Origin: Dehalococcoidia bacterium
GTDB taxonomy: Bacteria; Chloroflexota; Dehalococcoidia; Lucifugimonadales; SAR202-VII-2
NCBI GenBank assembly: GCA_965263165.1
Contig: OZ253584.1
Location: forward strand, 1,209,736-1,273,735
Reading direction: 5' to 3'
Length of the DNA: 64,000 nucleotides
Shown here: positions 1-64,000 of the stretch, in pieces
How positions within the stretch are numbered: position 1 is the first letter of the stretch
Layout: each line of letters opens with the position of its first letter
Notes under the pieces: generated by a model
The model's database searches: none
Seen by the model: only the letters and a program-made list of their open reading frames with translations
What the model was told of the DNA's origin: nothing
Program-made: the position numbers and the translations under genes

Positions 1-564
1 GTCGTCGGTCTCGGGAGCCTCATTAAAACATTCCCAGACATTCAGGCGTTTTATGGAAACCAAGCGATCCAACTTCGGACGGTCACTGACGGACAACCCA
101 AAGCTCGGTTGAAGGCAGTTGACTATCCGATCCATTACCGCCCAAGACTCACGGATGGGATACAGGAATTCAAAATAATGCCGGTCACATCTTTCATGGG
201 CTAACCTGCTGAAATAGTCTTCTCCTGGGTAGCCACCGGAGCCGGGGGCGGTGAAGGAGTTGAGCACTCGGTATTGCCAAGATCCGGAGCATGGAACTAT
301 CACCACTGTTTCGATTTCGACGCCTTCCTCGATTGTGGAATTTATGCAGTCGCCGTCTTGGATTTCAGTGGTTTCTATTTCGGCGCTGATTGGCGTAAGC
401 GTTGGGCTTGGCGCGGGAGTCCCGGAGGCGACCTGCGTCTGCATTCGTTCGGTCGCGTTCATTTCCCGAACACGCTGCGCATCCGATTCACAGGCGGCAA
501 GGGTGAAGATCTGCATGAGAACCAACGCGGCCGCCAGCAGCGGCCAACTGTTCAACGGGCTCAC
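1..564 (-). CDS. putative Cys-rich secreted lipoprotein (septum-formation-domain-like); 3' end runs off the window
   Basis: Absent from the ORF track because there is no stop inside the window. My own minus-strand translation from GTG 564 (GGAGG 6 nt upstream) gives 188 stop-free codons. It reads VSPLNSWPLLAAALVLMQIFTLAAC..., a signal peptide plus LAAC lipobox, followed by a GDC...VPC...YPG...C pattern. The region looks AT-richer than the rest of the window. Confidence 0.45.
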   Translation of the reverse strand, partial: MSPLNSWPLLAAALVLMQIFTLAACESDAQRVREMNATERMQTQVASGTPAPSPTLTPISAEIETTEIQDGDCINSTIEEGVEIETVVIVPCSGSWQYRVLNSFTAPGSGGYPGEDYFSRLAHERCDRHYFEFLYPIRESWAVMDRIVNCLQPSFGLSVSDRPKLDRLVSIKRLNVWECFNEAPETDD

Positions 565-613
565 AACCGGCCTCCGTTGGCAGTGCTCATCGTTCGGCCC
601 TCCGTAGGTCCCG

Positions 614-1864
614 CTACTGAGAGGCGTCCAGCTTCAACAACGCCCGCCCCAGCACGCGGGCGCCCGTTGCCACGTCGGCGAAGTCCGTCCACTCGTCGGG
701 GGTATGGCTCAGGCCGTCCTTGGATGGGACGAAGACCATGCCGACCGGCGCTATCATGGCCATCCAGCTTGCGTCGTGCATGGCTCGGCTGGGCAGCGAC
801 ATCTCCGGGACACCCAACTCCTCGGCGGCCTCCCGGAGCAGCGCTTGCGTGGGGGCCGGGACCGTGACCGGAAGCTCGTCGACCAGCCACTGCGCGTCGA
901 TATGGATGCCTCTGTCCCCGGCAATGGCCTCGCAGGCGGCGGCGAGCAGGTCTTTGACCCGCTCCTTCTCCTCCTGCCGGATGCTGCGAACCTCAAGTTG
1001 GAGGTCCACCCTGCCGGGGATAATATTGACCATGCCGGGCGTGATCTGGGCCGCGCCAATGGTGGCCACGGCGTCGCGAAGCGAAGGGTCCTTGGCGGCG
1101 CGCTCCAGGGCGAGAATGACCTCGGCGGCGGCGCAGAGAGCGTCCTTGCGCTCGTCCATGAGCGTTGCGCCGGCATGGTCGGCGCGGCCCGCGACGGTGA
1201 TTGCGCCACGCGCGGGACCGGCAATGTGGGTGACGATGCCTACGGGCCGCCCCGCCCGCTCCAGCGCCAGCCCCTGCTCGATGTGCAACTCCAGGTAGCC
1301 GTGAACGTCGTCGGGGCTGCGAACGACGTCCGCAAGGCGGGTGTGGTCGCCGCCCAGGTAGTCGATGGCCTCGGCGAGGGTGCGGCCCTGCGGGTCGCGG
1401 GCCGTGTGGAGCTTCGAGAGGTCGAGATGGCCGCTAATGGCCCGGCTGCCCACGGGCGTCATGCCGGGGACCGACGGCTCTTCGCAATTGAAGTTGACCA
1501 CTTCCAGCGGGTGTTCGGTGACGACGCCCGTCTCGGCCAGGGCGCGGGCCACTTCCACCGCCGCCACGACGCCGGCGATGCCGTCGAAGCGGCCTCCGGC
1601 CTGGACGGTGTCTGTGTGGGAGCCGATGGCCACCACCGGGCCGCCGGCGCGCCCATTGCGGCGACCGATGGTGTTGCCAGCGTCGTCGATGCTCACGTCG
1701 AGTCCGGCCTCCCGCATCCATCCGGCCACGACATCCCGAGCCTCGCGGTCGAGGGCGCTGAAGGCCAAGCGGGTGTAGGGGCGATCCGGCTCGGTGAGGC
1801 GGGCCAACTCCATCAGGTCCCGCTCGATACGCCCAGCATTGATGGGCAGGTCCGGCAGGGTCAT
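614..1864 (-). CDS. M20-family Zn amidohydrolase (allantoate amidohydrolase / N-carbamoyl-L-amino-acid hydrolase type)
   Basis: ORF 614..1939. Contains GSHTDTVQAGGRFDG and the overall M20 layout. Start moved to ATG 1864 (GGAG upstream), giving about 416 aa, typical for the family. Confidence 0.85.
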   Translation of the reverse strand: MTLPDLPINAGRIERDLMELARLTEPDRPYTRLAFSALDREARDVVAGWMREAGLDVSIDDAGNTIGRRNGRAGGPVVAIGSHTDTVQAGGRFDGIAGVVAAVEVARALAETGVVTEHPLEVVNFNCEEPSVPGMTPVGSRAISGHLDLSKLHTARDPQGRTLAEAIDYLGGDHTRLADVVRSPDDVHGYLELHIEQGLALERAGRPVGIVTHIAGPARGAITVAGRADHAGATLMDERKDALCAAAEVILALERAAKDPSLRDAVATIGAAQITPGMVNIIPGRVDLQLEVRSIRQEEKERVKDLLAAACEAIAGDRGIHIDAQWLVDELPVTVPAPTQALLREAAEELGVPEMSLPSRAMHDASWMAMIAPVGMVFVPSKDGLSHTPDEWTDFADVATGARVLGRALLKLDASQ

Positions 1865-1944
1865 GCCGCGCTCCGGTCGGGCAAGAGAGTGAGGCTCCCA
1901 GGGTTGGGCAATGGTAAGGGGGCTGTTGTGGGGAGTCAACGAAG

Positions 1945-2367
1945 ATGGCCGCGGCTGACTGGAAGCCTCTGCTATACTGTCCGAACGCTCAGGAGGAACA
2001 GGGTCAGGACGATGGCCAAGGTATGAGGCAATCGAATTGGGAAGCGGCGCGGACGATGCAGGAGGTCACTGGCCGCCTGGTTGAGCAGGCGGAGGCGAGG
2101 GTGAGGCAGGCGGCCCGCGTCGTGGAGTCCCTGGCGATGTTCTCGGCGGCGGACGCCGGAGCAGCCGAGGGGGAGGTGAGGGCTCGGCTGGATGCGGCGT
2201 TTGCCGAGGCTGGAGAGGCCATGGTCCGCTGGGTGGACAAGGCCATCGAGGACCGCGTCAACGATCAAGAGGACTGGGACAGTTCCACAAATATTCATCT
2301 ACTGAACCGGATTCGCCAGGACGCAGAGGCTCTGGCCCGGGGCGGCGCCCCAAGCACACCCTCGTAG
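1945..2367 (+). CDS. hypothetical protein (Ala/Glu-rich, probably helical)
   Basis: 140-aa ORF in an otherwise empty gap, with GGGGAG upstream of the ATG. No family recognised. An alternative in-frame ATG lies at 2023. Confidence 0.4.
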   Translation: MAAADWKPLLYCPNAQEEQGQDDGQGMRQSNWEAARTMQEVTGRLVEQAEARVRQAARVVESLAMFSAADAGAAEGEVRARLDAAFAEAGEAMVRWVDKAIEDRVNDQEDWDSSTNIHLLNRIRQDAEALARGGAPSTPS

Positions 2368-2416
2368 AGGCGGTCCCCCAGCCTGCCGCCCGCTTCCCGT
2401 CACTACCAGAGGCCCC

Positions 2417-3352
2417 ATGTCCAGTCAGAACGGTCTACAACCAACATCACCGGTGGATGTCGTCAGCTTTGGCATGCTGACGCCGTATTACAACCTCGTT
2501 GTGGACGCCCCGCCGGTGCATAACACTGCCCATCCCATCGCGGAACTCAGCGAATGCATCGGCGACGATGCCTCGATCGTGGCCCTGCACCTCAAGAAGT
2601 GGGGCATCGCCAGCGGCATCATTGGGACCGCCCTTGGCGACGACGAAGCGGGGCGGCGGACGGCGGAACGTCTGGAGGACCTGGGCATCGCCGGCGAGGT
2701 GCGGCTGTCGAAGGAGATTCAGACCAACTTCGAGGTGTGCGTCTGCGACCCGACGGGCGGGCGCACCTACTGGTGGCAGCGGGACCAGGCGGTGTTGGAG
2801 ACCCTGGCGACAGCCAGCCTTGCGTTGCTGGAGGGGGCTCGATTTCTCTACGTCGATTGGTACGACGGCGATCACATTCTGCGTCCGATGAAGGCAGCCA
2901 AGGCCCAGGGATCGGCGGTCTATCTGAACCTGGAGCACAAGCACGACGACCCTGATCTGCTGGCCCGCCTTGCTCCCTACGTCACCCTTTGCCAGGTCAC
3001 AACCGACGAGGCCCAGCATGGCGACAATGCCGAGGAGTTGGCAGACCATGTGCTTTCGACGGGGGTTGAAGCGGCCATCATCACGATGGCCTCCAGGGGC
3101 TCGCTCATTGCCAGTGGGAAGGACCGGATACGTTTTCCCGCTATGCCGGTGGAGTTGATCGACGGCTCCGCCGCGGGCGTGACGTACTCTGCCGGGATCA
3201 TCTACGGACGGCTTCAGGGCTGGACGCTGGAGCAGTGCGGACGGTTCGCCACGGCGGCTGCGGCCTTGCAGTGCACCGCCGGAGGCCCGCAGGCGTTCCC
3301 TTTGCCAGAGATCGAACGCTTGGCGGCGCAGGTGGATGTTGTTGTGGAATAG
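2417..3352 (+). CDS. PfkB-family carbohydrate kinase
   Basis: 311 aa. The C-terminal DGSAAGVTYSAG...AAAALQCTAGG resembles the PfkB/ribokinase nucleotide-binding signature. Confidence 0.8.
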   Translation: MSSQNGLQPTSPVDVVSFGMLTPYYNLVVDAPPVHNTAHPIAELSECIGDDASIVALHLKKWGIASGIIGTALGDDEAGRRTAERLEDLGIAGEVRLSKEIQTNFEVCVCDPTGGRTYWWQRDQAVLETLATASLALLEGARFLYVDWYDGDHILRPMKAAKAQGSAVYLNLEHKHDDPDLLARLAPYVTLCQVTTDEAQHGDNAEELADHVLSTGVEAAIITMASRGSLIASGKDRIRFPAMPVELIDGSAAGVTYSAGIIYGRLQGWTLEQCGRFATAAAALQCTAGGPQAFPLPEIERLAAQVDVVVE

Positions 3353-3494
3353 GCAGTCGCGGCAGAGGTTCCCTTGGCTTCCGCATTATGGCCGTCGGGA
3401 GACCGTGCAAGAACGGGAACGGCGAAAACCCTTACCAGGTTAAGGGTTTCTACGGCAATGCTGCGGACTACCTCGCGGCTCGCCGCTTTGGGGT

Positions 3495-3713
3495 GTGATA
3501 ATGGAGCCAGCGAACGACTGTCCAAAACATGGCGCACTCTGCCAGTGTCCGCTGTGCATGGAGACAGATAAACAGGAGGCCCGCGCTGGTAAGCCGCGGT
3601 GTCCCTACTGCCGCCTAGAGGTAGAAGGCGACCCGCTCTACGCAGCCAAGCTCAAGCGGGACCGCGCTAGGGCTCGAGGCAGGGAGGGAACCCATACCCT
3701 TGCGAGTACTTGA
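3495..3713 (+). CDS. small Cys-rich protein (putative zinc ribbon)
   Basis: 72-aa ORF (GTG 3495 or ATG 3501) with CPKHGALCQCPLC ... CPYC. Its 3' end overlaps the start region of the next gene. No homolog recognised. Confidence 0.35.
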   Translation: MIMEPANDCPKHGALCQCPLCMETDKQEARAGKPRCPYCRLEVEGDPLYAAKLKRDRARARGREGTHTLAST

Positions 3714-3729
3714 AGAACACGGAGGCGGA

Positions 3730-4413
3730 ATGGAGCAAGACCCGCTGGAGCACTATCGCCGCTACGGCCGCCGATATGCGCAGGTGGCCCACGATTTCCT
3801 GGAAACCGGTTATCGAGACCCGTCGCCCCCGCAGCTCACCGGCGATGATGTTCTGTTGGAGCGGCTACAGTCGCTGGCGCCCGGCCGCAAGGGGCTGGAC
3901 GCGGGATGCGGGGCGGGGGCTCGGGATGTCTACATTTTGTGGAGCCGCGGCTATGACGTTCGGGGCGTAGACGCTCTGCAGGAGAACCTGGACGTGGCGG
4001 TGGAGCTGCACCCAGAGATTGCCGACCGGTTGCAGGTGGCGGACCTTTCCCAGCCGTTGGGCTTTCCCGACGCCTCCTTCGACTTCGTTACCTGCAACGC
4101 CGTGATCCAACACATCCCACCGGAGATCGTTGAGGGCGTCACGCTGCGGGAGTTGGTTCGCGTGCTGCGTCCCGGGGGCGTGCTCCAACTGGCGTTCAAG
4201 ATCGGCAGCGGCGTCGGCAGCGTGCTGGACCCGGACTACGACGTTCAGCGCAGCTTCCAACTCTATAACGAATACGACGTGCTGGCGGTTGTGGAACGGT
4301 ACGGCTGCCGTTTGATTCCGCCTGACGACGGAGACGGTCTGGGCGGCCTCATGTACTTCACCGATTACAAGCCGATGCGCTACTGCGTGTTTCACGCCGC
4401 AAGGGAGCAATGA
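3730..4413 (+). CDS. class I SAM-dependent methyltransferase
   Basis: Motif I GLDAGCGAGARD, plus VTCNAVIQHIPPE and LRPGGVLQLAF. ATG 3730 with GGAGG upstream is preferred over the TTG at 3700 used in the track. Confidence 0.8.
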   Translation: MEQDPLEHYRRYGRRYAQVAHDFLETGYRDPSPPQLTGDDVLLERLQSLAPGRKGLDAGCGAGARDVYILWSRGYDVRGVDALQENLDVAVELHPEIADRLQVADLSQPLGFPDASFDFVTCNAVIQHIPPEIVEGVTLRELVRVLRPGGVLQLAFKIGSGVGSVLDPDYDVQRSFQLYNEYDVLAVVERYGCRLIPPDDGDGLGGLMYFTDYKPMRYCVFHAAREQ

Positions 4414-4570
4414 AGGGGCGATGAACGGCTGGCGCGGCAACCGCCATCGGTTGCGGGGCGGGCGGGGGATGATAGAATCGCAGGGCGGTTGCCGTTGCGG
4501 CCCCGGCCAGGCGTTGGCGGGCATGGCCGCACGTTCGCCACCGCCAGATTGGACCGCCAAGGAGCTACCC

Positions 4571-5617
4571 ATGGAGTACCGACCCCTAGGCGCCACGGGA
4601 ATGATGGTGTCGGAGATAGGCTTCGGCACAGGCGACAATGCCGGCCTCATCGTCAGAGGCTCGCCTGAGGATCAACTCGCTTCGGTGGTAAGGGCGCTGG
4701 AATTGGGGGTGAACTACTTCGACACCTCGCCGGACTACGGGAAGGGCGTGGCGGAAACCAACCTGGGCGCAATCTTCCGTCAGCTCGGAGTCCGCCCGTT
4801 CATTACCACCAAGGTCGAGATCATGCCTGAGGACTTGGACGATATCGCCGGGGCGGTCGTCCGGTGCGTGGAGGGCAGCTTGAGGCGGCTCCAGATGGAC
4901 TGGGTGGACGTCGTGCAGATTCACAACCCGCCTCACCTGGAGCGGCATATCGACGTGCCCGGGTGGATTCATCTTTCCGTTGACGACTACCTGGGGCGCG
5001 GAGGCGCGCTGGAGGGGTTGGAGCGGGTGCGCCGGGAGGGGAAAGTCCGCTACCTGGGCATGGCGTGTGAGCACGCCGACGCCCGCGCGGTGCACAGTCT
5101 GTTGGAGACCGACGAGTTCCAGGTCATCAACATGTGGTACGACTTGCTGAACCCCACGGGGGTCATTTCAAAACCGCCTGGGATGAACGTTCACTATGAC
5201 TACGGGGAGATGATTGAGGATGCCGCCGAACATGGAGCGGGTGTGGCTATCATGCGGCCGCTGGCCGGGGGCACACTCACGGACCATGCGGCCTCCGGCG
5301 GGGCGCGTCACCCATTGGCGGGGGGAGGGCTGTCCAGGCACGCCGATATCTATAGCCAGATGGTGGAGCAGGCCAAGTCGATGCGGTTTCTGTCGCAGGC
5401 GGGCGAGCACAACCTATCGCAGGCGGCGGTGCGGTTCATTCTGGCGAGTGACAGCGTCAGCACGGTGATCGGAGGCTTCTCTGAGATAGCCCACCTAGAG
5501 GAAGCGGCGGGCTGCTCCGGGGCCGGACCGCTATCCGAGGAGAACATGGCCCGCGTAGAGATGGTGTGGCGGTCCAATTTTGGGCGCTGGGACGGGGGCG
5601 CCTGGGACGAGGTCTAG
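4571..5617 (+). CDS. aldo/keto reductase
   Basis: MEYRPLGATGMMVSEIGFGTG...GVNYFDTSPDYGKG is a typical AKR N-terminus. AAGGAG lies 6 nt upstream of ATG 4571. The track ORF 4421.. is an N-terminal over-extension. Confidence 0.9.
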   Translation: MEYRPLGATGMMVSEIGFGTGDNAGLIVRGSPEDQLASVVRALELGVNYFDTSPDYGKGVAETNLGAIFRQLGVRPFITTKVEIMPEDLDDIAGAVVRCVEGSLRRLQMDWVDVVQIHNPPHLERHIDVPGWIHLSVDDYLGRGGALEGLERVRREGKVRYLGMACEHADARAVHSLLETDEFQVINMWYDLLNPTGVISKPPGMNVHYDYGEMIEDAAEHGAGVAIMRPLAGGTLTDHAASGGARHPLAGGGLSRHADIYSQMVEQAKSMRFLSQAGEHNLSQAAVRFILASDSVSTVIGGFSEIAHLEEAAGCSGAGPLSEENMARVEMVWRSNFGRWDGGAWDEV

Positions 5618-5635
5618 CAAAGAGGCTTAGAAACC

Positions 5636-6580
5636 ATGAACCTATTCATCACCGGCGCAGGGCTGATCGGGACCCACGTTGCGGCGGAGATGGTTCGCCG
5701 AGGGCACCGGGTCATGCTGTATGAGGTCGCCCCCAGCGAGGAGTTTGCCCACGCCGTGGCGGGAGACGGCGTTTCGTTGGTCCGGGGCGACATACGGGAC
5801 ATGCCGGCGCTTCTGGACGCCATGCGTTCCCATGAGGCTGAGTTGGTCTTTCACTCTGCCGCACAGATCGGCGCCGTGGCCCAGGACCGCCCCTTCGATG
5901 GTCTCACTATAGCGATAGGCGGCACGATTGCCGTCGCCGAGGCCGCGAGGCTTGGCGGCGTAGGGCGCATCGTCTTCGCCAGCACGACGGGGGTATACGA
6001 CTACAGCCGGAACCCGACCGGCTTCGTCGCCGAGGACTTTCCCATGGGAGCCGACATCTTCTATTCGGCCTCCAAGGTTTCCAACGAGGTGCTCCTCCGC
6101 TCGTATGCCAGGCACTATGGACTGGAATATTGCGCAACGCGATTCGCCCACGTGTACGGGCTGGGGAGGTACGTCGGGGGGTCGAAGGGTGGGGAGGCGG
6201 TGCATGCCGCGGTGGCCGTCGCCCTGGCCGGCGGCGACGTAGCAATTGGCCGGCGGCTCGCCGATTTGCAGGAGTACGTGTACGTCAAGGACGTTGCCCA
6301 AGGCGTATCCAATGCGCTGGAGCGGCCCCTGCAAAGCAACGCCTTCAACATAGGCACTGGAGTCGTGGAAGGGCCGGAGGACTTGGCGGCGGCCCTTGGC
6401 TCCCTGAACCCCGGCGCTCGATTCGTGTTCCAAGCGCCGGGCCCCAACGACCCGCCGCCCGTTCACGAAACGCCCTTCGATCTGAGCAGGTCTCGCCGGG
6501 AGTTGGGGTACGAGCCGCAGTACACACTGACGGACGGCATAGCGGACTTCGCCAGGGAGATTCAACGCGTTGGGGGGTAG
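5636..6580 (+). CDS. NAD-dependent epimerase/dehydratase (extended SDR), copy 1
   Basis: MNLFITGAGLIGTHV Rossmann GxxGxxG motif and YSASK catalytic motif; 314 aa. Confidence 0.85.
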   Translation: MNLFITGAGLIGTHVAAEMVRRGHRVMLYEVAPSEEFAHAVAGDGVSLVRGDIRDMPALLDAMRSHEAELVFHSAAQIGAVAQDRPFDGLTIAIGGTIAVAEAARLGGVGRIVFASTTGVYDYSRNPTGFVAEDFPMGADIFYSASKVSNEVLLRSYARHYGLEYCATRFAHVYGLGRYVGGSKGGEAVHAAVAVALAGGDVAIGRRLADLQEYVYVKDVAQGVSNALERPLQSNAFNIGTGVVEGPEDLAAALGSLNPGARFVFQAPGPNDPPPVHETPFDLSRSRRELGYEPQYTLTDGIADFAREIQRVGG

Positions 6581-6676
6581 GTGTAACCCCCGTTGGATGC
6601 TCTACAGCGGCCGCTGGCCGGCGGTACGCTCACGGACCACGTTCATAGTGAGGTCTAGCAAAGGGAGTCATAAACC

Positions 6677-7621
6677 ATGAACCTATTCATCACCGGGGCA
6701 GGACTGATTGGGACCTACGTCGCGGCGGAGATGCTCCGCCGGGGGTACCGAGTCATGCTGTATGACGTCGCCCCCAGCGAGGAGTACGCCCAGGCCGTGG
6801 CGGGAGACGGCGTCTCGCAGGTCCGGGGCGACATACGGGACATACCAGGGCTTCTGGACTCCATGCGCGCCCATGAGGCTGACTTGGTCTTCCACTCTGC
6901 CGCTCAGCTCGTCCCCGTGGCCCAGAACCGCCCCTATGACAGCCTCACCATATCCATAGGCGGCACGATTGCCGTCGCCGAGGCCGCGAGGCTTGGCGGC
7001 GTTCGGCGCATCGTCTTCGCCAGCACGGTTGGGGTGTACGACTACAGCCGAAACCCCACCGGCTTCGTCGCCGAGGACTTCCCCATGGGGGCGAACATCT
7101 TCTATTCGGCCTCCAAGATTTCCGACGAAGTGATCCTCCGTTCCTATGCCAAGCACTATGGACTGGAATACTGCGCAACGCGATTCGCCCACGTGTACGG
7201 CCTAGGGAGGTACGCCGGGGGGCCGACGAACGGGCAGGAGGTGCATGCCGCGGTGGCGGGCGCCCTGGCTGGCGGCAACGTGGTCATTGGACAGCGGCTC
7301 GCCGATTGGCAGGAGTACGTGTATGTCAAGGACGTTGCCCAAGGCGTATCCAATGCTCTGGAGCGCCCCCTGCAGAGCAACGCCTTCAACATAGGGACTG
7401 GAGTCGTGGACGGGCCGGAGGACCTGGTGGCGGCCCTCGGCACCCTGAATCCCGGCGCCAGATTCGAGTTCCAGACGCCGGGCCCCAGCGACATGCCGTC
7501 CGTTCACGAAACGCCCTTCGATTTGAGCAGGGCTCGCCGGGAGCTGGGGTACGAGCCGCAGTACACGCTGACGGACGGCATAGCGGACTTCGCCAGGGAG
7601 ATTCAACGCGTCGGGGGGTAG
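6677..7621 (+). CDS. NAD-dependent epimerase/dehydratase (extended SDR), copy 2 (tandem paralog)
   Basis: 314 aa and collinear with copy 1. I counted 46 differences in 314 residues (about 85% identity). Confidence 0.85.
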   Translation: MNLFITGAGLIGTYVAAEMLRRGYRVMLYDVAPSEEYAQAVAGDGVSQVRGDIRDIPGLLDSMRAHEADLVFHSAAQLVPVAQNRPYDSLTISIGGTIAVAEAARLGGVRRIVFASTVGVYDYSRNPTGFVAEDFPMGANIFYSASKISDEVILRSYAKHYGLEYCATRFAHVYGLGRYAGGPTNGQEVHAAVAGALAGGNVVIGQRLADWQEYVYVKDVAQGVSNALERPLQSNAFNIGTGVVDGPEDLVAALGTLNPGARFEFQTPGPSDMPSVHETPFDLSRARRELGYEPQYTLTDGIADFAREIQRVGG

Positions 7622-7641
7622 GCGTAGTTCCTGCGGATGTT

Positions 7642-8040
7642 CTACAGCGGCTGCCGGCCGGCGAATCCTGTGTCGGTGTCGTGCCAGTAGCTGACCGCGG
7701 CTTCGCCGACGACCCAGCAGAGGTACACCTCGCGCCCCTCCCGCCAGCTTGGGAAATCCACGAGGGCATTCTCAACCCCTCGCACGATGATGCCGAGCTC
7801 CGCGACCTCCTGAATCGCCGACCGGATCTGCTGTCCGATCTCATCGGCGTCCTGGCGTTTCTGGCGGATCTGCTCTTGAAGACCGCCGCCGCCGTTGCCG
7901 CCGGACCTGCGCGTAAGCTCCTTCAATTCGTCTTCGATCAGGCGGGCCCGGGCCGCAAGGGGGGCCACCCCGTCGAAGACTTCCTGGAGCCAGGGCCTTA
8001 GCCCATTGGCCTCATCGAGTGTGAAATAACGTCGCTGCAT
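7642..8040 (-). CDS. DUF2203-family protein
   Basis: MQRRYFTLDEANGLRPWLQEVF... matches the DUF2203 N-terminal pattern as I remember it. ATG at 8040; the 167-aa track ORF is over-extended. Confidence 0.65.
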   Translation of the reverse strand: MQRRYFTLDEANGLRPWLQEVFDGVAPLAARARLIEDELKELTRRSGGNGGGGLQEQIRQKRQDADEIGQQIRSAIQEVAELGIIVRGVENALVDFPSWREGREVYLCWVVGEAAVSYWHDTDTGFAGRQPL

Positions 8041-8224
8041 GGTGGGAACCGTCTCTCTGCGGGGTCTCCCTGCCACTATACCCCGGCCCCCGGGCTTTGT
8101 CAGGGGGCCGGGCCGGACAGCTAGGCAGCGGATGTTTGACGGCATGTCGATGGGTGCTTATGCTGCGACGGAGCGGGGCGCCGCCCCCAATGCCAGGTTC
8201 AATCGAAGTCGAGGGAGAACCGCA

Positions 8225-9358
8225 ATGACCGACGGCGCAGGCGATAACAGCAACGGTGTGGGGAAGCTCTACTTGGTCGACTCCTATAAGGAGTTCGTGG
8301 AGGCCGAGGGCATCCCGCTGGTGACGGGGTTCAGCGCCGATTGTCTGACGCTGCCCCTAGAGCCTTGGGAGCGGTTGGGGGGCCTGGGAGCCTACGTGCA
8401 GTTGGACGGCACCGGCGACTACGCCGATTCCTACCTAGTGGAGATACCGGCTGGGGGTCAACTCAAGCCCGAGCAGCATCTGTTCGACGAGGTGCTGTAC
8501 GTGGCGTCGGGGCACGGGGCCACGGCCATCGAGTTGCCGAACGGGAAGCGAGAGACGTTCGAGTGGGGCGTGGGAAGCCTTTTCGCCATTCCGCTCAACG
8601 CTCCGCACCAGCATTTCAACGGGTCCGGATCCGAACCGGCGCGGCTCTACGCCGAGACGAGCCTGCCCATCTACCTGAACCTCACGCACAGCAGGGATTT
8701 CATCTTTGGGTGCTCGCACGTATTCGACGACCGTTACGGAGACGAGAGCTTCTTCAGGGGTGAGGGGAAGTTCCGTTCCATTGTGACGGGGCGGCACCAG
8801 TGGGAGTCGGTGTTCATCCCGAGCCTGGCGTCGCTGGAGCTCCAGGGATGGGCCGAGCGCGGCGCGGGCGGGAAGAGCATCCAGATCATCCTGGCCGAGA
8901 GTACGCTCCACGCGCACGTGTCGGAGTTCCCCCAGGGAACGTACAAGAAGGCGCACCGCAAGCCCAGCGAGGCCGGGGTCAACATCATGTGTGTGACGGG
9001 CGAGGGCTATACGCTGCTCTGGGAGGAGGACGAGAACCCCGTGGATTCCATCCGCGTGGACTGGAAGCCGGGCACCATATTCGCAAATGGGCCCGGGCGC
9101 CATTTCCACCAGCATTTCAACACCGCTTCGTTTCCGGCGAGGTACCTGGCGCTGGGGTTCGGAGGGATGCGCTACCCGGTGACGAAGGGCCGCCGCTGGG
9201 CCTACGACACCGCCGACAAGCCGCTGAACGACGGCGGCAGGCAGATCGAGTACGACGGAGAGGACCCGCGCATCCTCGCCCTGTTCGAGGAAGAGCTGGC
9301 CAAGCGCGGGCTCGAGTCCCGGATGAGTGACTACATTGGCGTAAAGGTGGGGCGTTAG
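8225..9358 (+). CDS. bicupin-family protein (gentisate-dioxygenase-like fold, function unknown), paralog A
   Basis: Two cupin-like modules (FEWGVGSLFAIPLNAPHQHFNGSG; HVSEFPQGTYKKAHR...HFHQHFN). ATG 8225 is preceded by GAGGGAG. Paralog of 25202..26338. Confidence 0.7.
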   Translation: MTDGAGDNSNGVGKLYLVDSYKEFVEAEGIPLVTGFSADCLTLPLEPWERLGGLGAYVQLDGTGDYADSYLVEIPAGGQLKPEQHLFDEVLYVASGHGATAIELPNGKRETFEWGVGSLFAIPLNAPHQHFNGSGSEPARLYAETSLPIYLNLTHSRDFIFGCSHVFDDRYGDESFFRGEGKFRSIVTGRHQWESVFIPSLASLELQGWAERGAGGKSIQIILAESTLHAHVSEFPQGTYKKAHRKPSEAGVNIMCVTGEGYTLLWEEDENPVDSIRVDWKPGTIFANGPGRHFHQHFNTASFPARYLALGFGGMRYPVTKGRRWAYDTADKPLNDGGRQIEYDGEDPRILALFEEELAKRGLESRMSDYIGVKVGR

Positions 9359-9417
9359 AGAGAAGCGCCAAAAGCAGCCGTCGCAGGCCTGCGACGCCTT
9401 GCGAGGTCTTCAGCATG

Positions 9418-9453
9418 ACAGGCCCCTGAACAGCGCGCTGTTCAGGGGCCTGT
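9418..9453. terminator. bidirectional terminator-like hairpin between convergent genes
   Basis: Perfect 36-nt palindrome ACAGGCCCCTGAACAGCG|CGCTGTTCAGGGGCCTGT. A second 7-bp hairpin lies at 9379-9396. Confidence 0.6.
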
Positions 9454-9454
9454 C

Positions 9455-10201
9455 CTATTCCATGCGGTATCCCGGCTCGATGCCGAGGCGGGCGAACCTC
9501 GGCACGGTCTGTAGCCACCGCATCCACCGCGGTGACTCCGCGTGCCAGCGGGCGACATTGCTCATCGTTTCCCCGGCCTGGAACAGGACCCGGTCCCCGT
9601 GGGAAAGGCAGGCGTGGTCGAGCGGCATGCCTGCCACCCGCCTGAGCGACCGGCCCAGGGTCTCGTAGTCTGTGCCCGGCATGTAGATGGGGCGCGAGAT
9701 GTAGGGGCCGCGCTGGCTCACGAGGTCTCCGGTGAACAGTGTGCTGCGGTCCTCCAGATAGAAGCAGATGCTGCCCGGGGTGTGACCGGGCGCGTGGACG
9801 ACCCGAAGGCCGCCCATGATGGGCAGGGTGTCGCCGTCCGAGAGGACGACGTCCACCGGAACCCGCCAGACGGACGGAAGGGGCATGAACAGCATGCCGA
9901 CGTGACGAACGACTTGGACTCCGCGCCGGTCGAGGCGGGTCTCGGCTGAGTGGATGAGGACCTGGGCCCCGGTCTCTTCGCGTAGAAAACGGGCGCTGCC
10001 GGTGTGGTCGGGGTGGCCGTGGGTGATGAGTATGCGGGCCAGTTGGCCGGTCTGCCAACCCAGAGCCTTGATGTAGGAGAGGATGACGCCGCCGTTGCCC
10101 GGCCAGCCCGTGTCGATGAGGGTGAGGTCGTCGCCTTCGAGCAGGTAAGCGTGCGGTCCCTTGATGCGTGGAATCTGGTGGATGCCTGGGAGGATCTCCA
10201 A
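9455..10201 (-). CDS. MBL-fold metallo-hydrolase
   Basis: ITHGHPDHTG (the HxHxDH motif) in a 248-aa ORF. Confidence 0.85.
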   Translation of the reverse strand: MEILPGIHQIPRIKGPHAYLLEGDDLTLIDTGWPGNGGVILSYIKALGWQTGQLARILITHGHPDHTGSARFLREETGAQVLIHSAETRLDRRGVQVVRHVGMLFMPLPSVWRVPVDVVLSDGDTLPIMGGLRVVHAPGHTPGSICFYLEDRSTLFTGDLVSQRGPYISRPIYMPGTDYETLGRSLRRVAGMPLDHACLSHGDRVLFQAGETMSNVARWHAESPRWMRWLQTVPRFARLGIEPGYRME

Positions 10202-10211
10202 CCAACGCCTC

Positions 10212-10700
10212 CTACTCCTCCGCCGCGTAGCCTCCGCTCTTGCCCCCGCTCTTGCGGACGAGCCGCACGTCCTGAATGAGCATGGAGCGGTCGGCGGCTT
10301 TGCACATGTCGTAGATGGCGAGGGCCGCGGTCATCACCGCGGTGAGGGCCTCCATCTCCACGCCGGTGCGGGCGGTAACCTTGGCGGTCGCTGTGATGTC
10401 GACGGCGTTGCGGGTTTCATCGATCGCCAGGTCAACCTGCACGTGGTCTAGGGGCAAGGGGTGGCATAGGGGGATGAGGTCGGAGGTCCGCTTGGCGCCC
10501 ATGATCCCCGCCAGCCGCGCCGTGGCGAATACGTCTCCCTTGGCCACCTGCCCGTCCCTGATGAGGGCCAGGGTTTCGGGTTGCATGATGATGCTGCCCT
10601 TGGCGGCCGCCTCCCGCCGGGTGACCTCTTTGGACCCGACGTCCACCTGATGGGCTGCGCCTGAGTCGTCCAGGTGGGTGAGCCTTGGGGTTGAACTCAT
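10212..10700 (-). CDS. moaC: cyclic pyranopterin monophosphate synthase MoaC
   Basis: 162 aa from [11 protein letters not shown]... with IPLCHPL and VEMEALTAV motifs. ATG at 10700. Confidence 0.9.
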
Positions 10701-11095
10701 CGCCCCTTCCTCCTGGCGGCGGCCTCTCTGACGGCCAGCTTGTCCACTTCCTCGTTCCCCGGATGGCCGTTGTGGCCGCGCACCCAGGCCCACCGGATCC
10801 CGCGGGCCTGAGCGAGTTTGTCCAGGCGGTCCCACAGGTCCCTGTTGACGTTGCGCTTCCAATTCTTGGTCATGGTGTTGATGAGGTATTGGCTGTCGCT
10901 GGTGAGGAGCACCTGGGCGCCCTCCGGGACGGCCTCCAGGCCCTGGATGGCCGCCATCATCTCCATGCGGTTGTTGGTGGTGTGGGCCTCGCCGCCGCTG
11001 AGCGTGCGCTTGACGCCGTCCTCGACGATGATGGCCCCCCAACCTCCCGGTCCGGGGTTTCCGATGCACGCGCCGTCGGTGTAGATGGAAAACAA
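10697..11095 (-). CDS. rnhA: ribonuclease HI
   Basis: [17 protein letters not shown]...TNNRMEM...SDSQY...[15 protein letters not shown]. Its stop overlaps the moaC start by 4 nt. Confidence 0.9.
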
Positions 11096-11152
11096 GGTAG
11101 CGCCTCGCGCTCGAATGAAGGGAGGCTGTCGTCGCGGCCTCCGCAGATTGGC

Positions 11153-12199
11153 CTATCCGCCGATGTGGTACATCTCCACCTTGCGGCTCTCCCGTTGAGC
11201 GCTGGTGAGGGAAGAGCGCAGCTCGGAGTACCGGTCCCGCCGTTGGCGCCAGATGCCGGTGATGATGTCGAGCAGGTCGGCGTCAGAGGCACCGGCCCGC
11301 ATTGGTCCCTTGAGGTCGGTCCCGCCGGTGGCGAATAGGCAGGTGACGAACTGGCCCTCCGGGGACAGCCGGCCCCGCGTGCAGTCCTGGCAGAAGGGTT
11401 GGGTCACGGAGGCAATGACCCCGATTTCGCCGCCGCCATCGACGTATCGGTAGCGGTTGGCCACCTCCCCCGGGTAGTTCTTATCCACCGGGGCCAGGGG
11501 CATCTCCGCGTGAATCCGCTCGACGACTTCGCGGGCAGGGACCACCTGGCTCAGGTCCCACCCGTTCAGCGTGCCCACGTCCATGAACTCGATGTACCGG
11601 ACGATGTGGCCCGAGCCCTTGAAATGCCTGGCCAGGTCCACAATCGTGTGGTCGTTGACGCCCCTCTGCACCACGCAGTTAACCTTGATGGGGGCCAGGC
11701 CGACTTCCTCGGCGGAGCGGATGCCCTGCAGGACGCGCTGTGGTGAAAAGCCATTGACGCCGCTCATTTGGCGGAACACGCCGTCGTCCAGGCTGTCCAA
11801 GCTGACGGTGATGCGCTGGAGGCCCGCGTCCTTCAGCGCCTGGGCCTTCTGAGGCAGAAGCGAGGCGTTGGTGGTCATGGAAAGGTCTTCCAGTCCCTCA
11901 ACCCCGGCGAGCATGGCGACCAGTTGCTCGACGTCCTGGCGCAGGAGCGGCTCCCCGCCGGTCAGGCGTATCTTGCGCACGCCCAGCCCCACGAAGAGGC
12001 GGGCCAAGCGGGCGATCTCCTCGAAGGTGAGGACGTGGCCCTTAGGCAGGAACTGGTAGCGCTCGCCGTAGATTTCGGCGGGCATGCAGTAGGGACAGCG
12101 GAAGTTGCACCGGTCGGTCACCGAGACCCGGAGGTCCCGGAGGCGCCGCCCGAATGCGTCTTTCAACGAGGTTGCAGTATCCTGTGCGCCGGCTGTCAT
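11153..12199 (-). CDS. moaA: GTP 3',8-cyclase MoaA (radical SAM)
   Basis: [18 protein letters not shown] radical-SAM cluster motif. ATG 12199 overlaps the rdgB stop by 4 nt. Confidence 0.9.
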
Positions 12200-12810
12200 G
12201 GTGTCGTTTGGGCTGTCATGCGCCGAAGTGCGTCGGCTGCGGCCCAAGCCGCCTGCCCCCGGTGGCTGATGCGGTTCTTCTCTTCTGGAGAGAGTTCGGC
12301 CGTAGTGCATTGGCGGTCAGGCAGGAGGAAGATGGGGTCGTAGCCGAAGCCGTTCGATCCGGCCGGCTGGAAAGCGATGACGCCTTCCACGGTCCCCTGA
12401 AACAGCGATACGCCCCCCTCTGGATCCGCCACGGCCACCACGCAACGGAAGCGCCCCTGCCGTTCTTTGACGGGTACGTTTCTGAGCTTCTCTAGGAGGA
12501 ATTGTACACGGTCTTCGTCCGTGGCGCCGGGGCCGGCGTAGCGGGAGGAATAGATGCCCGGCGCGCCGCCGAGGGCATCTACCTCAATGCCGGAGTCGTC
12601 GGCCAGGGAGAGGAGACCGCTGGCTTTGGCGAATGCCTGGGCCTTCAAGCTGGCGTTCTCCTCGAACGTTGAGCCGGTTTCCTCCACGTCCAGGCTGATG
12701 CCTTCTTCCTGGGGCGTGGTGATTTGAAATGGCACGTCGCCCAGCAGCGCGGCCAACTCGCGGGCCTTGTGGGCGTTGGTGGTGGCAATGAGGAGCTTGG
12801 GCGGTGTCAT
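12196..12810 (-). CDS. rdgB: dITP/XTP pyrophosphatase (RdgB/HAM1 family)
   Basis: LLIATTNAHKARE...SLADDSGIEVDALGGAPGIYSSRYAG...GFGYDPIF. Confidence 0.9.
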   Translation of the reverse strand: MTPPKLLIATTNAHKARELAALLGDVPFQITTPQEEGISLDVEETGSTFEENASLKAQAFAKASGLLSLADDSGIEVDALGGAPGIYSSRYAGPGATDEDRVQFLLEKLRNVPVKERQGRFRCVVAVADPEGGVSLFQGTVEGVIAFQPAGSNGFGYDPIFLLPDRQCTTAELSPEEKNRISHRGQAAWAAADALRRMTAQTTP

Positions 12811-12890
12811 CCGTCGACAGCGAGGGGCATAGCAATTTGCCTAGGCGCGTAAATCGAATATATGAGGGCGATGTAGTCGGGTCTCTGCCC

Positions 12891-14531
12891 CTATGCCCCC
12901 CCGACAGGCTCGTAGACGCCGAAGACGTCCCGCAGCACGTCCATCGTCTCGCCGAGGGTGGCGTAGGCCTTGACCGCGCTGAGGATAAAGGGCATCAGGT
13001 TCTTGTCCGCCCTGGCCGCCTGCCGCAGGTCAGCGAGGGTTCGGCTGACTTCCCGGTTGTCCCTGGTGCGCCGGACCTCGTTGAGGCGGGCAATCTGCTT
13101 GCGCTCGCCTTCCTTGTCCATCTGAAGGATGGGGATGTCCATGTCTTCCTGCTCGGTGACGAAGTCGTTGACGCCAACGATGATGCGTCCCTGGTCCTCC
13201 ACCTCGCGCTGGAAGCGATAGGAGGCATCGGCGATTTCTCTGACGAAGAAACCGTTGTCGATGCACGGCAGTGCGCCGCCGAGGTCATCGATGCGGCGGA
13301 AGTACTCCCTTGCGCCCTCTTCGACCTGGTTGGTCAGGGTTTCCACGAAATAGCTGCCGCCCAACGGGTCCACGGTGCTGGCCACGCCGCTCTCGTGGGC
13401 GATGAGCTGCTGGGTGCGCAGAGCCAGCAGCGCCGCCTTTTCGGATGGCAGCGCCCAGGCTTCGTCCATGCCGTTGGTGTGGAGGGAGTTGGCGCCGCCC
13501 AGGACGGCTGCCAAGGCTTGGAGCGCTACGCGGACGACGTTGTTTTCGGGCTGCTGCGCGGTCAGGGCGCAGCCGGCGGTCTGGGCGTGGGTGCGCATCC
13601 ACCAGGAGCGCTCGTTCTTGGCGCCGAAGGTCTCCCGCATCTCGTGAGCCCAGATGCGGCGGGCCGCCCGGAACTTGGCGACCTCTTCGAAGAACTCGTT
13701 GTGGATGTTGAAGAAGAAGCTCAGCCTGGGAGCGAAGTTGTCAATGAGCAGGCCGCGTTCCAGGCACCAGCGTACGTATTCCAAGCCGTCGTACAGCGTG
13801 AAGGCCAGCTCTTGGACTGCCGTGGATCCCGCTTCCCTGATGTGGTAGCCGCTGATGCTGACGGGGTTCCATTTGGGGAGGTGGTGGGTGGCAAACTCCA
13901 CCGTGTCCACGACGAGCCGCATGGAGGGTTCCGGGGGGAAGATGTACTCGTTCTGGGCGATGTACTCCTTCAGAATGTCGTTCTGGGTGGTGCCGCCGAG
14001 CTTGGAGGCTGGGATGCCCCGCTTCTCTGCGGCGGCGATGTACATGGCCCAGATGATGGCGGCTGGGCTGTTGATGGTCATGGACGTTGTGATGGTGTCG
14101 AGGGGGAGGCTGTCGTAGAGGATCTCCATGTCTCGGAGGCTGGACACGGCGACGCCGCACTTGCCGAACTCGCCTAGTGACCAGGGGTGGTCGGTGTCGT
14201 AGCCGTAAAGAGTGGGCATGTCGAAGGCGGTGCTGAGGCCGGTCTGGCCGTGCGCCAGCAGGTACTTGAAGCGCTGGTTTGTCTCCTCGGCGCCGCCGAA
14301 GCCGGCAAACATGCGCATAGTCCAGAGTTTGCCGCGGTACCCCGTGGGGTGGAGGCCGCGCAGATAGGGGTAGTGGCCGGGCTCGCCGACGTCCCTCGCG
14401 TAGTCAACCTCGGCCAGATGCTCCGGCGAATACACCCGTTCGATGGGGTGGGCGGAGATGGTTGTGAAGGAGTCCTGGCGTTCCGGCCCGGTCTTCTGCG
14501 ATTCGTCCGACTTTTCCTTGGCGTCTACCAT
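12891..14531 (-). CDS. methylmalonyl-CoA mutase-family acyl-CoA mutase, large (substrate-binding) subunit without a fused B12-binding domain
   Basis: [26 protein letters not shown]...[16 protein letters not shown]. Start at ATG 14531 (MVDAKEK), giving 546 aa. No C-terminal cobalamin-binding module. Confidence 0.9.
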
Positions 14532-14867
14532 CAATGCTATCCGTGGTCCAGGTTGGTGAAGTTTCAGCGTAGCTTTGGGGGGTGGGGCTGTCAACAAAGG
14601 GTTGCGGCTGGGGCCGGGCGCCCACGGATGACACTTGTCCCCTCCTTGGTTCCCGACCCCACCCCGCACCTGGCTGGCGCCTCCTCCTACGGTCTCTCCC
14701 CTTCCTCGGCTCGGCAACCTCGGCGTGCGGGGCCAAGCTGGGATGGTCTGGGTCGCGGTTCGCCGGGGCTTGAATGGCCGCTGCGGGAAGGGTAGGCTAC
14801 CGCGTGATGCTTGGCCCTCAGAGGCGTTGGGCAGGCAACGAACTCGCGCAGGGGGGAGGTAGTCATT

Positions 14868-15932
14868 ATGGCCCTATCGGCAGGGAAACTGGTCAACCTG
14901 AAACAGTTGAGCGACGCGTCCGGGCGCTTCTTGATGCTGGCCATAGACCAGCGAGGCTCCATGGAGCAGGCGATCCAGAAGGTCTTGGGCGACAGCCGCA
15001 AGCAGACGCCGGAAGACGTGGTCGCCGCCAAGGTGGCCATCACCGGGGTCCTTGCCCCGCACTCCACGGCAACGCTCATGGATCCGATTTATGGCTTCCC
15101 CTATACAATTGAGGCCCTGCCGTCCAAGGTTGGGGTGCTGCTGGCGGTGGAGCACTCCGGCTATGAGGCCGGCCCCTCTGGGAAGGGCAGGATGGCGATG
15201 ATTCTGGACGGCTGGTCGGTGAGCAAGGTGAAGCGGAGCGGGGCCAACGCGGTCAAGCTGCTGATCCACTACCACCCAGACGCACCGCAGGAAGTGCTGG
15301 CGCACCAGCATGGCGTTGTGCGCCAGGTGGGGGATGCCTGTGCGGAGGAGGACATCCCATTCCTGTTGGAAACCGTTGGCTACGCCGTGGACGAGCCGTC
15401 GATGGACGGCCCGGAGTACGCTTTGAACAAGCCCCGCATCACCATCGCGAGCGCCACCGAATTTTCCAAGCCGGAGTATCGAGTGGACGTGCTGAAGCTG
15501 GAGTTTCCCGCCAGCCTGAAGTTCGCCGAGGAGTTTTGCAACGCCTACTTCGACTCCAAGACTCGCGAGCCGGTCTACGGCGTGAAAGAGGTCCGGGATA
15601 TCTGCAAGCAATTGGACGCAGCCTCTTCCAAGCCGTGGGTGATCCTCAGCGGCGGCGTGGACATCGACGAGTTCCTCTTCAATCTCCAGTTCGGGGTCGA
15701 TGCGGGCGCCAGCGGATTCCTCTGCGGTCGGGCCATGTGGCAGCAGTCGCTGCAGTTCTATCCGGACACCGATGCCATGGTCCGTTTCCTCGAGACGGAT
15801 GGCGTGTACAACTTCACGCGGATCAAGGCCATCGCCGCCAACGCGACGCCGTGGACCGAGCGATGGAATGGCGGGTCTCCGACTTTGGACCAGAAGGGCC
15901 TGGAGTGGCAGAAGGAGTACAGCGGCTCCTAG
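14868..15932 (+). CDS. class I aldolase of the LacD (tagatose-1,6-bisphosphate aldolase) family
   Basis: Blocks shared with LacD as I recall it: [50 protein letters not shown] 14868 has GGAGG upstream. Confidence 0.8.
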
Positions 15933-15941
15933 GGAGGGACC

Positions 15942-16946
15942 ATGCGGATAGGGGTGCTTACCAGCGGGGGAGACGTCCCTGGTCTCAACGCGGCTGTCCG
16001 TGCGGTGGCTCGAAAGGCGCTGGCGGAAGGGGTGGAGGTGCTGGGGTTTCGGAACGGCTGGTTGGGCCTGCTGGAAAACGACTACCTTGAGCTTACGCTC
16101 AGGACCCTTTCCGGCATCCTTCCCCAGGGTGGGACGATCCTGGGGACGTCGCGGACCAACCCAACCGACCCGCCCGGCACGGTGGAGCGGGTCATGGAGA
16201 CCGCTGAGGCGCTTCAGCTTGATGCGATGGTCGTCTTGGGCGGGGACGGGTCGCTTCGCGGGGCGTTGGAGGTCTGCGAGCGGGGCCTGCCCATTGTCGG
16301 CATTCCCAAGACCATTGATAACGACGTGCCGGGCACGGAGTACTGCATCGGGTTCGACTCCGGCGTCAACGCGGTGATGGACGCCTTGGACAAGCTGCAC
16401 CCCACAACGGCGGCGCATCACCGGGTGATGGTTGTGGAGGTGATGGGGAACCGCAGCGGTTGGCTGGCCGTGCTTGGAGGCCTTGCCGGCGGTGCCGACA
16501 TCATCGTGTCGCCGGAAATTCCTCTGTCGGTCATTGACGTGAGGGACCGGGTGCTGGCCCGGGTGGAGCGGGGGAGTAAGTTCAGCATCATCGCCGTGGC
16601 GGAGGGGTCGCAGATCGATGGAATCGACCTGGACTTCGGAACGAGAGAGAGTAAAGGCACAAGCATCGGACACGCCCTTGCGGGCGCGCTCTCCGACTAC
16701 ATCTCCGCCAATACGAGGGTCACGGTGCTGGGCTACGTGCAGCGCGGCGGCGCCCCTACGGCGTTCGACAGGGTGATGGCGTCGCGCATGGGCGCCAAGG
16801 CGGTCCAGTTCATTCTGGAGGGCCAGACGGGCGTGATGGTGGCTCTGGTGAACGGGGACGTTGTTCCCGTGCCTCTGAGCGAGCTACTCCAGCCGCCGCG
16901 GACGGTGGATCCGGAGACCTGCGCTCTCGCGCAGCTGTTTTCGTAA
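15942..16946 (+). CDS. pfkA: ATP-dependent 6-phosphofructokinase
   Basis: MRIGVLTSGGDVPGLNAAVRAV...GIPKTIDND...MGNRSGWLA. Confidence 0.9.
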   Translation: MRIGVLTSGGDVPGLNAAVRAVARKALAEGVEVLGFRNGWLGLLENDYLELTLRTLSGILPQGGTILGTSRTNPTDPPGTVERVMETAEALQLDAMVVLGGDGSLRGALEVCERGLPIVGIPKTIDNDVPGTEYCIGFDSGVNAVMDALDKLHPTTAAHHRVMVVEVMGNRSGWLAVLGGLAGGADIIVSPEIPLSVIDVRDRVLARVERGSKFSIIAVAEGSQIDGIDLDFGTRESKGTSIGHALAGALSDYISANTRVTVLGYVQRGGAPTAFDRVMASRMGAKAVQFILEGQTGVMVALVNGDVVPVPLSELLQPPRTVDPETCALAQLFS

Positions 16947-17061
16947 GCTTGGGGTGCTCTTCGCGAGGAGTTCGTTTTATCGTCCGTTACGGTTTCGCTA
17001 ATGCCAGCATGGGTCCCTGAGCCATCGTACGACCGAGAGGTCTCCCGTCTGGCCCTTTTTC

Positions 17062-17091
17062 TTGACCCCTCCCGCTGCCCCAACCTATAAT
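17062..17091 (+). promoter_or_regulatory. candidate sigma-70-type promoter for pheS
   Basis: TTGACC, 18 nt, TATAAT, located 36 nt upstream of the pheS ATG. Confidence 0.4.
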
Positions 17092-17126
17092 GGCGCTGCC
17101 GTCGGATTTCGTAGCTAGGTTGGCCT

Positions 17127-18215
17127 ATGCCCGCTTCCGAAGACACCCAGACCGTTACGCTCTCCCTCGATGAGCTTCAGGCCTCGGCGCTTGCGGCGCT
17201 GGAGGGCTGCGCCACAGAAGAGGCGCTGGAGCAGTGGCGGATCGCGCACCTGGGCCGAAGCGGCAAGCTGACCCAGGTGCTCCGCGGGGTGGGGTCGCTT
17301 CCCGCGGATGAGCGGAGAGCAGCCGGCGCCGCAGCCAACCAACTCAAGGGCCTGCTTGAGCAGAGCCTTGATGACCGTCAGGAAGCGCTGCGCACCCAGC
17401 GCCAGACGGGGATCGCGGAGTCCGAGCGCATCGACGTGACCCTCCCTGGGTGCCCCGTCGCGATGGGACGTTACCACCCTTCGACGCAGATCGTCCGTGA
17501 GATTTGCGACGCCTTTGCGAGCATGGGGTTCCAGATTGTGGAGGGGCCCGAAGTGGAGTGGGACCGCTATAACTTCGAGTTGCTGAATATCCCGCAGGAC
17601 CACCCGGCCAGGGATATGTGGGACACGCTGTGGATAGACCATGTCGACGCCGAGGGCCGGCGTCCCATGCTGATGCGAACCCACACGTCGCCCATGCAGG
17701 CGCGGGTCATGGAGAGCCAGGACCCTCCGGTGCGGGTGATCGTGCCCGGCAAGTGCTACCGGTACGAGGCCACGGACGCCACCCACGAGTCGCAGTTCTA
17801 TCAAATCGAGGGGTTGGCCGTGGACGAGGGCATCACCTTCGCTCACCTGAAAGGGACCCTCTACGAGTTTGCCCGCCGCATCTTCGGGCAGGACCGACGC
17901 GTGCGGTTCCGCTGCGATTACTTTCCCTTCGTGGAGCCGGGCGTGGACATGTCCATCGACTGCTTCAACTGCCGGGGCGAGGGGCGGCTGAAGGGCGGCG
18001 CGGGTTGCCGCATCTGCAAGGAGACGGGCTGGATCGAGATCATGGGCGCCGGGATGGTGCATCCCAAAGTGCTGGCCGGGGTTGGCTACGACCCCGAGGT
18101 GTACACCGGCTTCGCCTTCGGCCTGGGGCCGGAGCGTATCGCCATGCTCAAGTACGGCATAGACGACATCAGGTTATTCTACGGTAACGATATCCGATTC
18201 TTAAGGCAGTTCTAG
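17127..18215 (+). CDS. pheS: phenylalanine--tRNA ligase alpha subunit
   Basis: 362 aa with RDMWDT, THTSPMQ, FRCDYFPFVEPG and GAGMVHP motifs. Confidence 0.95.
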   Translation: MPASEDTQTVTLSLDELQASALAALEGCATEEALEQWRIAHLGRSGKLTQVLRGVGSLPADERRAAGAAANQLKGLLEQSLDDRQEALRTQRQTGIAESERIDVTLPGCPVAMGRYHPSTQIVREICDAFASMGFQIVEGPEVEWDRYNFELLNIPQDHPARDMWDTLWIDHVDAEGRRPMLMRTHTSPMQARVMESQDPPVRVIVPGKCYRYEATDATHESQFYQIEGLAVDEGITFAHLKGTLYEFARRIFGQDRRVRFRCDYFPFVEPGVDMSIDCFNCRGEGRLKGGAGCRICKETGWIEIMGAGMVHPKVLAGVGYDPEVYTGFAFGLGPERIAMLKYGIDDIRLFYGNDIRFLRQF

Positions 18216-18235
18216 ACACACCAGAAGGAGGCGCC

Positions 18236-18904
18236 GTGACTGCATCGCTGGTTGAACGCATCGACGCGCGAATCGAGGGGAAGAGCCTGTTGGGCCACAG
18301 CTTCTACCAGGCCTGGCAAGCCGGCCGGCTGACGCCGGAGGACCTGCGGGTGTACGCCGCACAGTACCACCACTTCGAAGCCAACTTCCCCACCATTCTC
18401 AGCGCCATCCACAGCCGCTGCGACGACTCCTCGGTCCGGCAGGCCATCCTCTCCAACCTCTGGGACGAGGAGCACGGCAGCCGCAATCACCCGGCCCTCT
18501 GGATCCAGTTCGCCGAGGCGCTGGGCTTGACCGCCGAGCAGGTCCGCGCTGCCGACCTGCTGCCGGAGACGGCGGCGCTCGTGGATACGCTGCGGGACAT
18601 CGCTGAGCGCGGGACTTACCAGGACGGACTTGCCGCTATCTATGCCTATGAGCGCCAGCTCCCCGCCGTCGCCGAGACGAAGGAACGGGGCCTGAAGGAG
18701 TTCTACGGCCTGGACAGCCGGGAGGCCACAGAGTTCTTCACCCTTCACCGGGAGATCGACCTCGTTCACGCCGCCGCTGAAGCGGACGCTCTTGCGGCCA
18801 CGACCGCAGACGAGGCGGCTATCGAGGAGGCCGCCCAGCGCTCGCTGGACGCCTGGTGGGGTTTCCTGGACGGGGTCGAGCGGGTGCGCTGCGCCGCCAA
18901 CTAA
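18236..18904 (+). CDS. heme-oxygenase-like di-metal protein of the TenA/PqqC/CADD family
   Basis: LLGHSFYQAWQAGRLTPEDLRVYAAQYHHFEANFP...NLWDEEHG...LHREIDLVHA. GTG 18236 is preceded by GAAGGAGG. Confidence 0.75.
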   Translation: MTASLVERIDARIEGKSLLGHSFYQAWQAGRLTPEDLRVYAAQYHHFEANFPTILSAIHSRCDDSSVRQAILSNLWDEEHGSRNHPALWIQFAEALGLTAEQVRAADLLPETAALVDTLRDIAERGTYQDGLAAIYAYERQLPAVAETKERGLKEFYGLDSREATEFFTLHREIDLVHAAAEADALAATTADEAAIEEAAQRSLDAWWGFLDGVERVRCAAN

Positions 18905-18955
18905 CGCTCCTCGAAAAGACGAGGAGCGGCCCCAGCCGCCTATGGCGGCTGGGGC
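18905..18955 (+). terminator. two back-to-back perfect hairpins directly after the stop codon
   Basis: First hairpin: CGCTCCTCG-aaaaga-CGAGGAGCG (18905-18928). Second hairpin: GCCCCAGCCGCC-tat-GGCGGCTGGGGC (18929-18955). No U-tract follows. Confidence 0.5.
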
Positions 18956-19186
18956 CTCGTTGCGCTTCACCGCCCCGAGGTTCCCTCCATGAGGAAACCT
19001 GCGGCCTCCGGGCCTGGCGCGAGAGCAGCGCGCCAACTCCGGCCCGGGCAGCCCATGTCTCACTTGAACAAGGTCTACCCCTGGGCGGGCGCTAGGGGTC
19101 TGGGCCTTGGGCCGCGTCGCCACCGCTCTGGCGGAATACGTAGCAGGCGATATAATGGGCGAAATCCACGAAGGCCTTCTCCACCC

Positions 19187-21607
19187 ATGCGCGTCCCCCT
19201 TTCCTGGCTGAAAGAGTACGTTCCCATCACGCTGCCGCCTGAAGACTTGGCCCACCGTCTGACGATGGCCGGGCTCGAGGTTGGCGAGGTTGAGCACATT
19301 GGCGGGTGGGACCGGGAGCGGGTGCTCGTTGGGCTGGTCACCGCCATCGAGCCGCACCCCGGTGCCGACCGCCTGCGCCTTGCCACCGTTGACCTCGGCG
19401 GCGAGACCTGGACGGTGGTGTGCGGCGCTCCCAACGTTGCCCCTGGACAGAAGATTGCCTTTGCCAAGGAGGGCGCCCGCCTCTACAACGCCCACGCGGG
19501 CAGGGTGGAGGACCTGAAGCGAGTCAATATCCGGGGCGTCGAGTCAGCGGGGATGGTCTGTTCGGAGTTGGAGTTGGGGCTGGGCGACAGCCACGAAGGC
19601 ATACTCGTGTTGCCCGAGGACTCCCCGGTGGGCGCGCCTTTGGCGGACCTGCTGGGGGATGTCGTGCTGGACATCGAGGTCACGGCCAACCGCCCGGACT
19701 GTCTGTCGGTTCTCGGCGTGGCTCGCGAGGTGGCTGCCCTAACCGGACAGAGGGTCGTCGAGCCGGATCTGTCGCACCACGAATCCGGGGATGCCATCGA
19801 CGGCCAGGCCGGGGTCGTCATCCAGGATGCGGATCTGTGCCCACGCTACACGGCGAGCCTGGTCAGGGGCGTAAACATCGGCCCCTCGCCGCAGTGGCTC
19901 CAGGACCGGCTCATTCTGGTGGGGCAGAGGCCCATCAACAACGTCGTCGACGTGACGAACTACGTCATGCTGGAGTACGGCCAGCCGCTGCATGCCTTCG
20001 ATTTCAATGCCGTGCGGCAGCAGACCGTCGTCGTCCGGCCAGCCGGAGATGGGGAGACGCTTACGACCATCGATGGCCAGGAGCACAAGCTGTCCTCCCC
20101 CATGCTGATCATTGCCGACCCCGAGCGGGGAGTGGGTCTGGCCGGGGTGATGGGCGGCGCGAACTCGGAGATGACAGAGGCCACCACCGACGTCCTTGTG
20201 GAGTCGGCCAATTTCCATCCCACGAACACTCGGCTCACCGCCCGCGGTCTGGGAATCCGCACGGAAGCCTCCCTGCGATTCGAGAAGGGCCTGGGCCCGG
20301 ACTTGCCGCCGTTGGCCCTCCGCCGCGCCACGCAGTTGATTCTCGAGCTTGCGGGCGGCAAAGCGGCCAAGGGCATCATCGATGCCTACCCTGGGCGCAA
20401 GCAACCCGCGTCCATCACGCTGTCCATGGCTCGAGTGGGCAGAGTGCTGGGCGCCGGCATCGAGCAGGCGCTGGCGGAGGAGACCCTGACGGCCCTCGGT
20501 TTCACGGTGAGCAGTGACGGCAGCGGGTCGGGCGGAAGCGGGTCGATTGAAGTAACGCCACCCTACTGGCGCACCGACGTCACCATCCCCGAGGACTTGG
20601 TGGAGGAAGTGGCCCGGATTACCGGGTACGACCGCATACCGGCGACGCCATTGACCGGCTCGCTGGCGGCGCGGCGTCCTCAACCCTGGCGGGACCTGCG
20701 CGAGCGGTTGAGGGACCTGCTCGTGGAGGCGGGGATGCAGGAGACCATCTCCTATACGCTGGTGTCCGGCAATGCCCTGGAAAGGCTTGGGTTCGAGGCG
20801 CATTCGGCGTTGAGGGTAGCCAACCCCATGAGCCAGGAGCAGGAGTACCTGCGAACCAGTCTCCGAGCCAGCCTTCTGTCCAGCTTGGCCGCCAATCTGC
20901 GCCGCTCTCCGGAGGCTGGGCTGCGGCTCTTTGAGATTGGGCGGGTCTATGTGCCGCGGGACGGCGATCTTCCCCGCGAAATCGAGAAGGCGGTCGGCGT
21001 GCTGGCCGGGCCCCGTTCGACGCTTTCCTGGGGATCGTCTGGCGAGGAGACGCTGGACTTCTTCGACGCCAAGGGGGTCATGGAAGCCGCCCTGGCCCAG
21101 CTCTCGGCGGCAGCGGTCTTCCAGCCAGCCACCGACCCGGCGCTGCATCCCGGCCGCACCGCTGCCGTGCTCGTAAACGGTGAGCAGGTTGGCGTTGTGG
21201 GAGAGGTTCACCCGGCGGTGCTGGAGCGGTTCGACGCGCCTGCTGAGCGGGCCGCCCTGTTTGAATTGGACATCGAGGCGTTGCTTGCCGCCCTGCCGGA
21301 GGGGACGCGGCGCTTTGAGTCGATCTCGCGCTTCCCCGACACGCTGCGCGACCTTGCCCTGATCGTGGACGTCAGCGTGTCTGCGGAGGAGGTCAGGAGG
21401 CGCATCGAGGGGCATCCGCTGGTGCGCCAAGCCATCCTCTTTGACGTGTACGAGGGCGACCCTATCGAGGCGGGCAAGCGCTCGCTGGCGTACCGGGTTG
21501 TGCTCCGGGCGCCGACCCGCACCCTGAACAGCGAGGAAGTAAATCAGGCGCTGGCCAAGACGTTGCGCATCCTCCAGAACGACCTTGGGGCGACGCTGCG
21601 GGGTTGA
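19187..21607 (+). CDS. pheT: phenylalanine--tRNA ligase beta subunit
   Basis: MRVPLSWLKEYV... is the canonical PheT N-terminus at ATG 19187; 806 aa. The track ORF 18989.. is over-extended. Confidence 0.95.
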   Translation: MRVPLSWLKEYVPITLPPEDLAHRLTMAGLEVGEVEHIGGWDRERVLVGLVTAIEPHPGADRLRLATVDLGGETWTVVCGAPNVAPGQKIAFAKEGARLYNAHAGRVEDLKRVNIRGVESAGMVCSELELGLGDSHEGILVLPEDSPVGAPLADLLGDVVLDIEVTANRPDCLSVLGVAREVAALTGQRVVEPDLSHHESGDAIDGQAGVVIQDADLCPRYTASLVRGVNIGPSPQWLQDRLILVGQRPINNVVDVTNYVMLEYGQPLHAFDFNAVRQQTVVVRPAGDGETLTTIDGQEHKLSSPMLIIADPERGVGLAGVMGGANSEMTEATTDVLVESANFHPTNTRLTARGLGIRTEASLRFEKGLGPDLPPLALRRATQLILELAGGKAAKGIIDAYPGRKQPASITLSMARVGRVLGAGIEQALAEETLTALGFTVSSDGSGSGGSGSIEVTPPYWRTDVTIPEDLVEEVARITGYDRIPATPLTGSLAARRPQPWRDLRERLRDLLVEAGMQETISYTLVSGNALERLGFEAHSALRVANPMSQEQEYLRTSLRASLLSSLAANLRRSPEAGLRLFEIGRVYVPRDGDLPREIEKAVGVLAGPRSTLSWGSSGEETLDFFDAKGVMEAALAQLSAAAVFQPATDPALHPGRTAAVLVNGEQVGVVGEVHPAVLERFDAPAERAALFELDIEALLAALPEGTRRFESISRFPDTLRDLALIVDVSVSAEEVRRRIEGHPLVRQAILFDVYEGDPIEAGKRSLAYRVVLRAPTRTLNSEEVNQALAKTLRILQNDLGATLRG

Positions 21608-21662
21608 GAGCCGGGGCCGCGCCGAGGCAGAGGCAGCGCCGTCAACGGCCATTTCGCGCTGG

Positions 21663-21685
21663 CGGGCGGGTCCATGACCCGCCCG
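21663..21685 (+). terminator. terminator-like hairpin after pheT
   Basis: CGGGCGGGTC-cat-GACCCGCCCG, a 10-bp perfect stem, followed by ATTTG. Confidence 0.5.
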
Positions 21686-21718
21686 ATTTGCGTAACGCGC
21701 ACTTAAGGAGAGACACCG

Positions 21719-22468
21719 ATGAGGCTTCAAGGTAAGACGGCTCTGGTAACGGGAGCGGGGCGCAACGTTGGAAGGGCCATTGCCCTGGCATTCGCCGGTG
21801 AGGGGGCCAACGTCGTGGTCCACGGATTCAAGGACCAGGCGGCCGCTGAAGAGACCGCGCGCTTGGTGGAGAGCAGAGGTGTCAGCGCCGCCGTCGTGCT
21901 CGGCGACGTAGGCGACCAGGAGGATGTCCGGCGGTTTGTGGGGGAGGCCATTGCGGCCCTGGGCCCGGTGGACGTCTTGGCCAACAATGTGGGATTCCGG
22001 CCCAAGGAGGATACGTTGTCCATCTCGGCGGAGAGCTGGCGGCGCGTCCTGGCTTCCAATCTGGATGGCCCTTTCTTCGTCGCTCAGGCGGTTCTGCCGG
22101 GGATGATTGAGCGGCGCTGGGGGCGGATCATCAACATTTCGGGCGGCGCGGCGTTCAACGGGGTTGTCGGTGAGCCGCACGTGAGCGCTTCCAAGGCGGG
22201 GTTGCTGGGCCTAACGCGGTCCCTGGCGCGGGAGTTCGCCAAGGACAACGTGCTGACCAACACCATCGCGCCCGGGCTGATTCATACAGAGGATTCAGAC
22301 TATCGAACGCCGGGCCGCGACTACGCTCAGATCGCCGCCGCTCAGCCCCTGGGCCGGGTCACTGAGCCGGAGGAGATTGCCGGGCTGTGCGTCTACCTTT
22401 GCGACCCGGCCCAGCAGTCGGTCAACGGGCAGACCCTGCACATCAATGGCGGGGGGTTGTTCGGCTGA
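21719..22468 (+). CDS. SDR-family oxidoreductase (FabG-like)
   Basis: TGAGRNVGRAIA and the NISGG...SASKAG motif (YxxxK position variant); 249 aa. Confidence 0.85.
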   Translation: MRLQGKTALVTGAGRNVGRAIALAFAGEGANVVVHGFKDQAAAEETARLVESRGVSAAVVLGDVGDQEDVRRFVGEAIAALGPVDVLANNVGFRPKEDTLSISAESWRRVLASNLDGPFFVAQAVLPGMIERRWGRIINISGGAAFNGVVGEPHVSASKAGLLGLTRSLAREFAKDNVLTNTIAPGLIHTEDSDYRTPGRDYAQIAAAQPLGRVTEPEEIAGLCVYLCDPAQQSVNGQTLHINGGGLFG

Positions 22469-22589
22469 ACCGAGGCTGGGAATCCCGCCCCGGGCGGGAC
22501 GAGTTCGGGACACGCGGAACCCGGCGGCTGCGCTCCGGTTGACAGGGACGGCGGGCGCAACCCACGGGCCGTTGCTCCTGGCGGGAAAC

Positions 22590-22624
22590 AGAGGGGGACG
22601 CTCTGCCGCAGAGCGTCCCCCTCT
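22590..22624. terminator. bidirectional terminator-like hairpin between convergent genes
   Basis: 16-bp perfect stem AGAGGGGGACGCTCTG-ccg-CAGAGCGTCCCCCTCT. Confidence 0.6.
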
Positions 22625-22645
22625 CTGTTGTCTCAGACTTGTGTC

Positions 22646-23686
22646 TCAGACTTGGGCGATCTTCAGTTGGTTGACGGTGGGGGTCTCCACGCTGAGCGGG
22701 GCCCAGGTTGCTCCGCCGTCGGCGCTGCTGATGATCTCCCCGCCCCGCAGGGCGCCGTAGAGGCGATCGTTGTCTTCCTCATCGAGGTCGAGGGCGCCCA
22801 TGAACTGCTTTCCCTCGCCGGGCAGGGCGCCTTCAATGGCCTCCCAGGTCTTCCCGGCGTCCTCGGAGCGCACGAGGACGGTCTCAGCGCCGCTTGGTCG
22901 TTCCCACTCCGGCGGCTCGCCCAGGGCCAGCGAGGCGAACAGGACGTCGGGGTTCCGGGGATGGCGGACCATCGGGTCAGAGTACGTGTGAGCGAACTCC
23001 ATGGCCGTGGGAGTCCAGGATTCGCCGGCGTCCTCGCTGCGATAGAGGGCCCTTCCGGCGACCTTGCCTCCGCGGCTCTGGTAGCCCCCAGTGGCGATGA
23101 CCATTTCCGTTGTCCTGACGGGATTCATGGCGATGGAGTGAACGTCGGCGTCGAGGCCTTTGTCCAGAAGCCTCCACGTGGCGCCGCCGTCCTGGCTCTT
23201 GAGCATGTAGCCCACCTGGAGGGCGACGTACATGGTGTTGGGGTCGTCAGGGTTAATGACGATGTCCCGGAGGTGGGGCTCGATGGCCCTGGTGGGGAAA
23301 ACGACGGACTCCACCGAGGGGATCGCCCAAATCGAGTCGCAGGTCGTCCAAGTCTCGCCGGCGTTCCTGCTCACATAGAGGTCTATGGGCTCGTTGCCCA
23401 CGTAAACGGTGTTGGGATCGTGGGGGTGAAGCTTGAGGCCCCGCACCTTGCCGGGACCCTTCTTCCCATAGGAAGGCTTGTCCCAGGATTGCCCTGAGTC
23501 CTCGCTGAGCCACACGCCATTGCCCAGGGTTCCGGCGTAGACGCGGTTGGGCGACGTTGGGTCGACGGCGACCTTCGAAATGGACCACCCCTGAAGTCCG
23601 CGGCCCTCCACTGACCACTCCCCGTTTTTGGCCAGGGTCACCATGCCGTTGCTGGTTCCGAGATACATCCTTTTGGACACTGTCAT
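22646..23686 (-). CDS. BNR/Asp-box repeat beta-propeller protein
   Basis: Repeated SxDxGxTW-type motifs (SEDSGQSW, SRNAGETW, SQDGGATW, SEDAGESW, SEDAGKTW, SADGGATW). No signal peptide seen. Confidence 0.7.
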   Translation of the reverse strand: MTVSKRMYLGTSNGMVTLAKNGEWSVEGRGLQGWSISKVAVDPTSPNRVYAGTLGNGVWLSEDSGQSWDKPSYGKKGPGKVRGLKLHPHDPNTVYVGNEPIDLYVSRNAGETWTTCDSIWAIPSVESVVFPTRAIEPHLRDIVINPDDPNTMYVALQVGYMLKSQDGGATWRLLDKGLDADVHSIAMNPVRTTEMVIATGGYQSRGGKVAGRALYRSEDAGESWTPTAMEFAHTYSDPMVRHPRNPDVLFASLALGEPPEWERPSGAETVLVRSEDAGKTWEAIEGALPGEGKQFMGALDLDEEDNDRLYGALRGGEIISSADGGATWAPLSVETPTVNQLKIAQV

Positions 23687-23835
23687 GGCAGCCTCCTCTC
23701 CTAGATACTGTCGTTGCGTCTCTGAAATCGGCCCATTTCGCGGGATTGTGCTCCTTTATCGATGCGGTGTAAAGGGTTGGATGGGGCCATGTTTTTCAGC
23801 CCGGCGGGGTGGTGCCGGGGCAAGGGCGGCCCGGC

Positions 23836-25044
23836 CTACTCGGGGATGACGCCCCGCTCCTTGAGCCGCTCCAGCTCCTCCCATTCGTAGGCGCCGACAT
23901 CCAGGAGGACCTCTTCCGTGTTCTGGCCCAGCTCCGGCGCCGGCCCCTGGACGGTGGTCGGGTTCTGCCGGAAACGGACAGGGCTGTTGACAAGCGGCAA
24001 CGTCGAGCCGTCGCCGCTTGTGGTCTCTGTGAAGAACTCGTTGGCGAGGGCCTGGGGGTCGGAGACGGTCTCTATGACGCGCTGCACGCGCCCGCCGACG
24101 AGGTCGAAGTCCTTGAAGCGCTGCTCCCACTCGGCGCGCGGACGTCTGGCTATGACTTCTCCGATGACGGCAACCAGCGTTTCGGAGTGCTGCTCCCGGT
24201 TGGCGTGAGAGTCGAAGCGGGGGTCGTCTGCGAGGTCCGGGCGTTCGAGGGCCTGGCAGAACCGGGGCCAGAACCGGTCGGACTGGAGCATGACCATCTG
24301 GAACCACAGATCATCGCTGGTGCGGTAGGTGTTCCAAAGGGGGTTGCGGGCGCGCGCGGGGTTTGTGTGGGGCACCTCGGCCCCGAAGGACAGCGCCGCC
24401 TGCACGTCCATGCCGATGGCCCACACCGCTGAGTGGTAGAGGGAGAAATGGACCTCCTGGCCCACGCCGGTGCGCTCCCGGTGGAAGAGAGCTGCGCTGA
24501 GGCCCGCGGCGATGACCATGGACGTGGAGTTGTCGCCAATCCCGGGCCGGGCGGGGCGAGGAGGGCGGCCGGGCTCGCTGACGCGCTCCATGATGCCGGA
24601 ACGCGCCCAATAGGCGGAGTAGTCGTAGCCAGGCAGATGGCGGTCGGGGCCGTCGTGGCCGTAACCGGTGAGCAGGCCGTAGACCAGCCGGGGATTCACC
24701 TGGCGCAGGGCCGGGTAGTCGAGGCGAAACCGCTCCAGCACCTGAAGCTCTAGGTTGGTGAGCAGCACGTCGGCGGAGGCGGCGAGCCGGTGGAGGACGG
24801 CCTGTCCCTCTTTAGTGCGCAGGTTGAGGGCGACGCTCTTCTTGCCGCGATTGAGGAGTTGCCACCAGCAGTCCCCTCCCACGAACCCCTCGATGGAGTT
24901 GAAGCCGCGGATGGCGTCGCCGCCGTCGGGGTTTTCAACCTTGATGACCTCGGCGCCCCAGTCGGCCATGACGGCGCAGGCGCTGGGCGCAGCGACCCAG
25001 GTCGCCACCTCCAGAATACGCACCCCATCCAGAATTCCTGCCAC
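23836..25044 (-). CDS. family III CoA-transferase (CaiB/BaiF type)
   Basis: LDGVRILEVATWVAAPSACAVMADWGAEVIKVE. A probable GTG start at 25044 gives about 402 aa. The start is uncertain; the track start is 25185. Confidence 0.8.
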   Translation of the reverse strand: MAGILDGVRILEVATWVAAPSACAVMADWGAEVIKVENPDGGDAIRGFNSIEGFVGGDCWWQLLNRGKKSVALNLRTKEGQAVLHRLAASADVLLTNLELQVLERFRLDYPALRQVNPRLVYGLLTGYGHDGPDRHLPGYDYSAYWARSGIMERVSEPGRPPRPARPGIGDNSTSMVIAAGLSAALFHRERTGVGQEVHFSLYHSAVWAIGMDVQAALSFGAEVPHTNPARARNPLWNTYRTSDDLWFQMVMLQSDRFWPRFCQALERPDLADDPRFDSHANREQHSETLVAVIGEVIARRPRAEWEQRFKDFDLVGGRVQRVIETVSDPQALANEFFTETTSGDGSTLPLVNSPVRFRQNPTTVQGPAPELGQNTEEVLLDVGAYEWEELERLKERGVIPE

Positions 25045-25201
25045 GGGCCACCCCCAGCGAAGGCGCGAGTTCGACCATCCTACCCAGCCCCCAAGGCGAG
25101 CGTCAACGCGCGCGGCTCGCCCCCGGAGGGGCTTTGTTGTAGAATAATCGGCGGCGACTTCGCCCCAGCCTGAACAGCGATTCACTCGAGGAGGAGCTAC
25201 A

Positions 25202-26338
25202 GTGGTGACTCACACGCGACCACCGGAAGACGATACGGCGCCGATTAACGCGCCGGTTATGGACTACGTCATCGCCTACGACGACTGGATTGAGAAACAG
25301 GGCGTGCCAGTCGTCCGCGGGTTCTACATCGAGGACATGAAGGAAGTGGAAGTGGGGCCCTGGGCTCGCCGGGGCTGCAACGGCGCCATCGTCATCCTGG
25401 AGGGGACCGGCGGCGTGAACGACACCCACGTCATCGAAATCCCGCCCGGCGGCTCCGTGAACCCGGAGAAGCACATGTACGAGGAAATGCTCTACGTGCT
25501 GTCCGGCCGCGGCGCGGCGTCGGTGTGGGTCGACGAAAGCAGGAAGCAGACGTTCGAGTGGGGCACCGGGGCGGTGTTCTCCATCCCGCTGAACGCCTGG
25601 TCGGAGTTCCACAACGGCAGCGGAACGGAGCCGGCCCGGCTCATGTCGGTGACGAACCTTCCCACCGTCATGAACATGTTCCACAACGAAGATTTCGTGT
25701 ACAGCAACCCCTTCAACTTCGCCGACCGCTTTTCGGGCGAGGACGACTACTTCAGCGGCGGCGGCAGGATGTTCAAGAGCCGCATCTGGGAGACCAACTT
25801 CGTTGCCGACGCCCGCAGCACCAAGCTCTACTCCTGGAAGGAGCGGGGCGCGGGCGGTTCGAACATCTTCTTCGAGTTGGCGCAGAACAGCATGGGCGCC
25901 CACATATCGCAGTTCCCGGTGAGCACGTACAAGAAGGGACACCGTCACGGCCCCGGCGCCCACGTCATCATCGTGGACGGCGACGGATATTCGCTCCTCT
26001 GGCGCGAGGGTGACGATGAGCGGCTCCGCTGCGACTGGAAGCCCGGCAGCGTGATTGTGCCGCCGGAGCATTGGTTCCACGAGCACTTCAACCCCGGCAC
26101 GCGTCCCGCCCGCTACCTGGCCCTGCGGTTCACGGGCCGCCGGTTCATTCAGCCGGGCGCCTACAGCGGCGCCGAGGGCGCCGACGTCAGCGTCAAGCAG
26201 GGTGGCTGGCAAATCGAGTACGAAGACGAGGATCCGGCCATCCACGGCGAGTTCGAGGCCGAGTTGGCCCGGAACGGTGCCGTATGCCGTATGCAGGGCA
26301 TGATTCCCACGTGCACCGGCGAAACCTTGGGTGGGTGA
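25202..26338 (+). CDS. bicupin-family protein, paralog B
   Basis: FEWGTGAVFSIPLNAWSEFHNGSG; HISQFPVSTYKKGHRHGPGAHV; WFHEHFN. GTG 25202 has GAGGAGG 6 nt upstream; an alternative ATG lies at 25259. Confidence 0.7.
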   Translation: MVTHTRPPEDDTAPINAPVMDYVIAYDDWIEKQGVPVVRGFYIEDMKEVEVGPWARRGCNGAIVILEGTGGVNDTHVIEIPPGGSVNPEKHMYEEMLYVLSGRGAASVWVDESRKQTFEWGTGAVFSIPLNAWSEFHNGSGTEPARLMSVTNLPTVMNMFHNEDFVYSNPFNFADRFSGEDDYFSGGGRMFKSRIWETNFVADARSTKLYSWKERGAGGSNIFFELAQNSMGAHISQFPVSTYKKGHRHGPGAHVIIVDGDGYSLLWREGDDERLRCDWKPGSVIVPPEHWFHEHFNPGTRPARYLALRFTGRRFIQPGAYSGAEGADVSVKQGGWQIEYEDEDPAIHGEFEAELARNGAVCRMQGMIPTCTGETLGG

Positions 26339-26482
26339 GGCCCGGCCTCGTCCCTGAGTCCGCGAAGCTGAGGAGCCCCGCCCCAAGAACGGCGGGGCTC
26401 CTGCTTTGTTGACGCCTCCTGGGGGCTATGCTACGGTGCTTCCCGTAGAACTCTTCGGACCTTAAAACACTTCTCAGTACCA

Positions 26483-26640
26483 TTCTAGGTGGCCCACACG
26501 GGCAGAATAGGGAAGTGGGTGAAAATCCCACGCGGCCGCGCCACTGTGAGCGGGTAGCCGCCGGCACAAACGCCACTGACCATCAGGTCGGGAAGGCGCC
26601 GGTCAGGCGATGATCCGCAAGCCAGGAGACCTGCCTAGAA
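26483..26640 (+). promoter_or_regulatory. cobalamin (B12) riboswitch aptamer
   Basis: Core AATAGGGAAGTGGGTGAAAATCCCACGCGGCCGCGCCACTGT, B12 box GCCACTGACCATCAGGTCGGGAAGGC, and 3' element AGCCAGGAGACCTGCC. P1 pairs TTCTAGG (26484) with CCTAGAA (26632). Confidence 0.9.
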
Positions 26641-26728
26641 CTTTGCCGGGTGCTGCTCCTCGCGTTGGGGGGCGCCTGGAGATTGGGTTTCGGCAGGTCG
26701 GCTGCCTCCCTCCCTCTCTCGTGGCACG

Positions 26729-26764
26729 CCTCCCCGCGTTGAGCTTGGCTCCCGGGGAGGTTTT
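26729..26764 (+). terminator. intrinsic terminator forming the riboswitch expression platform
   Basis: CCTCCCCG (26729-36) pairs with CGGGGAGG (26753-60) and is followed by TTTTCTGTG. It sits about 25 nt before the SD/ATG of the binding-protein gene. Confidence 0.6.
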
Positions 26765-26789
26765 CTGTGTCCCGCGCGAAGGAGGATTC

Positions 26790-27911
26790 ATGAGTATGGT
26801 GAGGCGTTTCGTTCTGCTGGCGCTCGTTTTGATTGGGGTTGTGGTGGCTGCTTGCGGCGCCGATCCGACCCCCGTTCCCACGACGGCCTCGACCGTGGTG
26901 CCACCTCCCACGGCGACCGCGGTTCCAACCGCGACGGCCTCTCCTGTCCCGACCGCCGCGGCCTCTCCGGTCCCTAGCGCCGCGCCAACGCTGGCGCCGC
27001 CGCGGCCCGCACTGGCAACAGCGACCCCATCACCAACAGCGACCCCCCCACCTACCAGACGACCCGACCCCACGGTCAGCTTGTTCCCCCTGGAAATCAA
27101 GGATGGAACAGGCGAGACCATCATCTTCGATGCGCCGCCGCAGCGTATCGTGTCGTTCTCCGCGGCCAACACTGAAATCATGTTTGCTCTGGGTCTCGGC
27201 GACAGGGTCGTGGGGCGCGACGCTTTCTCTGACTACCCGGTGGAAGCGCTGGACGTCCCCTCGGTGGGAAACGCTTTCGCCCTTAATCTCGAGCTGATCG
27301 TGTCCCTGGCGCCGGACCTGGTTTTCATCAGCTTCGAGGGTCCCAAGGAGAAACTGAGAGGGGCCGGCCTGCGGCCCCTGTTCATTCCACCCCCGGACAC
27401 GCTGGAGGGCGTCCTCCAGGACATCAGGGTAACGGGGCAAATCATGGGCCGCCCCGGGGAGGCCGCGTCCCTGGCGGCCCAGATCGAGCAGGAGATACAG
27501 GACGTCGAGAATCTGCTCAGAGACGTTGGCCCAGGCCCCCGCGTGTACTACGAACTCGACCCCGGCCTCTGGACGGTCGGCCCGGCGACCTTCATCGGCG
27601 ACATGATTTCGATCGCAAAGGCTCAGAACGTGGCTGCCGCCGCCGGGGGGCAATACCCACAGCTCTCCAACGAATACCTGGTGGCGCAGGACCCCGAGGT
27701 CATTCTCCTAGCGGACTCGAGCGAGCTGGGCGGCCACGGGGACGAGACTCCGGAGTCGGTGGCGGCCCGGCCTGGATGGAGCAACATCACGGCGGTCAGG
27801 GAGGGCAGCATCCGTCCCGTAAACCCGTCGCTCCTCTCGCGGCCGGGGCCTCGGATAGGACAAGGGCTGCGGCACATGGCCGAGTTGATCCACCCGGAGC
27901 TGTTCCCCTAG
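26790..27911 (+). CDS. btuF: ABC-transporter periplasmic binding lipoprotein (BtuF / Fe-siderophore class)
   Basis: ATG 26790 after AGGAGG. Signal peptide plus VAAC lipobox, an approximately 70-aa Pro/Thr/Ala linker, then a PBP domain (IVSFSAANTEIMFALGLGDRVVG). The riboswitch context supports B12 as the ligand. Confidence 0.8.
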   Translation: MSMVRRFVLLALVLIGVVVAACGADPTPVPTTASTVVPPPTATAVPTATASPVPTAAASPVPSAAPTLAPPRPALATATPSPTATPPPTRRPDPTVSLFPLEIKDGTGETIIFDAPPQRIVSFSAANTEIMFALGLGDRVVGRDAFSDYPVEALDVPSVGNAFALNLELIVSLAPDLVFISFEGPKEKLRGAGLRPLFIPPPDTLEGVLQDIRVTGQIMGRPGEAASLAAQIEQEIQDVENLLRDVGPGPRVYYELDPGLWTVGPATFIGDMISIAKAQNVAAAAGGQYPQLSNEYLVAQDPEVILLADSSELGGHGDETPESVAARPGWSNITAVREGSIRPVNPSLLSRPGPRIGQGLRHMAELIHPELFP

Positions 27912-27917
27912 AGGGCC

Positions 27918-29018
27918 ATGAAGGTCAAACCTGCCGTCAATCCTGTACCTGAGCCGCTGGCCGGGACCGCAATCTCGGCGGCGCTGCCCGCGCCGCGGTT
28001 TCCGTGGCCTCGCCTGCTCATTAGCCTGGCGGTCGTGATGGCCCTTGCGATGGTCGCCGCGTCGCTGGGATCGGTCTCGATACCGCTGGGAGACGCCGTG
28101 CGCATCGCTCTGGATCGGCTGCCGGGTGTCGACTTCACAGCCACCTGGCCGCAGACCTGGGACACCATTCTCTGGCAACTGAGGTTTCCCCGGGTGATTC
28201 TGGCCATCCTGGTGGGGGCGAGCCTGGGTTTGGCGGGGGCCACCTACCAGGGTGTGTTCCGCAACCCGCTGGCGGACCCCTACCTCATCGGCGTCGCGTC
28301 AGGGGCGGGCCTGGGGGCAACGATCGTCATCGTGTCCCCAATTCCGACCTTCGTCGGGGGCGTTAGTCTTGTGCCCTTGGCCGCCTTCGCCGGTGGGCTG
28401 ATAACGATGATCATAGCCTACATGGCAGCCCACCTCGATGGCGCTACGCCGGTTACGGTCCTCATCCTGGCCGGTGTGGCGGTGGCCTCCTTGGCATCGG
28501 CCCTGACAACCTTTCTAATGATCGTCATAAGCCCGGATGTGAGGCCGGTGCTATGGTGGCTGCTGGGGACGTTCAATGGCGCAACGTGGCGGCAGATCCT
28601 GATTCTCCTTCCCTACTTTGCATTGGCGGCGGTCGTGATCCTGCCCCACGCCCGCCTGCTGAACGTGCTCCAGCTTGACCGCGACCAGGCGACTCAGTTG
28701 GGCATCAACGTTGAGCGCACGAACCTGGTTCTCCTTGCTGCTGCCTCGCTGGCGACGGCTGCGGCGGTGTCGTTCAGCGGGCTTATCCTGTTCGTCGGGC
28801 TGGTCGCTCCCCACGTGGCGAGGCTCATCTGGGGACCGAACCACCGGGCGCTGCTGCCCATGGCCATGCTGGTGGGAGCCGGCTTTCTGGTGCTGGCCGA
28901 TCTTGGCTCGCGCATGGTGTTGCAGCCGCAGGAGATTCCCATCGGCGTTATTACGTCACTGGTCGGCGCTCCCTTCTTCGTCTATCTGCTGCGCCGGGCG
29001 CGGCAGTGGAGGGTTTGA
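27918..29018 (+). CDS. btuC: FecCD/BtuC-family ABC permease
   Basis: 366 aa, multi-TM, with GASLGLAGATYQGVFRNPLADPYLIGVASGAGLG. Confidence 0.9.
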   Translation: MKVKPAVNPVPEPLAGTAISAALPAPRFPWPRLLISLAVVMALAMVAASLGSVSIPLGDAVRIALDRLPGVDFTATWPQTWDTILWQLRFPRVILAILVGASLGLAGATYQGVFRNPLADPYLIGVASGAGLGATIVIVSPIPTFVGGVSLVPLAAFAGGLITMIIAYMAAHLDGATPVTVLILAGVAVASLASALTTFLMIVISPDVRPVLWWLLGTFNGATWRQILILLPYFALAAVVILPHARLLNVLQLDRDQATQLGINVERTNLVLLAAASLATAAAVSFSGLILFVGLVAPHVARLIWGPNHRALLPMAMLVGAGFLVLADLGSRMVLQPQEIPIGVITSLVGAPFFVYLLRRARQWRV

Positions 29019-29019
29019 G

Positions 29020-29940
29020 ATGGGCGAGGTTCGGAACGGCAATGGCCGGGCGCCCATGCTGGCGGTGGAGGGCCTCCGTTTTGGCTACAAGAACGCGCCT
29101 GTCCTAGCTGGAGTCGACTTGACCGTCGGCCCTGGTGAGACGGTGGGGGTCGTGGGTCCGAACGGCGCCGGCAAATCGACGCTGATCAGCCTAATCAGCG
29201 GCGCTCTTTCGACCGAGCAGGGACGCATCGCGATGGACGGCCGCGACGCCAGGCGGATGTCGCCGCGGGAGCGGGCCGGCATGGTTGCCGTCGTGCCGCA
29301 GAGCCCCGTGTTCCCCGGGAACTTCACGGCCCTGGACCTGGTGCTCATGGGCCGGACGCCGCACATGCGGTTGCTCCAGTGGGAGAGCGAGTCCGATGTG
29401 CGCCTGGCTCAACAGGCTATGGAGGAGACCGGCTGCCTGCCGCTGGCCGGCCGCAGAGTGGACAGCCTGTCCGGGGGAGAGCGGCAGCGGATCCTGGTGG
29501 CCCGCGCCCTGGTTCAGGAGGCGCCGTTGCTTCTGTTGGACGAGCCGACGGCCAATCTGGACCTGGCCCATCAGACGGGGATACTGGACCTGGCGCGTGA
29601 GGCGCAGGCGGGCAGGGGCGGCTCTGTGCTCATGGCCATCCACGATCTGTCGTTGGCGGCCCAGTACTGCGACCGCATCGCCTTCCTGCACCAGGGCCGG
29701 GTCTTCGTTGACGGAACGCCCGCCGAGGTGATCACCGAGGATACGGTCCGCTTGGTCTACGGCGCCGATGTCGCGGTGATTACGCATCCCATCGCGGGAA
29801 CGCCGGTCGTTTTGCCTGTGGCAAGGGTCGTGAATGGCCAAACGGCGCCCGGTCAGGGCGGGGGCAAGCAGTTGGCGCCCACGCGCAATGGCCGCGAGCC
29901 GGCGCAGGTTGAAGCGCGAGGAGCGCCCCCCGTACACTGA
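29020..29940 (+). CDS. btuD: ABC-transporter ATP-binding protein (BtuD/FecE type) with a C-terminal extension of about 50 aa
   Basis: Walker A GPNGAGKST, signature LSGGERQR, Walker B LLLLDEP. ATG 29020. The track ORF 28675.. is over-extended. Confidence 0.9.
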   Translation: MGEVRNGNGRAPMLAVEGLRFGYKNAPVLAGVDLTVGPGETVGVVGPNGAGKSTLISLISGALSTEQGRIAMDGRDARRMSPRERAGMVAVVPQSPVFPGNFTALDLVLMGRTPHMRLLQWESESDVRLAQQAMEETGCLPLAGRRVDSLSGGERQRILVARALVQEAPLLLLDEPTANLDLAHQTGILDLAREAQAGRGGSVLMAIHDLSLAAQYCDRIAFLHQGRVFVDGTPAEVITEDTVRLVYGADVAVITHPIAGTPVVLPVARVVNGQTAPGQGGGKQLAPTRNGREPAQVEARGAPPVH

Positions 29941-29986
29941 ACGAACGACTGTCGCAGTGAGGGAAGGGCCTTCGCGGAGGGCGTTA

Positions 29987-30451
29987 ATGCAAGAAGGACT
30001 TGAGGTTGATGGCTTGGTGGACAACGCGCGAACCTTCACGTTCGAGGCCATGGCTAAGTTGCCGGGCCAGATCGAGGACGTGTCGGCGGTGTCCGGGGGC
30101 AGGCAGGGTGGCGCCGTGACGCTAGCCGACCTGATTGGGGCATCGCAACCGCGCGAGGATGGCAGATACATAACGCTGCATGCCGACGACTACACCGCCA
30201 GCGTGCCTCTTTCGGCGGTGGCCGACCATGCCCTGCTCGTTTACCGGCTCAACGACGCGCCGCTGCCCGCCGCGAAGGGCGGCCCCGTCCGTTTTCTGAT
30301 CCCTGACGTGTCGGCGTGCGGCACTGACGAAGTGGACCAGTGCGCCAGCGTCAAGCATCTCCAGCGGATTACCGTCACGGCTGAGAGGGGGCAAGACTCC
30401 CGCCCCACGAGCCGCGTGCAGCATGTGGAGCTGCACACCAAGGAGAGGTAG
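29987..30451 (+). CDS. small molybdopterin-oxidoreductase-domain-like protein (sulfite-oxidase-fold fragment family)
   Basis: LEVDGLVDNARTFTFEAMAKLP...ITLHADDYTASVPLSAV..ALLVYRLNDAPLPAAKGGPVRFLIPD...VKHLQRITV matches the Oxidored_molyb pattern by eye. 154 aa from ATG 29987. Confidence 0.55.
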   Translation: MQEGLEVDGLVDNARTFTFEAMAKLPGQIEDVSAVSGGRQGGAVTLADLIGASQPREDGRYITLHADDYTASVPLSAVADHALLVYRLNDAPLPAAKGGPVRFLIPDVSACGTDEVDQCASVKHLQRITVTAERGQDSRPTSRVQHVELHTKER

Positions 30452-30585
30452 CGCCGCCCGCTCACTGGATAGCGGAGGCGCCCGCGCCTTCGCGTGAGCC
30501 GAGGGATCGCCGCAGGGCGGCGCGTAGGTAGCTACCATTGGGCGCCGCCTGCAGGGGCGGAAGTCTGGCGCAGAGGACGGAACCC

Positions 30586-31284
30586 ATGAAACGAGTGTGG
30601 GTGTTGCAACACGCCCAGGTGGAAACGCTGGGCATCATCGCCGAGGCCCTCGACTCCGTCGGGGCGGTACCGGAGTATGTTCCAACCTTCGACGGTGCCC
30701 CTGTCCCGCTAGACATGAGCGAGGCGGCGGGCGTCATCGCCATGGGCGGCCCGATGGGCGTCTATGAGCAGGAGACCTACCCGTTCCTCACCGGCGAGAT
30801 GCGTCTCTTGCGGCAGGCCGTGGAGGCGGGCAAGCCAGCGTTGGGCGTCTGCCTGGGGGGCCAACTCCTCGCTGGGGCGCTCGGGGCGCCGGTGAGCAGG
30901 GGGCGGACGGAAATTGGGTGGTTTCCCGTCACGTTGACAGGCGACGCCGGTGCCGACCCTCTCTGGCGGGACGCGCCATCGCCTTTCACCAGCCTTCTGT
31001 GGCACGGCGATGTCTTTGCGCTGCCGGAGGGCGCGGTGTCCCTGGCGGCGACGGAGTTGGTGGCGCCTCAGGCGTTTCGCTACGGCTCCAGCGCCTACGG
31101 CTTCCTCTTCCATATGGAATACACGGAGGACATGATCCGAGGCATGGTGGAGTCCTTCCCGGAGGAGCTGGAGTTGGCCGGCGTCAGCGGAGAGACGCTC
31201 CTGACTGACATTGGTCTCCATCTGGAGAAGCTGAACGCGTTGGGTGGAACCGTGTTCAGGCGGTGGGCGCGTCTGCTGGCCTAG
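30586..31284 (+). CDS. class I glutamine amidotransferase-like protein
   Basis: MKRVWVLQHAQVETLG...GKPALGVCLGGQLLA (nucleophile-elbow Cys)...FLFHME. Confidence 0.8.
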   Translation: MKRVWVLQHAQVETLGIIAEALDSVGAVPEYVPTFDGAPVPLDMSEAAGVIAMGGPMGVYEQETYPFLTGEMRLLRQAVEAGKPALGVCLGGQLLAGALGAPVSRGRTEIGWFPVTLTGDAGADPLWRDAPSPFTSLLWHGDVFALPEGAVSLAATELVAPQAFRYGSSAYGFLFHMEYTEDMIRGMVESFPEELELAGVSGETLLTDIGLHLEKLNALGGTVFRRWARLLA

Positions 31285-31422
31285 GCCAGCCACCCCCTCC
31301 ACTGAGAAGACGACTCTCGCTGGCGGGCTGACGCAGGGCGGCTGGGGAACCGAAAGCCCTTCACCCAACCTTGTTCGTCTGAGGGCATGGGACTATACTC
31401 CGGCCACCGCTGGGGAGGTGGA

Positions 31423-32511
31423 ATGATGCCCACGATTGACGCCGATGCCCACGTCGTAGAGAACGAACACACCTGGGACTACATGGACCCCTCGGACGGC
31501 CATCTCCGGCCCTACGTGGTCGCGCCCGAAACGCCCGGGCGCGGCAGCGGGAGATTCTGGCTCATCGACGGCAAGGTGCGCGGACTGCGCCAGGTGATCA
31601 ACGACGACAAGATGGCCGAACTCAAGAAGAACACGGGAAGGAACGTGGAAACGTCGAGGGCCACCCGGCAGATGGAAAACGTAGCGGCCCGCATCCAGCA
31701 CATGGACGAGTTGGGCATTGACATCCAGGTGCTGCAGCCGACCATATTTCTGGAACAGGTGGCCGACCGCGTGGAGGTTGAAGTGGCCCTGTGCAGGGCC
31801 TACAACCGCTGGCTCGCCGACATCTGGTCGCAGGGGAAGGGCCGCCTGCGCTGGGTGGCCGTGGTTCCCCTGCTGGCGATGGACGAGGCGCTGAGGGAGC
31901 TGCGGACGGCAGTCGGGAACGGGGCCTGCGGAGTGCTGATGCGGAGCCTGGAGGCCGAGAAGACGCTGCTGGATCCCTACTTCTTCCCGCTCTATGAAGA
32001 GGTCAGCCGGCTCGATATACCGGTAGTGGTGCACGTGGGCAACAACTCCGCAAGCATGGTTGACTTCTATCGCCGGGACCTGGGGCTGTCCAGATCGGGG
32101 TTCGTGGTCTTTCGCCTTCAGACCGTGGGGGCCTTCCATTCGCTGATCATCAGCGAGTTGCCAAAGCAGTTTCCCCGCCTGCGCTTCGCCTTCCTGGAGG
32201 CAGGGGCGCAATGGATGCCGTTTGCCATCCACGACCTGCGTAGACGTATGCTCGGGCGGCTGGGAACGCAGTTGAGCAATGACATCGTCAAGGAGAGCCG
32301 GATCTGGGTCGCCTGCGAAACCAACGACGACCTGCCCTACGTGCTCAAGTACTCCGGGGAGGACACGCTCGTCATCGGCACCGATTACGGCCACGCCGAC
32401 CAGTCCACGGAGATCGAGGCGCTGCGGACTCTCAGGGAGCAGGAGGCAATTCCCCCTGCCGTCATCGACAAGATCCTCGACGACAACCCGAGGGCCCTGT
32501 ACAACCTCTAA
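31423..32511 (+). CDS. amidohydrolase-2 family metal-dependent hydrolase/decarboxylase
   Basis: MMPTIDADAHVVE... (an HxH-type metal-site variant) and C-terminal GTDYGHADQS. ATG 31423 follows GGGGAGG. Confidence 0.8.
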   Translation: MMPTIDADAHVVENEHTWDYMDPSDGHLRPYVVAPETPGRGSGRFWLIDGKVRGLRQVINDDKMAELKKNTGRNVETSRATRQMENVAARIQHMDELGIDIQVLQPTIFLEQVADRVEVEVALCRAYNRWLADIWSQGKGRLRWVAVVPLLAMDEALRELRTAVGNGACGVLMRSLEAEKTLLDPYFFPLYEEVSRLDIPVVVHVGNNSASMVDFYRRDLGLSRSGFVVFRLQTVGAFHSLIISELPKQFPRLRFAFLEAGAQWMPFAIHDLRRRMLGRLGTQLSNDIVKESRIWVACETNDDLPYVLKYSGEDTLVIGTDYGHADQSTEIEALRTLREQEAIPPAVIDKILDDNPRALYNL

Positions 32512-32631
32512 GCGGGCCGCGTGAGCTTCAGACGGGGCGCACAACCTGAGCGGAGGAAAGAGGCAGGGCAGCTAGGCATCCTCTGAACAAGCCGCCAGAG
32601 AAACGCCGCGCCCCAAGCGCAGCCCGTAATC

Positions 32632-33848
32632 GAGACCTTTGCGTAATCCCCATTGATGCGCCGTTTGGTTGGAATGAGGGTTCTGGCGGGGATTGGGGGG
32701 CCTGATGGCGGCCTGCGGCCTGGCTCTCCTCCCCGGTCTCCCTGACTTCTCAGGGCTTCCCGGGCGCTTCCACCCCCTGCGGGCACACGCCGCCCCCGGC
32801 GGTCAGGCGGCATCCAGCAGAAGACGGTCAGCCCGCCGCAGGTTGTATGCCGCACACTTGAAGAACAGCTCCGTGGCGTTCCGCGCTAGCCCCATGTACC
32901 GCACCCGCCGGTAGCCGTAGGTCCGCTTCAGCGTCCCAAACACCTTCTCCACCGCCGACCGCTGCTGTGCTATCAGTGCGTTCCGCCGCTGCTCCCACGG
33001 CGGCAGCACCGGATGATGCTTGTCCGCCCGCCGCATGATCCGGTCCTTGATGCCCAGGGACTTGAGCCAGGCACTCCGCTGCTTCGACCCGTAGGCCTTG
33101 TCCGCATACACCGCCGCCTCATCTCCCCTCACCAACGCCTCCGCCACTTCCGTATCGTTCACGTTGGCCGGCGTCAGCACCGCCTCCCGGATCAGCCCTG
33201 ACCCTGCATCCACCCCCACGTGCGCCTTGTAGCCGAACTGCGACACCCCCCGCTGGCGCGTGAACCGCGCATCGGGGTCGGTCTCGCTCGGCGCTCCCGG
33301 CCGCCTCCCTCGCAGCGAAGGACGCTTCGCCTGCGCCTCCACGATGGTCGCATCGAGGAGCGTCCCCTTCTTCACGAAGAGGTTGCGCTGCGCCAATTGC
33401 CGGTCCATCTCCTTGAACAGTCGCGGGGCCAAACCCCGCTCCGTCACTTCCCTGCGGAAGCGGCTGATCGTCGAGTGGTCGGGGACGGCGTCCTCCAGGC
33501 CAAGCCCCACGAACCGCTTGAACGAGACCCGGTCCCACAGCGCTTCCTCGATCGCTTCGTCGGAAGCGTCATACCACTGCTGGAGCACCATGACCTTGAC
33601 CATCACCACCGGCGGATAGCTCGGACGGCCTGACGGGGCGGCATAGATGCCCTTGACCACGTTGGCCAACTCCTTCCAGTCCAGCATCGCCTCGAGCCGC
33701 TCCAACTTCCCGTTCCGTCCGACTCGGTCCGGGAGAAGCACCTCAATGAACGACTGTCCACGTATCGTCCGGTGCATGGCTTCCCCTCCTTGGCGTTGGC
33801 TCTCCGTGCTGATTGTGCCTGACCAGAAAGAGGTTATGCAAAGGTCTC
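32632..33848 (-). mobile_element. IS5-family insertion sequence (about 1.2 kb)
   Basis: 15-bp terminal inverted repeats: GAGACCTTTGCGTAA (32632-46) versus the reverse complement of 33834-48, GAGACCTTTGCATAA (14/15). Flanked by the direct repeat GTAATC (32626-31 and 33849-54). Encloses a single transposase gene. Confidence 0.8.
32803..33777 (-). CDS. IS5-family DDE transposase
   Basis: 324 aa from MHRTIRGQSF.... Contains GRPSYPPVVMVKVMVLQQWY, DHSTISRFR, LLDATIVEA, GYKAHVGVD and VYADKAYG. Confidence 0.9.
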   Translation of the reverse strand: MHRTIRGQSFIEVLLPDRVGRNGKLERLEAMLDWKELANVVKGIYAAPSGRPSYPPVVMVKVMVLQQWYDASDEAIEEALWDRVSFKRFVGLGLEDAVPDHSTISRFRREVTERGLAPRLFKEMDRQLAQRNLFVKKGTLLDATIVEAQAKRPSLRGRRPGAPSETDPDARFTRQRGVSQFGYKAHVGVDAGSGLIREAVLTPANVNDTEVAEALVRGDEAAVYADKAYGSKQRSAWLKSLGIKDRIMRRADKHHPVLPPWEQRRNALIAQQRSAVEKVFGTLKRTYGYRRVRYMGLARNATELFFKCAAYNLRRADRLLLDAA

Positions 33849-34078
33849 GTAATCGGGGCAAGCCTCCCTCTTCCCACCCTCGTACTTGGAGGCGGCTCTG
33901 TCCCTGCCCCGTAGTCGGGGGCAGGTTAGGAAGGGGAGCCTGTCTCACAAGAGAGCGCAGGGCTGGATGTGTGCGGGTCTGTGCAGGACTGGTGTGTGGG
34001 TTGGACAGGCGAGCAGGCTATCCGAGGGGAATTATATCGAATTTTAGCCAGATTGCCCAGATGCGCCCGAAAAAACGC

Positions 34079-34107
34079 TTGACAACCATGGGCGCAGAGT
34101 GTAAAAT
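34079..34107 (+). promoter_or_regulatory. near-consensus sigma-70 promoter just inside IRL
   Basis: TTGACA, 17 nt, TAAAAT. It sits 27 nt upstream of ATG 34134, in an AT-rich patch. Confidence 0.6.
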
Positions 34108-34133
34108 GATCCCATAAAGCACAGGGGGAACGC

Positions 34134-34379
34134 ATGAGTGCATATGGATACATGGAGACAGGGCAGGGCGAGCCGGAGAGCGCAGGGACTCGGGGCATGG
34201 TCCAGGTCAGCATCTCCACCCCTTGGGGTCAGAAGAACCGGAAGCATTTCGACCACGCAGTAGCGGTTATCCGGGGCCTGGGCGGGTACTGGACGGGGCG
34301 AGTGTGGGAGATGGGAGCAGAGGACGCTGAGGTGCTGAAACAGCGAGTCCGCAGCGCCGTAACGGTAACAGTCAGCTAG
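34134..34379 (+). CDS. hypothetical protein (IS passenger 1, 81 aa)
   Basis: ORF with AGGGGGA upstream of the ATG. First gene after the internal promoter. No family recognised. Confidence 0.5.
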   Translation: MSAYGYMETGQGEPESAGTRGMVQVSISTPWGQKNRKHFDHAVAVIRGLGGYWTGRVWEMGAEDAEVLKQRVRSAVTVTVS

Positions 34380-34403
34380 TCGCAAAAAAGGAGGAGGGAG
34401 ACC

Positions 34404-34625
34404 ATGAGCAACTACTACGCAGCGATAGGGAGTGTACGGGGATGGTGTGGACACCGTCACCAGACCGAGGCAACAGCTGAGCGGTGCGCCGACAAGGACC
34501 AGAGGGACGTGAAGCACGGACACGGCGGACACGCCTACAGCGATATGCGTGTCTACGAGGTCGAGGAAGGATACCACCCCAACGGTATCTACAATCGACA
34601 GCTGAGCGTCTCGCGCGATAGATAA
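34404..34625 (+). CDS. hypothetical protein (IS passenger 2, 73 aa, His/Cys-containing)
   Basis: GGAGGAGGGAG upstream of the ATG. Contains WCGHRHQTEATAERC. No family recognised. Confidence 0.5.
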   Translation: MSNYYAAIGSVRGWCGHRHQTEATAERCADKDQRDVKHGHGGHAYSDMRVYEVEEGYHPNGIYNRQLSVSRDR

Positions 34626-34651
34626 GCAGAGAGGGTAATCGGAGACAGCGA

Positions 34652-35617
34652 ATGACACAGACAGGGCCGGGCAAATCCTACCGTCAAGGCATCAACCTCT
34701 TGGAGATCGTCAAGCGTTTCGACTCCGAGGAAAAGGCCGAGGTGTGGTTCGTAGCGCAACGTTGGCCGCACGGCGTGGCTTGCCCGGACTGCGGCTCGGT
34801 CAATGTCGCTACGGTTGCCAGCCGCAAGCCCCAGCCCTTCCGTTGCCGCGATTGCCGCAAGTGCTTCTCGGTCAAGTCAGGGACCGTCCTGCATAGCAGC
34901 AACATCCCGCTCAACAAGTGGGCCATCGCCTTCTACCTCTACATGACAAACCTCAAGGGCGTCTCCAGCATGAAGTTGCACCGCGACCTGGGCATCACGC
35001 AGAAATCGGCATGGCACATGGCGCACCGCATCCGCGAGACTCTAGCGGCCACTGGCGGCAAGTTCGCCGGGCCGGTCGAAGTGGACGAAACGTACATCGG
35101 CGGCAAGGAAGCCAACAAGCACGAGTCGAAGAAGCTCCACGCAGGACGCGGGCCAGTCGGCAAGACGGCTGTAGTCGGCATGAAGGACCGCGATACCGGC
35201 CAGATCGCCAGCCAGGTAGTAGAGTCCACGGACGCGCCTACGCTACAGGGATTCGTCCGCCGTCACACCGAGCGCGATGCTACGGTCTACACCGACGATG
35301 CACAGGCTTACGTCGGCCTACCCAGGCCCCACGAAGCGGTCAAACACAGCGTCTCGGAGTATGTGCGAGGGATGGCCCACACGAACGGCATGGAGTCGCA
35401 TTGGGCGGCTCTCAAGCGGGGCTACGACGGGGTATATCACCACATGTCGGCCAAGCACCTGCCTCGGTACGTCGTCGAATTCGAGGGCCGCCACAATCGG
35501 AGGCCCCTGGACACCGCCGACCAAATGGCAAACATGGTCAAGGGCGCGGACGGCAAGCAGCTCCGATATTCCGACCTGATAGGCCCCAAGCCCACAATCC
35601 AGCCTGCGATGTTCTAG
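34652..35617 (+). CDS. IS1595-family transposase
   Basis: N-terminal zinc ribbon CPDCGS...FRCRDCRKCFSVKSGT and DDE domain VEVDETYIGGK...VYTDDAQAY...HTNGMESHWAALKR. Confidence 0.9.
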   Translation: MTQTGPGKSYRQGINLLEIVKRFDSEEKAEVWFVAQRWPHGVACPDCGSVNVATVASRKPQPFRCRDCRKCFSVKSGTVLHSSNIPLNKWAIAFYLYMTNLKGVSSMKLHRDLGITQKSAWHMAHRIRETLAATGGKFAGPVEVDETYIGGKEANKHESKKLHAGRGPVGKTAVVGMKDRDTGQIASQVVESTDAPTLQGFVRRHTERDATVYTDDAQAYVGLPRPHEAVKHSVSEYVRGMAHTNGMESHWAALKRGYDGVYHHMSAKHLPRYVVEFEGRHNRRPLDTADQMANMVKGADGKQLRYSDLIGPKPTIQPAMF

Positions 35618-35628
35618 GAGGGCAACCA

Positions 35629-35880
35629 ATGCCACGCCGGAAGAAAGAGCGGGGGCGCCCGATGCGGACGGGCTACCCGCCGCGCATGGAAGGGACGGCA
35701 GAGGAACTTGCCCAGGCTATGCTATCCCTACCCGCCGACCATCAGTGGGAATATGAGAAGGGCAGCAATCCCAGCCGCATGATCTATCGGTGCGCGGACT
35801 GCAACCGCGAGGTCTACTACCCTGAGACGCTGTACCGAGACGGACGCTGCGAAAGCTGCCACGAGGCCGCCACCGCGTAG
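35629..35880 (+). CDS. hypothetical small zinc-ribbon protein (IS passenger 3, 83 aa)
   Basis: AGGAGG lies 7 nt upstream of ATG 35629. Basic N-terminus RRKKERGRP; CADCNREV...CESCH. Ends 18 nt before IRR. Confidence 0.5.
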   Translation: MPRRKKERGRPMRTGYPPRMEGTAEELAQAMLSLPADHQWEYEKGSNPSRMIYRCADCNREVYYPETLYRDGRCESCHEAATA

Positions 35881-35928
35881 GTGGAATCAAACGAGTTGGC
35901 TAAGATTGTATATAATTCCCTATCCGAG

Positions 35929-36290
35929 GGTGAGGGCCATGCTTGAGAGGCCCGGCCCCAAGGGGTAAGGCCGAAGAAGGACCGCCTCCACGCCTTCTGC
36001 AGGGTGCGCAGGTTGAACGCCACCGCCAGCAGCGACCACTCGCTGCGGACGGCCTCGACCCCGCGCACCAGGAAGCGGCGCGCCCCCTGTTGCTCCTTTA
36101 CGATGCCGAACACCGGCTCCACGAGCTGTTTGCGCAGGCGGTAGGCGGCCCGGGCCTCCGGCGTCTCCATCCAGCGGCGGTGGGACTGGAGCGCAGCATC
36201 GTGGAGCGACACCTCGATCCGGCGACCTTTCTTGATCGTCGTGCAGAGGCCGCAGGCGGCGCAGGCGCCGCACGGGGCTCGCGCTACCCT
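35929..36290 (-). pseudogene. 5'-truncated IS1182-like transposase relic (C-terminal ~120 codons), interrupted by the IS1595-family element
   Basis: CGACAACGLCTT...GRRIEV...AAYRLRKQLVEPVFGIVKEQQGARRFLVRGVEAVRSEWSLLAVAFNLRTL matches the IS1182-type C-terminal pattern as I recall it. The frame resumes at 34018 and reaches a stop at 33945-47 once the insertion and one TSD copy are removed. Confidence 0.6.
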
Positions 36291-36310
36291 TGACGTGAGG
36301 GAACCCCCGC

Positions 36311-38322
36311 TTGTGCTACGCTTACGTTGGTTCCTATCGCCGGAGACCCCCTTTGCGAACGCTCGCGCTCCTCGCCTTGATGCTCCTCGCGTTCGCCGCA
36401 TGCCAGTCCGCGCCGCCCACCGGCACTTTCGCGGACCCCGGCGCGCCTCCCACGCCCACCCTTGCGGTCACCCCGCCGCCTACCCCAACCGCCCCGCTCG
36501 CGCCATCCCCGCTGCCTACCCCTGCCGATACCCCAACTCCTACACCGACGGCTACCGCTGTCCCAACACCGACAGCGATGCCAACCGCTACCGCTACCCC
36601 AACGCCTACGCCTACGGCAACCGCCGCGCCCGCGCCAACCCCAACCCCCAGGCCCACGCCCATCCCTACGCCGACGCATAGACAACTCGCCACCGCCGCC
36701 CTCTCCCCCTACCTCTCCTGGTTCAGCTCGCCGTCGGGAGGGGAGTTTTGGCGCATGATGGAAGCGCTCACGAAGATTTGGGTGCTGGACCCCGAGATCG
36801 GCGTTGCTGCTGCGCAGATGCCCTTCTACGACGGCAGCATCACCTATAACGATTATCACGCCCTGGAGGCCCTCGTCACCATCGCCGAGGCCGACCCGGA
36901 CCTGGCGCTGGCTCTCACCGGCTTCCCCTGGTTCGCCGACGGCATACCGGACGAGCGGAGCCCCGTAGCCACAGAGCGCCTGGCGATTGAGTTTCTGGCC
37001 AGGATAGCTCAGGCAAGACCTGGGCTGGCGGCGACGCTCCAAGCCAATGGCTGGTTCGCCGACACTCCGACCGCACGCGAAGCACAGGTGCTCGCTTCCC
37101 TCGCTCGCTTTGCCGAGAAACACCCGAACTTGGCCGCCGAGACGGCGGGGGCCCCTTTGAAGATCGGAGGCGTCGTGGGATATGGATATGGGCGGAATGC
37201 GATTGAATTGCTGCATACATTGGCCGACTGGAATCCGGAGCTCGCGCGCCAGATGCTCGCCTACTTTTCGGAAGAGCCGTTCCGAAACCGCAACTTCTCC
37301 ATGCTGCGCAAGGTGAGCGGTATGAGTTCGGGCAACTCGGACATAACGCGCTTGGAGCGCCTCGTCGCCCAACCCTGGTTCGCCGATGGATTGAATGCGG
37401 AGGAGCGAGCGCTCATCACCGTTCTACGCTTTGGCGGCCAGCAGGCTGACGACCTGATGACCTCCCCATTCTCGCGCTCGGCGGTCATATCGCTGCCCCT
37501 GGCCGGCGAGGTCAATCTCTGGGCGTTCCGGCCCGACCCCTTCCCTCCCGACACCGTGATCGGCGGCAACGTGCTGGAAATGATGGAAGAAGCCGTGCGC
37601 GGCGCCGAGCAGGTGACGGGAGTCCCGTTCCCCACGACCGACGTCATCCTGCTGATCGTTGACCCGGAAAGCCTTGGATTTGCCGGACATTTCAACGGAG
37701 ACCACTTCGTAATCGGGCGGCACATGGAGGGCACCGTGTTCGTAGACCTTGTCTTCCATGAGATAGGCCATTACTACTTCAACTACTTCCACTTCGCGCA
37801 GACCTGGCTCGTCGAGGGGGGGGGGCTGAGCTCGTACACGCGTATGTGAAAGACCGGATAACCCAGAGATACCTTGAGTATCTTGTGCAACTGTCGCCGG
37901 GCGACCCACTTCCAGACGTTCCATTTAGATTCCTAGTTCCCGTTGCAGATCCGAAAGACTACGAGACACTGGAGAACCTGCTGCGCCGCGACGCTGAGAG
38001 CCTTCAGGACCCAAACGGCTGCGGGGCGTTTGAGAACATTCACGCGTTGAGGATCCCCGACCATCCGGCTAGGGGGGAGGCATTTCCCTGCTCCTACGTC
38101 TTCGGCCGGCACCTGCTCCTGAGCCTGCACAACCTGTTTGGGGAAGCGGCGTTCTCGTCGGCCCTGCAGGAGTTGCACCCGCTGTCTCTCGACTCACCCA
38201 GGCCGACCGAGGAAGAGATATACGGCGTATTCCTCAAGCGCACCCCGCCCGGCCTCGAACAGCGGTTCCGCGCCCTGTACAAGCGGGTCCACGGCGGGCC
38301 TTTCCTCAACGCCGGGAGCTGA
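36311..38322 (+). pseudogene. lipoprotein gluzincin (M1-like HExxH...E) metallopeptidase, split by a frameshift in a G10 tract
   Basis: ORFs 36311..37849 and 37846..38322 are collinear. TTG start, signal peptide plus FAAC lipobox, Pro/Thr linker. HEIGH followed by WLVEG, where the frame breaks at 37816-25. Confidence 0.7.
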
Positions 38323-38459
38323 CCCGCTTCTGCTGCGTAGGAGACCTGCGGCAACCCCGCCGCGGTTGACGGTCGGCGCCGAAAGGGGTAAGCGTCAGCG
38401 CAGATCGCCGGGTTCTCCCACTCAACCCTCCCGGCGCGCGCTCTCCATGCGGAACGGCG

Positions 38460-38699
38460 CCTCCCCCAAGCAGGGGCAGGGGGCGCAGCCGCCGCCGGGG
38501 GTACAGCGTGTCCCTCTGTTGCTAAAACGTCCCAGGGCGGAGCGGGCGGGATAACAACGTCCGCGCCAGAAGCCCCCTCCCATCCCTCCCCCAGCAGGCC
38601 CTCCCCCAGCAGGGTGCAGGGGCGCAGCCCCGCCGGGGGTACAGGGGGTGTCCCCCTGTTTCCAAAAACGTTGGAGGGTGGGCAGGTGGGACAACAGCG
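38460..38699 (+). repeat. two ~100-nt direct repeats (38460-38559 and 38600-38699)
   Basis: By-eye alignment gives about 75-80% identity. Both copies start with CCTCCCCC(A)AGCAGG and contain GGGGGTACAG..GTGTCCC.CTGT hairpins. An extra CCTCCCCCAGCAGG sits at 38585. Confidence 0.65.
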
Positions 38700-38782
38700 C
38701 AGGCCAAACCAGACCCTCCGCTGAATGACGACGCAGGCCGCAACAAGACCATCCGTCCAGGAAAAACCCCGCCAACCCCCCA

Positions 38783-38811
38783 TTGCAAAATACGAACGAT
38801 TGTGCTAGAGT
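38783..38811 (+). promoter_or_regulatory. orphan candidate promoter in the non-coding gap
   Basis: TTGCAA, 17 nt, then TGc-TAGAGT (extended -10). No credible ORF lies downstream. Confidence 0.35.
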
Positions 38812-38978
38812 AGCCCCATAAAACCCTGCCGCATACAGGTGGACTGGGGGAATCCATAGCGAGACCCCCTGGGCAGGAGGGTCTGGGAACATTCCCCAGA
38901 CCCGCATCCACCCGAGGAAGGTTGGGACCCGACCGACTGCCGTTGTAGGGCACAGGCGCCTTGGAACCATCCGGCTCA

Positions 38979-39086
38979 GCGACGGCTAACGACGGATCCG
39001 CGACGGCTAAGCGACGGCTGCACGACAGCTAAGCGACGCATCCACGACGGCTAACGACGGGTAACGACGGATAAACGACGGCTCCA
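38979..39086. repeat. array of ten 10-11 bp repeats with a CGACGG core (consensus CGACGGCTAAg)
   Basis: Cores start at 38980, 38990, 39001, 39012, 39023 (CGACAG), 39034 (CGACGC), 39045, 39055, 39065 and 39076. Confidence 0.85.
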
Positions 39087-39113
39087 CGCCTACGGGAGAA
39101 GAAAAAGCAGGCG

Positions 39114-39146
39114 CACAAACAATCAAAGGGTCACAAACAATCAAAG
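39114..39146. repeat. perfect 15-nt direct repeat CACAAACAATCAAAG x2 (period 18)
   Basis: Copies at 39114-39128 and 39132-39146. Confidence 0.8.
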
Positions 39147-39183
39147 AATGAGGTTGAGGCCGGGGAAGCCTCTCATCCCTGCC

Positions 39184-39696
39184 CTAGGTGCTTTCCTCCA
39201 CCTCAACCAACACCTGGCCGCGGCTCACCTGCTCGCCCTCCGCAACGAGGACTCGCCGCACGGCGCCGGCCCTCGCGGCCCTCAGCGTGTGCTCCATCTT
39301 CATCGATTCCAGGACGAGGACAGGCTGGTCCCGTTCCACGATATCCCCAATCTGGACGACGACCTGCAGGACCTTGCCCGGCGCCGGGGCTGCGACGTCG
39401 GCGCTCTCAGGGCCAACCTCGACCTGCCGCCGCCCCCTCCGCCCCGCCGGGCGGAAGATGAAGACGTCGCCGTCGAGCCAGAGGTGGAGCTGCTCACCGA
39501 CCCATGCGTAGGCAAAGGCGAGAATCTCGCCGCCTTTGAGGCGGCAGTAGTCTGAGGTGCCTTCTCCGAGTGCCGCGTCAAGGGCGATGTCGGCCCCTTC
39601 CACATGGACGACGACCCGCCCGCCTGCCTCGGTGACCTCGTAGGTGCACTCCGGGCCTGGGTTGGGATATTGCGGCGCCAGGACCACGCGGCTCAC
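39184..39696 (-). CDS. biotin carboxyl carrier (BT + biotinyl domain) subunit of an acyl-CoA carboxylase
   Basis: VLVLESMKMEH biotinylation motif. GTG 39696 overlaps the upstream stop (GTGA), with AGGAGG 5 nt upstream. Confidence 0.85.
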   Translation of the reverse strand: MSRVVLAPQYPNPGPECTYEVTEAGGRVVVHVEGADIALDAALGEGTSDYCRLKGGEILAFAYAWVGEQLHLWLDGDVFIFRPAGRRGRRQVEVGPESADVAAPAPGKVLQVVVQIGDIVERDQPVLVLESMKMEHTLRAARAGAVRRVLVAEGEQVSRGQVLVEVEEST

Positions 39697-41192
39697 GGCA
39701 ACCTCCTGGGGCCGGCCTGCCGCCAGGGGCTGGCCTCGTCGCCGGATGATGAGCGTTCCAGACTCGGGGCCGTCGAAGGGCGAGAGGCCGCGATCCAGGC
39801 GGCCAGCGCGCCCGCGGCTTCATCCTTCCCGTCGGGCCGCGGAGGTTGAAGCAGAGACGGGTCGTCTAGGAAGGCGGTGCTGTAGGCGCCGCTCTGGAAG
39901 CCGGGATGAGTTATCACCCTGCGTAGGAACGGAATGTTGGCCGCCACGCCGAGCACCGGGAACCGGCGCAGGGCGCCCTCCATCCGGGACAGGCTGGCTT
40001 CACGGTCAGGCCCCCAGGCAATGAGCTTGGCGAGGAGAGCGTCGTAGTGGATAGGCACGTCGTAGCCCTCATCCACGCCGCTGTCCAATCGAAGGCCGGG
40101 CCCGCTGGGCGGGCGCCACCGCAGCAGTCGTCCGGTGGAGGGCAGGAAACCGTTGTAGGGATCCTCGGCGTAGATGCGGCATTCGATGGCGTGCCCCGAC
40201 GGGCGGATGTCCTCTTGGTGAAAGTCCAACGGCTCGCCGGCGGCGATTCGTACCTGCCAGGAGACCATGTCTATGCCCAGGATTGCTTCGGTGATGGGAT
40301 GCTCCACCTGCAGGCGGGTGTTGACCTCCAGGAAGTAGAACTCTCCGGTATCGGGATCGAGCAGGAACTCCACGGTGCCCGCGTTCACGTAGCCCGCAGC
40401 TCGCGCCAGGGCTGTGGCGGCCTCTCCCATCCGCGTCCGTAGCTCCTGCGATACTGCCGGCGACGGCGTTTCCTCGATCAGCTTCTGGTTCCGCCGCTGA
40501 ATGCTGCACTCGCGCTCCAGCAGATGCACGACGCTTCCGTGCGCATCGGCCAAGACCTGGATTTCCACGTGGCGCGGATTGTGGATGCGCCGCTCGAGAA
40601 AGACGCGACCGTCGCCGAAGGCGGCCTGGGCTTCGCGGGAGGCGCTTTCCAGGGCGTGCGGTAGCTCGGCGGGCTCGCTGACGAGACGCATGCCCCGGCC
40701 GCCCCCGCCCGCGGCTGCCTTTACCAGAACGGGAAATCCCCACTCCCCGGCGAGCCTCTGTAGGTCATCGACGACGCCATCGTAGACAGGGCTGCTGGGC
40801 GGCGTGGGAACGCCGGCCTGGGCGGCGATGTCCTTGGAACGCACCTTGTCGCCCAACGCCATCATGCTTTCCGGCGATGGCCCTATGAAAACGAGGCCGG
40901 CATCGCGGCAGGCGCTGGCAAAGGCCGGACTCTCGGACAGGAATCCGTAGCCGGGATGGACCGCCTCGGCCCCGCTGTTCTGCGCAACCGCAAGGAGCTT
41001 GTCGACGTTGAGGTAGGTCTCCTCAGCGGAACTGCCGTGGAGGGGATAGGCCATGTTGGCCATCGCCGCGTGTGGCGACGAAGCATCGGGGTCGGCGTAC
41101 ACGGCAACGGTGGCGACGCCCATGCTCTGGAGTGTCTGCTGCACCCGGACGGCAATCTCGCCGCGGTTGGCTATGAGGACTTTCGAGAACAT
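39693..41192 (-). CDS. biotin carboxylase subunit (AccC / MCC-alpha N-terminal part)
   Basis: MFSKVLIANRGEIAVR...HPGYGFLSE...ATP-grasp...EVNTRLQVEHP. Confidence 0.95.
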   Translation of the reverse strand: MFSKVLIANRGEIAVRVQQTLQSMGVATVAVYADPDASSPHAAMANMAYPLHGSSAEETYLNVDKLLAVAQNSGAEAVHPGYGFLSESPAFASACRDAGLVFIGPSPESMMALGDKVRSKDIAAQAGVPTPPSSPVYDGVVDDLQRLAGEWGFPVLVKAAAGGGGRGMRLVSEPAELPHALESASREAQAAFGDGRVFLERRIHNPRHVEIQVLADAHGSVVHLLERECSIQRRNQKLIEETPSPAVSQELRTRMGEAATALARAAGYVNAGTVEFLLDPDTGEFYFLEVNTRLQVEHPITEAILGIDMVSWQVRIAAGEPLDFHQEDIRPSGHAIECRIYAEDPYNGFLPSTGRLLRWRPPSGPGLRLDSGVDEGYDVPIHYDALLAKLIAWGPDREASLSRMEGALRRFPVLGVAANIPFLRRVITHPGFQSGAYSTAFLDDPSLLQPPRPDGKDEAAGALAAWIAASRPSTAPSLERSSSGDEASPWRQAGPRRLP

Positions 41193-41229
41193 TGGTTGTA
41201 CTGGCTGGGGTAACCTGGGCCTACCGGTG

Positions 41230-41520
41230 TCATTCCTTCAGGGCGCGCACCTGCTCCTGAAGGGCTGCGACGAGGTCGTCAGCTTCATGGGGGGACAGGC
41301 TGAAGGGTTTGCGCGGGCTGATGGGGTAGATCAGGTAGTTGTACAGAGCCAGCCAGGCGCGGTCCTCCCATTCCTGCGATTGAGCGCGCATGACGGCCTT
41401 CAGGTATTTGTTTAGCCAGCGGGACAGGACCTGGTCCCGAACGTCTGGGTCCGAGGCCAGGCCGCCGGCCCGGCCCAGGATTTCGTTCCACATAGGGGAT
41501 GAGAAGACATCAACAGCCAC
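41230..41520 (-). CDS. hypothetical 96-aa protein inside the carboxylase operon
   Basis: GTG 41520 is 4 nt after the carboxyltransferase stop. Strong G/C third-position bias like neighbouring genes. No family recognised. Confidence 0.55.
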   Translation of the reverse strand: MAVDVFSSPMWNEILGRAGGLASDPDVRDQVLSRWLNKYLKAVMRAQSQEWEDRAWLALYNYLIYPISPRKPFSLSPHEADDLVAALQEQVRALKE

Positions 41521-41524
41521 GGCG

Positions 41525-43132
41525 TCACATCCGGAACACGCCCCAGCCGGGCTCAGGCAGGGGTGCGTTCAGCGACGCCGATATGCCGAGGGCCAACATC
41601 GTGCGGGTGTCGGCGGGGTCAATGATGCCGTCGTCCCAAAGGCGGGCGGCGCTGTAGTAGGGGTTCCCCGACTCCTCGTACTGGTCCAGCGTGGGTTGCT
41701 GGAAGGCGCGCTGCTCCGCCGCGGTCATCGTTTGGCCGCTGCGGGCGAGTTGCTGCTGCCTCACGGTGAGGAGCACGTCGGCGGCCTGCTGCCCGCCCAT
41801 CACGGATATGCGGGCGTTGGGCCACGTCCAGAGGAACCTGGGTTGGAAAGCGCGGCCCGCCATCCCATAGTTCCCCGCCCCAAAGGAGCTGCCGATGATG
41901 ACGGTGAACTTGGGCACGGCCGCATTCGTGACGGCCATGACCATCTTTGCGCCGTCCTTGGCAATACCCCCGGCCTCGTACTGGCTGCCGACCATGAATC
42001 CGGTGATGTTCTGGAGGAAGACGAGGGGCACGCGGCGCTGGCTGCACAACTGAATGAAGTGGGCGCCCTTGAGGGCGCTCTCGGAGAAGAGCACGCCGTT
42101 GCTGGCAACGATGCCCACGGGGTAGCCCCACACCCGAGCGAAGCCGCAGACCAGCGTTTCGCCGTAGTTGGCCTTGAATTCGTGGAAGCGGCTGCCATCC
42201 ACGATGCGGGCGATGACCTCTCGCACGTCATAGGGGCGCCGGATGTCTGCGGGCACGATGCCGTAGATCTCTCTGGGGTCGTAGCAAGGGGGCTCTGGCG
42301 CCTGGACGTCGAAGGGAAGCTGCTTGGGCGTGACGAAGTTCTCCACGATGTCCCTTGTGATGGCAAGGGCGTCCTCGTCGTCCTGGGCATAGTGGTCGGC
42401 GACGCCCGATACTCGGGTGTGAACGTCCGCCCCGCCCAGGGTCTCGGCGTCCACGTCCTCCCCGGTGGCGGCCCTGACCAGCGGCGGGCCGCCCAGGAAG
42501 ATGGTTCCCTGTTGCCGAACGATGACGACCTCGTCGCTCATCGCGGGAACGTAGGCGCCGCCGGCCGTGCATGAGCCGAGGACGACGGCAACCTGCGGAA
42601 TCCCCAGCGCCGACATGCGGGCCTGGTTGTAGAAGATGCGCCCAAAGTGGTCGCGATCGGGGAAGACCTCGGCCTGAAGGGGCAGAAAAGCGCCTCCGGA
42701 GTCGACTAGGTAGATGCAGGGGAGACGGTTCTCTAGAGCGATTTCCTGGGCGCGCAGATGCTTCTTGACCGTGATGGGATAGTAAGCGCCGCCCTTCACC
42801 GTGGCGTCGTTGGCCACTATCATGACCTCTCTGCCGCGCACCACGCCAATGCCGGTGACGATGCCCCCTGAGGGGGCCTCCCAGTCGTACATGCCCCAGG
42901 CGGCCAGGGGACTGAGCTCCACGAAGGGCGCGTCAGGATCGAGAAGCCGGTCGATGCGCTCTCGAGCGAGCAGCTTCCCGCGGCTCTTGTGAAGCTCGAC
43001 GGTCTGCTCACTGCCGCCGCTGCGGGCCTGAGCCAACTCCCCCACAAGCTCGGCGATCAGGGCTTCCATATGCGCCTTGTTTTCCTGAAACTCGGCGCTG
43101 TTCAAGTCGATGTTCGTCTCGATGATTTCCAT
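41525..43132 (-). CDS. acyl-CoA carboxylase carboxyltransferase (beta) subunit, methylcrotonyl-/geranyl-CoA carboxylase-like
   Basis: 535 aa with [41 protein letters not shown] and [15 protein letters not shown]. Confidence 0.95.
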
Positions 43133-43297
43133 CCGGGCCTCTCCCTGTTACTGTAGCGACGCCTCGGAAGTGGGGCAAGCTGCCCCACGCCGCCACCGCA
43201 CCTGAGACAGACGATGAGCCTTGGCCCGGTAACGACGTCCCTGGGAGGCGCCGCTAAATCATTCTGCAAGAGCGCCGAGGCCCAGGCACTCCGCCTA

Positions 43298-44542
43298 CTA
43301 CCATAGTCTGTCCAGCGTGAACTGCTGCTCTCCGCCCGGGAATCGGTCTCGGCGCAGGGCCATGTGGCCTGGGCCCAGCAGCGGTATGGGAAGGTCGGCG
43401 TCCCGCCTGCCCAGCTCTTCCAATAGGGGGTTCTCCGGAAGGAAGCCGTCCAACGCGGCGCCGGCGAGGCCCTTGGACAGCGCCAAGACGCGGAAGTCTC
43501 CCATGCCGTCCCGCCTTACAAGCTCTCGCATCGCGTAGCGGTTCGCCTCCTCCTCGTGCGGCGGAAGGCCAAGCCGCGAGAGCTGGCCGAAGAACGTATC
43601 GATGCCAAGGTTCCGCAGAAACTCCCGTTGAGAGACGAAGCCCGCGGTGGCTAGACCCAGGCGCTCTCCCGTCCGGATGAGGTGGCTGAAGTTCACGTGG
43701 GTCGTGATGTCCTGCCGCCCCACCCGTTGATAGGGGTCGCTGCCCAGGGTGTGGCGAAAGTAGGTGCGGAGGGCGCCGTTCCGGCGCTCGGGGCTGTAGA
43801 GGTCGTCAGCAGTGTGGCCGTAATCCACCAGCAACACGATGCCCTCTTCCAGGGCGGCCGCTGCTTCCGCCAGCCAGCGCTCCGCCGCCAGGCAGACCTC
43901 ACCCCGGAAGCCTTCCACCAGCGGGGTCCCCTGTTCCAACAGATAGCGTTCCAGATCGGGCGTGGAGGGATCGCCGAGCTCATCGCTGAGGATGCCATCC
44001 TTCACTGTAACGTAGATCTCGCGCAGGCAGCCGCGTTCGATCTGGAACCGGTGCACCGGCAGAGCGTCGAGTAATTCGTTGGCAACGAAGGCCCCGGTCA
44101 CCTCCCTGAAGGGGACGCCGGTCGTTTCAACCCATTGGAGAGCGCCCGGATCCTGCGGAGGCGCCGCTTCCCCTGCGACGTAGCGCAATGACCGGGCGAA
44201 GGCGGGGTCGAAGCGGGCGGCGAAAGCGGCGGCGACACGGCCAAGAGTTCCACTGCCTGCCCCCAACTCAACCACGTCGTATTGGGCCGGGTTTCCCAGC
44301 AGGCGCCACACCTGCCTTAGCTGGAGCGACACAAGCGCTCCAAAGGCCGGGTGGGCCAGTGGGGCTGTGAAGTAGTCGCCCCCGGCGCCCGTTGGGTTGC
44401 CAGCGCGGAAGTAGCCGACTTCCGGCCCCAGTTGGGCAAGCTCCATGAAGCGGGCGAACGTTATGCGCCCGTCCCTGGCTATTGCCTGGCGGACGAGTTC
44501 TCCGGCGTCTGGATGAGGCTGATTGTCCGAGCGGATGGTCAT
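43298..44542 (-). CDS. MidA/NDUFAF7-family (DUF185) SAM-dependent methyltransferase
   Basis: GDYFTAPLAHPAFGALV...VVELGAGSGTL; 414 aa. Confidence 0.8.
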   Translation of the reverse strand: MTIRSDNQPHPDAGELVRQAIARDGRITFARFMELAQLGPEVGYFRAGNPTGAGGDYFTAPLAHPAFGALVSLQLRQVWRLLGNPAQYDVVELGAGSGTLGRVAAAFAARFDPAFARSLRYVAGEAAPPQDPGALQWVETTGVPFREVTGAFVANELLDALPVHRFQIERGCLREIYVTVKDGILSDELGDPSTPDLERYLLEQGTPLVEGFRGEVCLAAERWLAEAAAALEEGIVLLVDYGHTADDLYSPERRNGALRTYFRHTLGSDPYQRVGRQDITTHVNFSHLIRTGERLGLATAGFVSQREFLRNLGIDTFFGQLSRLGLPPHEEEANRYAMRELVRRDGMGDFRVLALSKGLAGAALDGFLPENPLLEELGRRDADLPIPLLGPGHMALRRDRFPGGEQQFTLDRLW

Positions 44543-44657
44543 GCTTGTGAAGGGGCCTGGGCAACCATAATCTGGTCAATGACGCGAGTGATGGAGCCGA
44601 AACTCGTAACTAAAGGCCGCAGGAATGACCCAAGGCGCATTCTGGCGGCCCTCCGCC

Positions 44658-44687
44658 TTTACACTGCTATAGTTGCTGGGCTATAAT
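44658..44687 (+). promoter_or_regulatory. candidate glnA promoter
   Basis: TTTACA, 18 nt, TATAAT. Implies a leader of about 155 nt before ATG 44848. Confidence 0.5.
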
Positions 44688-44847
44688 ACCCTGGCTAATT
44701 GTGAAGTTTGTGGCAATCGGCAATGCTCGTTGTTCCGCTTCGTCGGCGTCGCCCCCATAGCTGCGGCTGATCCCTGGAGGCGTTGTCCCATAGCGGAAAC
44801 GGCGTCGGCGGGGATCCTGGTTGAAACGCTGATACGGGAACGCTCAC

Positions 44848-46188
44848 ATGGTAGAACAAGACCGGCAAGAAGCCAAAGAGTACGTGCTTCGATTGGCCAA
44901 AGAGGCGGACGTCAAGTTCATCCGGCTGTGGTTCACGGACATCCTTGGCTCGCTGAAGGGCTTCGCCATCACGGTGGGCGAGCTTGCCAGCGCCTTGGAA
45001 GAGGGCAAAGGCTTCGACGGTTCGTCCATCGAGGGATTCGCCCGGATCAATGAGAGCGACATGGTGGCGATGCCGGACCCCACCACCTTTCGCGTCCTGC
45101 CCTGGCGGCCCCGCCAGAACGCCGTCGCCCGCATGTTTTGCGATGTCCTCCTTCCCGACGGAAGGCCCTTTGAGGGCGATCCGAGGTATGTGCTGCGGCG
45201 CAATCTGGAGCGGGCTTCGCAGATGGGCTACGCTTTCAACGTCGGTCCGGAGCTGGAGTTCTTCTACTTCAAGTCCGACGAGCAGCCCGAGCCGCTGGAC
45301 CCGGGCGGCTACTTTGACGTTACGCCGCTGGACATCGCCACAGACCTTCGCCGGGAGACTGTTCTGACGCTGGAGGACTTGGGTATTCCCGTGGAGTACT
45401 CACACCACGAGGTCGCCCCCTCCCAACATGAGGTCGACCTGCGCTACAGCGATGCGTTGTCTATGGCCGACACCGTGATGACCTACCGCTTAGTCGTCAA
45501 GGAGATAGCCCGGAAGCACGGCTACTACGCCTCCTTCATGCCCAAGCCCCTGGCCGGCGCCAACGGCAGCGGCATGCATGTGAATCAGTCGCTGTTTCAG
45601 GGGGACCGGAACGCCTTCTATGACGGGGACGATCCGATGAAGCTCTCCAAGGTGGCACGGCAGTACATCGCAGGGCTGCTGCGGCGCGCCCCCGAAATCA
45701 CGATCGTGACCAATCAATGGGTGAATAGCTACAAGCGGCTGGTGCCTGGATATGAGGCGCCGGTGTACCTGTCCTGGGCTTACATCAACCGGTCGGACCT
45801 GATTCGCGTGCCCGCCTACCGGCCCGGTCGGGAGGACTCCACGCGGATCGAGTACCGTGCGCCCGACCCTGCGTGCAACCCGTACTTTGCCTTCTCAGTG
45901 ATGCTGGCGGCGGGCCTCGAAGGAGTCGAGAATGGCTATGATCCGCCGCCCCCCGTTGAGGCCAACGTCTACGAGATGACCGACGACGAGCGGGTGGCCG
46001 CGGGAATCGCCACGCTTCCCGCCAGCCTTTCCGAGGCTATTGAGCTCGCTGAAGACAGCAGCCTGCTCCGAAGCGCTCTGGGAGACCACGTGTTCCAGAG
46101 CTACATCCACAACAAGAAGGTGGAGTGGGACAAGTACCGCACCGCCGTTACCGACTACGAGATCAAACGATACCTGCCGATACTGTGA
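44848..46188 (+). CDS. glnA: glutamine synthetase, type I
   Basis: 446 aa with FIRLWFTDILG, DGSSIEGF, HHEVAPSQHE and NGSGMHVNQSL. Confidence 0.95.
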   Translation: MVEQDRQEAKEYVLRLAKEADVKFIRLWFTDILGSLKGFAITVGELASALEEGKGFDGSSIEGFARINESDMVAMPDPTTFRVLPWRPRQNAVARMFCDVLLPDGRPFEGDPRYVLRRNLERASQMGYAFNVGPELEFFYFKSDEQPEPLDPGGYFDVTPLDIATDLRRETVLTLEDLGIPVEYSHHEVAPSQHEVDLRYSDALSMADTVMTYRLVVKEIARKHGYYASFMPKPLAGANGSGMHVNQSLFQGDRNAFYDGDDPMKLSKVARQYIAGLLRRAPEITIVTNQWVNSYKRLVPGYEAPVYLSWAYINRSDLIRVPAYRPGREDSTRIEYRAPDPACNPYFAFSVMLAAGLEGVENGYDPPPPVEANVYEMTDDERVAAGIATLPASLSEAIELAEDSSLLRSALGDHVFQSYIHNKKVEWDKYRTAVTDYEIKRYLPIL

Positions 46189-46215
46189 CGGAGGGTTGGT
46201 TCGGAGCCAGGGAAG

Positions 46216-49200
46216 ATGACAAGGGACGGACATAGACGCTATCCCGGGTTGTACCGCCCGGAATATGAGCACGACGCTTGTGGTGTCGGCTTTGTGGCCG
46301 ACATCCAGGGCCGGCGTTCGCACGCGGTTCTTGACCACGCGCTGACTGCTGTCGTCAACATGGCCCATCGAGGGGCAGCGTCGGCGGATGGCAAGACCGG
46401 CGACGGCGCAGGTGTTCTGACGCAGATACCCCGCAAGTTCTTTGTGCGGGAGTTGGCATCCCTGGGGCTGGAGGCGCCCGCCGAGGACGATCTGGCCGTG
46501 GGGATGATTTTCCTACCCCGCGAGCCACAGGACGTTCTTCAGGCCTGCATCCAGATCATTGAGGAGGCCATTGCGGGCGAGGGCATGACCCTCCTCGGCT
46601 GGCGGCAGGCGCCAACCGACCCTTCCGTGCTTGGGGAGCGGGCGCTGGCCGCCATGCCGGACATACGGCAGGTGCTCATCGCCCGGCCGGAGCGCGTTTC
46701 AGCCGAAGAGTTTCCCCGCGCCCTGTACCTGGCCCGGAAGCGCATTGAGCGCTGGGTGTCGGAGCGCGATCTCGACCAAGCGTTCTACATTCCGTCCTTT
46801 TCCAACCGGACGCTTGCCTACAAGGGCCTGCTCGCCTCCACGAGGCTGCGAGATTTCTACACGGACCTCCAGGACGCGGACTACGAGACGGCGTTGGCCG
46901 TGCTGCACCAGCGCTATTCAACCAACACTGTTCCCAACTGGGTGCTGGCTCAGCCCTTCCGCTTCCTGGCTCACAACGGTGAAATCAACACGTTCCAAGG
47001 CAACGCGAACTGGCTCCGCGCCAGGGAGCCTGAGCTGGCTTCCCAGGTGTGGGGCGACAGGGTCGGGGAGATCCCTCCCATCATCCAGCGCGGTGCCTCC
47101 GATTCCTGCGCTCTGGACAACGCCCTCGAGGCCATGGTGCTTTCCGGGCGGGACGCCATTCACGCGATGATGATGCTCGTGCCGGAGCCATGGGAGAACA
47201 TGCCGAACATGGACCCTGCCCTGCGGGCGTTCTACCAGTACAACGCCTGCGTGACGGAGCCCTGGGACGGCCCGGCGGCGCTGGCGTTCTCCGATGGCGT
47301 CGTCGTTGCGGCGACCCTCGACAGGAACGGCTTGCGCCCAGCGCGCTACGCCGTAACCGACGACGACCTTGTCATCATGGCGTCGGAAGTTGGCGTGGTG
47401 GAATTCGACGAGGCTCGGATCGTCAAGAAGGGGCGGCTTGGGCCCGGCCAGATGATCGCCGTCGACACCGCCAACCACCGCCTCTACCACAATGACGAGA
47501 TCAAAGAGGAATGGGCGTCCCGCCAGCCCTACAGACAATGGGTGCAGGAGAGCCTCACGCCTCTGAACGCTCTTGTTGAGCAGGTCAACGGGCACAGCCC
47601 CTCCACGGAGCGGGCCACGACGGAGTTGCAGCGGGTGTTCGGGTACACGTCGGAAGAGGTCCACCTGGTCCTGATGCCCATGATCGCCGAGGCCAAGGAG
47701 CCTGTCGGGTCGATGGGCGACGACACGCCATTGGCGGTGCTGTCCGCGAAGCCGCGGCTGTTGTACTCCTACTTCAAGCAGAAGTTCGCCCAGGTAACGA
47801 ACCCGGCCATCGACCCGTACAGGGAAGAGTTGGTCATGTCCCTGTACACCTACCTGGGTCACCGGCGGAGCCTCTTTGAAGACGACCCGGGGCACGCCCG
47901 GCTGCTTTTCTTGGAGGACCCCGTTCTGGACGATCTCCAGTTGAGCACGCTCCGGCAACTCGACTCCGGGGCATTTCAGAGCCGCACCCTCGATGCCACC
48001 TTCCCTGTTGCGGAAGGAGCGGCAGGCCTCGAAAAGGCGTTGGGCCGCCTGTGTCAGGAGGCCAGCGAGGCGCTGAAGTCCGGCGCATCCATCCTCATCC
48101 TCAGCGACCGCGCCGTGGATGCGGGCCGCGCGCCCGTTCCGATGATGCTGGCCGTGGGGGGCGTGCACCACCATCTGATCCGGCAGGGACAGCGGATGAT
48201 GGCTTCGCTAGTGGCGGAGACCGGCGAGGCACGGGACATGCACCAGATATGCTGCCTCCTAGGCTACGGCGCCGGCGCCGTGAACCCATACCTGGCGCTG
48301 TCCACCATCCACAGTCTCCTCCAGGACGGGCATCTGCCTGAGGAGCTGGACGTGGACTCGGCGTTGAGAAACTACCGCAAGATACTCAACAAACAGATAC
48401 TCAAAATCATGTCCAAGATGGGCATATCGGCCGTTTCCGCCTACCATGGCGCCCAAATCTTCGAATGCGTCGGGCTGGGTGAAGAGGTGGTGGACCGGTG
48501 TTTCGCCAACACGCCGTCGCAGATATCCGGGGTGGGCTTCCGGGAGATAGCGGGAGAGACGTTGGCCCGGCACGCCTCTGCGTTCGGTGAGGCCACAAAA
48601 GACAAGCTGGACGACCACGGCTACTATCGCTTTCGCAAGGATGGAGAGACCCACGCCTTTACGCCGCAGCTCGTGCGGATGGTCCACACAGCCGTCAAGA
48701 GCGGCGCCTACGACGACTATCAGACGTATCTGGACTCGACGGGGAGGCAAGGGCCGGTCTACGTGCGAGACCTCATGGAGTTCAAGAAAGGCTCTCCCGT
48801 TGATGTTGAGGAGGTTGAGCCCGCCGAGGACATCGTCAGGCGTTTCTTCACCGGATCCATGTCCCTTGGCGCGCTATCGCCCGAGGCTCACGAGGTCCTG
48901 GCGATGGGTATGAACGCCCTCGGCGCCCGCTCCGAGACGGGCGAGGGTGGAGAAGACCCCCTCAGGTTCCACGGCCAGCGCAACGGTTACACGATGAACT
49001 CGTTCAGCAAGCAGGTCGCTTCCGGGCGCTTTGGGGTGACCCCGGAGTACCTGGCCATGGCCGGCGAGCTGCAGATCAAGATGGCCCAGGGCTCCAAGCC
49101 CGGTGAGGGCGGACAGCTTCCGGCTCACAAGGTGGTGGCGCACATCGCCCGGATTAGGCAAACGCAGCCCGGTGTTCCCCTGATCTCGCCGCCGCCGCAC

Positions 49201-50775
49201 CATGACATTTACTCCATTGAGGACTTGGCCCAACTGATCTACGACCTCAAGATGGTCAACCCCAGGGCGCGGGTCAACGTGAAGCTGGTGGCTGAGGCTG
49301 GCGTGGGCACCATCGCCGCAGGCGTGGCAAAGGGCTATGCTGACACCATCCTCATCTCCGGTATGGAGGGCGGCACGGGGGCGTCTCCGCTGATGTCCAT
49401 CAAGAACGCCGGCTCCGCCTGGGAGCTTGGCCTGGCGGAGACGCAGCAGATTCTCGTAATGAACGACCTGCGCGGCAGGGTCCGGCTGGCAACCGACGGC
49501 GGCCTGCGCACCGGGCGTGACATCGTCTTGGCGGCCATGCTTGGCGCGGAGGAGTACGGGTTCGGCACCCAGGCCCTTGTGGCCATCGGCTGCACCATGG
49601 CCCGCCAATGCCATCTGAACACCTGCCCCGTGGGAGTGGCCACCCAGCGGGAGGACCTGCGCGAGAAGTTCTGGGGTGAGCCGGAGCACGTTGTCCGCTT
49701 CATGATGTTCGTAGCGGAGGAGGTGCGCCACATCCTGGCGTCCCTGGGTTATCGGAAGCTGGAAGAGGTCATTGGACTTCCTGACCTCTTGGAGTACGCC
49801 CCCGCCACCGAACACCCCAAGGCGCGCACGTTGGACTACGCCAAGCTCTTGGACAGTGCCGATCCCAGTGGGTTGCGCCCCCGGATGTCGCAGCAGTCCC
49901 GCAACGACCGGCCGGAGCCGGAGCCTCTGGACAACCAGATCATCCGCGACGCTGCCCCCGCTCTGGAGGGCAGGCATTCGGTGGATCTTTCCTACGCCAT
50001 CAGGAACGTGAACCGCACGGTCGGGGGCAGATTGGGTGGAGAGGTGGCGCACCGCTACGGCGACGCAGGCCTGCCCGATGGGATCACCATCACCTGCCGC
50101 TTCAAGGGGTCTGCCGGACAATCCTTCGGGGCGTGGGGCGTGAACGGTCTTGTGCTCATCCTAGAGGGCGAAGCGAACGACTACGTTGCCAAGGGAACGC
50201 ACGGCGGGACCATCGCGCTGCGGCCCTCTGAGGATGCCGTCTTCGCCAGCCACGAAAACGTTATCATGGGCAACACGGTCCTCTACGGCGCCACCGGCGG
50301 CTATCTGTTCGCTGCCGGGCGGGCGGGGGAGCGGTTCGCCATCCGGAACTCCGGCGCATGGGCGGTCATAGAAGGAGCCGGAGCCCACTGCTGCGAATAC
50401 ATGACTGGCGGCTGCGTGGTCGTGCTTGGCGACGTGGGAAGGAACTTTGGCGCCGGCATGTCTGGCGGCATGGCCTTCGTTCTGGATGAGGACAACGTCC
50501 TAGAGCGCCGCTACAATCCGGAGATGGTGGGGGTTGCGCTGGTTGAAGCCGAGGACGACGTGGAAACGCTGAGGATGATCATTGAACAGCACGCCGGGTG
50601 GACCGGCAGCGCACGGGCGAAGCAAATTATGGAGCATTGGAGCGGCTACCTGCCGCTGTTCAAGAAGGTGAGCCCACACCCGACGGTGGCGCCACCCCAG
50701 CCGCGAGACGTGCAAAAGGCGCGCCGGGACGCGATGCTGGCCGATGCGCGGTCATTGCAGGGTGGTCCCCGGTAG
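46216..50775 (+). CDS. gltB: glutamate synthase large subunit
   Basis: 1,519 aa. N-terminal CGVGFVA amidotransferase Cys, FMN/Fe-S central domain, C-terminal GXGXG beta-helix. No gltD adjacent. Confidence 0.95.
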   Translation: MTRDGHRRYPGLYRPEYEHDACGVGFVADIQGRRSHAVLDHALTAVVNMAHRGAASADGKTGDGAGVLTQIPRKFFVRELASLGLEAPAEDDLAVGMIFLPREPQDVLQACIQIIEEAIAGEGMTLLGWRQAPTDPSVLGERALAAMPDIRQVLIARPERVSAEEFPRALYLARKRIERWVSERDLDQAFYIPSFSNRTLAYKGLLASTRLRDFYTDLQDADYETALAVLHQRYSTNTVPNWVLAQPFRFLAHNGEINTFQGNANWLRAREPELASQVWGDRVGEIPPIIQRGASDSCALDNALEAMVLSGRDAIHAMMMLVPEPWENMPNMDPALRAFYQYNACVTEPWDGPAALAFSDGVVVAATLDRNGLRPARYAVTDDDLVIMASEVGVVEFDEARIVKKGRLGPGQMIAVDTANHRLYHNDEIKEEWASRQPYRQWVQESLTPLNALVEQVNGHSPSTERATTELQRVFGYTSEEVHLVLMPMIAEAKEPVGSMGDDTPLAVLSAKPRLLYSYFKQKFAQVTNPAIDPYREELVMSLYTYLGHRRSLFEDDPGHARLLFLEDPVLDDLQLSTLRQLDSGAFQSRTLDATFPVAEGAAGLEKALGRLCQEASEALKSGASILILSDRAVDAGRAPVPMMLAVGGVHHHLIRQGQRMMASLVAETGEARDMHQICCLLGYGAGAVNPYLALSTIHSLLQDGHLPEELDVDSALRNYRKILNKQILKIMSKMGISAVSAYHGAQIFECVGLGEEVVDRCFANTPSQISGVGFREIAGETLARHASAFGEATKDKLDDHGYYRFRKDGETHAFTPQLVRMVHTAVKSGAYDDYQTYLDSTGRQGPVYVRDLMEFKKGSPVDVEEVEPAEDIVRRFFTGSMSLGALSPEAHEVLAMGMNALGARSETGEGGEDPLRFHGQRNGYTMNSFSKQVASGRFGVTPEYLAMAGELQIKMAQGSKPGEGGQLPAHKVVAHIARIRQTQPGVPLISPPPHHDIYSIEDLAQLIYDLKMVNPRARVNVKLVAEAGVGTIAAGVAKGYADTILISGMEGGTGASPLMSIKNAGSAWELGLAETQQILVMNDLRGRVRLATDGGLRTGRDIVLAAMLGAEEYGFGTQALVAIGCTMARQCHLNTCPVGVATQREDLREKFWGEPEHVVRFMMFVAEEVRHILASLGYRKLEEVIGLPDLLEYAPATEHPKARTLDYAKLLDSADPSGLRPRMSQQSRNDRPEPEPLDNQIIRDAAPALEGRHSVDLSYAIRNVNRTVGGRLGGEVAHRYGDAGLPDGITITCRFKGSAGQSFGAWGVNGLVLILEGEANDYVAKGTHGGTIALRPSEDAVFASHENVIMGNTVLYGATGGYLFAAGRAGERFAIRNSGAWAVIEGAGAHCCEYMTGGCVVVLGDVGRNFGAGMSGGMAFVLDEDNVLERRYNPEMVGVALVEAEDDVETLRMIIEQHAGWTGSARAKQIMEHWSGYLPLFKKVSPHPTVAPPQPRDVQKARRDAMLADARSLQGGPR

Positions 50776-50856
50776 CCGCCGTAAGACTCGGTTTGCGCAG
50801 AAAGCAACCGGCGCCATTGGCATCGGCCTCGCGTCCGCCGGTCTAGCGCCGGGGGA

Positions 50857-52278
50857 TCACAACCCGGCCAGATCCCTGATGGCCTCCAGGATGGCCTCGG
50901 CGGCGGCGACGCTTTCGGCCTCGGCGTAGACTCGGATGAGGGGCTCGGTGCCGGAGAATCTGACCACGCCCCACTCGCCGCCCTCCAACAGAAAGCGAAT
51001 GCCGTCAACCGCATCGGCGCCGGTGACCCTGCGGCCGGCCAGCGAGTCAGGCTGGCTCTGCTCGACCCGCGCTTTGATCTCCTCGCCGCGCGACGCGTCG
51101 AACTCCAGGTCCCAGCGGCGGTAGTGGTGTGGGCCAACCTTGTCGTAGAGATAGTCGAGCAGCTCCGACGGCGAACGGCCCAGCCGGGCCATCATGTCCA
51201 GGAAGTAGAGGCCGCTCAGGACGCCGTCCCGCTCCGGCAGATGCCCGCGAAAGCCAAAGCCGCCGCTTTCCTCGCCGCCGGCCAAGGCGTTCTCGCGGCG
51301 CATGACTGCGCCCACGTATTTGAAGCCGACGGCCGTCTCGAAGACCGGGACGTCCAACTGCTCTCCCAAGCGCCAGACCATACTGCTCATCGTCAGAGAT
51401 TTGACCAGCGCCCCCCGCTGGCCGCGCGTTTCCAGCAGGTAGAGCGCCAGCAGGGAGAAGACCTGCAGGGGCGACATGAACCGCCCATGCTCGTCGATGA
51501 TGCCGAGCCGGTCGGCGTCGCCGTCCAGGGCGACGCCGACGTGAGCCTTCTCGGCGATGACGGTTTGGGCGAGCCTCTGAAGGTTGTGGGCGATCGGCTC
51601 CGGCTGAGCGATACCCGGAAAGGCGGGGTTTCGCTCGCCGTGGATCTCCAAGACGGTGGTGTCGCCGCCTGCGAGGAGCGAGGGTAGGTAGCCGGCGCCG
51701 GCGCCGAACATGGCGTCGACGACGATTTTCAGACCAGAGCCCTTGATCCCGCCGAGGTCCAGCAGGCTGCCCACCTGTTCCAAGTAGGGCTCGGCCAAGT
51801 CAACGACTTCCACTACGCCGCGCTGGCGGGCTTCGTTCAACGCCATCCGCCGGACGCCGTTGGTGGCCAAGGCATGGTCGATGCGGCCTTCCAGTGCTTC
51901 AACGACGTCGGGGGTGGCGCTACCGCCGTAGTCCGGCTTGTATTTGAGGCCGTTCCACTGCGGCGGGTTGTGGCTTGCGGTGATGACGATGCCGCCGCCA
52001 GCCTTCCGATGAATGACGCTCCAGCTCGCGGTTGGAGTTGGGGAGGCGGCATTGCCCAGGTAGGTCTTGAGGCCGTTGGCGGCCAGGACCTCGGCGGCCG
52101 CTGCTGCGAAGTCCTCTGAAGCGAAGCGGGTGTCGTAGCCGACGACCACGCCCCGTTCGGCGAGGCCCTGTTCCTTGAGGTAGTCGGCGATTCCCTGAGC
52201 ACAGGCGCGGACGTTATCGAAGGTGTAGTCCTCCGCAATGATGGCTCGCCAGCCGTCGGTCCCGAAACGGATGGGCAT
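50857..52278 (-). CDS. phosphoglucomutase/phosphomannomutase-family phosphohexomutase
   Basis: FGTDGWRA and TASHNPPQWNGLK (active-site Ser loop), plus DGDADR. Confidence 0.9.
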   Translation of the reverse strand: MPIRFGTDGWRAIIAEDYTFDNVRACAQGIADYLKEQGLAERGVVVGYDTRFASEDFAAAAAEVLAANGLKTYLGNAASPTPTASWSVIHRKAGGGIVITASHNPPQWNGLKYKPDYGGSATPDVVEALEGRIDHALATNGVRRMALNEARQRGVVEVVDLAEPYLEQVGSLLDLGGIKGSGLKIVVDAMFGAGAGYLPSLLAGGDTTVLEIHGERNPAFPGIAQPEPIAHNLQRLAQTVIAEKAHVGVALDGDADRLGIIDEHGRFMSPLQVFSLLALYLLETRGQRGALVKSLTMSSMVWRLGEQLDVPVFETAVGFKYVGAVMRRENALAGGEESGGFGFRGHLPERDGVLSGLYFLDMMARLGRSPSELLDYLYDKVGPHHYRRWDLEFDASRGEEIKARVEQSQPDSLAGRRVTGADAVDGIRFLLEGGEWGVVRFSGTEPLIRVYAEAESVAAAEAILEAIRDLAGL

Positions 52279-52353
52279 GAGGGGCTCCCCTGTTCTCGGC
52301 GTTCCGCCTGTTATCCTAGCTGGCTTGGAATGGGCCTCAACGAGGCGGGGGTG

Positions 52354-53568
52354 CTACAGACCCGCATCTGCCCTGAGGGCTGCGGCCTTGTTGGTCTTCT
52401 CCCAGGGCAGGTCCAGGTCGTCGCGGCCGAAGTGGCCGTAGGAGGCCGTCTGCTTGAAGATGGGGCGCCGTAGGTTGAGGTCGCGGATGATGGCGCCGGG
52501 CCGAAGGTCGAAGTGCTTGCCCACAAGCTCGGAGATGGTCTCGTTCGGGATCCTGCCCGTGTCGTAGGTTTCCACCGAAACGGAGATGGGCGTCGCCACG
52601 CCGATGGCGTAGGAGACCTGGACTTCGCAGCGGTCCGCCAAGCCGGCGGCAACGACGTTCTTGGCCACATGGCGGGCCGCGTAGGCTGCCGACCGGTCGA
52701 CCTTGGTGGGGTCCTTGCCGGAGAAGGCGCCTCCACCGTGCCGGGATGCCGTGCCGTAGGTGTCGACGAGAATCTTCCGGCCCGTGAGCCCAGCATCTCC
52801 CATGGGCCCGCCCACGACGAACCGTCCCGTGGGGTTGACCATGTACTTGGAGACTTCGTCGAGGAGGTCGCTGGGAATGACGGCTTGAATCACGTGTTCG
52901 ATGACGTCGCGTCGGATGACATCCTGGGTAACGTCGGGATCGTGTTGGGTGCTCACGACGACGGTGTCGATGCGCTTGGGTTTGCCGTGGCTGTACTCCA
53001 CGGTCACCTGGGATTTTCCGTCGGGCCGAAGGTAGGGGATCAGGCCCTCCTTACGCACGAGGGCGAGCCGCCTGGTCAGGCGGTGGGCGAGGGCGATGGG
53101 AAGGGGCATGAGCTCAGGGGTCTCGTTGCAGGCGAAACCAACCATCATTCCCTGGTCTCCGGCGCCGACCATCTCCGCCATGTCCTCGCCGGCGATCCTG
53201 CCTTCTTTGGCCTCTCTGGACGCGTCCACACCCAGGGCTATGTCCTCCGACTGCTGCCCCAGAGCGATGGTTACGCCGCAGGTGGAGGCATCGAAGCCGA
53301 AGTCTGCGTTGACGTAGCCAATGCCGCGGATGGTGTCGCGGACGATCTGCGGATACTGGACGTGGGCTTTGCTGGTGATCTCCCCCAGGACGACCACAAG
53401 CCCGGTGGTCACCGCGGTCTCACAGGCCACCCGGGACTCCGGGTCCTGGCTCAGAAGCGCGTCTAAGATAGCGTCCGAAACCTGGTCGCACAGCTTATCC
53501 GGGTGCCCCTCTGTCACGGACTCTGATGTAAGGAGATAGGAAGGCGAGTCTGCAAAAGCAAGGCCCAT
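52354..53568 (-). CDS. metK: S-adenosylmethionine synthase
   Basis: [27 protein letters not shown] and [16 protein letters not shown]. Confidence 0.95.
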
Positions 53569-53605
53569 GTTGGAAACCTCCGTTGTGAGTGGAGCGCCTA
53601 GGCGC

Positions 53606-56528
<2,923 letters not shown>

Positions 56529-56531
56529 GGG

Positions 56532-56891
56532 CTACTCCGAGGGGTAGCCCTTGGCCAGCCAGGGCGGCGTGCCGTCTTCGATGTTGAAGAGCCGGTCGGC
56601 GGGCGCTCCCATGGCCGAGGCCATTTCCGCCGCAAGGCCGCTGCGAACTCCGGCGGCGCATATGAACAACAGGTCCTTGTCCTGCGGGAGCTCATCGAAG
56701 CGGCTCAGCAGGTCGTCAACAGGGACGTGCAGAGCGCCGGCCACGTGGCCGGCATCCCATTCGTCCTGACGGCGCACGTCAACGACAACCACCTCGCCGC
56801 CGTGCTCTTCCAGGATGGCCTTGGCGTCGTCGGTGTTGATGCGGCGGTAGGGCTCTCCAGCCTCCTGCCGTCCCCAGGGCTTGGCAACCAT
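56532..56891 (-). CDS. single-domain rhodanese sulfurtransferase
   Basis: 119 aa from ATG 56891 with VDVRRQDEWDAGHVAGALH and active-site loop CAAGVRS. Confidence 0.8.
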   Translation of the reverse strand: MVAKPWGRQEAGEPYRRINTDDAKAILEEHGGEVVVVDVRRQDEWDAGHVAGALHVPVDDLLSRFDELPQDKDLLFICAAGVRSGLAAEMASAMGAPADRLFNIEDGTPPWLAKGYPSE

Positions 56892-56949
56892 AGCTCGTTC
56901 TCCTTTCTGTGTTCTCCGGGCCAGCGCCTCGGCGGCCCGTCTGGTTTTT

Positions 56950-57825
56950 CTAGCTGTGCTCGATGGGCGCGTACTTTCCAATGATAGGGGCCAGGTCCTT
57001 CTTGACCGAGGCCGGAATGGCTGAAGAGTCGGTGATGATGGCGCTATCGAGGGCGGTGGCGCACGGACACTGCCGAGGGGCCGCCAGCTTGGGTGCAAGA
57101 GCCGCCAGGACCTGCTTTGCCCGGCCAACATTGCGCATGAGGTTTTGGATTACCAGCGATACGGAGACCTCAGGCTCTGATTCGCGCCACACATCGTAGT
57201 CCGTGACGCAAGCCAGGGTACTGTAACAAAGTTCCGCTTCCCTGGCTAGCTTGGCTTCGGGGAGGGCCGTCATACCGATGATGCTGGCTCCCCAGGATCG
57301 GTACAGCGCCGACTCCGCTTTGGTGGAGAACGCGGGGCCTTCCATCACGACGTAGGTGCCGGACCGGTGGACGGAGGCGTCGGCCTCCTCCGCTGTGCCC
57401 GCCAGGAGGGCGCCAAGGTCGGGGCAGAACGGGGCTGCGAATCCCACGTGGGCCACGATTCCGTTGCCGAAGAATGTGCTGGGCCTCCCCCGCGTCCTGT
57501 CTATGAGCTGGTCGGGGATGACCATCTCTAGCGGGTGTATGTGCTCCTGCAGGCTTCCCACGGCGCTCACGCTGATGATCCGCTCCACGCCCAGCGTCTT
57601 CAACGCGTAGATGTTGGCTCTGGAAGGAACCTCCGTGGGCATGATGTGATGGCCCCTACCATGCCGGGGCAGGAAGGCGACCCGCAGCCCTGCGAGCGTT
57701 CCCAGGGTGATGGGGCCGCTGGGATTGCCGAATGGCGTGGGCGCGTCCACTTGCTGGACGTCCTCCAAGGCGTCCATTTCGTAGAGGCCGCTGCCCCCAA
57801 TGACGGCCACCTGAGCGTCAGCCAC
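56950..57825 (-). CDS. mtnP: S-methyl-5'-thioadenosine phosphorylase
   Basis: VAVIGGSGLY...FLPRHGRGH...SVSAVGSL. Its start overlaps the mtnA stop. Confidence 0.9.
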   Translation of the reverse strand: MADAQVAVIGGSGLYEMDALEDVQQVDAPTPFGNPSGPITLGTLAGLRVAFLPRHGRGHHIMPTEVPSRANIYALKTLGVERIISVSAVGSLQEHIHPLEMVIPDQLIDRTRGRPSTFFGNGIVAHVGFAAPFCPDLGALLAGTAEEADASVHRSGTYVVMEGPAFSTKAESALYRSWGASIIGMTALPEAKLAREAELCYSTLACVTDYDVWRESEPEVSVSLVIQNLMRNVGRAKQVLAALAPKLAAPRQCPCATALDSAIITDSSAIPASVKKDLAPIIGKYAPIEHS

Positions 57826-58906
57826 CGGCCGGCGCCTTGAGCGTTGGGAGGCTGTCCGCGAAGGGGGCGCTTGCTATGCCCTTTTCCGTGATGATGCCGG
57901 CGATGTATCCGGCGGGCGTAACGTCGAAGGAGGGGTTCCAAACTCCGACGCCTTCCGCCGCCACCCGCGTTCCGCCGAGGTTGACGACCTCCTCGGCAGA
58001 GCGCTCCTCAATGGGAATGGATGCTCCCGCGGCGGTCTCGAGGTCAATGGTGCTCGAGGGCGCGGCCACGTAGAAGGGGACGCTGTTTTCCTTGGCCAGC
58101 ACCGCGAGGCTGTACGTGCCTATCTTGTTGGCGACGTCGCCGTTGGCTGCGATCCTGTCGGCGCCGACAATGACGGCATCCACCCGTTTCTTTTGGAGGA
58201 GGTGTCCCGCCGCTGCGTCAACGATGAGCGTGGCCGGTATGCCTTCCCGGACCATCTCCCACGCCGTGAGGCGGGCGCCCTGGAGGAAGGGACGGCTCTC
58301 GGTAAGGTAGACTTGGTCCAACCCTCCCCGCCGCCAGGCGGTTCGCACCACCCCCAGCGCCGTGCCCCACCCCCCGGTGGCCAGCGCGCCGGTGTTGCAG
58401 TGGGTGAGCACCCGGCTGCCGGGGGGCAGCAGCCCCGCCCCGGCCTCACCGATTCGATGGTTGGCCGCCACGTCCTCGGCGAGGATAGCGTGGGCCTCAT
58501 CGAGGGCGCGCTGGAACGCGGCGACGGGGGGTTCCCGCAGAGCAACGCTCAGAACACGGTCCACGGCCCAACGCAGGTTCACCGCCGTGGGCCGGGCGCC
58601 GCGCAGCGCCGCGGCCGCCGCTTCCAATCGGACATGGAAGGAGCCGGCCTCTCCGGCGAATTCTCGGATTGCCAACGCAAGGCCGTAGCCTCCAGCCACA
58701 CCCAGAGCCGGCGCTCCCCGCACCCGCATGCTCTGGACCGCCTCCACGACGTCCCTGTAGTCCTCGAGCAGCAGGTAGGTCTGTTCACGCGGCAGAAGTG
58801 TCTGGTCAAGCAGGCGCAGCCCTGCATCTGTCCATTCAACGGCCTGGATTTGAGCGGCCTGGACTGCGGGGGTGGAACCGTGGGGCGGGCCCTGCGCAAT
58901 GGTCAA
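57818..58906 (-). CDS. mtnA: S-methyl-5-thioribose-1-phosphate isomerase
   Basis: LLDQTLLP...VRGAPALG...CNTGALAT...ADRIAANGD. I prefer TTG 58906 (AGGAAG 6 nt upstream; about 362 aa). The 67 codons up to 59107 use AT-ending codons atypical for this genome. Confidence 0.85.
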   Translation of the reverse strand: MTIAQGPPHGSTPAVQAAQIQAVEWTDAGLRLLDQTLLPREQTYLLLEDYRDVVEAVQSMRVRGAPALGVAGGYGLALAIREFAGEAGSFHVRLEAAAAALRGARPTAVNLRWAVDRVLSVALREPPVAAFQRALDEAHAILAEDVAANHRIGEAGAGLLPPGSRVLTHCNTGALATGGWGTALGVVRTAWRRGGLDQVYLTESRPFLQGARLTAWEMVREGIPATLIVDAAAGHLLQKKRVDAVIVGADRIAANGDVANKIGTYSLAVLAKENSVPFYVAAPSSTIDLETAAGASIPIEERSAEEVVNLGGTRVAAEGVGVWNPSFDVTPAGYIAGIITEKGIASAPFADSLPTLKAPAGG

Positions 58907-59100
58907 GATGGTCTTCCTGTCGCCGCTTAGGAACTCAGGAGGCGTCCTGAGGGCGTGTAAAGGGGTTTGAAGGCGTCGCCGGGCTGGCCTGGAGCGGCCA
59001 ATGAACGGGCGACGGTTTTGAGGAGCTAAGGCACCTTCCCGCGACGATATCGGCATAATGGTATCGGCAGTCCACGCCTGTGTCAACAGAGTCGCCAGCC

Positions 59101-59129
59101 TTGACACGTCCCCCCTCCGCAGCTACGAT
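59101..59129 (+). promoter_or_regulatory. candidate rny promoter (back-to-back with a minus-strand promoter for mtnA)
   Basis: Plus strand: TTGACA, 17 nt, TACGAT. Minus strand: TTGACA (reverse complement of 59081-86), 17 nt, TACCAT. The two -35 boxes form GTGTCAA/TTGACAC inverted repeats. Confidence 0.4.
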
Positions 59130-59222
59130 GATAGCGTAGGATTACGAGGTGTATAGACTCGCGGGCATCGTTTCGCATAGCTCATTCACAGCTTAATCTC
59201 ACATGGAGGAAGGTGAAGTAGT

Positions 59223-60752
59223 ATGTCAGACGCGTTGACGGTAATCGTAGCCGTCCTCGCGGCCTTGGTGGTTGGTGGGGCGGTGGGGGTGTTTGGTCGA
59301 CAGATCCTTTCTGGTCGCAAAGTCGCAGCAGCTCAGACGCACGCAGAGCAGATTGTCGAGGCGGCTGAAGACCAGAAAAAGGCATTGGTTCTGGAGGCGA
59401 AGGAAGAGGCCCTGCGCTTTCGCTCACAGGCGGAAAACGAGATCAGGGAGCGCAGGACAGAGGTCCAGCGCATTGAGCGCCGGCTGCAGGGCCGGGAAGA
59501 GAACCTGGACAACCGCTCCGAAAACCTGGAGCGCAAAGAGCGAGGGCTGGGAGAGAAGGAGCAGCAACTCGAAGATCGCATCAAGGAGGCCGAGGAAGCC
59601 AGGGCCCGCGAGGTCCAGCGCCTGGAAGCCATATCAGGGCTGACCGCCGCTGAGGCTCGGGATGTCCTTCTGACGAGAGCCGAGGGAGAAATCAAGCACG
59701 ATCTGGCGCGCCGGTTCCGGGAGATAGAGCAAGAATTCAAGGATCAGGCGAACCAGAAGGCGCGCCGCGCGATAACCCTGGCCATTCATCGACTAGCTGC
59801 TGACGTCGTCTCCGAATCGTCGACCAAAGTCATCCCCCTCCCCTCAGACGACATGAAAGGTCGCCTGATAGGCCGTGAGGGACGAAACATTCGAGCGTTG
59901 GAACAGGCAACGGGTGTCGATCTCATCATCGATGACACCCCGGAAGCCGTTACCATTTCCTGCTTCGATCCCATTCGACGGGAAATCGCCCGCGTGGCGC
60001 TGAAGAACCTCATCGAGGATGGGCGCATTCACCCTGCTCGTATCGAGGACATGGTGGAGCGGGCCCGCAAAGAGGTTGATGAGGACATCTGGTCCTCCGG
60101 CGAGAAGGCGGTGCTCGATGCCGGAGTGCGGGGCCTCAATCCCGAGCTGATCAAGTTGCTGGGCCGCCTCAAGTTCCGCTACAGCTACGGCGAGAACATG
60201 CTGTACCACGCCGTGGAGGTTGCGCTTATCTGCGGTATGCTGGCGGCGGAGGTTGGCGCCAATATCGAAGTCGCCAAGGCAGGGGGCCTGCTCCACGACA
60301 TCGGTAAGGCGCTCACACACGAAGTGGACGGTCCCCACGCCGAAATCGGACGAGAGGTGGCGGAGCGCTTCGGCATCCCCGACGCCGTGAGGCGCTCCAT
60401 CGAAGAGCACCACGATGAGGAAATGGGGTCGGTAGAGGCCTTCATCGTGGCTGCAGGCGACGCCATCGTCGCTGCCCGTCCCGGCGCCCGCAGGGACACC
60501 GTGGAGATGTACACCAAACGGCTCGAGGCCCTGGAAGAGGTCGCTAACAGCTTCCCGGGCGTCGAGAAGACGTTTGCCATCCAGGCCGGCCGCGAGGTGC
60601 GGATCATGGTCAGCCCTGAGCAGGTTGACGATGCCCAGGCCTCCAAGATGGCATACGACATAGTCAAGAAGATCGAGGAAAAGCTGGTCTATCCCGGACA
60701 GATCAAGGTCATGGTCATACGGGAGACCCGCAATGTCGAGTTCGCTCGATAG
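59223..60752 (+). CDS. rny: ribonuclease Y
   Basis: N-terminal TM helix, coiled-coil, KH domain (GRIIGREGRNIRALE-like) and HD domain (LLHDIGKA). Confidence 0.95.
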   Translation: MSDALTVIVAVLAALVVGGAVGVFGRQILSGRKVAAAQTHAEQIVEAAEDQKKALVLEAKEEALRFRSQAENEIRERRTEVQRIERRLQGREENLDNRSENLERKERGLGEKEQQLEDRIKEAEEARAREVQRLEAISGLTAAEARDVLLTRAEGEIKHDLARRFREIEQEFKDQANQKARRAITLAIHRLAADVVSESSTKVIPLPSDDMKGRLIGREGRNIRALEQATGVDLIIDDTPEAVTISCFDPIRREIARVALKNLIEDGRIHPARIEDMVERARKEVDEDIWSSGEKAVLDAGVRGLNPELIKLLGRLKFRYSYGENMLYHAVEVALICGMLAAEVGANIEVAKAGGLLHDIGKALTHEVDGPHAEIGREVAERFGIPDAVRRSIEEHHDEEMGSVEAFIVAAGDAIVAARPGARRDTVEMYTKRLEALEEVANSFPGVEKTFAIQAGREVRIMVSPEQVDDAQASKMAYDIVKKIEEKLVYPGQIKVMVIRETRNVEFAR

Positions 60753-60763
60753 CGCCTGAAAGC

Positions 60764-60799
60764 AACGGGGGAGGGTTTAGCTGTGAGCCCTCCCCCGTT
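60764..60799 (+). terminator. terminator-like hairpin after rny
   Basis: 12-bp perfect stem AACGGGGGAGGG ... CCCTCCCCCGTT with a 12-nt loop. No clear U-tract. Confidence 0.5.
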
Positions 60800-60897
60800 C
60801 GCGTCCCTTCGGGGCGCTGTCCTTCCGCAGCAAAGCCCATTCTTCTACAATAGAGCACTGAGTTGACTATCTCTGAAACGGGTAACGGACTGACGCT

Positions 60898-61659
60898 GTG
60901 CGCATACTCCTGATCGGCGATGTCATTGGCAAGCCCGGACGGCGCGCCGTCAAGGCGCTGCTGCCCGGCCTGCGCCGCGAGTACGATATGGACCTAGTGG
61001 TGGCCAACGGTGAGAACCTGGCCGGGGGCTTCGGCATTACCTTGGACACAATGGAGGAATTGCTGGAATCGGGCGTGGACGTGGTCACCTCCGGCAACCA
61101 CGTTTGGGACAACAAGGAGATCATTCCTCACATGAACGAGGAGATTCCGCTCATCCGGCCCCTCAACTACCCGCCGGGCGCGCCCGGCCGCGGCGTCATC
61201 GGGGCTAAGGGCGCGCTCATCGTGAACCTGATAGGACGGGTCTTCATGGGCAGCTTTGACGACCCATTTCGCGCCGTCGAGGAAGCGCTGGCCGAGACGC
61301 GGGCCAAGGTCATTATCGTCGATTTCCACGGGGAGGCCACCTCCGAGAAGAACGCCATGGGTTGGTGCTTGGACGGACGCGTCAGCGCCGTGGTGGGCAC
61401 CCACACTCACGTTCCCACGGCGGATGCCCGTATCCTGCCCAACGGCACGGCCATGTGCACGGATGCAGGTATGACGGGGCCCATCAACTCAATCATAGGG
61501 AGCGAGCCCGCCGACGCGCTGGCCCGCTTCGCAACGCAGATGCCCCACCGCCTGCGTCCCGCTCAGGGGCCGGTCCAGTTCAACTCCGTCCTCATCGACG
61601 TCGACGACGCAACGGGGAAGGCCCGCGAGATCTTTCGAATCGACCGAACTATGGAGTAG
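60898..61659 (+). CDS. ymdB: YmdB-family (TIGR00282) metallophosphoesterase
   Basis: MRILLIGDVIGKPGRRAV...VVANGENLAGGFGIT...DFHGEATSEK; GTG start. Confidence 0.9.
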   Translation: MRILLIGDVIGKPGRRAVKALLPGLRREYDMDLVVANGENLAGGFGITLDTMEELLESGVDVVTSGNHVWDNKEIIPHMNEEIPLIRPLNYPPGAPGRGVIGAKGALIVNLIGRVFMGSFDDPFRAVEEALAETRAKVIIVDFHGEATSEKNAMGWCLDGRVSAVVGTHTHVPTADARILPNGTAMCTDAGMTGPINSIIGSEPADALARFATQMPHRLRPAQGPVQFNSVLIDVDDATGKAREIFRIDRTME

Positions 61660-61662
61660 CCG

Positions 61663-62508
61663 ATGGCTGAAGTAGATCTGCATCTCCACACCACGGCGTC
61701 GGATGGACGCCTCTCGCCAACGCAGCTCGTGCAGCTTCTGGCGAAGAGAGGTTTGCGCGTCGCCGCCATCACCGACCACGACACGACAAACGGCCTGGAT
61801 GAAGCGTTCGAGGCGGCGGCGAGCCATCCCAATCTGACGCTGATTCCCGGAATCGAACTGAGCGCCGACGTGCCTGGCAACGAAGTCCACATGCTGGGTT
61901 ACCACATCAACAGGGACGACGAGGATCTTCAGGCTGCGCTGCGGGAGTTCCAGGCCGGAAGGGTGGAGCGCGGCAGGATGATGGTGGAGAGGCTGGCGGA
62001 GCTGGGGTTGCCGGTTTCCTGGGAGCGGGTGCAAGAGCTTGCCCAAGGCACGGTGGGCAGGCCCCACATTGCCCAGGCGATGGTGGAGCGGGGTTACATT
62101 GAGCACACGGGCCAGGCCTTTGAGAAGTACCTGGGCCGCGACGGGCTTGCCTACGCTGAGCGGGTTAAACTTACTCCTGAAGGCGCGGTCAGGCTTATCA
62201 ACCAGGCGGGAGGGGTCGCCGTGATGGCCCACCCCATCTACACGACCGGCTACATTGCCATGCTTCCATCGCTGAAGGCCGTGGGCCTGGCGGGCATGGA
62301 GGTCAACTACAGTACCCTGTCCCCCGAGACCATCGGGGAGCTGGCGGCGGTGGCCCGTCAGCATGGCCTCCTGCCCTGCGGTGGAAGCGACTACCACGCC
62401 TCCGATAAGCCCGGCGAGGCCCTGCCGGGACAGGCGGGTCCGCCGATGGGAGTGGCCGAAAGGCTGGAGGAGCTGGCGAGACAACGCAGGACTCTGACGG
62501 CTACATAG
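61663..62508 (+). CDS. PHP-domain phosphoesterase (TrpH/YciV, RNase AM-like)
   Basis: VDLHLHTTASDGRLSP...AITDHDT...AHP. Starts 3 nt after the ymdB stop. Confidence 0.8.
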   Translation: MAEVDLHLHTTASDGRLSPTQLVQLLAKRGLRVAAITDHDTTNGLDEAFEAAASHPNLTLIPGIELSADVPGNEVHMLGYHINRDDEDLQAALREFQAGRVERGRMMVERLAELGLPVSWERVQELAQGTVGRPHIAQAMVERGYIEHTGQAFEKYLGRDGLAYAERVKLTPEGAVRLINQAGGVAVMAHPIYTTGYIAMLPSLKAVGLAGMEVNYSTLSPETIGELAAVARQHGLLPCGGSDYHASDKPGEALPGQAGPPMGVAERLEELARQRRTLTAT

Positions 62509-62614
62509 CGGCTATCCCAAGCCCTGACTTCCCTCCGAGTCGCCTGTGCAAACGGACCATGGACATCCTGCCAGCCGGTGCAATCTTGGGCCGGCGGCCT
62601 GAACAAGGTCATTC

Positions 62615-63286
62615 ATGATCCAGGACGCCGTTCTGATAGCCGTAGCCCACATTGTGGGCTCCGTTCCCATGGCCTACATTGTGGGAAGAGCCGTCAAGGG
62701 CGTTGACCTGCGCCGCCGCGGAAGCGGTACGCTGGGAGGGAGCAACGTATGGGAGGTGGTGGGGAAGAAATGGGTGGGCCCCGTTGGAGGCTTTGACTAC
62801 CTGGTCAAGGGCGTTGGGATGGTGGCGCTGGCCCGGTTCGGCTTCGACGAGGGGGCGATGGTGCAGGGCCTCGTGGGGTTGGCGGCTGTGGCGGGGCACA
62901 ACTGGTCGCTGTACCTGCGTTTCACGGGAGGCCGCGGCGTAGCGGCGGGCCTTGGCGCCCTAACCTTGCTCTCCTGGCAGCAACTGGCGATCCTGGCAAG
63001 CATAGGGCTCATCGGCAAATTCGTTTTCAGGGCCACCGGCCTGGCGGTAATTGTGGCGGTGCTGTTGCTGCCCATCGCCAGCACGGTGATGTATCTGGTC
63101 TACACCACACCCCTGGGCGTCGTGGCCTTTTGTTGGGGCTTTGCAGTGTTGACAGTGTTGAAAAGGGCCATGGCCAACAGCCTTGCCCGGCCCCCCCACC
63201 TCAGTTGGCCAAGAGTTCTCTACAACCGCATCCTGTTCGACAGGGATGTCTCGGACCGGGACGAGTGGGTGAGCCGATCGCTCTGA
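62615..63286 (+). CDS. plsY: glycerol-3-phosphate acyltransferase PlsY
   Basis: GSVPMAYIVGR...RRRGSGTLGGSNV...GHNWSLYLRFTGGRGVAAGLG. Confidence 0.9.
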   Translation: MIQDAVLIAVAHIVGSVPMAYIVGRAVKGVDLRRRGSGTLGGSNVWEVVGKKWVGPVGGFDYLVKGVGMVALARFGFDEGAMVQGLVGLAAVAGHNWSLYLRFTGGRGVAAGLGALTLLSWQQLAILASIGLIGKFVFRATGLAVIVAVLLLPIASTVMYLVYTTPLGVVAFCWGFAVLTVLKRAMANSLARPPHLSWPRVLYNRILFDRDVSDRDEWVSRSL

Positions 63287-63301
63287 TGAGGTCTTTCTGA
63301 C

Positions 63302-63790
63302 ATGGTTCAGACCTGCTTCCGCCACTCCCGCCGGGAGACCAACCTCAGATGCGGCCGCTGTGGGCGGCCCATCTGTAGCGATTGCATGACCCACACAGAC
63401 GTGGGGATACGTTGTCCGGTGTGCGTCAAGGAGTCGCGGCCCGCGGGCCTGGATGTCTCTCCGGCCCACTTCCTGCTGGCGTCCATGGCGGCGTTGGGCG
63501 TGGGCGCGGCGGGTGGGGCGGTCAATGGGTTCCTGCTCCGCTACGTTGGCTGGATACCCTTTCTGTCCATTGCGGTCTTCCTTCTGGTGGGGTTCCTGGT
63601 TGGCGAGAGCATAGCCCGGCTCATAGGCGTGCGGCACAGCACCGGTCTACAGGTGGTGGCCGGGCTTGGCGTAGTCGTCGCCTACGTCGTGACGAATATC
63701 ATCAAATCGCAGGCGCTCATCAGCATCGATCCCTTCACCATCGTCATCGCCGTGATTGCCGTGGCGGTGGCCGCCAGCAGGGTTCGATAG
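63302..63790 (+). CDS. membrane protein with N-terminal B-box-type zinc ribbon
   Basis: CFRHSRRETNLRCGRCGRPICSDC...IRCPVC followed by about 4 predicted TM helices. Confidence 0.6.
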   Translation: MVQTCFRHSRRETNLRCGRCGRPICSDCMTHTDVGIRCPVCVKESRPAGLDVSPAHFLLASMAALGVGAAGGAVNGFLLRYVGWIPFLSIAVFLLVGFLVGESIARLIGVRHSTGLQVVAGLGVVVAYVVTNIIKSQALISIDPFTIVIAVIAVAVAASRVR

Positions 63791-63833
63791 TGAGCGGCTG
63801 CGCTATTCGTAGCTAGGGCCCGGTGCTATAATC

Positions 63834-64000
63834 GTGACACCGTTGAGTCGGGAGGCGGCAGGCCGCAGCGGCCCAGGGCGCGTCTCTTTGGTAGAGGGCG
63901 CGGCTCTGTTGGGAATACCGCTCGGCGAGCGCCAGTTGGCGATGTTCGAGCGGTATTCTGTGGAGCTGAGGGCTTGGAACGAGCGCGTCAACCTCACCGC
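63834..64000 (+). CDS. rsmG: 16S rRNA (guanine527-N7)-methyltransferase RsmG, 5' fragment (runs off the window)
   Basis: My own translation reads ...LLGIPLGERQLAMFERYSVELRAWNERVNLT, the typical RsmG N-terminus. The start codon is uncertain; GTG 63834 sits only 2 nt after a TGcTATAAT box. Confidence 0.55.
   Translation, partial: MTPLSREAAGRSGPGRVSLVEGAALLGIPLGERQLAMFERYSVELRAWNERVNLT

Follow-up and report, generated by a model that had tools for sequence, protein, structure and literature searches.

We describe here a complete and probably mobile element of the IS1595 family that occupies positions 34027-35920 (1,894 bp) of a 64,000-nucleotide stretch of Dehalococcoidia DNA, which we refer to as the window. 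With a probability that we put at roughly 0.7, it is a transporter insertion sequence (tIS) whose core consists of the transposase and a small gene, ORF4, encoding a putative cofactor or regulator of transposition, and in which two further small ORFs, ORF1 and ORF2, ride as cargo. Elements of this kind are already known, and the window element on its own is an ordinary further member of the kind; the ORF4 partner appears, from comparison of related loci, to be a conserved and undescribed gene. The element and its flanks contain the following features, the sizes of the three small ORFs and the single orientation of all four genes being as the first-pass annotation had given them.

34019..34026, no strand: left copy of the 8-bp target-site duplication, TATCCGAG
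34027..34049, plus strand: left terminal inverted repeat (IRL), GGGAATTATATCGAATTTTAGCC, the same as the IRL of the sister element L093
34079..34107, plus strand: sigma-70-type promoter TTGACA-17-TAAAAT, scoring 11/12
34134..34379, plus strand: ORF1, 81 aa, an orphan passenger ORF
34404..34625, plus strand: ORF2, 73 aa, a passenger gene related to genes of phage-like contigs
34652..35617, plus strand: IS1595-family transposase, 321 aa, full length, with an N-terminal zinc ribbon and a DDE domain
35629..35880, plus strand: ORF4, 83 aa, comprising an AT-hook-like basic arm (KKERGRP), a short helix and a predicted C4 zinc ribbon
35898..35920, minus strand: right terminal inverted repeat (IRR), reverse complement GGGAATTATATACAATCTTAGCC
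35921..35928, no strand: right copy of the 8-bp target-site duplication, TATCCGAG

The two terminal inverted repeats are each 23 bp long and identical at 20 of 23 positions; their coordinates, this match and the 8-bp duplication, all claimed earlier for an intact IS1595-family element, were re-derived from the sequence. A degenerate search for the IR pattern, allowing up to three mismatches, found two sites in the 64 kb, IRL and IRR, where shuffled sequences are expected to give none. Within the window the element is present once, and neither a further copy nor a MITE or solo IR was detected there; its cargo junctions lack remnants of internal IRs, and an Rfam scan of the element gave no RNA family. 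Look-ups of the exact transposase and ORF2 proteins returned no record. The identical flanking string is actually 11 nt long (CTATCCGAGGG) because it overlaps the GGG/CCC ends, and the symmetric solution is a duplication of 8 bp. Ends of the form GGGAATTAT... are common to about 60 related elements, and an 8-bp duplication is the rule in 48. The element's target is atypical in its composition, with 50% GC against an average of 19% for the duplications of the clade. Judging from the intact duplication alone, the insertion is probably recent. By what is known of the family, the DDE transposase would bind the 23-bp GGGAATTATAT... ends, and a staggered cut of 8 bp would yield the TATCCGAG duplication.

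The element combines a DDE domain, an N-terminal zinc ribbon, short IRs and an 8-bp duplication, the features by which the IS1595 family is recognised. Pfam scans identify DDE_Tnp_IS1595 in the transposase (PF12762, 1.3e-37, with positions 3-153 of 153 covered) and Zn_ribbon_IS1595 at residues 25-70 (PF12760, 4.5e-08, 33.4 bits with a cut-off of 25.4), and an NCBIfam scan identifies transpos_IS1595 (NF033547, 2.3e-53, 181 bits with a cut-off of 75). The protein is equal in length to the transposases of L084, L085 and L093, which are 88-91% identical to it, and in the plasmid collection none of the nearest annotated transposases exceeds 46% identity, their names being only 'IS1595 family transposase'. 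The termini GGGAATTAT would be compatible with the ggnnatTAT consensus of the ISNwi1 subgroup, and a length of 1.9 kb with an 8-bp duplication would be compatible with the 1.75-4.75 kb of its passenger-carrying 'ISNwi1+' members. Genes unrelated to transposition lie inside the terminal repeats, as is characteristic of a tIS, and the earlier statement that some IS1595 subgroups carry passenger genes agrees with the literature, in which tIS of this family are documented (Siguier, Gagnevin & Chandler 2009, as cited in PMC3129680; TnCentral preprint 10.1101/2021.05.26.445724). The window element resembles these in having one transposase, of the DDE_Tnp_IS1595 type and with a zinc ribbon at its N-terminus, together with short IRs, an 8-bp duplication and genes that do not serve transposition. 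Its clade appears to depart from them in two respects: a conserved small gene, ORF4, is added at the right end, and cargo is placed in two defined slots, one between the promoter and the transposase gene and the other between the transposase gene and ORF4.

The TTGACA-17-TAAAAT promoter, described in the first-pass annotation as the element's own consensus promoter, is present with the score given above, but it is not distinctive. A homologous layout, IRL..TTGACA..GGCTAAAAT..CCATAAA..ATG, is seen in six relatives (L002, L007, L011, L014, L018 and L019), and in relatives the promoter lies about 30-45 bp 5' of the transposase start codon; by this layout it is the clade's ordinary transposase promoter and nothing special. 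In the window element ORF1 and ORF2 separate the promoter from the transposase gene, an arrangement that is unusual in the clade, and no promoter-like site was found directly 5' of the transposase gene. It is from this lack, and from nothing else, that we infer a single operon of ORF1, ORF2, the transposase gene and ORF4, in which transcription would start at the clade promoter just inside IRL and run through all four same-strand genes. Strong Shine-Dalgarno sequences had been claimed for all four; those of ORF2 and ORF4 are AGGAGG-type, ORF1 has GGGGGA, and the site of the transposase gene is weaker (GGAGA). GC3 values of the plus-strand ORFs are 0.69-0.80, with the transposase gene at 0.80. 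An antisense ORF of 204 aa (34044-34658, minus strand) was considered as a real gene and rejected; its GC3 is 0.60, and the plus-strand ORFs have homologues.

Three small passenger ORFs had been proposed for this element, a description that fits ORF1 and ORF2, which are missing from the closest sisters, but not ORF4, which on comparative grounds probably accompanies the transposase as a conserved partner throughout the clade. ORF4 starts 11 nt 3' of the transposase stop, with a GGAGG site that overlaps that stop. Of 80 genome loci 40 contain it, and so do all of the close relatives examined (L081, L084-L087, L092 and L093). About 24 related elements end with this gene, whose stop is then 32-49 bp from the outer end of IRR (40 bp in the window), while other genes follow it in some elements (L004, L005, L009, L011 and L029). 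The other half of the 80 loci, from which ORF4 is absent, represent more distant transposase clades, and because of this absence ORF4 is not a general requirement of IS1595 transposases. The dN/dS of ORF4 (0.07-0.11) is close to that of the transposase (0.09-0.10), and the pairwise identities of the two proteins correlate (Mantel r=0.50, reached by 2 of 2000 permutations). Longer library proteins that match ORF4 are fusions with fragments of IS1595 transposases.

The ORF4 family comprises 103 clusters in a word-indexed search and 216 representatives in a profile search, and none of the 103 clusters bears a functional name, one being labelled 'hypothetical protein'. Residue conservation was scored over 51 aligned family members. 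The four cysteines of the CxxC...CxxC motif (C55, C58, C74 and C77), which form the predicted C4 zinc ribbon, are invariant, as is P65, and at least 90% of the members share K5, K6, G9, R10 and P11; a short form of 50-60 aa, found at the same position in the element, has the RGRP arm and helix only. In the AF2 model (pLDDT 74) strands flank both CxxC knuckles and there is no helix-turn-helix. A fold search of the model against the PDB returned generic zinc ribbons only (E >= 3.5), and weak profile matches were obtained to the zinc ribbons of Rpo12/RpoP and eS27 (E 0.002-0.003). Pfam, NCBIfam, PHROGs and PADLOC yielded no significant match to ORF4, weak zinc-ribbon matches apart. No tblastn match was obtained in cultured phages or plasmids, and no profile match in IMG/VR.

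These features lead us to regard ORF4 as a putative cofactor or regulator of transposition, one that would bind DNA either in aid of the transposase or as an autoregulator. Such a role would be akin to that of InsA, which in IS1 is a small DNA-binding protein with a zinc finger; it binds to the ends of the IS and represses the transposase promoter. The analogy is one of function only: ORF4 too is small, basic and predicted to bind zinc, it is encoded by an IS of an IS1-related family, and the promoters of ORF4-bearing elements have an extra copy of the inner motif of the IR. However, InsA is the 5' part of the transposase frame, whereas ORF4 is a separate gene 3' of the transposase gene, lacks a predicted helix-turn-helix and has no detectable similarity to the transposase N-terminus (hhalign probability 1.7%), so that an origin as a duplicate of that region is rejected; ORF4 is not a regulator of the IS1 InsA type. 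The extra copy is inverted and overlaps the promoter -10, where it matches each element's inner-IR 10-mer at a mean of 6.95 of 10 positions, against 6.03 +/- 0.11 when permuted. This likeness is confined to ORF4-bearing elements (7.52 vs 6.06, with p=9e-5 as calculated without correction for phylogeny), and the copy in the window element is degenerate, at 7/10. The motif could also be bound by the transposase itself rather than by ORF4.

The N-terminal arm of ORF4 is AT-hook-like. AT-hook or 'GRPR' arms that enter the minor groove occur in HMGA proteins, Hin invertase and Tc1/mariner transposases, and the ORF4 arm resembles them in its R-G-R-P core, its flanking Lys and Arg residues and its location at the extreme N-terminus. 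This likeness is drawn from sequence, and the motif is short enough to have arisen by convergence. It would fit the AT-rich character of both the ends (AATTATAT) and the targets of the clade (19% GC). As candidate targets of ORF4 we consider the AATTATAT termini with their AT-rich sequence, the inner-IR motif that recurs over the -10, or insertion targets of AT-rich DNA.

The clade is found mainly in metagenome-assembled genomes of Dehalococcoidia and other Chloroflexota, and about 60 of the 80 related loci have GGGAATTAT ends and an 8-bp duplication, with element sizes of 1,392-4,723 bp. Its cargo includes N6_N4 methyltransferases with or without an HNH protein, BglII-type and EcoO109I-type restriction enzymes, C5 and D12 methyltransferases and an integrase, and the slot that relatives use for restriction-modification systems, orphan DNA methyltransferases and other genes lies between the transposase gene and ORF4. 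A broader and more tentative proposal, to which we give somewhat less than even odds, is that ORF4 represents an undescribed family of AT-hook plus zinc-ribbon proteins that is the obligatory second component of this one IS1595 clade, guiding the transposase to AT-rich DNA or repressing its promoter through an inner-IR operator, and that the clade is a two-gene platform through whose dedicated cargo slots Dehalococcoidia and their phages come to share restriction-modification systems, methyltransferases and small genes of phage type.

In the window element the cargo lies in the other slot, between promoter and transposase gene. This slot is hypervariable, and different small ORFs replace ORF1 and ORF2 in the sisters L093 (transposase 91% identical), L084 (88%) and L085 (90%). 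The first-pass annotation had held that other copies lacking the small ORFs would mark these as non-coding. For ORF1 and ORF2 the absence from sister elements is real, but the conclusion does not follow, and what their absence indicates, on comparison of the sister sequences, is that they are variable, swappable cargo. ORF2 has a conserved motif, YYAAIGxVRGWCGHRH...C, and homologues with 78-82% identity (P0002-P0004), and its homologue contigs L082 and L083 are phage-like and without an IS1595 transposase. ORF2 is under purifying selection (dN/dS 0.22-0.30 against the phage-contig homologues) and is probably of phage origin. It has a weak but recurrent match in PHROGs to phrog_33449 (E=0.0016), a family of unknown function, and none in Pfam, NCBIfam or PADLOC; a single-sequence query of IMG/VR and tblastn against cultured phages were negative, and its profile found one short, distant match in the JGI metagenomes. 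ORF1 has no family match in Pfam, NCBIfam, PHROGs or PADLOC, no candidate homologue among 5.8 billion proteins and no match in JGI metagenomes or to a single-sequence query of IMG/VR.

It is possible, though doubtful, that ORF1 and ORF2 are not genes of use to anyone but functionless hitch-hikers, the debris of recombination between ISs or between an IS and a phage, tolerated because read-through to the transposase gene stays unblocked. The sole relative of ORF1 (L081:1597-1836, 89% identical) is the N-terminal 80 aa of a 349-aa ORF, and the homology ends at window position 34361, shortly 5' of the ORF1 stop, so that ORF1 may be the 5' remnant of a longer gene. The window cargo has a mosaic structure, its two modules (34041-34361 and 34389 onwards) being separated by 2 kb in L081. 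That locus is itself rearranged, and its duplicated promoter modules and internal IR copies indicate active recombination. The GC3 values of ORF1 (0.73) and ORF2 (0.69) are below that of the transposase gene. Nevertheless, ORF2 is intact, with a strong AGGAGG site and the purifying selection noted above, and the ORF1 frame is open with a coding-like GC3. The dN/dS of ORF1 is 0.41 (18 substitutions).

The suggestion in the first-pass annotation of anti-defence cargo fares less well. Here ORF1, ORF2 or both would be anti-defence or host-takeover genes acquired from phage, constitutively expressed from the IS promoter and of benefit to the element or its carrier, which we consider unlikely. The location of the ORF2 homologues is in keeping with it, since they lie in stretches of consecutive small ORFs, the phage-like contigs concerned having genes for capsid, HNH, LexA-like and methyltransferase proteins, and more distant relatives (41-50% identity) are present in three viral contigs of IMG/VR. 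The selection on ORF2 counts in the same direction, the hypervariability of the slot among sisters fits arms-race genes, the contig in which L084 is located is phage-like and has, in addition, a gene for a Pfam Acb5-family protein, and relatives in the clade bear defence cargo in the form of restriction-modification systems. This evidence is circumstantial, however, and location in a phage genome says nothing specific on function. Neither ORF belongs to a known anti-defence family in Pfam or PHROGs searches, the AF2 model of ORF2 (pLDDT 46) is too poor for a fold search, and the dN/dS of ORF2 against the degraded copy in L081 is 0.88.

The second slot raises the question of whether ORF4 belongs to the cargo after all, as a regulator or accessory of it, such as a controller of restriction-modification or methyltransferase genes that was stranded in the window element after loss of the methyltransferase. 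ORF4 does lie directly 3' of a DNA methyltransferase or restriction-modification pair in at least 15 related elements, in L002 the order is transposase, N6_N4 methyltransferase, BglII-type enzyme and ORF4, in L085 it is preceded by an HNH endonuclease, and P0239 is an HNH-ORF4 fusion. Yet the window element, L084, L093, L004 and L060 all lack a methyltransferase and have ORF4 directly 3' of the transposase gene, its placement is tied to IRR independently of cargo, it shares the dN/dS of the transposase and co-diverges with it, and its model lacks the helix-turn-helix typical of restriction-modification controller proteins. We regard this explanation as improbable. The addiction module suggested earlier finds even less favour, and although ORF1 and ORF2 are adjoining small same-strand ORFs behind a strong promoter, a toxin-antitoxin pair stabilising the element is very improbable because they are adjacent nowhere else (no ORF1 accompanies the ORF2 homologues in L082 and L083, and the two are 2 kb apart in L081), neither matches a toxin or antitoxin family or shows a recognisable type II domain in Pfam, NCBIfam or PADLOC, and sister elements lack both.

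The reading that we favour is that of a tIS with a core of two genes, transposase and ORF4, in which ORF1 and ORF2 ride as passengers in the promoter-to-transposase slot. The IS1595 element of the textbooks is an insertion sequence with a single gene, and forms that carry cargo blur the boundary between insertion sequences and transposons. If ORF4 is a cofactor or regulator, the clade would offer a compact and testable model of how a minimal DDE element gains a second core gene, of how AT-rich targets are chosen in GC-rich genomes, and of how cargo is swapped through fixed 'slots' of an IS. In an uncultured lineage, known from Dehalococcoidia metagenome-assembled genomes, the clade also appears to move restriction-modification systems and small genes of phage type, and to take them into phage-like contigs, and it may thus have a bearing on the spread of defence and counter-defence genes.

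The element at 34027-35920 (1,894 bp) belongs to the IS1595 family, as every defining feature tested was found in it. The anatomy described in the first-pass annotation, with ends matching at 20 of 23 positions, an 8 bp target duplication, a promoter and four ORFs, is borne out by the sequence, and its components are as follows.

34027-34049, left terminus IRL, GGGAATTATATCGAATTTTAGCC, pairing with IRR at 20/23 positions
34079-34107, promoter TTGACA-17-TAAAAT, 11/12 positions matching
34134-34379, + strand, ORF1 (81 aa), GC3 0.73
34404-34625, + strand, ORF2 (73 aa), GC3 0.69
34652-35617, + strand, transposase gene tnp (321 aa), GC3 0.80
35629-35880, + strand, ORF4 (83 aa), GC3 0.79
35898-35920, right terminus IRR, reverse complement GGGAATTATATACAATCTTAGCC, pairing with IRL at 20/23 positions

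IRL and IRR are the sole matches in the 64-kb window to a degenerate pattern with up to three mismatches (none expected by chance), and they fit what we take to be the ISNwi1 subgroup consensus. DDE transposition in the IS1595 family yields an 8 bp duplication, and TATCCGAG is present at both flanks, 8 bp long in the symmetric solution, with the identical string extending to 11 nt through overlap with the GGG/CCC termini. The transposase contains Zn_ribbon_IS1595 and a full-length DDE_Tnp_IS1595, and scores above the NCBIfam IS1595 equivalog cut-off. Overlapping antisense ORFs were rejected as genes, their GC3 (0.48-0.60) being below that of the four + strand ORFs. The window holds one copy of the element, and an Rfam search of the element gave no match.

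The neighbours of the element, both on the - strand, are an IS5-family transposase gene (32803-33948; NCBIfam transpos_IS5_4, 7.8e-87) on the left and, on the right, an IS1182-family transposase gene fragment that covers the C-terminus (35929-36401); the surroundings are therefore an IS-rich patch of nested or adjacent insertions. The IS1182 reading frame runs on across the insertion site once the element is removed. Beside the patch is a 512-aa ORF (36311-37849, + strand) whose translation shows, towards the N-terminus, a long low-complexity stretch rich in Pro, Thr and Ala and, near the C-terminus, a HEIGH (HExxH-type) motif; together they suggest a secreted or anchored metalloprotease.

A transposase scan of species-representative genomes gave 80 related loci, almost all in Dehalococcoidia/Chloroflexota MAGs, with transposase identities of 59-84%. 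Clear GGGAATTAT... ends are present in about 60 of them, mostly with 22/22 matches, and 48 related elements have a perfect 8 bp duplication. Lengths range from 1,392 to 4,723 bp, so every element exceeds a minimal IS by 400 bp or more. Transporter ISs (tIS), which carry genes unrelated to transposition, are documented for the IS1595 family (TnCentral preprint 10.1101/2021.05.26.445724), and a passage of the ISsaga paper (PMC3129680) also mentions them, citing Siguier et al. 2009. The window element is likewise cargo-carrying, and is a tIS. Among the cargo of the relatives are N6/N4 DNA methyltransferases (often as HNH fusions), complete type II pairs in which a BglII-type or EcoO109I-type enzyme accompanies an N6_N4 methyltransferase, C5 and D12 (Dam-type) methyltransferases, one integrase, and many lipoprotein-like or membrane ORFs. 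The restriction-modification or methyltransferase genes lie between tnp and the right end (L002:4006-5507, L069, L062, L074/L077/L080, L018/L020, L026 and L038, among other loci), and the clade seems to spread restriction-modification modules among Dehalococcoidia MAGs. At L024:2889-6591, the cargo region holds a second transposase gene of the same family (312 aa), followed by a methyltransferase fragment and ORF4; this is probably one family member nested in another. The clade strongly prefers AT-rich targets, with duplications in the 48 related elements (L002-L071) averaging 19% GC compared with 59% in the 1-kb flanks, and the window target TATCCGAG, at 50% GC, is an outlier.

Where tnp directly follows IRL, the layout compared in six relatives (L002, L007, L011, L014, L018 and L019) is IRL, a few bp, TTGACA, 17 bp, (GGC)TAAAAT, CCATAAA, about 25 bp, and ATG. 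The window promoter is the same module (TTGACA...TAAAAT GATCCCATAAAG), and the "own consensus promoter" of the first-pass annotation is thus present, at 11/12 positions, but is not special, being the clade's transposase promoter. The first start codon after it is that of ORF1, and we found no promoter-like site directly upstream of the window tnp. The sequence thus places ORF1 and ORF2 between the predicted transposase promoter and tnp, and a single ORF1-ORF2-tnp-ORF4 transcript would be expected.

The cargo formed by ORF1 and ORF2 is variable. None of the 80 genome loci matches segment 34041-34650 at the DNA level, and three sister elements with transposases 88-91% identical to the window's carry other genes: L093 (1,733 bp), whose IRL is identical and whose promoter is the same, fills the ORF1-ORF2 slot with unrelated ORFs of 68 and about 44 aa, L084 has a 115-aa ORF between promoter and tnp, and L085 has an HNH endonuclease between tnp and ORF4. 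These two ORFs therefore do not always travel with the transposase, and the proposal of three passengers holds for ORF1 and ORF2 but probably not for ORF4, a conserved transposase partner. ORF2 has three homologues (78-82% identity), two of them on phage-like contigs that lack an IS1595 transposase, where their neighbours are runs of small ORFs and genes for capsid, HNH, LexA-like, IstB-like and methyltransferase proteins; remoter relatives are on three IMG/VR contigs. Its dN/dS is 0.22-0.30 against the phage-contig copies, it has a weak, repeated match to phrog_33449 (function unknown), and its AF2 model is unusable (pLDDT 46). Large searches with ORF1 returned only L081, in which an 89% identical sequence forms the N-terminus of a 349-aa ORF; because homology to this sole relative stops at 34361, just short of the ORF1 stop, ORF1 may be a remnant. 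With 18 substitutions behind it, the ORF1 dN/dS of 0.41 settles nothing either way. That the two ORFs are anti-defence cargo is a circumstantial possibility, whereas the earlier suggestion of an addiction module, as a toxin-antitoxin pair, is unlikely because no other locus has them side by side and Pfam, NCBIfam and PADLOC give no match to either.

L081 (1300-5050) is a rearranged relative on a metagenome contig of low coverage (4x), with the promoter module twice, three internal IR copies, duplicated protein segments, and a tnp with an internal deletion that fuses residues 1-145 to ORF4; nested copies may have recombined, or the contig may be misassembled. L084 (3552-5266; 1,715 bp), with duplication ATCGGAAA and a transposase 88% identical to the window's, has inserted into a phage-like contig of 81 kb packed with small ORFs, including Pfam Acb5-family and BubE-family proteins, so members of the clade are also found in putative phage genomes.

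ORF4 is conserved as a partner of the transposase. An HMM built from its family detects ORF4-like genes at 40 of the 80 genome loci, and every close relative has one. The distance from the ORF4 stop codon to the outer edge of IRR is 32-49 bp in about 24 elements and 40 bp in the window, and cargo sits between tnp and ORF4, as in L002 (tnp - methyltransferase - BglII-type enzyme - ORF4 - IRR); a short form of 50-60 aa, with the RGRP arm and helix only, occupies the same position. The dN/dS of ORF4 (0.07-0.11) is that of the transposase (0.09-0.10), and pairwise identities of the two proteins are correlated (Mantel r=0.50, 2/2000 permutations). The main rival, that ORF4 regulates restriction-modification cargo, is disfavoured because ORF4 is kept in elements that lack a methyltransferase, and goes with IRR and the transposase.

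A word-indexed search gave 103 ORF4 clusters, one labelled 'hypothetical protein' and none with a functional name or Pfam domain. Searching 1.84 billion representatives with a profile gave 216 matches, nearly all of 45-120 aa, the few longer ones being fusions with IS1595 transposase fragments or HNH. In one 1,524-aa library protein (P0124) the ORF4 N-terminal domain is matched in 13 separate stretches and the Pfam matches are repetitive and spurious-looking; it may be a tandem-repeat artefact or mis-assembly. The consensus is MPRRKKERGRPxKxxYPPRIDATPEExAQAMFxxPxDHxWEY...YRCxDCxREVxYPETLYRDGRCExCH, with C55, C58, P65, C74 and C77 invariant and the KKERGRP arm at least 90% conserved. The AF2 model (pLDDT 74) has a disordered basic arm, short helix, zinc ribbon and C-terminal helix, and fold and sequence searches returned generic zinc ribbons only. 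Kinship with the transposase N-terminus was considered, and on comparison the two are unrelated.

Family-wide, the promoter -10 overlaps a 10-mer that repeats, in inverted orientation, the inner IR of the same element (L002, L007, L009, L013, L014, L018, L029, L035 and L064, among others), in pairs such as ATTTTAGCC/GGCTAAAAT, TGTACCC/GGGTACA and AGTAACC/GGTTACT, and the two motifs co-vary. Matches average 6.95/10, compared with 6.03 +/- 0.11 for random pairings of IRs and promoters. The signal occurs only where ORF4 is present (7.52 vs 6.06, Mann-Whitney p=9e-5, a statistic that ignores phylogeny), and the -35 box lies inside IRL in 8/16 elements without ORF4 but in 0/25 with it. The window copy (34091-34113) is degenerate (7/10). 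This repeat may be an operator, and the pattern is consistent with autoregulation by an inner-IR-recognising protein, either ORF4 or the transposase. ORF4 would be a DNA-binding cofactor or autoregulator, with a predicted AT-hook-like arm that would touch either AT-rich targets or the AATTATAT termini.

Taken by itself, the window element is an ordinary new family member. What may be new is in the clade: a two-gene core of tnp and ORF4, defined cargo slots, and an uncharacterised ORF4 family.

Follow-up and report, generated by a model that had tools for sequence, protein, structure and literature searches.

A candidate multicopy RNA family carrying a tandem 10–11-nt array in uncultured Dehalococcoidia, with a partly degenerate copy between convergent genes

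The window analysed here is a 64,000-nt stretch of DNA from a Dehalococcoidia bacterium. It contains a gap, 38323–39183, between an open reading frame on the + strand (37846–38322) and a convergent BCCP-like frame on the − strand (39184–39696). An earlier note had placed in this gap an orphan, near-consensus promoter followed by mutually exclusive hairpins, as a candidate unannotated RNA. All of its promoter and segment positions and letters agree with the window sequence: TTGCAA (38783–38788), a 17-nt spacer, TG (38803–38804) and TAGAGT (38806–38811), then segments A (AGACCC, 38862–38867), B (GGGTCTGGG, 38879–38887) and C (CCCAGACCC, 38895–38903). The pairing counts are also right, with 9 bp for B:C around the 7-nt loop AACATTC and 6 bp for A:B, and the patch is AT-richer than its surroundings (GC 0.55–0.59 at 38700–38900 and 0.49–0.51 at 39050–39200, versus 0.65–0.77 around). 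The features of the gap are as follows.

38461–38559, + strand: REP1 copy 1, a GC-rich, terminator-like double hairpin of the upstream module (nhmmer E = 5.9e-07)
38599–38699, + strand: REP1 copy 2 (GCAGGGGCGCAGCCCC..ACAGGGGGTGTCCCCCTGTTTCCAAAAACGT..GGAGGG; nhmmer E = 1e-25)
38700–38782, + strand: conserved upstream block (..GCAGGCCAAACCAGACCCTCCGCTGAA..GCAGGCCGCAACAAGACC..), with a C-run at its end, just before the −35
38783–38788, + strand: −35 hexamer TTGCAA, identical in 17/18 aligned members (TTGCAT in L055)
38803–38811, + strand: extended −10, TGc-TAGAGT (family consensus TGc-TATAGT)
38818, + strand: predicted transcription start, an A seven nt past the −10
38825–38830 with 38872–38877, + strand: helix P2b, CCUGCC:GGCAGG, paired in 97.5% of cells
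38846–38850 with 38865–38869, + strand: helix P3, GGGGG:CCCCC, paired in 84%; segment A (38862–38867) overlaps its 3' strand
38879–38903, + strand: hairpin P4, GGGUCUGGG-AACAUUC-CCCAGACCC, the B/C hairpin of the earlier note; a minority subtype
38912–38921, + strand: CCGAGGAAGG, the 3' strand of the long-range helix P2; its 5' partner is missing in the window copy
38938–38952, + strand: hairpin P5b, UGCC-GUUGUAG-GGCA, 100% paired
38955–38968, + strand: P6 remnant, GGCGC-CUUG-GAACC (family GGCUC-UUUG-GAGCC), two pairs broken
38980–39085, + strand: tandem array of ~10 units of 10–11 nt, (A/G)CGACGG type, ending ..ACGACGGCUCC
39086–39146, + strand: A-rich, U-poor tail (45% A, 8% U) with two CACAAACAATCAAAG copies, 39114–39128 and 39132–39146
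39148–39176, either strand: hairpin AUGAGG..GAGGC-CGGGGAA-GCCUC-UCAU, followed on the − strand by UCUUUGAUUGUUUG

The promoter is not an orphan, since the window copy belongs to a multicopy family with 19 members: the window copy itself, 13 loci of a metagenome-assembled genome (MAG), the orthologous locus of a relative and four members on ENA contigs. An exact-pattern scan found the promoter block at 13 separate loci in this one Dehalococcoidia MAG, and a close relative that is 94% identical (L001) has it at the orthologous locus. The four further members come from three ENA assemblies, where they were located via spurious ORFs (P0058–P0061) that gene callers put on the element. Altogether, the 18 other loci come from at least five assemblies. 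Members are 85–88% identical and share the promoter, a ~185-nt 5' domain, the tandem array, the A-rich tail and, usually, an upstream REP1. A leave-one-out nhmmer profile aligned window positions 38824–38970 with profile positions 37–186 of 191 (E = 3.7e-23), its single match in the 64 kb. The window copy has the family promoter at 38783–38811 (TTGCAA-17 nt-TGnTAnnnT, with GAAC and TGTGCTA in the spacer), and its array stands right after P6 and leads into a tail ended by CAAUCAAAG. It does not have the complete 5' domain (P1, both P2 strands and P6) and is a truncated member. A truncated copy without the promoter lies in L013 (3529–3750). Together with the damage to the window copy, it shows that members of the family are subject to decay, in the manner of selfish repeats.

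Searches for known elements gave no assignment. Rfam 15 at the gathering threshold reported only a cobalamin riboswitch in the window (26470–26652), which leaves the gap without a family match and is consistent with an unannotated RNA. In window 38300–39250 at E ≤ 10, the best match was sX13 on the − strand (20.2 bits versus a gathering score of 50); the 13 paralogous loci gave no Rfam match, and L012 at E ≤ 10 gave chance-level matches only. A tRNA/tmRNA scan found none, Pfam matched in no frame, and BLAST of a full element against 72,556 plasmids and 50,697 phages returned no match. The units abut at 10–11 nt without spacers, which does not fit CRISPR repeats of 23–50 nt with unique spacers. 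A scan of JGI metagenomes with the helix pattern CCTGCCGCAT..CCCCCTG.GGCAGG yielded no further member, indicating that the family is narrow; the sole match lay inside an unrelated coding region and was set aside as chance. Our literature search found nothing on this family.

The promoter stands far beyond chance, although "near-consensus" is too strong a description, as it matches TTGACA/TATAAT at only 8/12 positions. A generic promoter scan with a threshold of 9/12 reported nothing at this site. The same promoter with the same spacing heads homologous sequence at the 18 other loci, and its family form, TTGCAA-17-TGnTAnnnT, is essentially invariant. Across the 18 aligned members, the 17-nt spacing does not vary, the final T of the −10 is kept in 17, and the spacer holds the invariant GAAC and TGTGCTA; the window −10 is weaker than the family consensus. 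TTGCAA-N14-TGnTAnnnT occurs once in the 64-kb window versus 0.00 expected. The looser TTGMMA-N17-TAnnnT occurs five times versus 0.17 expected, a 30-fold enrichment which indicates that the organism does use such promoters. In sigma-70 promoters the start site follows an established position rule, and this rule, applied to the 18-member alignment, predicts the start at 38818. A viral scan for the family promoter found no match. The spacer element CGAAC-N4-GTGC was considered as a LexA/SOS box and dropped (two found versus 1.47 expected in the window); the only other gene with this promoter (L005) encodes an AraC-type regulator and is no DNA-damage gene.

The unit behind the promoter is non-coding, as the earlier note had supposed, since frame-shifting indels among the members exclude a conserved ORF. 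A leaderless small protein gene would begin with an ATG at the predicted +1 and encode a lipoprotein-signal-like product, MK(S/W)A..PLLFLGAC... The ATG lies 7 nt past the −10 in 15/18 members, LFLGAC resembles a lipobox, and two variable sites in codons 10–11 are synonymous. However, the window has ATA in place of the start codon and L009 and L011 have AGG; L011 also carries Ser instead of the Cys. The hydrophobic core spans just ~5 residues, and there is no Pfam match. Past codon 16, 1-nt indels split the frame at P3 7 versus 10, giving six frame histories, and the same nucleotides make the P1 and P2 helices. Such a gene is scarcely credible for the family, and it is refuted for the window copy, which has neither the start codon nor the region.

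Upstream of the promoter, REP1 was found only beside family members (21 matches in 237 kb of sequence) and nowhere else in the 64-kb window. Its resemblance to Clostridiales-2 (15–17 bits versus a gathering score of 58.6) was not significant. The window block 38600–38782 and its orthologue in L001 share 88% identity, and the part at 38700–38782 is common to about nine other members. In several members, homology upstream of the −35 is lost. Because the members outside this group of about nine have unrelated sequence in place of the upstream block, family-wide homology begins at the promoter.

The 5' domain, ~180–185 nt long, is unusually well folded in the full-length members, two of which gave z = −3.4 and −3.5, with none of 200 shuffles as good. 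The degree of structure in the window region as a whole is unremarkable (z = −1.5 for the + and −1.0 for the − strand), and its 5' part, 38818–38972, alone stands out (z = −2.4; 3/200 shuffles fold equally well). In the alignment, 92% of helix cells are paired, compared with 44–55% when the partners are slid. Single changes often keep the pair via G-U (e.g., U-G in nine and C-G in eight). Covariation was not significant, as only three pairs are changed on both sides, a number that 87/500 shuffles reach; the members, ~85% identical, are too similar for this measure. By eye and unquantified, variable stretches lie outside the helices, e.g., in the P1 loop (columns 49–51) and the run before P3 (columns 83–95). 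The window copy alone has a 30-nt gap, at alignment columns 44–73, which removes P1 and the 5' strand of P2; the 3' strand of P2 is orphaned because its partner sits in the deleted 30 nt. With this deletion, the broken P6 and the weaker −10, the window copy looks degenerate and may be decaying. A terminator-like site on the − strand at 38839–38825 was rejected, as it is made by window-specific letters at the deletion junction and is missing in other members.

The mutually exclusive hairpins of the earlier note fail when the family is considered. Segment A corresponds in the family to the 3' strand of P3 (CCCCC), whose partner is GGGGG at 38846–38850, and the AGAC that pairs with B in the window is not conserved, other members having AAUC. 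The B/C hairpin itself is the P4 of a minority subtype (the window, L011, L055 and L056; the equivalent in L011 is GCGUCUGGGG-GAUGUU-CCCCAGGCGC, with one G-C to C-G swap), and the majority has a different hairpin there. A riboswitch- or attenuator-like RNA, in which B alternates between A and C, would draw on the 6-bp and 9-bp pairings, both present in the window, and on the G-runs and C-runs of P3 and P4, which permit alternative pairings in other minority-subtype members. However, AGAC is unique to the window, the neighbouring gene is convergent, no co-directional gene lies downstream for a switch to act on, and no Rfam riboswitch matches the region. We regard such a switch as extremely improbable. 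It is not supported, and the pairings behind it read as a local accident of the damaged window copy.

The discrete, conserved unit behind the promoter runs into the CGACGG array, as the earlier note had stated; however, the array is no mere neighbour and forms an integral module of the unit. Tandem Repeats Finder reported a period of 11 with 9.8 copies at 38979–39083, and CGACGG-N5-CGACGG occurs seven times in the window versus 1.75 expected, five of these within the array. Family arrays consist of 5–10 tandem units with the core ACG(G/A/C)C, and every short-type member has array and tail in the same position. The closest array to that of the window is in L055, and array types are common to unrelated samples (the window with L055; L008 and L016 with L053 and L054). 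The contig of L002 ends inside an array. The prediction that arrays are especially single-stranded was not borne out (paired probability 0.50–0.65). Within P5b, GCCGUUGU is complementary to the array core ACGACGGC (duplex −16.4 kcal/mol), and this site recurs in L011 and L017. Successive units lie 10 nt apart in 31 cases and 11 nt apart in 54 (mean 10.65 nt); this mean is near the DNA helical repeat, and a DNA-level reading fits it equally well.

In such a reading, the units are 10–11-bp iterons bound cooperatively by a ribbon-helix-helix/ParR or winged-helix response-regulator protein, the core is the pseudo-palindrome CCGT-N-ACGG, the promoter with its GAAC..TGTGC spacer is operator-controlled, and the RNA is a by-product. 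The presence of about ten units spaced by roughly one helical turn is consistent with this, and an operator would account for the invariant bases within the spacer of the promoter. Around a central base, the GTAACG array type is nearly the reverse complement of the GTTACG type, and non-coding GTAACG iterons with 10–11-bp spacing occur in the viral contigs L021, L041 and L051. In contrast, none of the 15 loci has a linked gene for partition, replication or regulation, plasmid or phage homology is absent, and many units, including most of those in the window, lack the CCG that forms the 5' half of the palindrome. Moreover, iterons alone leave the folded ~185-nt domain and the conserved tail unexplained. 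We consider a purely DNA-level element decidedly unlikely. The viral GTAACG arrays (33 matches) were rejected as relatives of the family; they are mostly 12-nt coding repeats with a few non-coding iterons, and none is homologous.

The tail is closed by CAAUCAAAG-like motifs in all members, and A strongly exceeds T on the + strand of the region. Sequence after the tail includes the hairpin at 39148–39176, which probably terminates the BCCP operon on the − strand. On the + strand, where it has no U-run behind it, the hairpin could possibly mark the 3' limit of the RNA. The 5' half of the hairpin, GAGGYUGAGGCCGGG, is common to L001, L008, L012, L014, L016, L017 and L054. The window BCCP and biotin carboxylase have no exact-protein record. 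L003 is without the whole region; with a BCCP that is 55% identical, it is too remote to serve as a clear empty site. From the raw ORF lists of the loci, no conserved neighbouring gene emerged. An antisense or convergent regulator would have the promoter transcribe into the 3' end of the BCCP/biotin carboxylase/carboxyltransferase operon and modulate it, either as an antisense RNA or through colliding polymerases. In favour of this, the + strand reaches the BCCP stop codon (39184) without a U-tract terminator, L001 has the same arrangement, and approximately 9/14 members face a convergent gene (read from raw ORF lists, with gene calls or Pfam for only a minority of the neighbours). However, approximately 5/14 have co-directional downstream genes, the neighbours are functionally unrelated (again by raw ORF lists), and the array, the conserved tail and the multicopy nature are all unexplained, which makes this mode of action very improbable.

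Comparison of the window with the orthologous L001 locus gave unequal identities. The block 39082–39183 is 97% identical, while the array and 5' domain are only 57–66% identical, which points to gene conversion between paralogues. This pattern would also fit a selfish or neutral dispersed repeat that spread by duplication and recombination among REP-rich intergenic regions, its conservation reflecting youth and the window copy being a relic. The 85–88% identity between members, the mosaic build of copies from interchangeable modules, the truncated promoter-less copy in L013, the 30-nt deletion and broken P6 of the window copy, and the other REP-like repeats and IS copies amid which the elements stand are all in line with this explanation. 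With members ~85% identical, conservation could reflect recent duplication and not selection. In contrast, no terminal inverted repeats join the unit ends of L014 or L017, and the ORF lists of the 15 loci contain no linked transposase. Homology begins exactly at a functional-type promoter whose hexamers and spacing are invariant, inspection of the alignment (unquantified) places the strongest variation in loops and junctions and not in stems, and array types and unit order are kept between different assemblies. On this evidence, we consider a selfish or neutral repeat unlikely.

The reading that we prefer, to which we give an even chance, is that 38783 to ~39176 on the + strand is one partly degenerate copy of a lineage-specific, multicopy, independently transcribed non-coding RNA family of uncultured Dehalococcoidia. 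Membership in the family, its modular build, the conserved promoter and the lack of coding capacity are shown by the sequence comparisons; transcription, its strand, the RNA ends and a sponge or scaffold role are inferences. A sigma-70-type extended −10 promoter would fire at approximately A38818, and one or two terminator-like REP1 repeats may insulate it against upstream read-through. The predicted transcript, ~330–375 nt in the family and ~360 nt for the window copy, would comprise three modules: a structured 5' domain (P1; the long-range P2 around P2b/P3 and P4; P5, P5b and P6), a tandem array of 5–10 units at 10–11 nt with the repeated ACG(G/A/C)C core, and an A/C-rich, U-poor tail with one or two terminal CAAUCAAAG motifs. 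In our proposal, the array does the work: as a multivalent platform, it may serve as a sponge or scaffold that binds many copies of one partner, whether an RNA-binding protein that forms oligomers or a short RNA of complementary sequence. Stability or a nucleation site may come from the 5' domain, whose conserved GCCGUUG loop could pair with any array unit. A bolder and doubtful proposal extends this to an "array RNA" class, in which a promoter and folded domain launch units with array-specific address bases, and paralogues recruit, titrate or template different partners. The address could be GU-A-ACG, GU-U-ACG, GU-G-ACG or GCGACG, and the single anti-repeat GCCGUUG could pair with any unit. 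The concerted one-base change in every unit, with positional identity kept, would then mean specificity switching and not drift.

Several known systems share part of this anatomy. CsrB/CsrC, RsmX/Y/Z and CrcZ are independently transcribed sponge RNAs of ~100–400 nt, often with several paralogues and a shared regulated promoter; their many copies of one short motif, either GGA in the loops of hairpins or an A-rich CA motif, serve to titrate an RNA-binding protein that is oligomeric. The present family is likewise multicopy, with a shared promoter and many copies of a short motif, if it is transcribed as we propose. Unlike in these RNAs, its motif is ACG(G/A/C)C in strictly tandem, array-specific 10–11-nt units, with a ~185-nt structured domain in front, and there is no sequence or Rfam similarity. 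The GGA motif of CsrB/RsmZ is found in only 2/10 window units (ACGGAU), in one or two ACGGAG units of L008, L016 and L053, and in no unit of L001, L014 or L017. The antitoxin RNAs ToxI, CptI and TenpI of type III toxin-antitoxin systems consist of 34–45-nt units that form pseudoknots and are cleaved by a toxin endoribonuclease whose gene follows directly. They resemble the family in that a promoter is followed by tandem direct repeats as one RNA, though here a folded domain precedes the array. They differ in unit length (10–11 nt here), in copy number (at least 13 per genome here) and in that no conserved co-directional ORF follows the array, the gene downstream in the window being the convergent BCCP.

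Plasmid centromeres and iterons, such as R1 parC, where ParR binds ten 11-bp iterons, also have approximately ten direct repeats with a period of 10–11 bp near a promoter. Unlike these, the family is chromosomal and multicopy, has no parM/parR or rep gene beside the 15 loci and no plasmid homology, and carries its array ~170–200 nt downstream of the predicted start, behind a folded domain. REP/BIME, ERIC, the Correia elements of Neisseria and other MITEs occur in dozens of intergenic copies with hairpins, sometimes with outward promoters or terminators, and some are truncated. The family is similarly intergenic, often between convergent genes, with hairpins and truncated copies. However, it has no terminal inverted repeats, its unit of ~400–700 nt is much longer, and its order and orientation are fixed as in a gene, from a promoter at the homology boundary through structured domain and array to tail. 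LhrC and NsiR1 are further multicopy sRNA families with a shared promoter. Qrr1–5 form a multicopy sRNA family of near-identical paralogues, each with its own conserved promoter (PMC2632942). The family shares with all three the paralogues with conserved promoters and gene conversion between copies; in contrast, those RNAs are ~60–110 nt long and Hfq-dependent, with one seed, a U-tract terminator and no tandem array.

The structured domain, the strict 10–11-nt array and the conserved A-rich tail have together no close match among the described bacterial RNA classes, and the seemingly empty 860-nt gap of the window is explained by a family copy. The array breaks short-read assemblies and the element attracts the spurious ORFs P0058–P0061; recognition of the family would therefore improve MAG annotation. 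It may also offer a tractable model for multivalent RNA–protein and RNA–RNA recognition and for concerted repeat evolution within an RNA gene. To our knowledge, little regulatory RNA has been described in Dehalococcoidia. We put forward these loci as a candidate new RNA family; if transcribed, it would be an abundant, uncatalogued family with at least 13 genes per genome in the largely uncultured Dehalococcoidia.

The promoter that the earlier note regarded as an orphan heads a conserved, multicopy, non-coding unit of uncultured Dehalococcoidia, and 19 members in all carry this unit, together with one promoter-less fragment (contig L013, 3529-3750). A profile built without the window matched it at 38824-38970 (E = 3.7e-23), as a single copy in 64 kb. 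The sequence elements noticed earlier were all confirmed at the locus, which comprises the following:

38323-39183, intergenic gap of 860 nt between convergent ORFs
38461-38559 and 38599-38699, two copies of the terminator-like repeat REP1
38783-38788 (+), TTGCAA, the -35 element, followed by a 17-nt spacing
38803-38811 (+), TG-c-TAGAGT, the extended -10 element
38862-38867, segment A, AGACCC
38879-38887, segment B, GGGTCTGGG
38895-38903, segment C, CCCAGACCC, separated from B by a 7-nt loop

A composition scan confirmed a higher AT content in the gap than in its flanks, with A strongly exceeding T on the + strand. Its left neighbour is an unannotatable 158-aa ORF (37846-38322, +); its right neighbour is a biotin-carboxyl-carrier-like (BCCP) gene on the - strand, the last of a carboxylase operon. 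The 158-aa ORF overlaps by 4 nt a 512-aa ORF (36311-37849, +) whose N-terminus is signal-like and which contains a long tandem-repeat linker rich in Pro, Thr and Ala (Tandem Repeats Finder rows 36470-36677); neither ORF matched Pfam. Just upstream of both lie a 381-aa ORF (32803-33948, -) and a 321-aa ORF (34652-35617, +), which we take from the look of their sequences to be IS5/DDE-like and ISXO2-like transposases, respectively.

Calling the promoter “near-consensus” was an overstatement, since it agrees with TTGACA/TATAAT at 8 of 12 positions, a level at which a generic promoter scan of the window reported nothing; nevertheless it is not a chance occurrence, as the extended pattern was found once in the window against 0.00 expected. 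The looser pattern TTGMMA-N17-TAnnnT occurred five times against 0.17 expected, an approximately 30-fold enrichment indicating that the organism uses such promoters. Within that total fall four other promoter-like TTGACA-N17-TAnnnT sites, at 14566-14594 (-), 34079-34107 (+), 59058-59086 (-) and 59101-59129 (+), the last two forming a divergent, back-to-back pair. Among 18 aligned members, the -35 element was identical in 17, and the 17-nt spacing and the spacer motifs GAAC and TGTGCTA were invariant; the -10 element was TATAGT in most. Several copies have lost homology 5' of the -35 element; the unit therefore starts at the promoter.

A TTGCAAAATACGAACGNNTGTGCTA scan of one genome per species revealed 13 separate loci in the single Dehalococcoidia MAG CBDDDS01 and one unrelated-looking promoter of an AraC-family gene in a Thermomicrobiales MAG. 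The latter (L005 5052-5076 (-), CADCWJ01) matches all 23 specified bases of the family promoter (TTGCAAAATACGAACGCATGTGCTA), which is very unlikely by chance (about 0.02 expected from collection size by hand estimate). It precedes an AraC-family regulator gene in a different Chloroflexota order, the rest of the unit is absent after it, and the match suggests a shared type of promoter or operator. Gene callers put spurious ORFs (P0058-P0061) on the element. ENA assemblies were reached by searching for such “proteins” with an antisense translation of the conserved domain, which yielded four more members (L053-L056) from three assemblies. A scan of JGI metagenomes gave only a chance match and no further member. 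The ENA contig L001, from a close relative (BCCP 94% identical), has the same arrangement downstream of BCCP; the upstream block, promoter and tail are 88%, 86% and 97% identical to the window, respectively, but identity drops to 66% for the 5' domain, where 36 columns are gapped, and to 57% for the array. On the side away from BCCP, the locus has no synteny to L001 or to the comparison locus L003. The short-read contig L002, from another relative (BCCP 80% identical), ends at 1351, exactly at the array edge (..TGTAACGGCTCCACGCCTA); the array probably breaks assemblies.

The unit is built of modules. Upstream there are usually one or two REP1 copies of about 100 nt, whose two GC hairpins and TTTCTAAAAACGT run give them a terminator-like look; all 21 matches in the 237 kb examined adjoin family members. 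The promoter is followed by a 5' domain of about 185 nt with these predicted helices:

P1, 5' hairpin
P2, long-range helix of CUCUUUCUCGGA with UCCGAGGAAGG, enclosing P2b/P3 and P4
P5 and P5b, small hairpins
P6, terminal hairpin, GGCUC-UUUG-GAGCC

Directly after P6 comes a tandem array of 5-10 units, whose spacing was 10 nt in 31 cases and 11 nt in 54. In the window, the CGACGG array into which the promoter had been said to run is a genuine tandem repeat (period 11, 9.8 copies; Tandem Repeats Finder), but it is a module of the same unit as the promoter and not a separate neighbour. One or two (A)CAAUCAAAG motifs close the A-rich, U-poor tail, in which A made up 33-48% and U 6-17% in 10 of the 12 members measured; in L055 and L056, A was 26%. 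The predicted RNA is 307-376 nt long. A “long” subtype (L006, L007, L010, L012, L013 and L018) has a GGCUC-type array that is degenerate, with about 350 additional nt ahead of the same tail. In member L015 (32-330, +), the promoter, the tail and a perfect 11-nt CGCGACGG(T/C)TC array are retained, but the 5' segment is unrelated and contains a direct repeat of its own (CAAGATGTTCAAGAAGATGTTCAAG), indicating that modules can be swapped.

The unit is non-coding, in agreement with the earlier judgement that the roughly 170 nt after the promoter hold no credible ORF. Most members have an ATG exactly at the predicted +1, which would encode a lipoprotein-signal-peptide-like MKxAxxPLLFLGAC... We rejected this small ORF because 3 of 18 members have ATA or AGG in place of the start codon, its hydrophobic core is too short, and 1-nt indels shift equally conserved 3' sequence between frames (7 vs 10 members, six frame histories). 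Pfam had no match in any frame of either strand. What is conserved is the nucleotide sequence.

Full-length 5' domains folded with z = -3.4 and -3.5, and none of 200 shuffles was as good. In the 18-sequence alignment, standard pairs filled 92% of cells versus 44-55% with partners slid, and many single changes keep pairing via G-U. Changes on both sides affected only three pairs, a number also reached by 87 of 500 shuffles. Members 85% identical are too alike for a covariation verdict. The modelled structure is supported, not proven, by thermodynamics and, by inspection only, by the placement of variation. Conservation, proposed earlier as a check, was found for the family but not for the switch-like alternative fold. 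Segments B and C form helix P4 in the form typical of a minority subtype: in L011 it reads GCGUCUGGGG-GAUGUU-CCCCAGGCGC, where one G-C pair of the window is C-G, and L055 and L056 have related versions. Most members carry a different hairpin there (GC-CU-GGG-AACAA-CCC-GG-GC). Segment A lies partly on the CCCCC strand of P3 (partner GGGGG, 38846-38850), and its AGAC occurs in the window only, so A:B pairing is not conserved; a switch would also have no downstream gene to act on. The window further contains an 11-nt perfect inverted repeat (38709-38719 and 38876-38886), of which arm CCAGACCCTCC, in the upstream block 5' of the predicted start site, is conserved in the family and arm GGAGGGTCTGG, overlapping segment B, is window-specific.

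The window copy is probably a worn one, judging from its sequence. A 30-nt deletion, seen in none of the other 17 aligned members, has removed P1 together with the 5' strand of P2 and left CCGAGGAAGG (38912-38921) without a pairing partner. P6 contains two mismatches, the -10 element reads TAGAGT, and the fold of the 5' domain is less convincing (z = -2.4). The array is of the (A/G)CGACGG type also found in L055, from an unrelated sample, and in L015; the unit is therefore a mosaic, for which gene conversion between paralogues is the probable origin.

One main alternative is a selfish or decaying dispersed repeat. Genes neighbouring the copies are unrelated to one another, and the downstream gene seems convergent in about 9 of 14 cases (both from our reading of raw ORF lists). 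We found no terminal inverted repeats at the unit, no toxin, partition or replication gene near the copies, and no plasmid or phage homology. Other dispersed repeats were observed. L001 has REP1 copies at 11030-11200 and 12500-12600 with an IS5-like transposase gene between them, and REP1 weakly, non-significantly resembles Rfam Clostridiales-2. REP2 (..TCCCTGCCCCCGTACTCGGGGGAAGGTTAGGAAG..; 24 matches in the loci examined) abuts the start of the IS5-like transposase ORF in the window (33896-33939), and in L001 one REP2 copy has its CCCCCGTACTCGGGGG hairpin apparently interrupted by an IS. REP3 (GCGCTTGAATCGCAGTGCGTCTCGCACAGCTTGTTCAGAGATTCCCTAG) lies at the 3' ends of several genes.

The Rfam scan recommended earlier matched no family at the window copy or the paralogous loci, and its only match in the window was a full-length cobalamin riboswitch (26470-26652, +; RF00174, 128.5 bits, E = 5.7e-32). 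A tRNA/tmRNA scan found none, GGA motifs are rare in the family, and type III antitoxin and CRISPR repeats are far longer than the array units. The family is absent from Rfam, and no description was found in the literature searched. The earlier reading as an unannotated RNA is thus supported in the form of a conserved, promoter-headed, non-coding multicopy unit; its transcription, strand, RNA ends and function are what we infer.

The array could alternatively act as DNA. An iteron array, the other main alternative, fits both the mean spacing of 10.65 bp and the CCGT-N-ACGG pseudo-palindrome. Iteron-like, non-coding GTAACG(G/C/T)(C/T)T arrays with 10-11-bp spacing, not homologous to the family, occur on phage-like IMG/VR contigs of low to moderate GC (L021 ~3300-3450, L041 ~12150-12300, L051 ~5550-5700); most other viral matches to the array pattern were 12-nt coding repeats.

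We propose that the unit specifies a non-coding RNA of about 330-375 nt, that the conserved promoter drives its transcription and that REP1 shields it on the upstream side. The 5' domain may be a stabiliser or nucleation site. The unit core is complementary to GCCGUUG(U), a conserved sequence of P5b in this domain, and the site came up again as a best duplex in each of the window, L011 and L017; a match of 6-8 nt such as this is only weakly significant. The array would likely be the working part, a multivalent platform that presents an ACG(G/A/C)C-centred motif to an oligomeric protein or a short complementary RNA. Units keep positional identity across array types, the last ones reading, for example, TGT-N-ACGCCC, then TGT-N-ACGCCT, then TGT-N-ACGGCT, and within any one array the base N (A, T or G) does not vary from unit to unit. 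Slippage by itself would be expected to erase the positional identity, and drift to produce arrays of mixed N. The concerted change of N hints that the family may switch specificity.

What the first reader, a model, noticed from the sequence alone, without database searches (positions are those of the whole stretch)
38979..39086. Helically phased array of ten CGACGG-core repeats in a gene-free gap
CGACGG (twice degenerate, CGACAG and CGACGC) recurs ten times, starting at 38980, 38990, 39001, 39012, 39023, 39034, 39045, 39055, 39065 and 39076. The spacing alternates between 10 and 11 bp, about one DNA helical turn. The unit consensus is CGACGGCTAAg.

The period is not a multiple of 3, and the array lies in an 861-bp gap between the 3' ends of convergent genes, so it is not coding. 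Putting the same hexamer on one face of the helix ten times is the architecture of cooperative protein-binding arrays. The 10-11 bp iteron centromeres of type II (ParR/parC) partition systems are an example; the analogy is by layout only, not by sequence. If the array is transcribed from the promoter-like element at 38783, it could instead be a multi-site protein-sponge RNA.

No partner gene (ParR/RHH, Rep and so on) is visible nearby, and I do not recognise the motif.
Basis: partly seen in the sequence, partly recalled or inferred. Interest (0 to 1): 0.72.

Follow-up and report, generated by a model that had tools for sequence, protein, structure and literature searches.

The report
Phased repeat array from phage-terminase leader element
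The ten-unit repeat is real. It is the repeat module of a previously undescribed element found in at least 32 copies in a related Dehalococcoidia genome. In its complete form the element sits directly upstream of phage DNA-packaging (terminase) genes, so the array is most likely a multi-site docking platform for the packaging recognition protein.

Summary
This is far beyond chance.

The array is one module of a roughly 370-bp element:
- a sigma-70-type promoter (38783-38811)
- a conserved 160-190-nt structured region
- 6-14 units of 10-11 bp
- a conserved tail

One related Dehalococcoidia genome (a MAG) holds at least 32 copies. The window's copy is also conserved at the same position in related genomes. 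Rfam has no match.

In all five loci with an intact downstream gene, the element lies just upstream of a small zinc-finger protein. In three of these a large terminase gene follows that protein. The same zinc-finger module occurs fused to a large terminase elsewhere.

The window copy is an orphan, a deletion derivative of such a terminase-module insertion.

Best reading (about 0.42): a cosB/pac-like DNA platform with one unit per helical turn, which binds an oligomeric small-terminase-like protein.

Rivals: the same array acting as RNA in the transcribed leader (about 0.3), or a functionless relic minisatellite (about 0.2). The ParR/parC partition analogy holds for layout only.

Binding is inferred, not shown.

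The parts
38783..38811 (+). Sigma-70-type promoter of the element. The -35 hexamer TTGCAA is at 38783-38788, followed by a 17-nt spacer, an extended -10 TG at 38803-38804, and the -10 hexamer TAGAGT at 38806-38811.
   Evidence: The sequence is. Across 37 family copies, TTGC of the -35 and the T, A and final T of the -10 are invariant, while the other hexamer positions and the upstream flank vary. A GAAC in the spacer is also invariant. In copy L017 the scan tool calls the same site at 10 of 12 matches with TG. It missed the window copy (8 of 12).
38818..38978 (+). Conserved 5' domain (leader).
- Helix CCTGCC 38825-38830 with GGCAGG 38872-38877.
- Hairpin GGGGG 38846-38850 with CCCCC 38865-38869.
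- Variable hairpin GGGTCTGGG 38879-38887 with CCCAGACCC 38895-38903.
- Hairpin TGCC 38938-38941 with GGCA 38949-38952.

The window copy lacks the terminator-like first hairpin and the 5' strand of the outer helix that other copies have.
   Evidence: Alignments are. Pair counts: 92.9% of cells are paired, one C-G to U-A compensatory pair occurs in L038 and L040, and U.G/C-G alternation is 8 to 8 in the outer helix. The variable hairpin exists in three different versions. The deletion in the window copy is visible. Length changes that are not multiples of 3 argue against coding.
38980..39085 (+). The array: ten direct units of 10-11 bp. In family register the unit reads G-[CG]-A-Y-G-S-C-T-N(1-2). 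The window uses the 'CG' class, (G)CGACGGCTAA. The core shared by all array classes is RYGGCT.
   Evidence: Homologous arrays of 6-14 units sit at the same place in every family copy, and almost all spacings are 10 or 11 bp.
39086..39147 (+). Conserved tail ('tail 2'): ACGCCTACGGGAGAAGAAAAAGCAGG..., followed by two copies of an 18-bp repeat AGGnnCACAAACAATCAA (39109-39126 and 39127-39144).
   Evidence: family D9. The same tail is present in L006b, L019, L023, L029, L035 and L037.
39152..39208 (.). GC-rich hairpin region (GGTTGAGG...CCTCAACC, with an inner GAGGC...GCCTC). It ends the element and overlaps the stop codon of the convergent biotin-carrier gene. It may act as a terminator in both directions.
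   Evidence: Inverted repeat I3 and the fold. The GAGGC(T/C)GAGGCCGGGG-AAGCCTC motif follows tail 2 in several other loci. No U-tract follows it, so terminator function is only inferred.

Best explanation
**What is shown.** The array is the repeat module of a dispersed element derived from a phage terminase module. The element's order is:
- a late-type sigma-70 promoter
- in most copies, an early terminator-like hairpin
- a conserved, structured region of about 150 nt
- 6-14 direct units of 10-11 bp
- a conserved tail

In complete copies a small treble-clef zinc-finger protein gene comes next. In three loci it is followed by the large terminase gene.

**What I infer.** The array works on DNA as a cosB/pac-like recognition platform. 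Each unit presents the same core (RYGGCT, with G[TA/CG]AY in front) about once per helical turn. About ten subunits of an oligomeric small-terminase-like protein could then bind cooperatively, or wrap roughly 110 bp, and so mark the DNA for the large terminase.

**The window copy.** It is an orphan. No terminase genes lie within the 64 kb. It keeps the promoter, most of the leader, ten units and the tail. It is a deletion derivative of a terminase-module insertion that is still partly visible at the same locus in relatives.
For: 1. **Family and conservation.** One Dehalococcoidia MAG has at least 32 copies. The window's copy is conserved at the syntenic locus in L001, L003, L004 and L006.
2. 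**Position.** All 5 loci with an intact small gene (L008, L012, L038, L039, L040) have the element, with the array ending about 100 bp upstream of the start codon. The large terminase (Pfam Terminase_6N/6C; 58% identical to the TerL of Microcystis phage Mae-JY09) follows in L012, L008 and L038, overlapping the small gene's end by about 30 nt in L038. A portal gene follows in L012.
3. **Domain fusion.** The N-terminal zinc-finger module of the small protein is found fused to a large terminase in P0119 (hhalign probability 96%; Pfam Terminase_6N/6C). The module is treble-clef-like (DUF2116 and YacG-type hits).
4. **Geometry.** About 240 intervals are 10 or 11 bp, with means of 10.5 (GTAAC class), 11.0 (GCGAY class) and 10.67 (window). 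Unit counts are 6-14 with a median of 10. Published small terminases are rings of 8-12 subunits (PMC9611059) whose DNA-binding motifs lie about one B-DNA turn apart, suited to about 100 bp of wrapped DNA, and the SPP1 pac site spans the terS promoters (PMC4737164).
5. **History of the locus.** The syntenic loci L004 and L006 retain a remnant of the small gene between two copies of the leader.
6. **Stability.** The array is identical in a near-identical strain, whereas a 15-bp minisatellite 370 bp away changed from 2 to 10 copies.
Against: - No binding data exist.
- The small protein has no Pfam, PHROG, NCBIfam or PDB match to any known small terminase, and its AlphaFold model is poor (pLDDT 54). 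Its role rests on gene position and one domain fusion.
- A simple match between protein class and array class failed. P0036 and P0024 share an N-terminal class but sit behind GTAAC and CGCGATGG arrays respectively.
- The order of 10-bp and 11-bp spacings is no better phased than random (permutation p = 0.26).
- A pac or cos site is normally single-copy. More than 30 orphans with selectively conserved promoters are not explained by a pure DNA role.
- The leader shows RNA-like pairing patterns.
- All terminase islands seen are remnants: a frameshifted TerL, or no capsid genes.
Confidence: 0.42

Rival explanations
1. RNA-level function. The promoter transcribes the leader and the array. The array then acts as single-stranded RNA, as a multi-site platform for an oligomeric RNA-binding protein. 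That protein could be the Arg-rich small protein itself, for autoregulation or antitermination of the terminase operon. The orphan copies would be sRNA genes that titrate that factor.
For: - The promoter's functionally critical positions are invariant in 37 copies, orphans included.
- The leader shows a 9-bp helix with one compensatory C-G to U-A change, frequent U.G/C-G alternation, and a hairpin replaced by three different hairpins at the same site.
- In the window copy the early terminator hairpin is deleted, so transcription would run into the array.
- The N-terminus of the small protein is Arg-rich.
Against: - Covariation is weak: 4 pairs with changes on both sides, and the copies are closely related.
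- The fold z-scores are unremarkable: -1.96 for the + strand and -1.35 for the - strand.
- In most copies a terminator-like hairpin plus U-run sits about 10-45 nt after the start, so little array RNA would be made without antitermination.
- The units are not presented in hairpin loops and lack the motifs of known sponge RNAs. There is no Rfam match.
- One copy carries the whole array inverted relative to the leader (L033).
- A unit length of 10-11 nt has no special meaning for RNA.
Confidence: 0.3
2. Functionless relic. The array is a minisatellite carried along inside decaying copies of a phage-derived or otherwise selfish module. It is kept uniform by slippage and by gene conversion between copies. 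The window copy does nothing today.
For: - Every terminase island seen is decayed. Many copies carry frameshifted remnants of the small gene.
- Unit number varies from 6 to 14 between paralogous copies, with expansions of identical middle units.
- Arrays at the orthologous locus differ in class between genomes, and one resembles the array at another locus. This suggests conversion between copies.
- The window copy has lost part of the leader.
Against: - Promoter, leader and array are retained together in more than 30 copies while the adjacent coding parts were lost.
- The orphan at this locus survived the divergence of genomes whose flanking proteins are only 68-90% identical, and it kept 10-11 regular units.
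- The array did not change between close strains while a neighbouring minisatellite did.
- The promoter shows position-specific conservation.
Confidence: 0.2
3. Partition centromere or replication iterons. The array would be a parC-like centromere bound by a ParR-type adaptor, or an origin-type iteron set bound by a Rep protein.
For: Layout only. Ten direct repeats of about 11 bp match the layout of the R1 parC centromere (my own knowledge, not tested here). Some viral contigs carry 11-bp arrays with similar cores next to primase or helicase genes.
Against: - No ParM/ParA, ParR/RHH or Rep gene lies next to any of about 40 copies examined. The neighbours are metabolic genes or terminase genes.
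- The array lies 170 bp downstream of the promoter rather than flanking it.
- The element is chromosomal and present in more than 30 copies per genome.
Confidence: 0.03

Closest known systems
Small-terminase recognition sites of tailed phages (lambda cosB; SPP1/SF6 pacL)
   Same: - It lies immediately upstream of the gene in the small-terminase position.
- It spans about 100-150 bp and is built of repeated elements.
- It is close to the operon's promoter, as in SPP1, where pac spans the terS promoters.
- The geometry fits a ring of 8-12 subunits whose DNA-binding motifs sit one helical turn apart (PMC4737164, PMC9611059).
   Different: - Known sites have two or three boxes or R sites, not 6-14 near-identical direct units at 10-11 bp.
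- The candidate protein has a treble-clef zinc finger rather than a helix-turn-helix, and matches no small-terminase family.
- The site is dispersed in more than 30 copies, most of them without terminase genes.
- Binding and cleavage are untested.
Type II partition centromere parC bound by ParR (plasmid R1)
   Same: About ten direct repeats of about 11 bp, a layout suited to cooperative binding with DNA wrapped on a protein scaffold.
   Different: - No ParM/ParR genes are present.
- The array does not flank the promoter.
- The element is chromosomal and multi-copy.
- The genes linked to it are terminase genes.
Lambdoid late-gene control region (constitutive pR' followed by terminator tR', read through by Q)
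   Same: A strong sigma-70 promoter is followed within about 45 nt by a terminator-like hairpin and U-run, upstream of packaging genes. The lambda comparison is from my own knowledge.
   Different: No Q-like gene or Q-binding element was identified. The window copy has lost the hairpin.
Protein-sponge sRNAs (CsrB/RsmZ, CrcZ)
   Same: It has its own promoter and many copies of a short motif in one transcript.
   Different: - It has no GGA or A-rich motifs.
- The motifs are strictly periodic and are not displayed in hairpin loops.
- There is no Rfam match.
- It is physically linked to terminase genes.
Dispersed bacterial repeat families (REP/MITE-like elements, Correia-type elements that carry promoters)
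   Same: It is present in dozens of intergenic copies per genome, carries a promoter, and is often adjacent to other repeat families.
   Different: No terminal inverted repeats or target-site duplications were recognised. It has a long internal tandem array. The full-length versions are the leaders of a phage operon.

Membership tests
Phage pac/cosB small-terminase recognition site | It lies next to or upstream of the small terminase gene of a packaging operon. | tested here: met
   Met for the family: 5 of 5 loci with an intact small gene, with TerL following in 3 and a portal gene in 1. Not met for the window copy itself, which is an orphan.
Phage pac/cosB small-terminase recognition site | The adjacent small protein is a small terminase: a DNA-binding domain, an oligomerisation core and interaction with TerL. 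| tested here: inconclusive
   No Pfam, PHROG, NCBIfam or PDB match. The model is poor and all-helical. In favour: the gene's position, its overlap with the terL start in L038, and its zinc-finger module being fused to a TerL in P0119.
Phage pac/cosB small-terminase recognition site | Specific binding by the small terminase, and terminase cleavage nearby. | not testable with these tools
   This needs EMSA or footprinting and mapping of DNA ends.
Phage pac/cosB small-terminase recognition site | One site per phage genome. | tested here: not met
   At least 32 dispersed copies in one 3.07-Mb MAG, most without terminase genes.
Type II ParR/parC centromere | An adjacent parM-parR (actin-like ATPase plus RHH adaptor) operon, with the iterons flanking its promoter. 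| tested here: not met
   The neighbours are hypothetical, biotin-carboxylase or terminase genes. The array is a single block about 170 bp downstream of the promoter.
Type II ParR/parC centromere | Located on a plasmid or other low-copy episome. | tested here: not met
   The copies lie on Mb-scale chromosomal contigs.
Protein-sponge sRNA (Csr/Rsm type) | An independent transcription unit with its own promoter and a terminator. | tested here: inconclusive
   The promoter is supported by its conservation pattern. The 3' end is undefined: GC hairpins without U-tracts. Most copies have an early terminator-like hairpin.
Protein-sponge sRNA (Csr/Rsm type) | Repeated GGA-type motifs displayed in hairpin loops or single-stranded linkers. 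| tested here: not met
   The unit core is RYGGCT. GGA appears in only 2 of the 10 window units. There is no hairpin display.
Any Rfam family | A covariance-model match at or near the gathering score. | tested here: not met
   The only hit in the whole window is a cobalamin riboswitch at another position. In the region, the best match is 20 bits against a 50-bit cut-off. There are no hits in L001 or L038 copies.
Neutral minisatellite (VNTR) | Copy number varies between close strains and there is no conserved neighbour. | tested here: not met
   The array is identical in the near-identical strain L003, while a 15-bp repeat nearby went from 2 to 10 copies. The promoter, leader and tail are conserved. 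Paralogous copies do differ in unit number, from 6 to 14.
Coding sequence or decayed gene | An open frame, a period of 3, or homology to proteins. | tested here: not met
   The period is 10-11. ORFs over the array have no hits. Indels in the leader are not multiples of 3.

The most novel reading that the evidence does not exclude
The orphan copies, about one per 100 kb, are working packaging-initiation sites. A resident (domesticated) or infecting terminase would recognise the phased array through its zinc-finger subunit and start headful packaging of chromosomal DNA at each copy. That would give these Dehalococcoidia a built-in, genome-wide transduction system resembling a gene transfer agent. 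Alternatively, the host may keep the copies as decoys that divert the terminase of invading phages. In either case the array would be the first clear example of a sequence-specific 'one repeat per subunit' wrap around a small-terminase ring.
Probability: 0.13. Interest if true: 0.85.

Novelty: new variant of a known kind. Interest (0 to 1): 0.6.

Why it matters
How ring-shaped small terminases recognise a specific DNA sequence is unresolved. The 2022 review states that neither the wrapping model nor the threading model explains sequence specificity (PMC9611059).

An array that offers one identical site per helical turn, in about the number of subunits in such a ring, and directly upstream of the candidate gene, would make a 'sequence-specific nucleosome' model directly testable.

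The dispersal matters as a separate point. There are more than 30 promoter-bearing copies per genome, and the one at this locus is conserved across related genomes. That raises the possibility that packaging signals have been spread around a chromosome, which bears on how gene transfer agents and lateral transduction evolve.

If the element instead acts as RNA, it is a new multi-copy structured RNA family in uncultured Chloroflexota.

Tried and rejected
- **Rfam.** Whole window at gathering score, and permissive scans of the region and of two other copies: nothing relevant.
- **Exact look-ups of window proteins.** Not on record, so the window's own genome could not be read beyond the 64 kb.
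- **JGI metagenome scans.** Two leader patterns gave 0 hits. The viral-contig scan for the leader also gave 0 hits, as did the scan for relatives of the small protein.
- **Viral-contig scans for the unit arrays.** 17 contigs carry 10-11-bp arrays with similar cores, in mixed contexts: primase/helicase genes, regulators, and one upstream of small genes plus a TerL (L057). The L057 small protein is unrelated to the family. I judged these to be selection artefacts of the pattern and uninformative.
- **Close TerL relatives among phages.** There is no comparable array upstream of the TerL-adjacent gene in Mae-JY09. The Desulfofustis phage has 21-bp arrays near its left end, which I did not pursue.
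- **Protein class against array class.** Not supported.
- **Phase-keeping test on the order of 10-bp and 11-bp spacings.** Not significant, p = 0.26.
- **Pairing of units with the tail (CGTTAC) or with the GCCGTT of the leader.** This does not co-vary between array classes. I rejected it as a general feature by inspecting.
- **Structure prediction of the small protein.** Too poor for a fold search.
- **Coding potential of the leader.** An ATG-started frame of about 65 aa exists in some copies, but I rejected it because the copies differ by indels that are not multiples of 3 and the window copy lacks the ATG.
- **CRISPR, type III toxin-antitoxin RNA repeats and Rho-loading (rut) sites.** Considered and set aside on unit length (10-11 nt) and composition (G about equal to C).
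- **The two hypothetical genes upstream.** They are syntenic neighbours only, not part of the element.

Full report
**1. The observation**

The spacings are 10, 11, 11, 11, 11, 11, 10, 10, 11. Tandem Repeats Finder reports the array with period 11, and with a better score at period 22. No other 108-bp stretch of the window holds more than 3 such cores, simulated sequences reach at most 4, and the Poisson probability is about 1e-13.

The gap is 861 bp (38323-39183). It lies between a + strand hypothetical gene and a - strand biotin-carrier-like gene that heads a biotin carboxylase / carboxyltransferase cluster. Nothing coding covers the array. Rfam gives no credible match.

**2. The array is one module of a larger conserved element**

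Homologues of the upstream 158-aa protein led to related contigs.

- A near-identical strain (L003) has the same ten units base for base. A 15-bp minisatellite 370 bp upstream differs between the two, with 2 copies in the window and 10 in L003.
- More distant relatives (L001, L004, L006; flanking proteins 68-90% identical) carry, at the same locus, the same promoter-like sequence, a conserved region of about 160-190 nt, an array of 10-11 units and a conserved tail. Their units differ, however: GTAACGRCTCn or CGCGACGnnTn instead of CGACGGCTAAn.
- A pattern taken from the conserved region found 30 further loci in the species-representative genome collection, holding 32 matches. All are from one Dehalococcoidia MAG (CBDDDS01, contigs totalling 3.07 Mb). 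One additional hit was a chance match in coding DNA.
- Only one copy lies in the 64-kb window.

So the element is a dispersed family, with roughly one copy per 100 kb in that MAG.

**3. Anatomy of the family**

*Promoter.* The consensus is TTGCAA, 17 nt, TGcTATAGT. Over 37 copies, TTGC of the -35 and the T, A and final T of the -10 never vary. The other hexamer positions, part of the spacer and the upstream flank do vary. This is the pattern expected of a promoter under selection, and it holds in the orphan copies as well.

*Early hairpin.* In most copies a 10-bp GC-rich hairpin followed by UCUUUCU sits just after the start. The scan tool calls it terminator-like. The window and L003 have lost this hairpin and the 5' strand of the outer helix through a deletion of about 35 nt.

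*Conserved 5' domain.* It folds consistently into an outer helix, a 9-bp helix, a G5/C5 hairpin, a variable hairpin and a 3' hairpin. On a 16-sequence alignment:
- 92.9% of cells pair.
- One pair shows a C-G to U-A double change, in L038 and L040.
- One outer-helix pair alternates U.G and C-G, 8 to 8.
- The variable hairpin exists in three unrelated versions, all of which still form hairpins.

This is suggestive of an RNA structure but not proof. The copies are closely related, and only four pairs change on both sides. Length differences that are not multiples of 3 exclude a coding role.

*Array.* It has 6-14 units with a median of 10. Almost all spacings are 10 or 11 bp. The means are 10.5 for the GTAAC class, 11.0 for the GCGAY class and 10.67 for the window.

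Aligned on the shared last unit, the classes differ mainly by TA versus CG at positions 2-3 of G-[TA|CG]-A-Y-G-S-C-T. The universal core is RYGGCT. A third, more degenerate version ('type B') keeps only the GGCTC part at the same spacing.

The 3'-terminal units are the same across many copies while the middle units expand and contract, which is how tandem arrays usually evolve. The order of 10s and 11s is not better phased than random (p = 0.26). The helical argument therefore rests on the unit length alone.

**4. The link to phage packaging genes**

In the MAG, two copies are followed by a small open reading frame and then a large terminase.

- **L012:** small gene, then TerL (Terminase_6N/6C, frameshifted, with a ThaI restriction-modification insertion), then a portal gene.
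- **L008:** small gene, then the N-terminus of TerL.

The small protein family is confined to this clade. Three further loci from other assemblies show the same arrangement:

- **L038:** fourteen exact 11-bp CGCGATGG units, then the small gene, then a 406-aa TerL overlapping it by about 30 nt.
- **L039:** nine GTAAC units, then the small gene, then a TerL fragment.
- **L040:** eleven GTAAC units and the small gene.

Thus 5 of 5 intact small genes have the element, with the array ending about 100 bp upstream of the start codon. The TerL is a genuine phage large terminase, 58% identical to that of Microcystis phage Mae-JY09.

Many other copies retain frameshifted remnants of the small gene. These include L004 and L006, at the window's own syntenic locus. 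There a promoter-bearing type-B copy and a gene remnant precede a second leader and array. The window's junction reads CCCCAT|AAAAC|CCTGCCGC. This looks like a deletion that fused the first promoter to the second leader.

**5. What the small protein is**

It matches no small-terminase family in Pfam, PHROGs, NCBIfam or the PDB. Its predicted structure is low-confidence and helical.

A profile search of 1.8 billion representative proteins finds full-length relatives only in this clade. Its N-terminal module of about 40 residues (CxxC...YCSxxCRxAAxR) is widespread. Pfam labels that module in remote hits as a probable treble-clef zinc finger (DUF2116, with YacG-like and MYND-like hits). In P0076 the same module is found alongside Pfam's 'putative DNA-binding phage zinc finger' domain, which lies in a different part of that protein. 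In P0119 the module is fused to a large terminase.

Gene position, overlap with terL and this fusion together make a terminase DNA-recognition subunit the best reading. It remains an inference.

Truncated family members P0014 and P0049 are reported on a contig of 3,093,406 bp. That is the same length as the contig carrying the 100%-identical P0001, so it is presumably the window's genome.

**6. Mechanism**

The element occupies the place where tailed phages keep their packaging recognition site.

In SPP1 the pac region spans the terS promoters and the start of terS. Adjacent DNA-binding motifs on small-terminase rings are about one B-DNA turn apart, and about 100 bp would wrap around the ring (PMC4737164). 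Rings have 8-12 subunits (PMC9611059). An array of about ten units, one per turn and about 110 bp long, fits this geometry.

I therefore propose that the array is a cosB/pac-like platform bound cooperatively by the oligomeric zinc-finger protein. The promoter plus early hairpin would form a late-operon control region.

*Shown:* the element's architecture, its dispersal, its synteny, its link to terminase genes, and the promoter's conservation pattern.

*Inferred:* protein binding, oligomeric state, and DNA rather than RNA as the target.

**7. Against this reading, and the rivals**

- A simple correspondence between protein class and array class failed.
- A single-copy site is the rule for phages, and more than 30 orphans with conserved promoters need another explanation.
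- The leader looks RNA-like.

The RNA rival has the array acting as a multi-site RNA platform in the leader or in orphan sRNAs. It explains the conserved promoters. It does not explain the unit length, and in most copies it is weakened by the early terminator-like hairpin.

The relic rival fits the universal decay of the terminase islands. It does not fit the long retention of regular arrays and promoters.

The partition or iteron reading has no gene support at all.

**8. Comparison with known systems, and novelty**

In layout the array resembles R1 parC and, by function as proposed here, cosB/pacL. It fails the membership tests for parC, for Csr-type sponge RNAs and for any Rfam family. For pac/cosB it meets the position criterion, fails the single-copy criterion, and leaves the protein identity and binding untested.

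I found no description of such an element in the searchable literature. I file it as a new variant of a known kind: a phased iteron array for an oligomeric nucleic-acid-binding protein, here tied to a terminase. My confidence in the specific mechanism is moderate.

Noticed in passing
window 38584-38613; L003 6855-7004: A 15-bp minisatellite (CCCTCCCCCAGCAGG in the window, CCCTCCCCCACCAGG in L003). It has 2 copies in the window and 10 perfect copies in the near-identical strain L003. It is hypervariable, unlike the 11-bp array 370 bp away.
   Followed up: partly
window 38459-38560 and 38598-38700: Two tandem copies of a REP-like dispersed repeat of about 100 bp, containing GGGGTACAG(C/G)G(T/G)GTCCCC(C)TGT...AAAAACGT..GGAGGGTGG. 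Copies of the same family lie 170-530 bp upstream of the element's promoter in L015, L031, L035, L039 and L040, and elsewhere in L008, L014, L017 and L018. It is a separate repeat family that often accompanies the element.
   Followed up: partly
window 26470-26652 (+): A cobalamin riboswitch aptamer (RF00174, 128.5 bits). It is unrelated to the finding.
   Followed up: no
window 36311-38322; L003, L004, L006: A gene pair encodes a 512-aa protein with a Pro/Thr-rich repetitive N-terminus and a 158-aa protein, with the two genes overlapping. The pair is present once in the window but as two tandem pairs in L003, L004 and L006. It has no family assignment and is confined to the syntenic locus.
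   Followed up: partly
L033 6943-7135 region (- strand copy at reverse-complement position 908): One family copy carries the whole repeat array inverted, with GTTAC/ATTAC units reading as the reverse complement of GTAAC/GTAAT units. The loop of its G5/C5 hairpin is also inverted. The sequence between the two inversions is in normal orientation.
   Followed up: partly
L004 5070-6050; L006 8828-9830; L023 7272-7610: Composite copies. In L004 and L006, a promoter-bearing copy with a type-B array and a remnant of the small gene is joined to a second leader and array that lack a promoter. In L023 the leader is duplicated in tandem. All junctions fall at the GGAGCC...GGCTCC hairpin, which suggests a recombination hot spot.
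   Followed up: partly
L012 3623-5133: A ThaI-type restriction endonuclease gene and an N4/N6 DNA methyltransferase gene are inserted between the large terminase and portal genes of the remnant packaging module.
   Followed up: no
L042 1-78 and 831-1069 (Desulfofustis phage LS06-2018-MD02): Several arrays of 21-bp tandem repeats (two helical turns) lie near the left genome end. They are 1.1-2.2 kb upstream of the annotated small terminase of a phage whose TerL is 51.5% identical to the family's TerL.
   Followed up: no
L057 4337-4466 (IMG/VR contig end): At least twelve 11-bp GCGATGGCTGA units lie at the end of a viral contig. They are 11 bp from a 98-aa gene that is followed by a 275-aa gene and a 900-aa protein with a large-terminase domain. 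The array's orientation relative to the genes is opposite to that in the family, and the 98-aa protein is unrelated to the small protein family.
   Followed up: partly
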